In this document: piece after piece, positions 1 to 15,383 of the stretch | How the letters are laid out: every line of letters starts with the position of its first letter | How positions within the stretch are numbered: position 1 is the stretch's first letter | From: a virus | Taxonomy: Duplodnaviria > Heunggongvirae > Uroviricota > Caudoviricetes | Length of the DNA stretch: 15,383 nucleotides | Strand: one strand, 5' to 3' | Virus record (IMG/VR): IMGVR_UViG_3300020036_001703 | Notes under the pieces: generated by a model | Seen by the model: the letters and a program-made list of their open reading frames with translations, nothing else | Told to the model about the DNA's origin: nothing | Database searches by the model: none | Position numbers and translations under genes: made by a program

Positions 1-211
1 TTTCTTATTTATAAGATTTATCTTCTTTATAAGTATTTATTTTATTTACTTATAAATATTACTTCTTTAAAGAGAAGTTCTATTTTATTCTTTATTTATC
101 TTTTGATTTGATTTATTTAAATTCTTTACAACTGTAATATTTATTCCTTCGGAATTAAGTAATAAATATTTCTAGATATGTATATTTTGATAAGCAATCC
201 AGCCTAAGGTC

Positions 212-240
212 TTGACTTCATCAAATCAATTTGATAAGAT
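212..240 (+). promoter_or_regulatory. sigma70-type promoter
   Basis: TTGACT (212-217), 17-nt spacer, TAAGAT (235-240), extended -10 TG at 232-233; upstream of the first gene's SD GGAGGT (261-266). Confidence 0.7.
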
Positions 241-269
241 TAAGTTGTGTTTTATTTTATGGAGGTGAT

Positions 270-530
270 ATGGAGTATATGGAATTGAACGATAGTAAGG
301 TTAAGGTATCTGCTATGGGTATTGCTGATTTCTTAGTTGGTGTTACTACTAAGATTAAGGAGGGATATGAAATGAATTATGAAGATAATGATATGTATCC
401 GATTGCTTATGGTGGGTTCTTTGAGGTTACTTTGCAGAAGGTTCAGGCTGAAGAGGAAGTAAAGGGTTCTGACGAGGTTCAGGATAAAGAGGTAGAAGTT
501 AAGAGGGGTCGTAAGTCTAAGGCTGAGTAA
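270..530 (+). CDS. hypothetical protein with acidic then basic C-terminal tail
   Basis: ORF-track start 231 overlaps the promoter. ATG 270 (or 279) follows GGAGGT. No family recognised. Confidence 0.7.
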   Translation: MEYMELNDSKVKVSAMGIADFLVGVTTKIKEGYEMNYEDNDMYPIAYGGFFEVTLQKVQAEEEVKGSDEVQDKEVEVKRGRKSKAE

Positions 531-576
531 GTTTTGGGTTGAGTAGGTTTTAATTAATTTTGATCGGAGGTTTTGC

Positions 577-1323
577 ATGAAGAGAAGTCAAAGAAATAAT
601 ACTGTTCGTTCTCCTAAGGCTATTGACAGGAGTACAAATGTTAAGGCTGCTAAGTTTCCGGTTTTAAGTGCAAAGACAGAGAATCAGAAGTTTTTTGCTG
701 AGTCGTTGGCTAATGATGTAATTGTGGTTGGTGCTGGTTTTGCTGGTACAGGTAAGACTCTTCTGAGTTGCTACCATGCAGCACACAAGTTATTTCATGG
801 TAAGATCAAGAAGATTGTGTTATTGAGGGCATATCAGCCTTTAGCTGGGAGAACTATTGGTTTCACTCCAGGTGAAGCTATTGACAAGTTACTTCCACAT
901 TATCAGCAGATGATTGATTACCTTGAGGATTTCTTAGGTAAGCAGCAGGTTCAGATTCATATCAAGTCAGGAGCAATTGAGGTATGTTCTTTAGAGACTA
1001 TCCGTGGGAGGTCTTGGGAGGATGTAGTTGTGATTGTAGATGAGAGTCAGAATTTGTATGTTGAGGAAGTTCAGGCTTTGACTACTCGTGTTGGTAATAA
1101 TTGTCAACTGATTGTGATTGGTGATGATTCTGGGGTACAAACTGACATCACAGACAAGAAGAATGGATTGTCCTATTTACTTGGTATTGTAGAGAAGTAC
1201 AATATCCCTGATGTTGGAATTACTTATTTTGACATTGAGGATATTTTGAGGTCTGGTGTTACTAAGTCGTTTGTATTAGCATACGATCAGGAACTTCAGG
1301 ATTCTAAGCGTAAGAACAAATAA
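577..1323 (+). CDS. phoH: PhoH-family ATPase
   Basis: GFAGTGKT Walker A, IRGRS motif, VIVDESQN Walker B and GDDSGVQTD are typical of PhoH; SD GGAGG upstream. Confidence 0.93.
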   Translation: MKRSQRNNTVRSPKAIDRSTNVKAAKFPVLSAKTENQKFFAESLANDVIVVGAGFAGTGKTLLSCYHAAHKLFHGKIKKIVLLRAYQPLAGRTIGFTPGEAIDKLLPHYQQMIDYLEDFLGKQQVQIHIKSGAIEVCSLETIRGRSWEDVVVIVDESQNLYVEEVQALTTRVGNNCQLIVIGDDSGVQTDITDKKNGLSYLLGIVEKYNIPDVGITYFDIEDILRSGVTKSFVLAYDQELQDSKRKNK

Positions 1324-1333
1324 GGAGATTATG

Positions 1334-1933
1334 ATGAGAGCTAATGAATTTGATGAAGATGATATTATGCTGCCTGTTAAGGAACTTCCTTATTGTGTAA
1401 ATTCAACTGTACACAATGAAATTATTATTCCTATTGATGAAGTTGTACAGGAGGCTTCGTACTACAGAAATGCTGCTCATGCGATTTCTATGGCAACTGA
1501 GGGTGATGTAGTCAGGTTTAAAATTAACTCACCTGGGGGCCGTTTAGATGGCTTGGTGGCTCTATTACATGCTGTAGGGGGTACGTCTGCTTCTGTAGTA
1601 GCAGAGATTGTTGGAGAGTGTCATAGTGCAGCAAGTATTCTTGCATTACATTGTGATGAAATCTTTGTTGGGCCTTATGCGAGTATGTTGTGTCATTCTG
1701 TGAGATATGGGTATGTTGGAAAGAGTGCAGACGTAGAAGCTCATGTGAAACATGCAAGTAAGACTACAGAAAAACTCATGCGAGAAACTTACATTGGATT
1801 TCTTTCAGAAGAAGAAATTGATGACTTACTTAAGGGTAGGGAACTATATTTAGATTCTGCTGAAATTATTGAGAGGTTAAAACTTAGGGAAGAACTTTTC
1901 AATCAATTAGAGGAAGATAATTCATTAGATTGA
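1334..1933 (+). CDS. clpP: ClpP-like serine protease subunit (phage type)
   Basis: INSPGG motif, GECHSAAS nucleophile-Ser region and MLCHS His region. ATG 1334 has better spacing to TAAGGAG than ATG 1331. Confidence 0.8.
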   Translation: MRANEFDEDDIMLPVKELPYCVNSTVHNEIIIPIDEVVQEASYYRNAAHAISMATEGDVVRFKINSPGGRLDGLVALLHAVGGTSASVVAEIVGECHSAASILALHCDEIFVGPYASMLCHSVRYGYVGKSADVEAHVKHASKTTEKLMRETYIGFLSEEEIDDLLKGRELYLDSAEIIERLKLREELFNQLEEDNSLD

Positions 1934-1940
1934 GGTGAAT

Positions 1941-2423
1941 ATGAAAGAAATTTTGGAAATACTTGACTATGATAAAAATAGTGGTAAAATTAAAAATAAA
2001 GTAACAAAGAAATTTCTTTCTGTTCAAGAAGATGGTTATGCTGTAGTTGTATTTGGGAATGGTAAGTCTAAGAAAATTAAGTTTAATAAGTTATGTTTGA
2101 TTCTTGGTTATGGGGTTGATTTAATTCCTGACTTCAAGATTATTCATAGGAATTTAAACACAAAGGATTTTAGACTTTCCAATCTAATGCAGATTTCGAA
2201 AGAAGACTACAAGAATCTTAAGGAAGCACTTAAAAATATCCAGGGAGGAATTACTGTGCTTCCTCATCCTACTGATGTATTCACATACAAAGTAAGTTGG
2301 TATTCTGGAAACATAAAGAAAACTAGAGTTATACAGGACTTAGTTGTTGCTAAGAGGTTAGAGATTAGATTGAAGCTTAAATATAGTAAAATAATAAGTA
2401 AATTCTGTTTATTTGAAGAATAA
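1941..2423 (+). CDS. HNH-like endonuclease, probably degenerate, with possible AP2-like C-terminus
   Basis: EILDYDKNSGKI N-terminus and IHRNLNTKDFRLSNL resemble the DH-N-DN-NL motif of phage free-standing HNH genes. ATG 1941 follows GAGGTG. Confidence 0.6.
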   Translation: MKEILEILDYDKNSGKIKNKVTKKFLSVQEDGYAVVVFGNGKSKKIKFNKLCLILGYGVDLIPDFKIIHRNLNTKDFRLSNLMQISKEDYKNLKEALKNIQGGITVLPHPTDVFTYKVSWYSGNIKKTRVIQDLVVAKRLEIRLKLKYSKIISKFCLFEE

Positions 2424-2435
2424 ACTAAATAATAC

Positions 2436-2464
2436 TTGTTTATACAGATATTAAATGATATAAT
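2436..2464 (+). promoter_or_regulatory. sigma70-type promoter with extended -10
   Basis: TTGTTT (2436-2441), 17 nt, TATAAT (2459-2464), TG at 2456-2457. Confidence 0.7.
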
Positions 2465-2673
2465 TCACTAACTAAAGATTAATTTTGTTGTAAACATTCT
2501 TTTCTGGAAGCAAATAAAAGCTATTTTAATTTCCTTTCGTAGTTATCTGTTGCTTTGATAGAGTGAGATTAGGTTACAACAATGTAATCGGACATCGTTT
2601 GTGTTTTAACTCCTTTTAGCACTTGCAGTTGTCGCTGGAGCCGTAACCAGCATTATTAACAAAGGACAACATA

Positions 2674-2877
2674 ATGATCTGTATTACTTGTGGAGCTTAC
2701 TTTAAGCAGAGTAGGTTTAATGAAACTTTGAAATGTGAAATGTGTTTGGATGATCTTAATGATATCCCAGTGTATGAGTCGGTGTATGAAGCTGATGTTA
2801 CAACAATCACAAATCCTAGTGGAAAGACTAAACCTGTTTTTCTAGATGAGGTTCAAGAGCCACTTGACAAGGTTTAA
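2674..2877 (+). CDS. small CxxC...CxxC zinc-binding protein
   Basis: CITC and CEMC motifs; SD AAAGGA at 2661-2666. Confidence 0.7.
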   Translation: MICITCGAYFKQSRFNETLKCEMCLDDLNDIPVYESVYEADVTTITNPSGKTKPVFLDEVQEPLDKV

Positions 2878-2891
2878 ATTTCTGCTACAAT
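2864..2891 (+). promoter_or_regulatory. sigma70-type promoter upstream of the 68-aa ORF and tRNA cluster
   Basis: TTGACA (2864-2869), 16 nt, TACAAT (2886-2891), extended -10 TG at 2883-2884. Confidence 0.75.
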
Positions 2892-2920
2892 AGCTTCATT
2901 GAAACACAAAAGGGGATCTT

Positions 2921-3127
2921 ATGTACTTTAAAGATATTGAAAGTATTCGTGCTGAGAAGAATACTCATGATAAGAATCAGAAGGCGAAGCCGAAAGGCCC
3001 GGAAGCCATCATTGCGTTGCTGCGTGAGTTCCACGCTGAGGCCTCCATTCTGGAGGAGCACATCGACAACATGATCAAGAGCTGCGAAGACTCGCTCTCA
3101 GCCAAGGCTGTAGCCGATATGGCCTAA
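2921..3127 (+). CDS. hypothetical protein with AT-rich 5' part and GC-rich 3' part
   Basis: ATG after AAGGGG and a strong promoter; composition shift near 2980. Confidence 0.65.
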   Translation: MYFKDIESIRAEKNTHDKNQKAKPKGPEAIIALLREFHAEASILEEHIDNMIKSCEDSLSAKAVADMA

Positions 3128-3152
3128 GAGACAAAGTGCCCATGATGAGCCC

Positions 3153-3250
3153 GCCTGAATAGCTCAGATGGTAGAGACTCCACCTACTTTTGTAGGTTCG
3201 GTTCCCTGAAGAGGAATGCGTCGGAGGTTCGAATCCTTCTTTTGGCACCA
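3153..3250 (+). tRNA. trnF: tRNA-Phe(GAA) with 22-nt insertion in the D-stem 3' strand (possibly pseudo)
   Basis: Acceptor GCCTGAA/TTTTGGC, anticodon stem GTTCC/GGAAT with loop CTGAAGA, T-arm GGAGG-TTCGAAT-CCTTC, encoded ACCA. Removing 3177-3198 gives a canonical 76-nt tRNA. Confidence 0.75.
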
Positions 3251-3306
3251 AAGAAAATGCATGTTGTTTGGCTACAACAAACACTAATCAAGAATGATGA
3301 TGATAC

Positions 3307-3335
3307 TTGACATTGAAGTGGAAAGCTTCTACGAT
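3307..3335 (+). promoter_or_regulatory. sigma70-like promoter abutting tRNA-Val
   Basis: TTGACA (3307-3312), 17 nt, TACGAT (3330-3335). Confidence 0.5.
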
Positions 3336-3410
3336 AGAGACTTAGCACAGAGGTAGTGCGGCTCCTTTACACGGAGTAGGTCATAGGTTCGATCCCTATA
3401 GTCTCTACCA
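3336..3410 (+). tRNA. trnV: tRNA-Val(UAC)
   Basis: AGAGACT/AGTCTCT acceptor, GCTCC-TTTACAC-GGAGT anticodon arm, encoded CCA. Confidence 0.92.
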
Positions 3411-3411
3411 T

Positions 3412-3486
3412 GTCGATGTAGTTTAATGGTTAGAACAGATGGTTTTCATCCATCCAATCCGAGTTCGATTCTCGGTATCGACTCCA
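3412..3486 (+). tRNA. trnE: tRNA-Glu(UUC)
   Basis: GTCGATG/TATCGAC acceptor, GATGG-TTTTCAT-CCATC anticodon arm, encoded CCA. Confidence 0.9.
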
Positions 3487-3498
3487 GAATTTTTAGGT

Positions 3499-3573
3499 GT
3501 GGCTATAACTCAACTGGTTAGAGTTTCAGGTTGTGACCCTGAATGTGAGAGTTCAAGTCTCTCTAGTCACCCC
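3499..3573 (+). tRNA. trnH: tRNA-His(GUG), lacking G-1 and a complete CCA
   Basis: GTGGCTA/TAGTCAC acceptor, TCAGG-TTGTGAC-CCTGA anticodon arm, C73 followed by CCT. Confidence 0.8.
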
Positions 3574-3590
3574 TAAAAGTTTTAAATTAA

Positions 3591-3666
3591 TGCGGGATAA
3601 CTCAGTTGGTAGAGTGCGAGGCTCATAACCTTGATGTCGTCGGTTCGAATCCGGCTCCCGCAACCA
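3591..3666 (+). tRNA. trnM: tRNA-Met(CAU); initiator, elongator or Ile2 identity not resolved
   Basis: TGCGGGA/TCCCGCA acceptor, CGAGG-CTCATAA-CCTTG anticodon arm, encoded ACCA. Confidence 0.88.
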
Positions 3667-3673
3667 GAATTAA

Positions 3674-3749
3674 TGCCGGTTAGCTCAGTTGTTAGAGCAC
3701 TCGCTTGATAAGCGATAGGTCGTTGGTTAGAGTCCAACACTGGCAACCA
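3674..3749 (+). tRNA. trnI: tRNA-Ile(GAU)
   Basis: TGCCGGT/ACTGGCA acceptor, loop TTGATAA, encoded ACCA; atypical D loop (AGTTGTTA) and T loop (TTAGAGT). Confidence 0.85.
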
Positions 3750-3755
3750 TTTAAT

Positions 3756-3832
3756 GGGTCTTTATTTTCAATTGGATAGATAAATAGACTACGAATTTAT
3801 TGGCGAGAGTTCGAATCTTTCAAGACCCTCCA
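3756..3832 (+). tRNA. trnR: tRNA-Arg(ACG)
   Basis: GGGTCTT/AAGACCC acceptor, ATAGA-CTACGAA-TTTAT anticodon arm, encoded CCA; weak D stem. Confidence 0.8.
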
Positions 3833-3838
3833 TATTGT

Positions 3839-3916
3839 TGGCGAGTAGAATAGTCAGGCCTAATTCAAGCGGCTTTGACCCGCTGATCGTTGGTTCGAAT
3901 CCAACCTCGTCTGCCA
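3839..3916 (+). tRNA. trnQ: tRNA-Gln(UUG)
   Basis: AGCGG-CTTTGAC-CCGCT anticodon arm, GTTGG-TTCGAAT-CCAAC T-arm, GCCA end; 1-72 mismatch. Confidence 0.88.
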
Positions 3917-3923
3917 ATTTAAA

Positions 3924-4007
3924 GCCTCGGTGGTGGAATGGTATACACACTACGCTAAGAACGTAGCGCCGAAAGGATTGAGGGTTCGACTCCCTCCTGA
4001 GGCACCA
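3924..4007 (+). tRNA. trnL: tRNA-Leu(AAG), type II with long variable arm
   Basis: GCCTCGG/CTGAGGC acceptor, CTACG-CTAAGAA-CGTAG anticodon arm (AAG at 3957-3959), variable arm CGCCGAAAGGATT, A73 and CCA. Confidence 0.92.
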
Positions 4008-4023
4008 ATAATATTTAATATTT

Positions 4024-4051
4024 ACCCTATGTATTTTTACATGGGGTTTTT
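4024..4051 (+). terminator. rho-independent terminator closing the tRNA cluster
   Basis: ACCCTATGTA-TTTT-TACATGGGGT 10-bp stem followed by a T-run. Confidence 0.8.
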
Positions 4052-4067
4052 GTGTTTGGAGAAAATA

Positions 4068-4427
4068 ATGCCTTTTGTACCTGGGAAATCTGGTAATCCT
4101 AATGGAAGACCAAGTAAAGACAAGATTGCAGCTAGAGAAGCTTCGGATAAGACTAATCGAGAACTCAGAGAAAGAGCTTTACTTGAACTTGCTCGTAAGT
4201 TTAAACCTTCTGTAGCACCTGCAATGAAGACTATTCTTCAGATTATGGGTGATGATAAAGCTTCTGAAGCAGGTAAGTTGAAAGCTGCAGCTTTAGTTAT
4301 TCAGACTTACAATTCATTAGTTAAAGATCTTTATGATTATCGTTATGACGAAGAGAAGGCTGAAGAAGTTCAGCAAACTGACAAAGCTCCTGTATTCTCT
4401 CTAAAGATGGTTAATAAGGATGAATAA
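4068..4427 (+). CDS. terS: probable terminase small subunit (DUF5681-like N-terminal motif)
   Basis: FVPGKSGNPNGRP motif; directly upstream of terL. True ATG is 4068 after GGAG; the ORF-track start 3930 lies inside tRNA-Leu. Confidence 0.7.
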   Translation: MPFVPGKSGNPNGRPSKDKIAAREASDKTNRELRERALLELARKFKPSVAPAMKTILQIMGDDKASEAGKLKAAALVIQTYNSLVKDLYDYRYDEEKAEEVQQTDKAPVFSLKMVNKDE

Positions 4428-4442
4428 ACATAAGGAGGTTGA

Positions 4443-4529
4443 ATGAGTTCTAATACTGTATTTGCACCAGCGTCAAAAGCACAAGAGCAATTCTTGAATA
4501 GTGATGCAGATATTACTTTCTATGGTGGT
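4443..4529 (+). CDS. terL: terminase large subunit, exon 1 (MSSNTVFAPASKAQEQFLNSDADITFYGG)
   Basis: ATG after TAAGGAGG; Q-motif-like AQEQFL and the first half of Walker A (FYGG). Absent from the ORF track. Confidence 0.92.
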
Positions 4530-4761
4530 AAAGTTGTGCCTCCATTCAAAACCTATTTAATTCGGTGAAACCCTAACGTAAAATCGAGGGCAATACCGAG
4601 CCAAGCAGGGGGTATTTTTAATATCCCCGGGCGTGTGTAGAGACTATGGGAAACCAGTAAGGTTCAAGCGAATCTGAAACAGTAGGATGCTTTATAGCAT
4701 AAGATATAGTCCGACACCCAAGGAAACTTGGGAGTACTCTAGCGAAGTACATAACTTTCTG
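4530..4761 (+). ncRNA. group I intron 1 (232 nt, ORF-less, IA-like) in terL Walker A
   Basis: P1 with U.G (ATGGTGGT/GCCTCCAT); P AATTCGGTGAAAC 4559-4571; Q AATACCGAGCCAAGC 4592-4606; P7 GACTA 4642-4646 with TAGTC 4707-4711 inside AAGATATAGTCC; P9 CCCAAG-GAAA-CTTGGG; terminal G 4761. Removal restores YGG-AAGSGKS in frame. Confidence 0.93.
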
Positions 4762-5988
4762 GCAGCGGGCAGTGGAAAGAGCCATTGCTTACTTATGTCG
4801 TTCCTAAAGTTTTGTCATCATCCACGTACTCGTGGTGTGATATTTAGGCGAACAACAAAGCAGATCACAAACCCTGGTGGTTTATTTGACTCTGCAGTTA
4901 ATTTATACAAATTAGTAGATCCTAAACTAAGAGTAAGAATGAGAGAGTTAGAACTTGTTTTTAGTTCTGGAGCTGTTCTCAAATTTGCTTACCTTGACAA
5001 TGCTTCTGATAAATATAACTTCCAAGGTGCGGAACTTACTTTCATTGGTTTTGATGAGATTCAACAATTAAGTGAAGACAATGTAACTTATTTGTTTTCT
5101 CGTTTGCGTTCAACCTCAGTTGATTATAAGAAGCAGATTGTAGCTACAGGTAATCCTGACTACGATAGTTTCATTCGACATTGGGTTGAATTTGCACTTG
5201 ATGAGCGTGGCATTCCAATTAGAAAAGATGTTTACCCTACTCGATATATGTGTCAAGCGATGGGTGGCTCTATTGAGTGGGCAGATACTAGAGAAGAACT
5301 AGAGAAGAAATATGGTACTGGGGATGACTCTGGTATTCTATCCTTTACATTCATTCCAGGGACTATTTATGATAATCCACCTTTGATGAAGGCTGATCCG
5401 ACTTACGTTAGTAAGTTAAAGAAACTTCCTCGCGTTGAGATGGAACGTCTTCTATTAGGGTCTTGGTATGCAAGACAAGAGGCTGCTGGGCTATGGAAAA
5501 GAGAATGGATAACTCTTGTAGATCACCCTAATCCTAGAGCAACAAAGAGGATAAGAGCATGGGACTTTGCATTTAGTCTGCCATCTGAACAATATCCAAA
5601 TCCTGACTGGACTCGTGGTGTCCTTATGTCAAAGGATAAAAATAGTGTTTACACAGTTGAAAATATTGTCTCTATGCGAGATAGAGTACATGAGGTTGAG
5701 AAGTTGGTATTTGAGACTGCAATGCGTGATGGACAAGAAGTTATTATTTCTATCCCAATTGATCCTGCCGCTGCTGCTGGAGCTTATGCTAGGGATTTTC
5801 AACGTAGACTTTCAGAGTATGGTTTCAATGTGAAATTATCTAAACCTGTGAAGTCTAAGGTAACTCGATTTGCTCCATTCTCAAGTGTAACTCAGGCAGG
5901 GTTTGTTAATGTAGTAAAGGGTGATTGGAATACCCCTTTCTTTGACGAATTAGAGATCTTTGATGGAGATCCTAAGAAAAAAGACGAT
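4762..5988 (+). CDS. terL: terminase large subunit, exon 2 (409 aa)
   Basis: AAGSGKS, GFDEIQQ Walker B, ATGNP coupling motif, RAWDFA nuclease Asp; ends in KKDD. Confidence 0.93.
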
Positions 5989-6756
5989 TAAATTGGGTCG
6001 TCTATAAACTCATTGAATTCGGTGGACACCTACTTGGAATCAAGTAGACAATACCGAGCGAAGCTGGTGTAATACCAGAACGTGTAACGACTAGCCGAAA
6101 GGCGTAGGGGCAAGTGCTCCGAAGCGGTGAGAAACCTAATAACTTAGGTTTAAGATATAGTCTCATCTGCATGGTGACATGCAGCATTTTAATATAGGAG
6201 AATTTCTATGATTTATAATTCAAACTCTACAGGTCCTTTTAAAATTCTGCAAAGGAATGGGGATGCTTGTTTAATTCAGTTTATAGACACTGGCACCACT
6301 AAAACTGCTCATATTTCTAATGTATTAGCTGGTAAAGTAAAAGACCAATACTTCCCTACTTTGTATGGTAAGGGGTATTATGGGGATTACGACAAGACTA
6401 CGACTTATTACAAGCAGGCTAAACAGCTTTGGCAAAATATGCTAAAAAGATGTTATTGCGAAAAAGACTTAAAAGGTTACTATGGTAAAGCAACAGTATC
6501 ACAAAGATGGTTGAACTTTAGCAATTTCCTAGAGGATTTGCCTAGCCTTGTAAACTTTAAGCAGTGGCTGGCCGGCCAACAAAAAACAGGCGGGAAATAT
6601 AATCTGGATAAAGATTTAAAGGTAAAAGGTAATACCTGTTACTGTAAAGAAGCCTGTATGTTTGTAACTGAGTTTGAAAATAAATCAGAAGGTGCCAAAA
6701 ATGGCAAACCTTATACTAAAGTGGGCAAGAGTTAACGCCTCTTGTTTAAGATAATG
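5989..6756 (+). mobile_element. group I intron 2 (768 nt, IA-like) with endonuclease ORF, in the terL nuclease motif
   Basis: P1 AGACGAT/GTCGTCT with U.G; P AATTCGGTGGAC; Q AATACCGAGCGAAGC; P7 GACTA 6089-6093 with TAGTC 6158-6162 inside AAGATATAGTCT; P8 AAACCTAA/TTAGGTTT; P9 CTGCATG-GTGA-CATGCAG; terminal G 6756. Removal gives KKDD-QADCCSDAF. Confidence 0.93.
6208..6735 (+). CDS. intron-encoded HNH-like (His-Me finger type) putative homing endonuclease
   Basis: WQNMLKRCY...VSQRWLNFSNF...LDKDLKVKGNTCY...CMFVTEFEN pattern of phage HNH-like proteins; own SD AGGAG; located 3' of P9 inside intron 2. Confidence 0.75.
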   Translation: MIYNSNSTGPFKILQRNGDACLIQFIDTGTTKTAHISNVLAGKVKDQYFPTLYGKGYYGDYDKTTTYYKQAKQLWQNMLKRCYCEKDLKGYYGKATVSQRWLNFSNFLEDLPSLVNFKQWLAGQQKTGGKYNLDKDLKVKGNTCYCKEACMFVTEFENKSEGAKNGKPYTKVGKS

Positions 6757-6930
6757 CAAGCAGATTGTTGTTCAGATGCTTTCTTGCTTTTGAACAAAGA
6801 GTTGATCATACCTGAGATGACTTTAACTGAGTTGTCTTCAACAAACCCCTTCAATTTTAATACAAGTTTAGGTCAAGCAGGATTATCTGCTCCACCTTTA
6901 CCTGTTAACTTACCTTCTTTTAATTTTTAA
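6757..6930 (+). CDS. terL: terminase large subunit, exon 3 (57 aa)
   Basis: QADCCSDAF completes the DDQxD nuclease motif; stops just before the portal SD. Confidence 0.9.
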   Translation, partial: QADCCSDAFLLLNKELIIPEMTLTELSSTNPFNFNTSLGQAGLSAPPLPVNLPSFNF

Positions 6931-6939
6931 AGGATAATT

Positions 6940-8391
6940 ATGGATGAAACAAGAGTAGAAAAAGGTTTAGATGATCCGAACCGTTTTAAACTTTCAGAAA
7001 TGGGGTATATAGGTCTTAATATCTTTGATGGTGTTACTTCTGATGAGCTAAAAAAGGAATTGAATTTTCCTTATAATCTAAAGACATATAAACAAATGTC
7101 GGTTCATTCTACTATTAACGCCGCACTGACTTTATATGATAATATTGTAACAAAGGCAAATTGGGTAGTAAGACCTCCTGAATCTCCTACACAGGAAGAA
7201 AAAGATCAAACCAAGTTCATTGAAGAATGCATGAATGATATGGAACATTCTTGGTCTGAATTTATTCAGGAAGCTTTAAGTATGACTACTTTTGGTTTTT
7301 CTGTGCATGAAAAAGTATATCGTAGACGATTTTCTTCTAATGGTAGTAAATACAATGATGGGAAAATTGGCTGGAAAAAGATCCCAATTCGTTGTCAAGA
7401 AAGTATTTGTAGATTTATTTACTCTGAAGATGGTAATGATTTGATTGGGGTTAGACAGAATGTTTCTGCTTTACAAGATCCAATGAATCGCTACAAGAAT
7501 AAGACTGAAGTTGCATTTCCAATTTCTAAAGTTCTTCTCTTTAGAACTGGTCGTCATAGAGGTGATCCATTTGGTAAGAGTCCCTTGCGTGATGCTTATT
7601 TAGCATGGAGATACTTGATGGCTTTGGAAGAAATTGAAGCTACTGGAGTTACTAAGGATTTAGTAGGTTTACCAGTTCTTTATATCCCACCTCAGTATCT
7701 TTCTGCTGATGCAACACCTGAACAAATTGCTATTCGTAAATATTATGAACAGGCAATGGCAAATCTTCAGATCAACCAGCAATCAGCAATGATTTTACCT
7801 CAAGCATTTGATCCAGAGACTAAACAAGCTTTATTTAAGATGGATCTTCTTAGTGTATCTGGTCAAAAAGGATTTGATACAACTAAGATTAAAGAATACT
7901 ATAAAAATTTAATCCTTACTTCATTATTCGCGGATATTCTAATCATGGGTCAAAGTACTACAGGTAGTTTTGCACTTGGTCAGATTAAAAATAGTCTTAC
8001 AGGTACTGCTGCTGAATCTTTCATTTCCACTATTAGGGATGTAATCAATAAAGATCTGATCCGCCAGACTTACGAATTGAATGGTTGGGATGCTTCAAGA
8101 GCTTGTGTGATTGACTATGAAAACATTGATAGTGTAGATGCTGAAACATTCTCTAAGGCAATTCAACGTATTGCTTCAGTAGGATTCTTGACGAAAGACC
8201 TTGACACTATTAATAAGATTAGAAATGTATTAGGTACAGATGAACTTCCTGAGGGAACAGATTTTGAATCTTTACTTAGTGATATGACATCCAGGTCTGG
8301 TGATGGGATGTCTAAGGGTTCTGGTAATGGTACAAGTGACAATGTTGCTGGTACTGACAACTCTTCAAATAATGCAGATAATGCAAGTTAA
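6940..8391 (+). CDS. portal protein (DUF935/Mu gp29-like)
   Basis: 483 aa directly after terL; GYIGL...ELKKEL...YKQMS and PFGKSPLRDAY...GLPVLYIP motifs typical of this portal type. Confidence 0.88.
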   Translation: MDETRVEKGLDDPNRFKLSEMGYIGLNIFDGVTSDELKKELNFPYNLKTYKQMSVHSTINAALTLYDNIVTKANWVVRPPESPTQEEKDQTKFIEECMNDMEHSWSEFIQEALSMTTFGFSVHEKVYRRRFSSNGSKYNDGKIGWKKIPIRCQESICRFIYSEDGNDLIGVRQNVSALQDPMNRYKNKTEVAFPISKVLLFRTGRHRGDPFGKSPLRDAYLAWRYLMALEEIEATGVTKDLVGLPVLYIPPQYLSADATPEQIAIRKYYEQAMANLQINQQSAMILPQAFDPETKQALFKMDLLSVSGQKGFDTTKIKEYYKNLILTSLFADILIMGQSTTGSFALGQIKNSLTGTAAESFISTIRDVINKDLIRQTYELNGWDASRACVIDYENIDSVDAETFSKAIQRIASVGFLTKDLDTINKIRNVLGTDELPEGTDFESLLSDMTSRSGDGMSKGSGNGTSDNVAGTDNSSNNADNAS

Positions 8392-8406
8392 TTTAAGGAA
8401 AATAAT

Positions 8407-10392
8407 ATGCCAAATGTAAGTGAAACAAGGCTTGGTATTGATGGTAAACTTAGTGTTGAATTTTCAGGTGGAGCAGCCTCTCGCGTTGTTGACTTGGCTA
8501 ATGCGACAGAACTTTTTACTGATGAGGCGACGTTGAATGATCTTAATACACGACACCCAGCCTCAAGCAACGCTGGGAATAGTGCGATTGTGGGTGGGCG
8601 CCTGTATCAGTCTACACCATCGGCATGGCTATTGCCAGCCTTGATGGATCCAGTGTCTCGTCATTTCGAGGACTCGGACATCGCTGATGGTATCGGCTAC
8701 GCGGCCATGCAGTACCTGGGCGGGGCTGGCTCACTGTTTCCCGCTGTCCGCCCCGAAAATTACGGAGACGTGTCAACGGATGCGACGGCTGCGATTCAAG
8801 CCGCTCTGAACGCCTCCCCTTCGATCATCCTGACGCCGGGCGTCACGTACACCGTCACAGACACTATTGTTTTGCCCGCTGGTCGTGTCTACATCTATTT
8901 CAACGGCGCGACGGTGCAGGCCTCATTCGGGACTAGCTACAGCAAGGCGCTGTTCAGCAACAACAAGACGACTGACGCATCTACCACGCTGTTTGCCGAC
9001 CGCGTGCGCGTAACGGGTAACTGCTGCGCGTTCGACATGCGGTTTACCGCTAACAACCCAGGCGCCGGCTTGGCCATCATCATTGACGGCCTGTACATGA
9101 ACACGCTGGACGGCAACCGCCGTGCAGGCACCAAGGTTTTGGACATCGACCAAGCCGACTTCTGCGCAATCCGTAACGTTGAAGCTTGGAACCTCGACCT
9201 GCCCTTCATGCTGGGTCGTGGTGGCACACGCCGCAACTGCACGCAGATTTTGCTAGACCAAATCATGGTGGCGCAGGTCAACTCAGCTTGCCGCATTGAG
9301 GGCGTTTCCAAAGGCCGAATCAACGGCTTCGACGTAATGACCTGCAACAGCGGGTTCAGCTTCGAGGGATCGAATGAACTGATTGATGTGCACCAGTGCC
9401 ACGTCGAAGGAATCGGCAAGTCGGGTTACTCGGTGAGCGCGCTTGTAAGCTCTTCGTCGGCAGGGACTGGCTGTAATTTCATCGACAGCGTGCAGCATCG
9501 GAAAATCATGCTGAAGCAGTTCGACGTGATCGACCAGGGCGGCACAGGTGGCACGGCCACTGCCGGTATTCGCGTTGGCAAGAACGACGCATCGCAGGCG
9601 ACACTCCAAACCATCACTTTTGAAGACTGCAACATCGCGGGCGCTCAGGATGCCTCGGCCAGCTACAAGCCGCTGGTTAACCGTGGCCGTTTCAAATGGC
9701 GCGGATTGTGGGGCTTCACCAGCAACGTTTCACTATCCGCTAACAGCCAGGGCTACATCGATATGGAAATCGATGACGGCTACAACAATGCGGCCCCTTA
9801 CATTGACCTGATTGGTGGAGGAACTGTGTTGAGCCTCGTCAACGGCTCGGCTACGAACCCGCCCACCATCACCGAGGTATCAGTAGGCACAACGTCATAC
9901 AACGTCGCGCATCAGGTTGTTTTCAACGCGGCGAACTACGAACTGATCCGCACGATCAACTGTCCGTATGGCTGGAACACGATTGACATCGTTGGGTATC
10001 GCACGGCGGGTAACCCTATCGTTTTCGTGCAGCAAAACGGCGGGTCGTTTACCGATCTGGTGCGTATCCAGTTCAACGGGCTTAACGACAAACAGCGTCG
10101 ATGGAGAATTGCGTTCTGGAACGATGCCGCAAACCAGGGTTTGAGGATCGGGTTGTCTGGCCAGGCCATCGGCGACACGTGCGTGGTCCAATCGATCAAC
10201 TGTTATCCAGGCCTGCCACGTCGCGACGTGCCCCAAACACTGGATCACATCGTTACTGCATTGCCGACTGCGTCTGCGCGATGGCGCTACCACCGCATGG
10301 CACTGCGAAACGGCGCAACTGATGAGACGCGCCACACGTGTGTGGTGGACGCCGCTGGCACGTACCTGTGGAAACAGTACACGTTGACATGA
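8407..10392 (+). CDS. right-handed beta-helix (pectate lyase 3-like) protein, tailspike/depolymerase-like, GC-rich
   Basis: PENYGDVSTDATAAIQAALNA...TYTVTDTIVLP is the classic N-terminal motif of Pectate_lyase_3-type beta-helices, followed by Asn/Gly/Ile/Val-rich repeats; SD TAAGGA. Confidence 0.75.
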   Translation: MPNVSETRLGIDGKLSVEFSGGAASRVVDLANATELFTDEATLNDLNTRHPASSNAGNSAIVGGRLYQSTPSAWLLPALMDPVSRHFEDSDIADGIGYAAMQYLGGAGSLFPAVRPENYGDVSTDATAAIQAALNASPSIILTPGVTYTVTDTIVLPAGRVYIYFNGATVQASFGTSYSKALFSNNKTTDASTTLFADRVRVTGNCCAFDMRFTANNPGAGLAIIIDGLYMNTLDGNRRAGTKVLDIDQADFCAIRNVEAWNLDLPFMLGRGGTRRNCTQILLDQIMVAQVNSACRIEGVSKGRINGFDVMTCNSGFSFEGSNELIDVHQCHVEGIGKSGYSVSALVSSSSAGTGCNFIDSVQHRKIMLKQFDVIDQGGTGGTATAGIRVGKNDASQATLQTITFEDCNIAGAQDASASYKPLVNRGRFKWRGLWGFTSNVSLSANSQGYIDMEIDDGYNNAAPYIDLIGGGTVLSLVNGSATNPPTITEVSVGTTSYNVAHQVVFNAANYELIRTINCPYGWNTIDIVGYRTAGNPIVFVQQNGGSFTDLVRIQFNGLNDKQRRWRIAFWNDAANQGLRIGLSGQAIGDTCVVQSINCYPGLPRRDVPQTLDHIVTALPTASARWRYHRMALRNGATDETRHTCVVDAAGTYLWKQYTLT

Positions 10393-10397
10393 TGCGC

Positions 10398-10419
10398 GGC
10401 CAGGGTGAGTATCCTGGCC
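10398..10419. other. GC-rich hairpin between convergent genes
   Basis: GGCCAGG-GTGAGTAT-CCTGGCC; no U-tract on either strand. Confidence 0.55.
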
Positions 10420-10456
10420 CCAGTGCGTGCGAAACTCTCCAACCTAGGTTAATGAA

Positions 10457-10816
10457 CTAGAGCACTTCAATATTGTACTGATTGATAAAGTCTTTAATCC
10501 AGTCGGCTTCTTTTGGGGAAGAGGTGATCTCATTTCTAATGTTGTATTTAGGCTTTTTCAAAGTAATTTGATCAGTAAGATACTTCATTTTTTGTTTCAC
10601 CTCTTCGTTGTTTTCAATGTGAATTGAGATTGAAGCTTGGATATTCATGTCATCAATATTTTTAAGTACTGGGATTAATACATCCCCAAATGTAAAGGAT
10701 GAGCAGTTTTCTTTGATAACTTCTTCTCCATCCCAATACTTGATTTTAACTCGATAGTATGAAATATCAAGAAAAGAATCTGTCTTAATGAATACTAATT
10801 TAATGTGATTAGACAT
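10457..10816 (-). CDS. hypothetical protein (moron-like, opposite to the morphogenesis operon)
   Basis: 119-aa ORF with SD AGGAGA (10826-10821) and its own near-consensus promoter. Confidence 0.8.
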   Translation of the reverse strand: MSNHIKLVFIKTDSFLDISYYRVKIKYWDGEEVIKENCSSFTFGDVLIPVLKNIDDMNIQASISIHIENNEEVKQKMKYLTDQITLKKPKYNIRNEITSSPKEADWIKDFINQYNIEVL

Positions 10817-10843
10817 TGGTTCTCCTAGTGTTAAGAAGCCTTG

Positions 10844-10872
10844 ATTGTACTAAATTTCAAATTTTCTGTCAA
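10844..10872 (-). promoter_or_regulatory. sigma70 promoter for the reverse ORF
   Basis: Minus strand TTGACA (10872-10867), 17 nt, TACAAT (10849-10844). Confidence 0.85.
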
Positions 10873-10883
10873 TATGTTTAGAA

Positions 10884-10922
10884 AATACTAGATTATATTA
10901 GCACTTTATGATATAATTTACT
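10884..10922 (+). promoter_or_regulatory. promoter upstream of the capsid operon
   Basis: TG-A-TATAAT (10909-10917), weak -35 TAGATT at 17-nt spacing; similar to the 2431-2469 motif. Confidence 0.65.
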
Positions 10923-10939
10923 TTAATGTAAGGTATTAA

Positions 10940-11341
10940 ATGCAACAAATTATAAATACAGTTCAGGTGATTAAATCCTTGAATGAAGAAAAACGTTTAG
11001 CTACCTTTGTAGTATTAGAACCTCAGGAAGAGGATGGTTTGACTACAGATTTACACGGTGACACTTATTCTGCAGATGCAGTAGAACAAGCTTGTCATGA
11101 TTTTAATACTCAATGTAGAAAAGCAAATCTTTTACATATGCTTGATACTGATTCATATGAATTTGTAGAGAGTTATATTCTTCCAGTTGAAGCTGAAATT
11201 AACGGAAAAGTTATTAAGGCTGGAAGCTGGTTAGCTGTTGTTAAAGCTAAAGAAGATTGGATTTGGCAGGGTATTAAAGATGGGACTTTTAACGGTCTTT
11301 CTATTCAGTGCAATGCTGTTTATGAAGATATAACGGAGTAA
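10940..11341 (+). CDS. prohead protease, XkdF-like
   Basis: KSLNEEKRLATFVVLEP...DLHGDTYSADAVEQACHDF...HMLD...ESYILP...GSWLA...GTFNGLSIQC pattern; position before scaffold and capsid genes. Confidence 0.8.
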   Translation: MQQIINTVQVIKSLNEEKRLATFVVLEPQEEDGLTTDLHGDTYSADAVEQACHDFNTQCRKANLLHMLDTDSYEFVESYILPVEAEINGKVIKAGSWLAVVKAKEDWIWQGIKDGTFNGLSIQCNAVYEDITE

Positions 11342-11344
11342 TGA

Positions 11345-12283
11345 ATGGAAGCAAAAACTAAGACAAAAGCTACTAGAAAACTTAAATCATTTGACTTCTC
11401 TACTCCAGATTCTGCTGTAGCGTTGGTTGGTCCTTCAGTCGGTGGGGCTGCAAATGGAATGACTACTGTTCTCTTTAAATCAGTAGGAACTAATCGTTCA
11501 GAAGATTTCATTAAGAAAGCACAGCAAATTCAAGTAACTATGGAGATTCCTGAGTTTCTTCAGAAGTTCTTTGGTATGTGGTACGAAGAAGCTGAGATTT
11601 TGGCAAGTCTGATGGGTTATGTTGAAGAAGAATCTGAAGAAGAGTCTGAAGAAGAGTCTGAAGATGAGTCTGAGAAAACTTACGATGATTATATTCAAGA
11701 AAAAATCAGTTCTTTTAAGATTTTGAAGTCTGTCAATGATGGGGCTAATTTAGCTAAAACTTTGATGGCTTTGACTGAAGAAGAACATTTGGTGTTGCTT
11801 AAGGATCAAGAATATCTTGAATCTATTATGAAACAAAAAGAAATTACTGAACCTGTTTCTGGTTCTGTTAACAATAAGGAAACTACTATGTCAGAAAATG
11901 TAGAAACCGTTACCAAGAGCCAATTTGAAACAATTCAAAAAGCACTTGATGACAAGGAAGTTGCACTTCAGAAGGCTCTCGCAGATCTTGAAGTTCTGCA
12001 AGCTGCTCAGAAAGAAGCTGTGCGCAAGGCTCGTTTTAATCAAGTTGTGACTGCACTTAAGGATGAAAGTATTGCTACTGTAGTCTTCAAAGCTGTTGGT
12101 TTGGTTGAAAGTGATGAAGATTTTGCTGAAGTTGTAAAGACTTTGGGTGATCTTCAAGAAAAGGTAGAGAAGTCTGCTCTGTTCCAAGAACAAGGTGCTT
12201 CTGGTGATGTTCAGGAAGAACCTGTTCAAGAATCTGCGGTAGCAAAGCTGGTTAAGGCTCGTGTTGCGGCTGGATCTAAATAA
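11345..12283 (+). CDS. scaffolding protein
   Basis: Acidic, helical/coiled-coil-like protein between the protease and the decoration/MCP genes. Confidence 0.7.
   Translation: MEAKTKTKATRKLKSFDFSTPDSAVALVGPSVGGAANGMTTVLFKSVGTNRSEDFIKKAQQIQVTMEIPEFLQKFFGMWYEEAEILASLMGYVEEESEEESEEESEDESEKTYDDYIQEKISSFKILKSVNDGANLAKTLMALTEEEHLVLLKDQEYLESIMKQKEITEPVSGSVNNKETTMSENVETVTKSQFETIQKALDDKEVALQKALADLEVLQAAQKEAVRKARFNQVVTALKDESIATVVFKAVGLVESDEDFAEVVKTLGDLQEKVEKSALFQEQGASGDVQEEPVQESAVAKLVKARVAAGSK
11624..11671 (+). repeat. 12-nt tandem repeat x4 (GAAGAAGAGTCT, encoding EEES)
   Basis: gaagaagaatct gaagaagagtct gaagaagagtct gaagatgagtct, in frame. Confidence 0.9.
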
Positions 12284-12303
12284 TTTTTAATTAGGAGAAA
12301 AAT

Positions 12304-12705
12304 ATGGCTGTAACTATTGGTACAGATACCTATCGCTTTAGTCACGTTGTTAAGCACGAATACGAACCTTCTCTTGCTTACTGCCGTGAAGTTGTAACTG
12401 CAAATGAATCAGGTGCTAAGACTTATGCTGTTGGTACAGTTCTTGGTAAGGTGACTGCTACAGGTAAGTATAAGATTGTTGAAGCAACTGCTGCTGATGG
12501 TTCTCAGAATGCTGTAGCTGTTGTGATCGAAGATAAGGCTGTGGCAGCTACTACTGATACTTCAGTGCTTGTGCTTGCTCGTGGTCCTGTAATGGTTGGT
12601 AAGGGTGGTCTTGTTGTTGGTGCTTCTGTTGACACTGGTCCTGAATTAGCTGCTGTGTACGCATCGCTTGCTACAGTTGGTATCCTTGTTCAAGATACTA
12701 TCTAA
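12304..12705 (+). CDS. head decoration/stabilisation protein (lambda gpD-like)
   Basis: YAVGTVLGKVTATGKY...ADGSQNAVAV...VLARG motif; directly before the MCP gene. Confidence 0.85.
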   Translation: MAVTIGTDTYRFSHVVKHEYEPSLAYCREVVTANESGAKTYAVGTVLGKVTATGKYKIVEATAADGSQNAVAVVIEDKAVAATTDTSVLVLARGPVMVGKGGLVVGASVDTGPELAAVYASLATVGILVQDTI

Positions 12706-12726
12706 TAATAATACGGAGGATAACAA

Positions 12727-13743
12727 ATGACTACATCTCGCAGTTTTTCAAATCAATTTGAAGTTACTGATTATACTCAAGAACTTAACCTGATCCCTAA
12801 TACTTGGGGTCTTATTAATGAACTTGGTATCTTCAATGAAGAAGGTATTACTCAAAATACCGTAACAATGGAATCCAAGGGCGGCACAATCGCTGTTGTT
12901 GGTGATCAAAAGCGTGGTACACGCGCTCAAGTAGGTAAGGACGATGTTGCAACCATTCGTGCTTTCACAACTACTCACCACCCTTATGATGATGCACTAT
13001 TTGCTCACGAACTTCAGGGTCGTCGTGCATATGGTACAGCAGATCAGCCTGATACAGAAGCTCGTGCTATTGCTGATAAGCTTGCTCGTGTCCGTATGGC
13101 TCATGCCCAAACTCTTGAACTTGCTCGTGCAAGCACTCTTGTGAATGGTACTCAGTGGTCGCCTAATGGTACTGTGTCTGAGAACTTCTACACTACTTTC
13201 GGTATTACCCGTAAGGAAATTGACTGTGTTCTTGGTACTGCTACTACTGAAGTAAATGAAAAGCTTCAAGAAGGTGTTGCACATATTCAAGATAATCTTC
13301 TTTCTGGTGAAGTAGTAACTGGTTTCGTTGTGCTTTGCGGTACTAACTTCTTTAATAAGCTTGTTCGTCAGGCTAATATTAAGGAAGCTTACAAGTTCTA
13401 CGCTAGTACACAAGAAGGTCAGCGCAATGGATATCGTAGCGGTCGCTATCAGATCTTTGATCATGCTGGCATTCGTTTCATTGAATATCGTGGTTCTATC
13501 GGTGGTAATGCACTGATCCCTACTGACGAAGCTCGTATGATTCCTACTGGTACTCTTGACACATTCAAGACAATGTTTAGCCCTGCTGCTAAGTTTGATC
13601 TTGTTAATACCGTTGGTGAACAGGCTTATGTCTGGACCTATCGTGATGCTAAGAATACCAAGATTGAAATTGAATCTGAATCCAATTTCATTAACATGGT
13701 AAGACGCCCACAAGCTATTTGCCGTCTTTTCAGTTCAAATTAA
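12727..13743 (+). CDS. major capsid protein (lambda gpE-like family)
   Basis: 338 aa, strongly biased codons, strong SD GGAGG, terminator after the stop codon; ESESNFINMVRRPQAI C-terminus typical of the gpE-like family. Confidence 0.9.
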   Translation: MTTSRSFSNQFEVTDYTQELNLIPNTWGLINELGIFNEEGITQNTVTMESKGGTIAVVGDQKRGTRAQVGKDDVATIRAFTTTHHPYDDALFAHELQGRRAYGTADQPDTEARAIADKLARVRMAHAQTLELARASTLVNGTQWSPNGTVSENFYTTFGITRKEIDCVLGTATTEVNEKLQEGVAHIQDNLLSGEVVTGFVVLCGTNFFNKLVRQANIKEAYKFYASTQEGQRNGYRSGRYQIFDHAGIRFIEYRGSIGGNALIPTDEARMIPTGTLDTFKTMFSPAAKFDLVNTVGEQAYVWTYRDAKNTKIEIESESNFINMVRRPQAICRLFSSN

Positions 13744-13744
13744 C

Positions 13745-13771
13745 AGAAAGCCCTTCGGGGCTTTCTTATTT
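13745..13771 (+). terminator. rho-independent terminator after MCP
   Basis: AGAAAGCCC-TTCG-GGGCTTTCT then TATTT. Confidence 0.85.
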
Positions 13772-13819
13772 AAGAGTATTTAATTCTAAGTATTCTTAAA
13801 TAAGAGAAAGGTAACTAAT

Positions 13820-14230
13820 ATGGCATTAACTGATATTGAAAAAGTTAGAATAGAAATTCAGGATGTCGATGTTACATTCCCAATTTTATCTGATGCAACT
13901 TATATTTATTTGCTTGAAAAGCATTCTAATATAATTACTAGAGCATCAATGGATGCCGCCAGAATGGCTTTAATGCAGTTATCTCAAAGAGGGAATGAAA
14001 CTGTAGACATCTTTACGATTAAAGGTAGTTCTGTTGCTGAACAGTATAGACAAGCATTATTACTTTACATTAAAGACCCTTACAACAATCCTATTTTACA
14101 GAATTGTCAGGGATGGGTAGGAGGGGTATTTCTTGATGAATTTCAAGCTAATATTGATGATTTGAATACTAACAATATTCAGCCTCCAACTGAGTCTGAT
14201 CAAAAACCTTCAAGTTATTTTATTTTCTGA
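13820..14230 (+). CDS. head-tail connector/adaptor protein
   Basis: Position after MCP; helical IEKVRIEIQD...ILSDATYIYLL N-terminus. Confidence 0.6.
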   Translation: MALTDIEKVRIEIQDVDVTFPILSDATYIYLLEKHSNIITRASMDAARMALMQLSQRGNETVDIFTIKGSSVAEQYRQALLLYIKDPYNNPILQNCQGWVGGVFLDEFQANIDDLNTNNIQPPTESDQKPSSYFIF

Positions 14231-14237
14231 GGTTGTC

Positions 14238-14591
14238 ATGAATCAGTTTGCTAAAGCATCTATTAGTGCAATAACCAGAAATGGAACTTCAGTAACTTAT
14301 AAAACAGTTTCAACTGGAAGTTATAATCCAGCAACTGGTGCAGTTACTTCAACAGAGTCTTCAATTACTCTGAAGGCTTATCCTAAGCATATTAAGTTTA
14401 CTGCATTTAACCATCCAGACTTAATTGGAAAAGAAGGTGTGTTGTTTTACTTCACTGCTGAGAATTCCTTTGTCCCTAAATTATCTGACATTGTTGTATA
14501 TAACTCAGGTGAGTATATTGTGCAATCTATTCAAAGTCATTTTGCTCAAGGTGAAGTCATCCTTTACAGGGTTTTAACGATTAAAGGTTGA
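14238..14591 (+). CDS. head closure/head-tail joining protein
   Basis: GTSVTY...GSYNPATG motif and beta-rich profile; neck-module position. Confidence 0.65.
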   Translation: MNQFAKASISAITRNGTSVTYKTVSTGSYNPATGAVTSTESSITLKAYPKHIKFTAFNHPDLIGKEGVLFYFTAENSFVPKLSDIVVYNSGEYIVQSIQSHFAQGEVILYRVLTIKG

Positions 14592-14593
14592 CT

Positions 14594-15124
14594 ATGATTA
14601 AAGCAGACTTGTCAGCATTTAGATCTTCACTGGAAGAAGTTAAACTTAAGATGACAAGAGGTTTAGAATCTGTTGTTGAAGGTTTTATTTACAATATTAC
14701 AGTACAGGCTATTGATAATACTCCATATGGTACAGATAATGAGTTATACCATATGAAATCCAGATTGTACGCTGGATTATATCCTGAACCTGGACATGCT
14801 AAAGGTGGTTGGCAAGTTGTTACTGGTCAATTCCTAACAGGGTCATCTACTGGTCTTAGAAAAACATATCCAGCAAGGTCTGAACAAGCTTTTGATGTTA
14901 AAGAATATGCTGATGTTGCAAGTTCTAAATATAGACTTGGAGAAACAGTTCTGGTTGTTAACAATATTCCTTATGTTGCAAATGAAGGATTTACGTTACC
15001 TTGGATGAGATCAATCGAATCTGGATATTCAAATCAAGCTCCAAATGGTGTCATGGCTCCTACCATTTCTCAGATTGAAACAATCTATAAAAATAATCTT
15101 CTTGATTATTATGTTGAACAGTGA
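14594..15124 (+). CDS. neck/tail completion protein (HK97 gp10-like)
   Basis: DNTPYG...G.AKGGW...NNIPY..NEG...SNQAPNGVMAP pattern; ATG 14594 follows AAAGGT. Confidence 0.6.
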   Translation: MIKADLSAFRSSLEEVKLKMTRGLESVVEGFIYNITVQAIDNTPYGTDNELYHMKSRLYAGLYPEPGHAKGGWQVVTGQFLTGSSTGLRKTYPARSEQAFDVKEYADVASSKYRLGETVLVVNNIPYVANEGFTLPWMRSIESGYSNQAPNGVMAPTISQIETIYKNNLLDYYVEQ

Positions 15125-15131
15125 GGATTAA

Positions 15132-15383
15132 ATGCGATCATTAATTAAAAGTAAAAGAGCATGTGAAAAGCATTTATCTACTTTGACACCAACATTACCA
15201 ATTGCGTATGAAGGGGTTGTATTTACACCTCCTACTGGAATGTATGAAAGTTGTCAATTTGTTATTCAGTCTCCTGATGATCCTGTATTTGGTACAGGTT
15301 ATTTTAGAGAAAGATTTGATTTTCAAGTCTTTGTGATTGGACCTTATAACAAAGGTACTACTGATGCACTTGAACGTGCTGAA
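15132..15383 (+). CDS. tail terminator-like protein (DUF4128-like), truncated by the window end
   Basis: Open frame MRSLIKSKRACEKHL...IAYEGVVFTPP...FQVFVIGPYNKGT after GAGG; no stop before the window end. Confidence 0.65.
   Translation, partial: MRSLIKSKRACEKHLSTLTPTLPIAYEGVVFTPPTGMYESCQFVIQSPDDPVFGTGYFRERFDFQVFVIGPYNKGTTDALERAE

Follow-up and report, generated by a model that had tools for sequence, protein, structure and literature searches.

A phage tRNA array contains a tRNA-Leu with the anticodon AAG, and we consider it probable that this is a working phage tRNA, derived from a UAG-type tRNA, that supplies a Watson-Crick decoder of CUU to the abundant virion genes. The gene lies in a window, by which we mean the whole stretch of 15,383 nucleotides that was analysed, corresponding to the minus strand of bases 60792-76174 in a 76.4-kb IMG/VR viral record (37% GC, about 82% complete). 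Judging from consensus matches to a promoter and a terminator, Leu(AAG) is probably transcribed with the array just upstream of the packaging and head genes, and the host leucyl-tRNA synthetase would be expected to charge it with leucine, given the established knowledge that this enzyme does not read the anticodon. The charged tRNA would then decode CUU by Watson-Crick pairing; CUU is by far the favoured Leu codon in the head decoration, capsid, tail tube and tail chaperone genes, which encode the most abundant virion proteins.

The window carries genes for PhoH and a ClpP-like protease, the tRNA array and a large terminase gene with two group I introns, downstream of which lie the genes for the portal, a GC-rich ORF of 661 aa, and the genes for head decoration and capsid (Table 1). 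The nearest isolate is Limnohabitans phage DC31 (61% identity for the portal and 58% for the capsid protein), followed by Curvibacter phage P26059A (53%) and then by Felix-O1-like Pseudomonas phages.

Table 1. Coordinates of the features discussed; positions are those of the window unless a genome or locus handle precedes them (G000, this phage).
Feature	Position	Strand	Evidence or remark
98-nt tRNA-like gene	3153-3250		Rfam 33.7 bits; untypable by ARAGORN
Strong promoter-like site upstream of the 98-nt gene	2864-2891
Promoter-like site, sigma-70-like: TTGACA, 17 nt spacer, TACGAT	3307..3335	+	consensus match only; directly precedes tRNA-Val of the array
Rest of tRNA array: Val(TAC), Glu(TTC), His(GTG), Met(CAT), Ile(GAT), Arg(ACG), Gln(TTG)	3336..3916	+	ARAGORN, Rfam
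tRNA-Arg(ACG), canonical A34 tRNA	3756..3832	+	Rfam 45.3 bits; ARAGORN at relaxed threshold
tRNA-Leu(AAG), class II, A73, encoded CCA; final gene of tRNA array	3924..4007	+	ARAGORN, Rfam
Anticodon AAG within loop CTAAGAA (3955-3961)	3957..3959	+	ARAGORN drawing
Terminator-like hairpin (10 pairs) and T run, 17 nt past tRNA-Leu	about 4024..4057	+	consensus match only
Group I introns interrupting the large terminase gene	4520-4733 and 5949-6184		Rfam 62 and 75 bits
HNH endonuclease ORF after the second group I intron	6208-6735
661-aa gene between portal and protease	8407-10392		faint pectate-lyase-like Pfam match
Head decoration gene	12304..12705	+	phrog_49
Major capsid protein gene	12727..13743	+	phrog_29
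403-aa Phage_tube_2 protein gene	G000:C1:59366-60577	minus	PF18906
112-aa zinc deaminase gene beside dCMP deaminase gene	G000:C1 about 22034-22372; L029:2105-2443	minus

Several other features of the locus were recorded. Both terminase introns are also present in the related viral contigs L006 and L010, and one of them in L009. The 661-aa gene has a GC3 of 0.66, compared with about 0.25 in its neighbours, its Leu codons are mostly CTG, and it has no PHROG match; it was considered as a clue to the host and set aside, as a scan of bacterial genomes returned zero relatives. The tail module looks like that of a siphovirus, with the 403-aa tube protein, a chaperone gene, a further small ORF beside the latter and a 1900-aa ORF at the tape-measure position (placed by position alone). 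Despite this tail module, the relative DC31 is classed in GenBank under Pakpunavirus, which we take to be a myovirus genus.

Elsewhere in the genome the phage encodes tRNAs for Met, Leu(TAA), Lys(TTT) and an Arg(TCT)-like species, and most of its tRNAs decode A/U-ending codons, as expected in an AT-rich phage. Its Leu tRNAs are thus Leu(AAG) and Leu(TAA) only, Leu(UAG) and Leu(GAG) genes being absent from the approximately 82%-complete record. The tRNA-Arg(ACG) of the array, which ARAGORN misses at default settings, has no equivalent in L006, L007 or L010, so that this genome alone of the four in the clade was seen to have it. The 98-nt tRNA-like gene upstream of the array shows an apparent extra hairpin in the D/anticodon region. 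In Curvibacter phage P26059A (KY981271.1), one of the two tRNAs is typed by ARAGORN as having the anticodon CTA ('Pyl') and would be amber-reading.

The preliminary description, made from the sequence alone, had called the Leu gene an intact tRNA with full stems, A73 and CCA, which was confirmed by ARAGORN (type tRNA-Leu(aag)), by an Rfam RF00005 score of 54.7 bits (cut-off 29) and by the drawn cloverleaf. In the latter, the acceptor stem has 7 bp, a single G-U pair among them, the D stem 3 bp, and the anticodon and T stems 5 bp each; the extra arm, though present, measures just about 13 nt, and A14/A15, G18G19 and A73 are seen in the ARAGORN drawing and the sequence. By its cloverleaf score and its long-arm, D-stem and A73 features, the gene is a bacterial-type class II tRNA-Leu. 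The loop also reads CT-AAG-AA as claimed and has a single difference, at position 35, from the loop CTACGAA of the phage's own tRNA-Arg(ACG). Charging with leucine is expected from A73 and the class II shape. LeuRS ignores the anticodon (PMC11028032).

Three viral contigs from other samples (L006, L007 and L010), whose portal proteins are 94-95% identical, have an AAG tRNA directly upstream of terL, and TAG, CAG or GAG, any of which in close relatives would have spoken against the anticodon originally read, occurs in none of them. Because AAG is the same in these three contigs, the A at 3957 is no assembly error. The anticodon stem carries a compensatory change from A-T to G-C in L007 and L010, and the T stem a change from G-C to A-T in L007. 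Leu(AAG) is the one tRNA kept beside terL in all four clade members, while the remaining contents of the array differ greatly. Because the AAG is conserved, the stem changes are compensatory and the gene is constantly retained, we conclude that the gene is real and that its structure is under selection.

In the capsid gene, 17 of the 20 Leu codons are CTT, 2 are CTG and 1 is CTA, with zero TTA, TTG and CTC, so that the hand count reported for this gene in the preliminary description was exact; in the head decoration gene, CTT accounts for 7 of 8 Leu codons. Genome-wide, CTT is the commonest Leu codon at 31%, and its share is highest in the genes for head decoration (0.88), capsid (0.85), the tail chaperone (0.75) and the adjoining 403-aa tail tube protein (0.72). 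These four genes (three in G001) were used as the abundant virion set.

We compared the CTT share of Leu codons between this set and the remaining genes in two near-complete genomes with Leu(AAG) and three complete or nearly complete ones without it, a contrast that is effectively one against three as the two carriers are one lineage and one evolutionary event. Both carriers prefer CTT in the virion genes, namely this phage (G000; 78% versus 30% in the rest, Fisher p = 2 × 10−15) and the close relative G001, which is 96% complete (77% versus 32%, p = 4 × 10−12). Among those without Leu(AAG), CTT falls to 7% versus 19% in DC31 (equal in GC content to this phage, 37.6%; p = 0.008) and to 6% versus 18% in Curvibacter phage P26059A (p = 0.006), which prefers CTG and TTG, and is 18% versus 21% in G002 (p = 0.66), which prefers TTG. 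Since codons that end in T are favoured by all the phages compared in the boxes for Ala, Gly, Thr and Arg, the CTT shift is Leu-specific. Leu(AAG) and Leu(UAA) jointly read TTA, TTG and CTT, which make up 74% of the phage's Leu codons. The cognate codon of Leu(AAG) is thus enriched, above all in the abundant virion genes, as would be expected of a codon-compensating phage tRNA.

CTA is the preferred Leu codon in the capsid genes of DC31 (14 of 23) and L009 (10641-11660; 17 of 27). DC31 (L033; PQ492658.1) prefers CTA across its abundant virion genes (45%) and has zero Leu tRNA genes; therefore, a host tRNA must read its preferred codon.

The preliminary description went further and regarded the tRNA as tuned to the most expressed gene of the phage. 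The CTT match was upheld and is specific to the clade among the near-complete genomes, but it is no general rule: the distant relative L104 (terL 37% identical) has Leu(AAG) upstream of terL and a capsid gene with TTG 13, CTG 6 and CTT 3. The capsid gene of L258 has 17 CTT among 25 Leu codons with Leu(UAG) in view, on a 7.4-kb contig in which the tRNA array is cut at the edge. At about 55 other Leu(AAG) loci with an A37 loop, the composition-controlled CTT excess of neighbouring genes was not significant (+0.008 ± 0.013), and for the class with a G37 loop it was significant (+0.065 ± 0.015); the test is a weak one, its genes being those beside arrays, picked without regard to high expression.

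L104, which has AAG without a CTT preference, and the non-significant result for the A37 class are compatible with a nearly neutral variant, in which AAG arose by drift and is tolerated in a redundant phage tRNA, fitness being little affected. The great variation of array content among close relatives also agrees with drift, as does the expectation that an anticodon change leaves charging intact, with LeuRS not reading the anticodon (PMC11028032). We nevertheless regard drift as very improbable, given that Leu(AAG) alone is retained beside terL throughout the clade of four, that the compensatory changes represent selection on structure, that CTT is very strongly enriched in the abundant virion genes and that the same anticodon is found in about 150 viral contigs.

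A different account of the same tRNA is that the host TadA fully converts A34 to I34, which would enable it to read CUU, CUC and CUA and to replace GAG- and UAG-type Leu tRNAs, as tRNA-Leu(IAG) does in Streptococcus and Oenococcus. Its loop matches the TadA substrate loop of Arg(ACG) save for position 35, the phage is without a Leu(UAG) or Leu(GAG) gene, and GAG accompanies AAG at just 2 of 77 phage loci, all of which would suit an inosine decoder. The loop of the phage tRNA is moreover the Arg2 loop context, the sole one where AAG was edited to some extent to inosine by E. coli TadA, but the modification reached about 15% there and was abolished by changes at 32, 37 or 38 (PMC11066159). E. 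coli TadA, whose mRNA editing motif YUACGAA is the pattern of proteobacterial editing sites, also left S. pyogenes Leu(AAG) unedited in vitro (10.1101/2023.09.19.555891).

Without modification, A34 decodes U much more readily than C (PMC11066159). In G000 and G001, the high-expression genes are poor in codons that I34 would read: CTC is 1 of 98 CTY codons and CTA 2 of 125 Leu codons, which argues against an inosine decoder, although the AT bias weakens the point. The corresponding ratio of CTT to CTC, 97:1, compares with 652:50 in the other four-fold boxes (p = 0.014) and leans, weakly, towards a U-specific decoder. The A37-type loop had been considered as a sign of constraint by TadA editing and was discarded, as G37 loops are also frequent in phage Leu(AAG) (57 loci); there is hence no Arg-type loop constraint in the phage genes, which likewise speaks against inosine. 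On balance, we consider full conversion unlikely and lean towards an A34 that is mostly unmodified. Should the host TadA belong to the proteobacterial, Arg-specific type, inosine would be partial at most, which would make the tRNA essentially a CUU specialist.

A phage-borne A34 editor was considered as well. Beside a dCMP deaminase (147 aa) lies a second protein of 112 aa with an intact HAE/PCxxC site, which is kept in G001 (85%) and DC31 (49%). Its top PDB profile matches are dCMP deaminases, and its structural model (pLDDT 92) has small cytidine deaminases as top fold matches, with TadA not among the top 50. It was rejected as an editor of A34 because it is not TadA-like by profile or fold and because DC31 has the protein without an A34 tRNA. 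Three relatives are labelled TadA by the automatic JGI annotation, to which we gave no weight.

The simplest origin of the gene is probably a single T34A (T to A) change in a phage tRNA-Leu(UAG), because the closest genes found are those for Leu(UAG) in phages. In a collection of 239 unique phage Leu(NAG) tRNAs, the nearest neighbours outside the clade have TAG (80-83% identity), and the nearest other AAG gene outside the clade is 78% identical. The combined D and anticodon arm was found in 13 further viral contigs of 40-62% GC, all with TAG. The closest tRNA in a cultured phage, that of Pseudomonas phage REC (85%), also has TAG, and the six nearest tRNAs examined in GenBank phages have TAG or TAA and none AAG. 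A bacterial origin was considered unlikely because the AAG form of the anticodon arm had zero matches in 185,579 bacterial species genomes.

An identical D/anticodon arm also occurs at L002:404-489, on an unrelated 64-kb viral contig, in a class II Leu-like body with the anticodon TTG and a G discriminator; as TTG reads Gln codons, this is a possible recoding or a mis-typed tRNA.

The preliminary description had presented the anticodon as a rarity. For bacteria, the literature agrees: A34 beyond Arg(ACG) is rare (PMC8007984), and bacterial Leu(AAG) genes are almost all found in Bacilli (PMC13249217). A review moreover states that the ANN genes missing from bacteria are also missing from phages and speaks of a 'prohibited' set (PMC8007984). 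Applied to phages, the claim of novelty or rarity did not hold, as about 150 IMG/VR contigs carry Leu(AAG) on one backbone. The backbone pattern ending in CTAAGAA matched 91 IMG/VR contigs, with Leu(AAG) called by ARAGORN in 74 of 77 new loci, and its G37 version matched 92 contigs, with Leu(AAG) in 57 of 80 loci among the matches listed; the equivalent patterns with GAG and TAG matched 17 and at least 117 contigs, respectively. The longest ORF encodes a phage-family protein in 7 of 10 sampled loci.

At 80% identity, the 69 unique sequences with AAG fall into 34 clusters, with a TAG gene nearest for 21. A rough tree, which is indicative only as it is built on an 85-nt alignment, yielded 39 changes between AAG and other anticodons versus about 58 in shuffles. 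The AAG anticodon seems to have emerged repeatedly among the Leu tRNAs of phages. Loci chosen only for TAG contained AAG in 2 and GAG in 6 of 976 tRNAs; AAG is therefore a minority form, though not an exceptional one. As a class, Leu(AAG) is common among uncultured phages, and the literature says little about it.

In the viral contigs of loci L063-L139, L168-L245 and L274, ARAGORN also called other A34 tRNAs, namely Thr(AGT) four times, Ser(ACT) three times, Ser(AGA) twice and Pro(AGG), Gly(ACC), Asp(ATC), Phe(AAA) and Asn(ATT) once each. More than 12 of the viral Leu(AAG) genes are just 76-77 nt in length, the long arm being missing.

It is conceivable, and we offer it tentatively, that phage tRNA-Leu(AAG) is a widespread, repeatedly evolved class whose members, in combination with an Arg-specific TadA, are CUU-only decoders with a largely unmodified A34. 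As part of the same suggestion, and with equal reserve, the change from UAG to AAG in the clade may have gone along with a recoding of the abundant virion genes, in which CUU would have taken over from the CUA that DC31 and L009 favour.

The apparently repeated origin of AAG could also reflect host defences, with T34A kept mainly for resistance to an anticodon nuclease or to replace a depleted host tRNA and the codon match being secondary. Phage tRNAs do bear anticodon-loop changes at nuclease target sites (PMC10264068), and phage tRNAs can rescue infection from tRNA-cleaving defences (PMC11555353). Such evasion alone fails, however, to predict a strong CTT enrichment that is specific to one class of genes, and the sequence holds no pointer to a nuclease of this kind. 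Counting further against it, we know of no nuclease in a plausible host that targets either Leu(UAG) or Leu(GAG). We therefore judge defence evasion to be quite improbable as the main reason.

The supply of a CUU decoder to the virion genes remains the reading that we prefer. We infer from the hosts of relatives, the isolates of which infect Limnohabitans and Curvibacter, that the host would lack such a decoder. The causal order may run either way, with the tRNA following the codons or the codons following the tRNA.

Three known systems resemble the phage gene in part. The tRNA-Leu(AAG)/(IAG) of Lactobacillales (Streptococcus, Lactobacillaceae and Oenococcus oeni) is likewise of class II with AAG and has replaced the GAG gene, and CUU is raised in highly expressed genes there too (PMC13249217); AAG without a GAG isoacceptor in the same genome is what the phage gene set shows as well. 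In contrast to the phage gene, the Lactobacillales gene is chromosomal, is fully converted to I34 by a relaxed TadA (YUAMGRA) and has a loop whose positions 35 and 37 are unlike those of the Arg loop, whereas the phage gene has A37, is most like phage Leu(UAG) and belongs to a phage with relatives that infect Burkholderiales. The Felix-O1-like myovirus Sf14, a Shigella phage, shares with the present phage an array for A/U-ending codons in an AT-rich lytic phage, and the match of codon-compensating phage tRNAs is, as here, strongest in late structural genes, but the Leu anticodons of Sf14 are of the bacterial type (CAA, TAA and TAG) instead of A34 (PMC12482277). The tRNA-Asp(AUC) of desert Streptomyces is a natural bacterial A34 tRNA that reads a U-ending codon by Watson-Crick pairing, thereby avoiding inefficient G:U wobble, and that raises the expression of genes rich in its codon; unlike the phage tRNA, it carries another amino acid, belongs to a different codon box, is encoded on the chromosome and is backed by experiments (PMC9262613).

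Survey and case together indicate that phages often carry Leu(AAG) and that, in this clade, the tRNA goes along with a codon preference that is sharp, specific to Leu and seen in the most abundant virion genes; the contrast in codon usage with relatives without Leu(AAG) is what the case adds. Phage and host are uncultured, which sets a practical limit. If the host TadA leaves Leu(AAG) unedited, the phage would provide a natural test of decoding by unmodified A34 in bacteria, which has so far been approached mainly with engineered tRNAs (PMC11066159). Should the wider class prove real, its members would be natural examples of elongator tRNAs with an unmodified A34, a kind considered nearly non-existent in living organisms.

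Follow-up and report, generated by a model that had tools for sequence, protein, structure and literature searches.

Two group I introns interrupt the terminase large subunit gene of an uncultured freshwater-type phage at conserved active-site codons

Background

Group I introns prefer conserved sites (PMC2814812, PMC3984707), and terL, the gene for the terminase large subunit, is known to carry two of them in Bacillus phage Moonbeam (PMC4299906) and two or three in some Bastillevirinae (PMC11878797), with splicing demonstrated for SIOphi and phiAGATE. For such introns a role as a "molecular on-switch" has already been put forward in print, as a hypothesis (PMC11878797). Vibrio phage ICP1 (PMC10448857) has an ORF-less intron in the Walker A motif, confirmed by RT-PCR, a short N-terminal exon missed by annotation and, next to exon 1, a free-standing endonuclease gene for which collaborative homing was proposed. 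In Pectobacterium phage CB7 (PMC7344957), a single HNH-carrying group I intron, also with splicing shown by RT-PCR, interrupts another catalytic motif, Walker B (FIGVD^E). Two group I introns are present in terL of Pseudomonas phages KIL1-KIL5 (Flaumdravirus); the GenBank record has a join across the first one alone, and the genome paper is silent on introns. The intron of cyanophage Pf-WMP3, which encodes I-PfoP3I (PMC3428280), lies in the DNA polymerase gene and is a P2-less IA2 intron with an HNH-type ORF; P7.1 and P7.2 joined by G-U-A are the signature of this subgroup (PMC3428280).

The window analyzed here, a stretch of 15,383 nt, comes from the record of an uncultured phage (76.4 kb, 37% GC, about 82% complete), and its terL is interrupted in the Walker A motif and at a KDD^Q site in the nuclease domain. 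The locus resembles that of ICP1, the TerL of which is homologous (29% identity), in the Walker A intron and the overlooked exon 1. In ICP1, however, the intron is shifted by one codon in the 3′ direction (YGGA^AGGGKS) and none is present in the nuclease domain, and the window lacks an endonuclease gene 5′ of exon 1. The second intron of KIL1-KIL5 occupies the same KDD^Q site with a core 70% identical and an endonuclease 57% identical to those of the window, whereas the first intron of these phages is outside Walker A, around residue 231. In CB7, with a homologous TerL as well, the intron is 71% identical over part of the window's intron-2 core but carries a different endonuclease. The Pf-WMP3 intron shares the lack of P2 and the P7.1-GUA-P7.2 arrangement with the window, but its ORF starts in P6a and not 3′ of P9. 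Moonbeam and the Bastillevirinae belong to a different phage lineage and are likened to the window by intron number. The view of the sequence-only reading that two introns in one terL are less usual is not supported, since Moonbeam, Bastillevirinae, KIL1 and six related loci (L111, L173, L221, L260, L274 and L289), in which the Walker A and KDD^Q pair recurs, have several.

Results and discussion

The terL locus and its surroundings

The phage is of a freshwater type; by TerL, its nearest cultured relative is Limnohabitans phage DC31 (62%, exon 2), followed by the PAK_P1-like phages (48%). The genes in the window are ordered as a tRNA cluster, terS, terL, portal, a GC-rich insert, protease, scaffold and capsid (coordinates of the terL region in Table 1). 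As judged from its position, the gene abutting terL exon 1 probably encodes the terminase small subunit, and no free-standing endonuclease gene lies between the two. A promoter scan found sites no commoner than expected by chance (4 versus 8.4). Nine tRNA matches are clustered at 3153-4004, the first of which (3153-3247) is over-long and of low score. The GC-rich insert (8407-10392, 52-59% GC) is a 661-aa gene with a weak pectate-lyase-like match, and different genes occupy its place in the relatives L003 and L004.

Table 1. Features of the terL region (positions in the window)
Feature	Coordinates	Strand	Description
Probable terS	4068..4427	+	ORF list; DUF5681 match; homologues directly 5′ of terL in most relatives
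Shine-Dalgarno of terL exon 1	4432..4438	+	AAGGAGG; sequence
terL exon 1	4443..4529	+	87 nt, 29 aa; ends GGT GGT; invariant Q14 and G29
Intron 1	4530..4761	+	232 nt; group I, subgroup IA2; ORF-less; no P2
terL exon 2	4762..5988	+	1227 nt, 409 aa; ends GAC GAT; Terminase_6N, Terminase_6C, phrog_979
Intron 2	5989..6756	+	768 nt; group I, subgroup IA2; no P2; carries endonuclease ORF
Hairpin pairing endonuclease Shine-Dalgarno with its AUG	6193..6210	+	conservation
Intron-2 ORF, probable homing endonuclease	6208..6735	+	175 aa; phrog_2081, E 9e-45; alignment
terL exon 3	6757..6930	+	57 aa plus stop
Portal gene	6940..8391	+	Portal_Mu and phrog_113

The joined exons encode a complete TerL

Upon joining of the exons (terL, 4443-6930), a single open frame of 29 + 409 + 57 = 495 aa was obtained, reading YGG^AAGSGKS and KKDD^QAD with both introns in phase 0, exactly as the sequence-only reading had placed them. 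This protein aligned in one piece across both junctions with more than 50 intron-less relatives, including L005 (83% identity), DC31 (59%) and PAK_P1 (46%), which are contiguous at precisely these codons and have the ungapped consensus [FLC]xGG[AS]AGxGK and KDD[QI]xD. The N-terminal ATPase (PF03237, phrog_979) has invariant G28, G29, G32, G34, K35, D127 and E128, with G29, the end of exon 1, being the first Gly of Walker A (GxxGxGKS). Exon 2 supplies the remainder of Walker A, Walker B, the ATPase and most of the C-terminal RNase H-like nuclease (PF17289) up to D438, while exon 3 encodes the last helix of this fold and the C-terminal tail, as seen from the reach of Terminase_6C, which ends at model position 132 with exon 2 alone versus 153/155 in intron-less homologues, and from a model of an intron-less homologue, in which a helix begins at the residue equivalent to D438. 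A fold search with the same nuclease model matched the TerL nucleases of T4, RB49, P22, G20c and SPP1; sequence searches of PDB with TerL had no terminase among their matches. In G20c, D429 of the motif H427-D428-D429 is an essential metal ligand (PMC5389553), and by motif D438 would be its counterpart, the third metal-binding Asp of xDD.

At the sequence level, both splicing events are needed for full-length TerL, as had been claimed, because unspliced intron 1 has an in-frame stop at 4566-4568, ending translation after 41 codons, and unspliced intron 2 begins with an in-frame TAA, which costs the last nuclease helix. Skipping from exon 1 to exon 3 was rejected as a further product; it would be in frame, yet it gives an 86-aa fragment, and the intron-1 guide is unpaired with the start of exon 3.

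Both inserts have the structure of IA2 ribozymes

When the genome record was searched with the Rfam group I model RF00028 (cut-off, 50 bits), the introns were the sole two matches in 76 kb, scoring 62.1 bits (E 5.5e-14) for intron 1 and 75.3 bits (E 6.5e-18) for intron 2, in agreement with the assignment made from the sequence alone of one group I intron to each catalytic motif. In intron 1, P1 (4522-4545) contains U4529•G4538, P10 is formed by 4533-4537 with 4762-4766, P7 by 4642-4646/4707-4711, and P7.1 (4647-4656) is joined by GUA to P7.2 (4660-4675), with G4761 as the terminal G. In intron 2, the corresponding elements are P1 (5982-6003, U5988•G5997), P7 (6089-6093/6158-6162), P7.1 (6094-6103), GUA and P7.2 (6107-6120), followed by P9 (6167-6184), a 3′ hairpin (6722-6748) and terminal G6756. 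The P7.1/P7.2 hairpins noted earlier are thus present in both.

Comparison of alleles revealed that the U•G at the 5′ splice site is invariant (13 of 13 alleles of intron 1 and 12 of 12 of intron 2), as are the G-binding pairs of P7 (G4642-C4711 and G6089-C6162). Among the 13 alleles of intron 1, 97% of cells are paired, with two-sided changes in 23 of 47 pairs, among them the pair that the guide sequence forms with the synonymous base of the Tyr27 codon in exon 1 (C-G in 6, U-A in 6, U-G in 1); among the 12 alleles of intron 2, the values are 98.6% and 17 of 41 pairs. Neither value was reached in any of 500 shuffles (0/500), and slid controls gave at most 8 two-sided cells, although these controls ignore relatedness and the alleles came from pattern searches that pre-selected guide sequences. 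The P3-P7 pseudoknot and the P4-P6 domain are backed by covariation in both introns. These results argue for both inserts being functional IA2 group I ribozymes, for which guanosine-dependent splicing would be expected from known group I chemistry.

Patchy distribution and the partner of intron 1

The presence of introns is patchy between sister phages and on the TerL tree, a quick version with SH-aLRT only and long branches that was used for patchiness only. The Walker A and KDD^Q introns each also occur without the other. L018 and L019, with 95-99% identical DNA, differ by intron 1, as do the sister pair L020 and L021; L052 is intron-less, with terS 93% and portal 95% identical to those of the window.

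All intron-1 alleles sampled are ORF-less and 218-248 nt long (a first DNA pattern for this intron was too loose, giving 118 matches, mostly by chance). Of 12 carriers of a Walker A intron, 8, representing about five independent lineages, have a NUMOD4-HNH gene immediately before exon 1, as have L128, L162, L172 and L307, further carriers of this intron; the gene is missing from all of the roughly 55 intron-less loci. A free-standing endonuclease gene beside intron 1 is absent from the window and from its genome record, which is about 82% complete. A free-standing HNH-like gene (1935-2423) was weighed as a collaborator of intron 1 and rejected, since its homologues lie upstream in many intron-less relatives too. 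The region around it (1802-2655) is about 99% identical to that of G001, with flanks of about 80-85%.

Walker A and Walker B are general hot spots of insertion in related TerLs: introns occur at A30^A31, A31^G32, F126 and D127^E128, inteins at G32^ and K35^. It was also noticed that L074 (1808-2980) has two apparent inteins in Walker A, three extein residues (SGK) apart, and that L016-L019 and L063 (about 2005-3000 in L016) have a LAGLIDADG intein at GSGK^S/T, the first residue of which is Ala and not Cys/Ser; in L017 and L019, this intein lies six codons downstream of intron 1. Matches to Rfam int-alpA just above the cut-off were located upstream of terL or of its neighboring endonuclease gene (L042:1963-2028, L063:1136-1202 and L015:1880-1948).

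Intron 2 encodes a probable homing endonuclease

The ORF in intron 2, which is located 3′ of P9 and had gone unmentioned in the sequence-only reading, matches PHROG HNH families and would consist of an N-terminal SH3-like barrel and an HNH-type (beta-beta-alpha-Me) domain. It had no Pfam match, and Foldseek with its model gave no significant match; the best nuclease fold match was PacI, a weak one (Z 4.8, rmsd 3.9 over 92 residues, model pLDDT 71). No conserved catalytic His was found in the alignment, an LDKD motif being present instead; the sole His (residue 35) is Cys in L003 and L004, and D134, Y145 and N158 are invariant. By analogy with PacI, which has Tyr in place of His (PMC5714182), the enzyme may be PacI-like in mechanism.

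Between the window and two close relatives, the ORF differs by 13-15 silent and 5 replacement changes (18-20 in total; dN/dS about 0.09), from which the endonuclease gene is judged to be under purifying selection, while the ribozyme core has no differences (0/219). The hairpin covering the start of the ORF is weak alone (-3 kcal/mol, z 0.04), and an identical 17-mer is found in five distant relatives; it is possible that it represses translation of the endonuclease.

In viral contigs, the closest homologues of the ORF all lie within a KDD^Q intron. This intron has the same ORF in KIL1-5 and L087-L099, other ORFs in L173 and L245, and elsewhere no ORF (221-269 nt), a range that would be expected from the cycle of invasion, replacement and loss of a homing element. 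The intron-2 5′ pattern also fits inserts after ...ADLLIPDD, a sequence resembling the Walker B of another type of terminase (L236, L240 and L269), and terL records of T7-like Klebsiella and Edwardsiella phages match the intron-2 core.

Origin of the two introns

Very probably, both introns are independent selfish homing IA2 elements at conserved active-site codons of terL. Exogenous G would attack after U4529 and U5988, the exons would be ligated at the terminal G of each intron, as in known group I chemistry, and full-length TerL would be made from the late transcript. Intron 2 would home by means of the HNH-type endonuclease that it encodes, which presumably cuts intron-less alleles near KDD^Q. 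Intron 1 would most likely have spread with the help of a free-standing NUMOD4-HNH enzyme (collaborative homing), or else by co-conversion or ordinary recombination. Active-site codons would be favored as conserved targets from which imprecise loss is lethal, and not for the sake of regulating packaging. Against this explanation stand the missing NUMOD4-HNH collaborator in the present phage and the endonuclease's lack of the canonical His and fold Z of 4.8.

Exchange of the terL body

A tract of 1,055 nt (4402..5456, + strand) spanning intron 1 has zero differences from G001 and G002 (L003 and L004) and is the longest identical run in a 45-kb alignment with G001 at 84% identity. All 58 differences in exon 2 from these two genomes lie at 5457-5961, and the two are mutually identical from about 4402 to 6690. 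This tract points to a recent exchange. Compared with L052, the ATPase is 46%, the nuclease 77% and exon 3 81% identical, whereas compared with the clade sharing the window's ATPase (85%), exon 3 and the portal are distant. Judged from these identities, the terL body has been swapped, from about the start codon as far as the site of intron 2. The same two ATPase alleles, about 45% identical, are found in packaging operons with terS and portal 93-100% identical; such swaps are seen in L006/L039 (terS and portal 100%), L022/L048 (portal 98%, nuclease 95%), L007/L045 and window/L052.

Exchange boundaries at nuclease genes have been described (PMC10448857). We consider it rather unlikely that the intron sites bound a mobile module, in which homing, collaborative through NUMOD4-HNH in the case of Walker A, and likewise at KDD^Q, drives replacement of the ATPase or the whole body by an allele of roughly 45% identity. 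Introns are dispensable for such swaps, some of which took place without any. If the proposal were true, selfish introns would be one engine of domain-level terminase exchange, which might, as a speculation, aid escape from terminase-sensing host defences.

Other explanations for the maintenance of the introns

The main role of the intron-2 endonuclease could be that of a weapon, interfering with co-infecting phages that lack the intron, a benefit that would maintain the element more than neutral homing does. There is a precedent in PhiPA3 versus PhiKZ, as summarized in PMC11878797, and the purifying selection on the ORF fits; we nevertheless regard this as unlikely, since the same selection is expected equally from ongoing homing and intron 1 is left unexplained.

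According to the sequence-only reading, splicing could act as a timing gate for packaging. The gate could be a timing or a metabolic one, GTP- or translation-dependent splicing having been co-opted to delay active TerL. This was not borne out and seems very improbable: the gate is unneeded because the two introns occur separately and one or both are missing from sister phages whose packaging modules are near-identical. In addition, no riboswitch or other known regulatory RNA was found near the splice sites, and terL of SIOphi was seen spliced only (PMC11878797). A true regulatory gate would be of greater importance, but there is no sign of one here.

That one or both introns are dead relics, with TerL made in separate pieces or from the internal ATG 4687, is hardly credible: although a 434-aa ORF is available without splicing and genes in pieces are known (Aeh1 nrdA, cited in PMC7344957), all core helices, the U•G and the terminal G are intact and covarying, the unspliced ORF lacks the invariant Q14, G28 and G29 and the last nuclease helix, and splicing of homologous introns in terL is known from ICP1 and CB7 (PMC10448857, PMC7344957).

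Consequences for annotation

With homing elements as the preferred explanation, the group I introns in terL, at the same two sites in many related phages, look like ordinary selfish elements of an already known kind, and the importance of the locus lies mainly in annotation. As predicted from the sequence, automated annotation misses exon 1 and truncates TerL, the plain ORF call being the 434-aa frame, which has its start within intron 1 and its end at KKDD. Related TerLs often end at KDD and lose exon 1, even in curated GenBank entries; in that of phage KIL1, TerL was ended at the same KDD site. The locus also provides a compact test case: the Walker A intron has no ORF, relatives have an endonuclease that probably collaborates with it, the endonuclease within intron 2 is His-less, and intron-less sister alleles offer natural targets. 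Group I introns were further observed in the portal gene of relatives, at 4924-5239 in L100 (KIL1) and in L096-L098.
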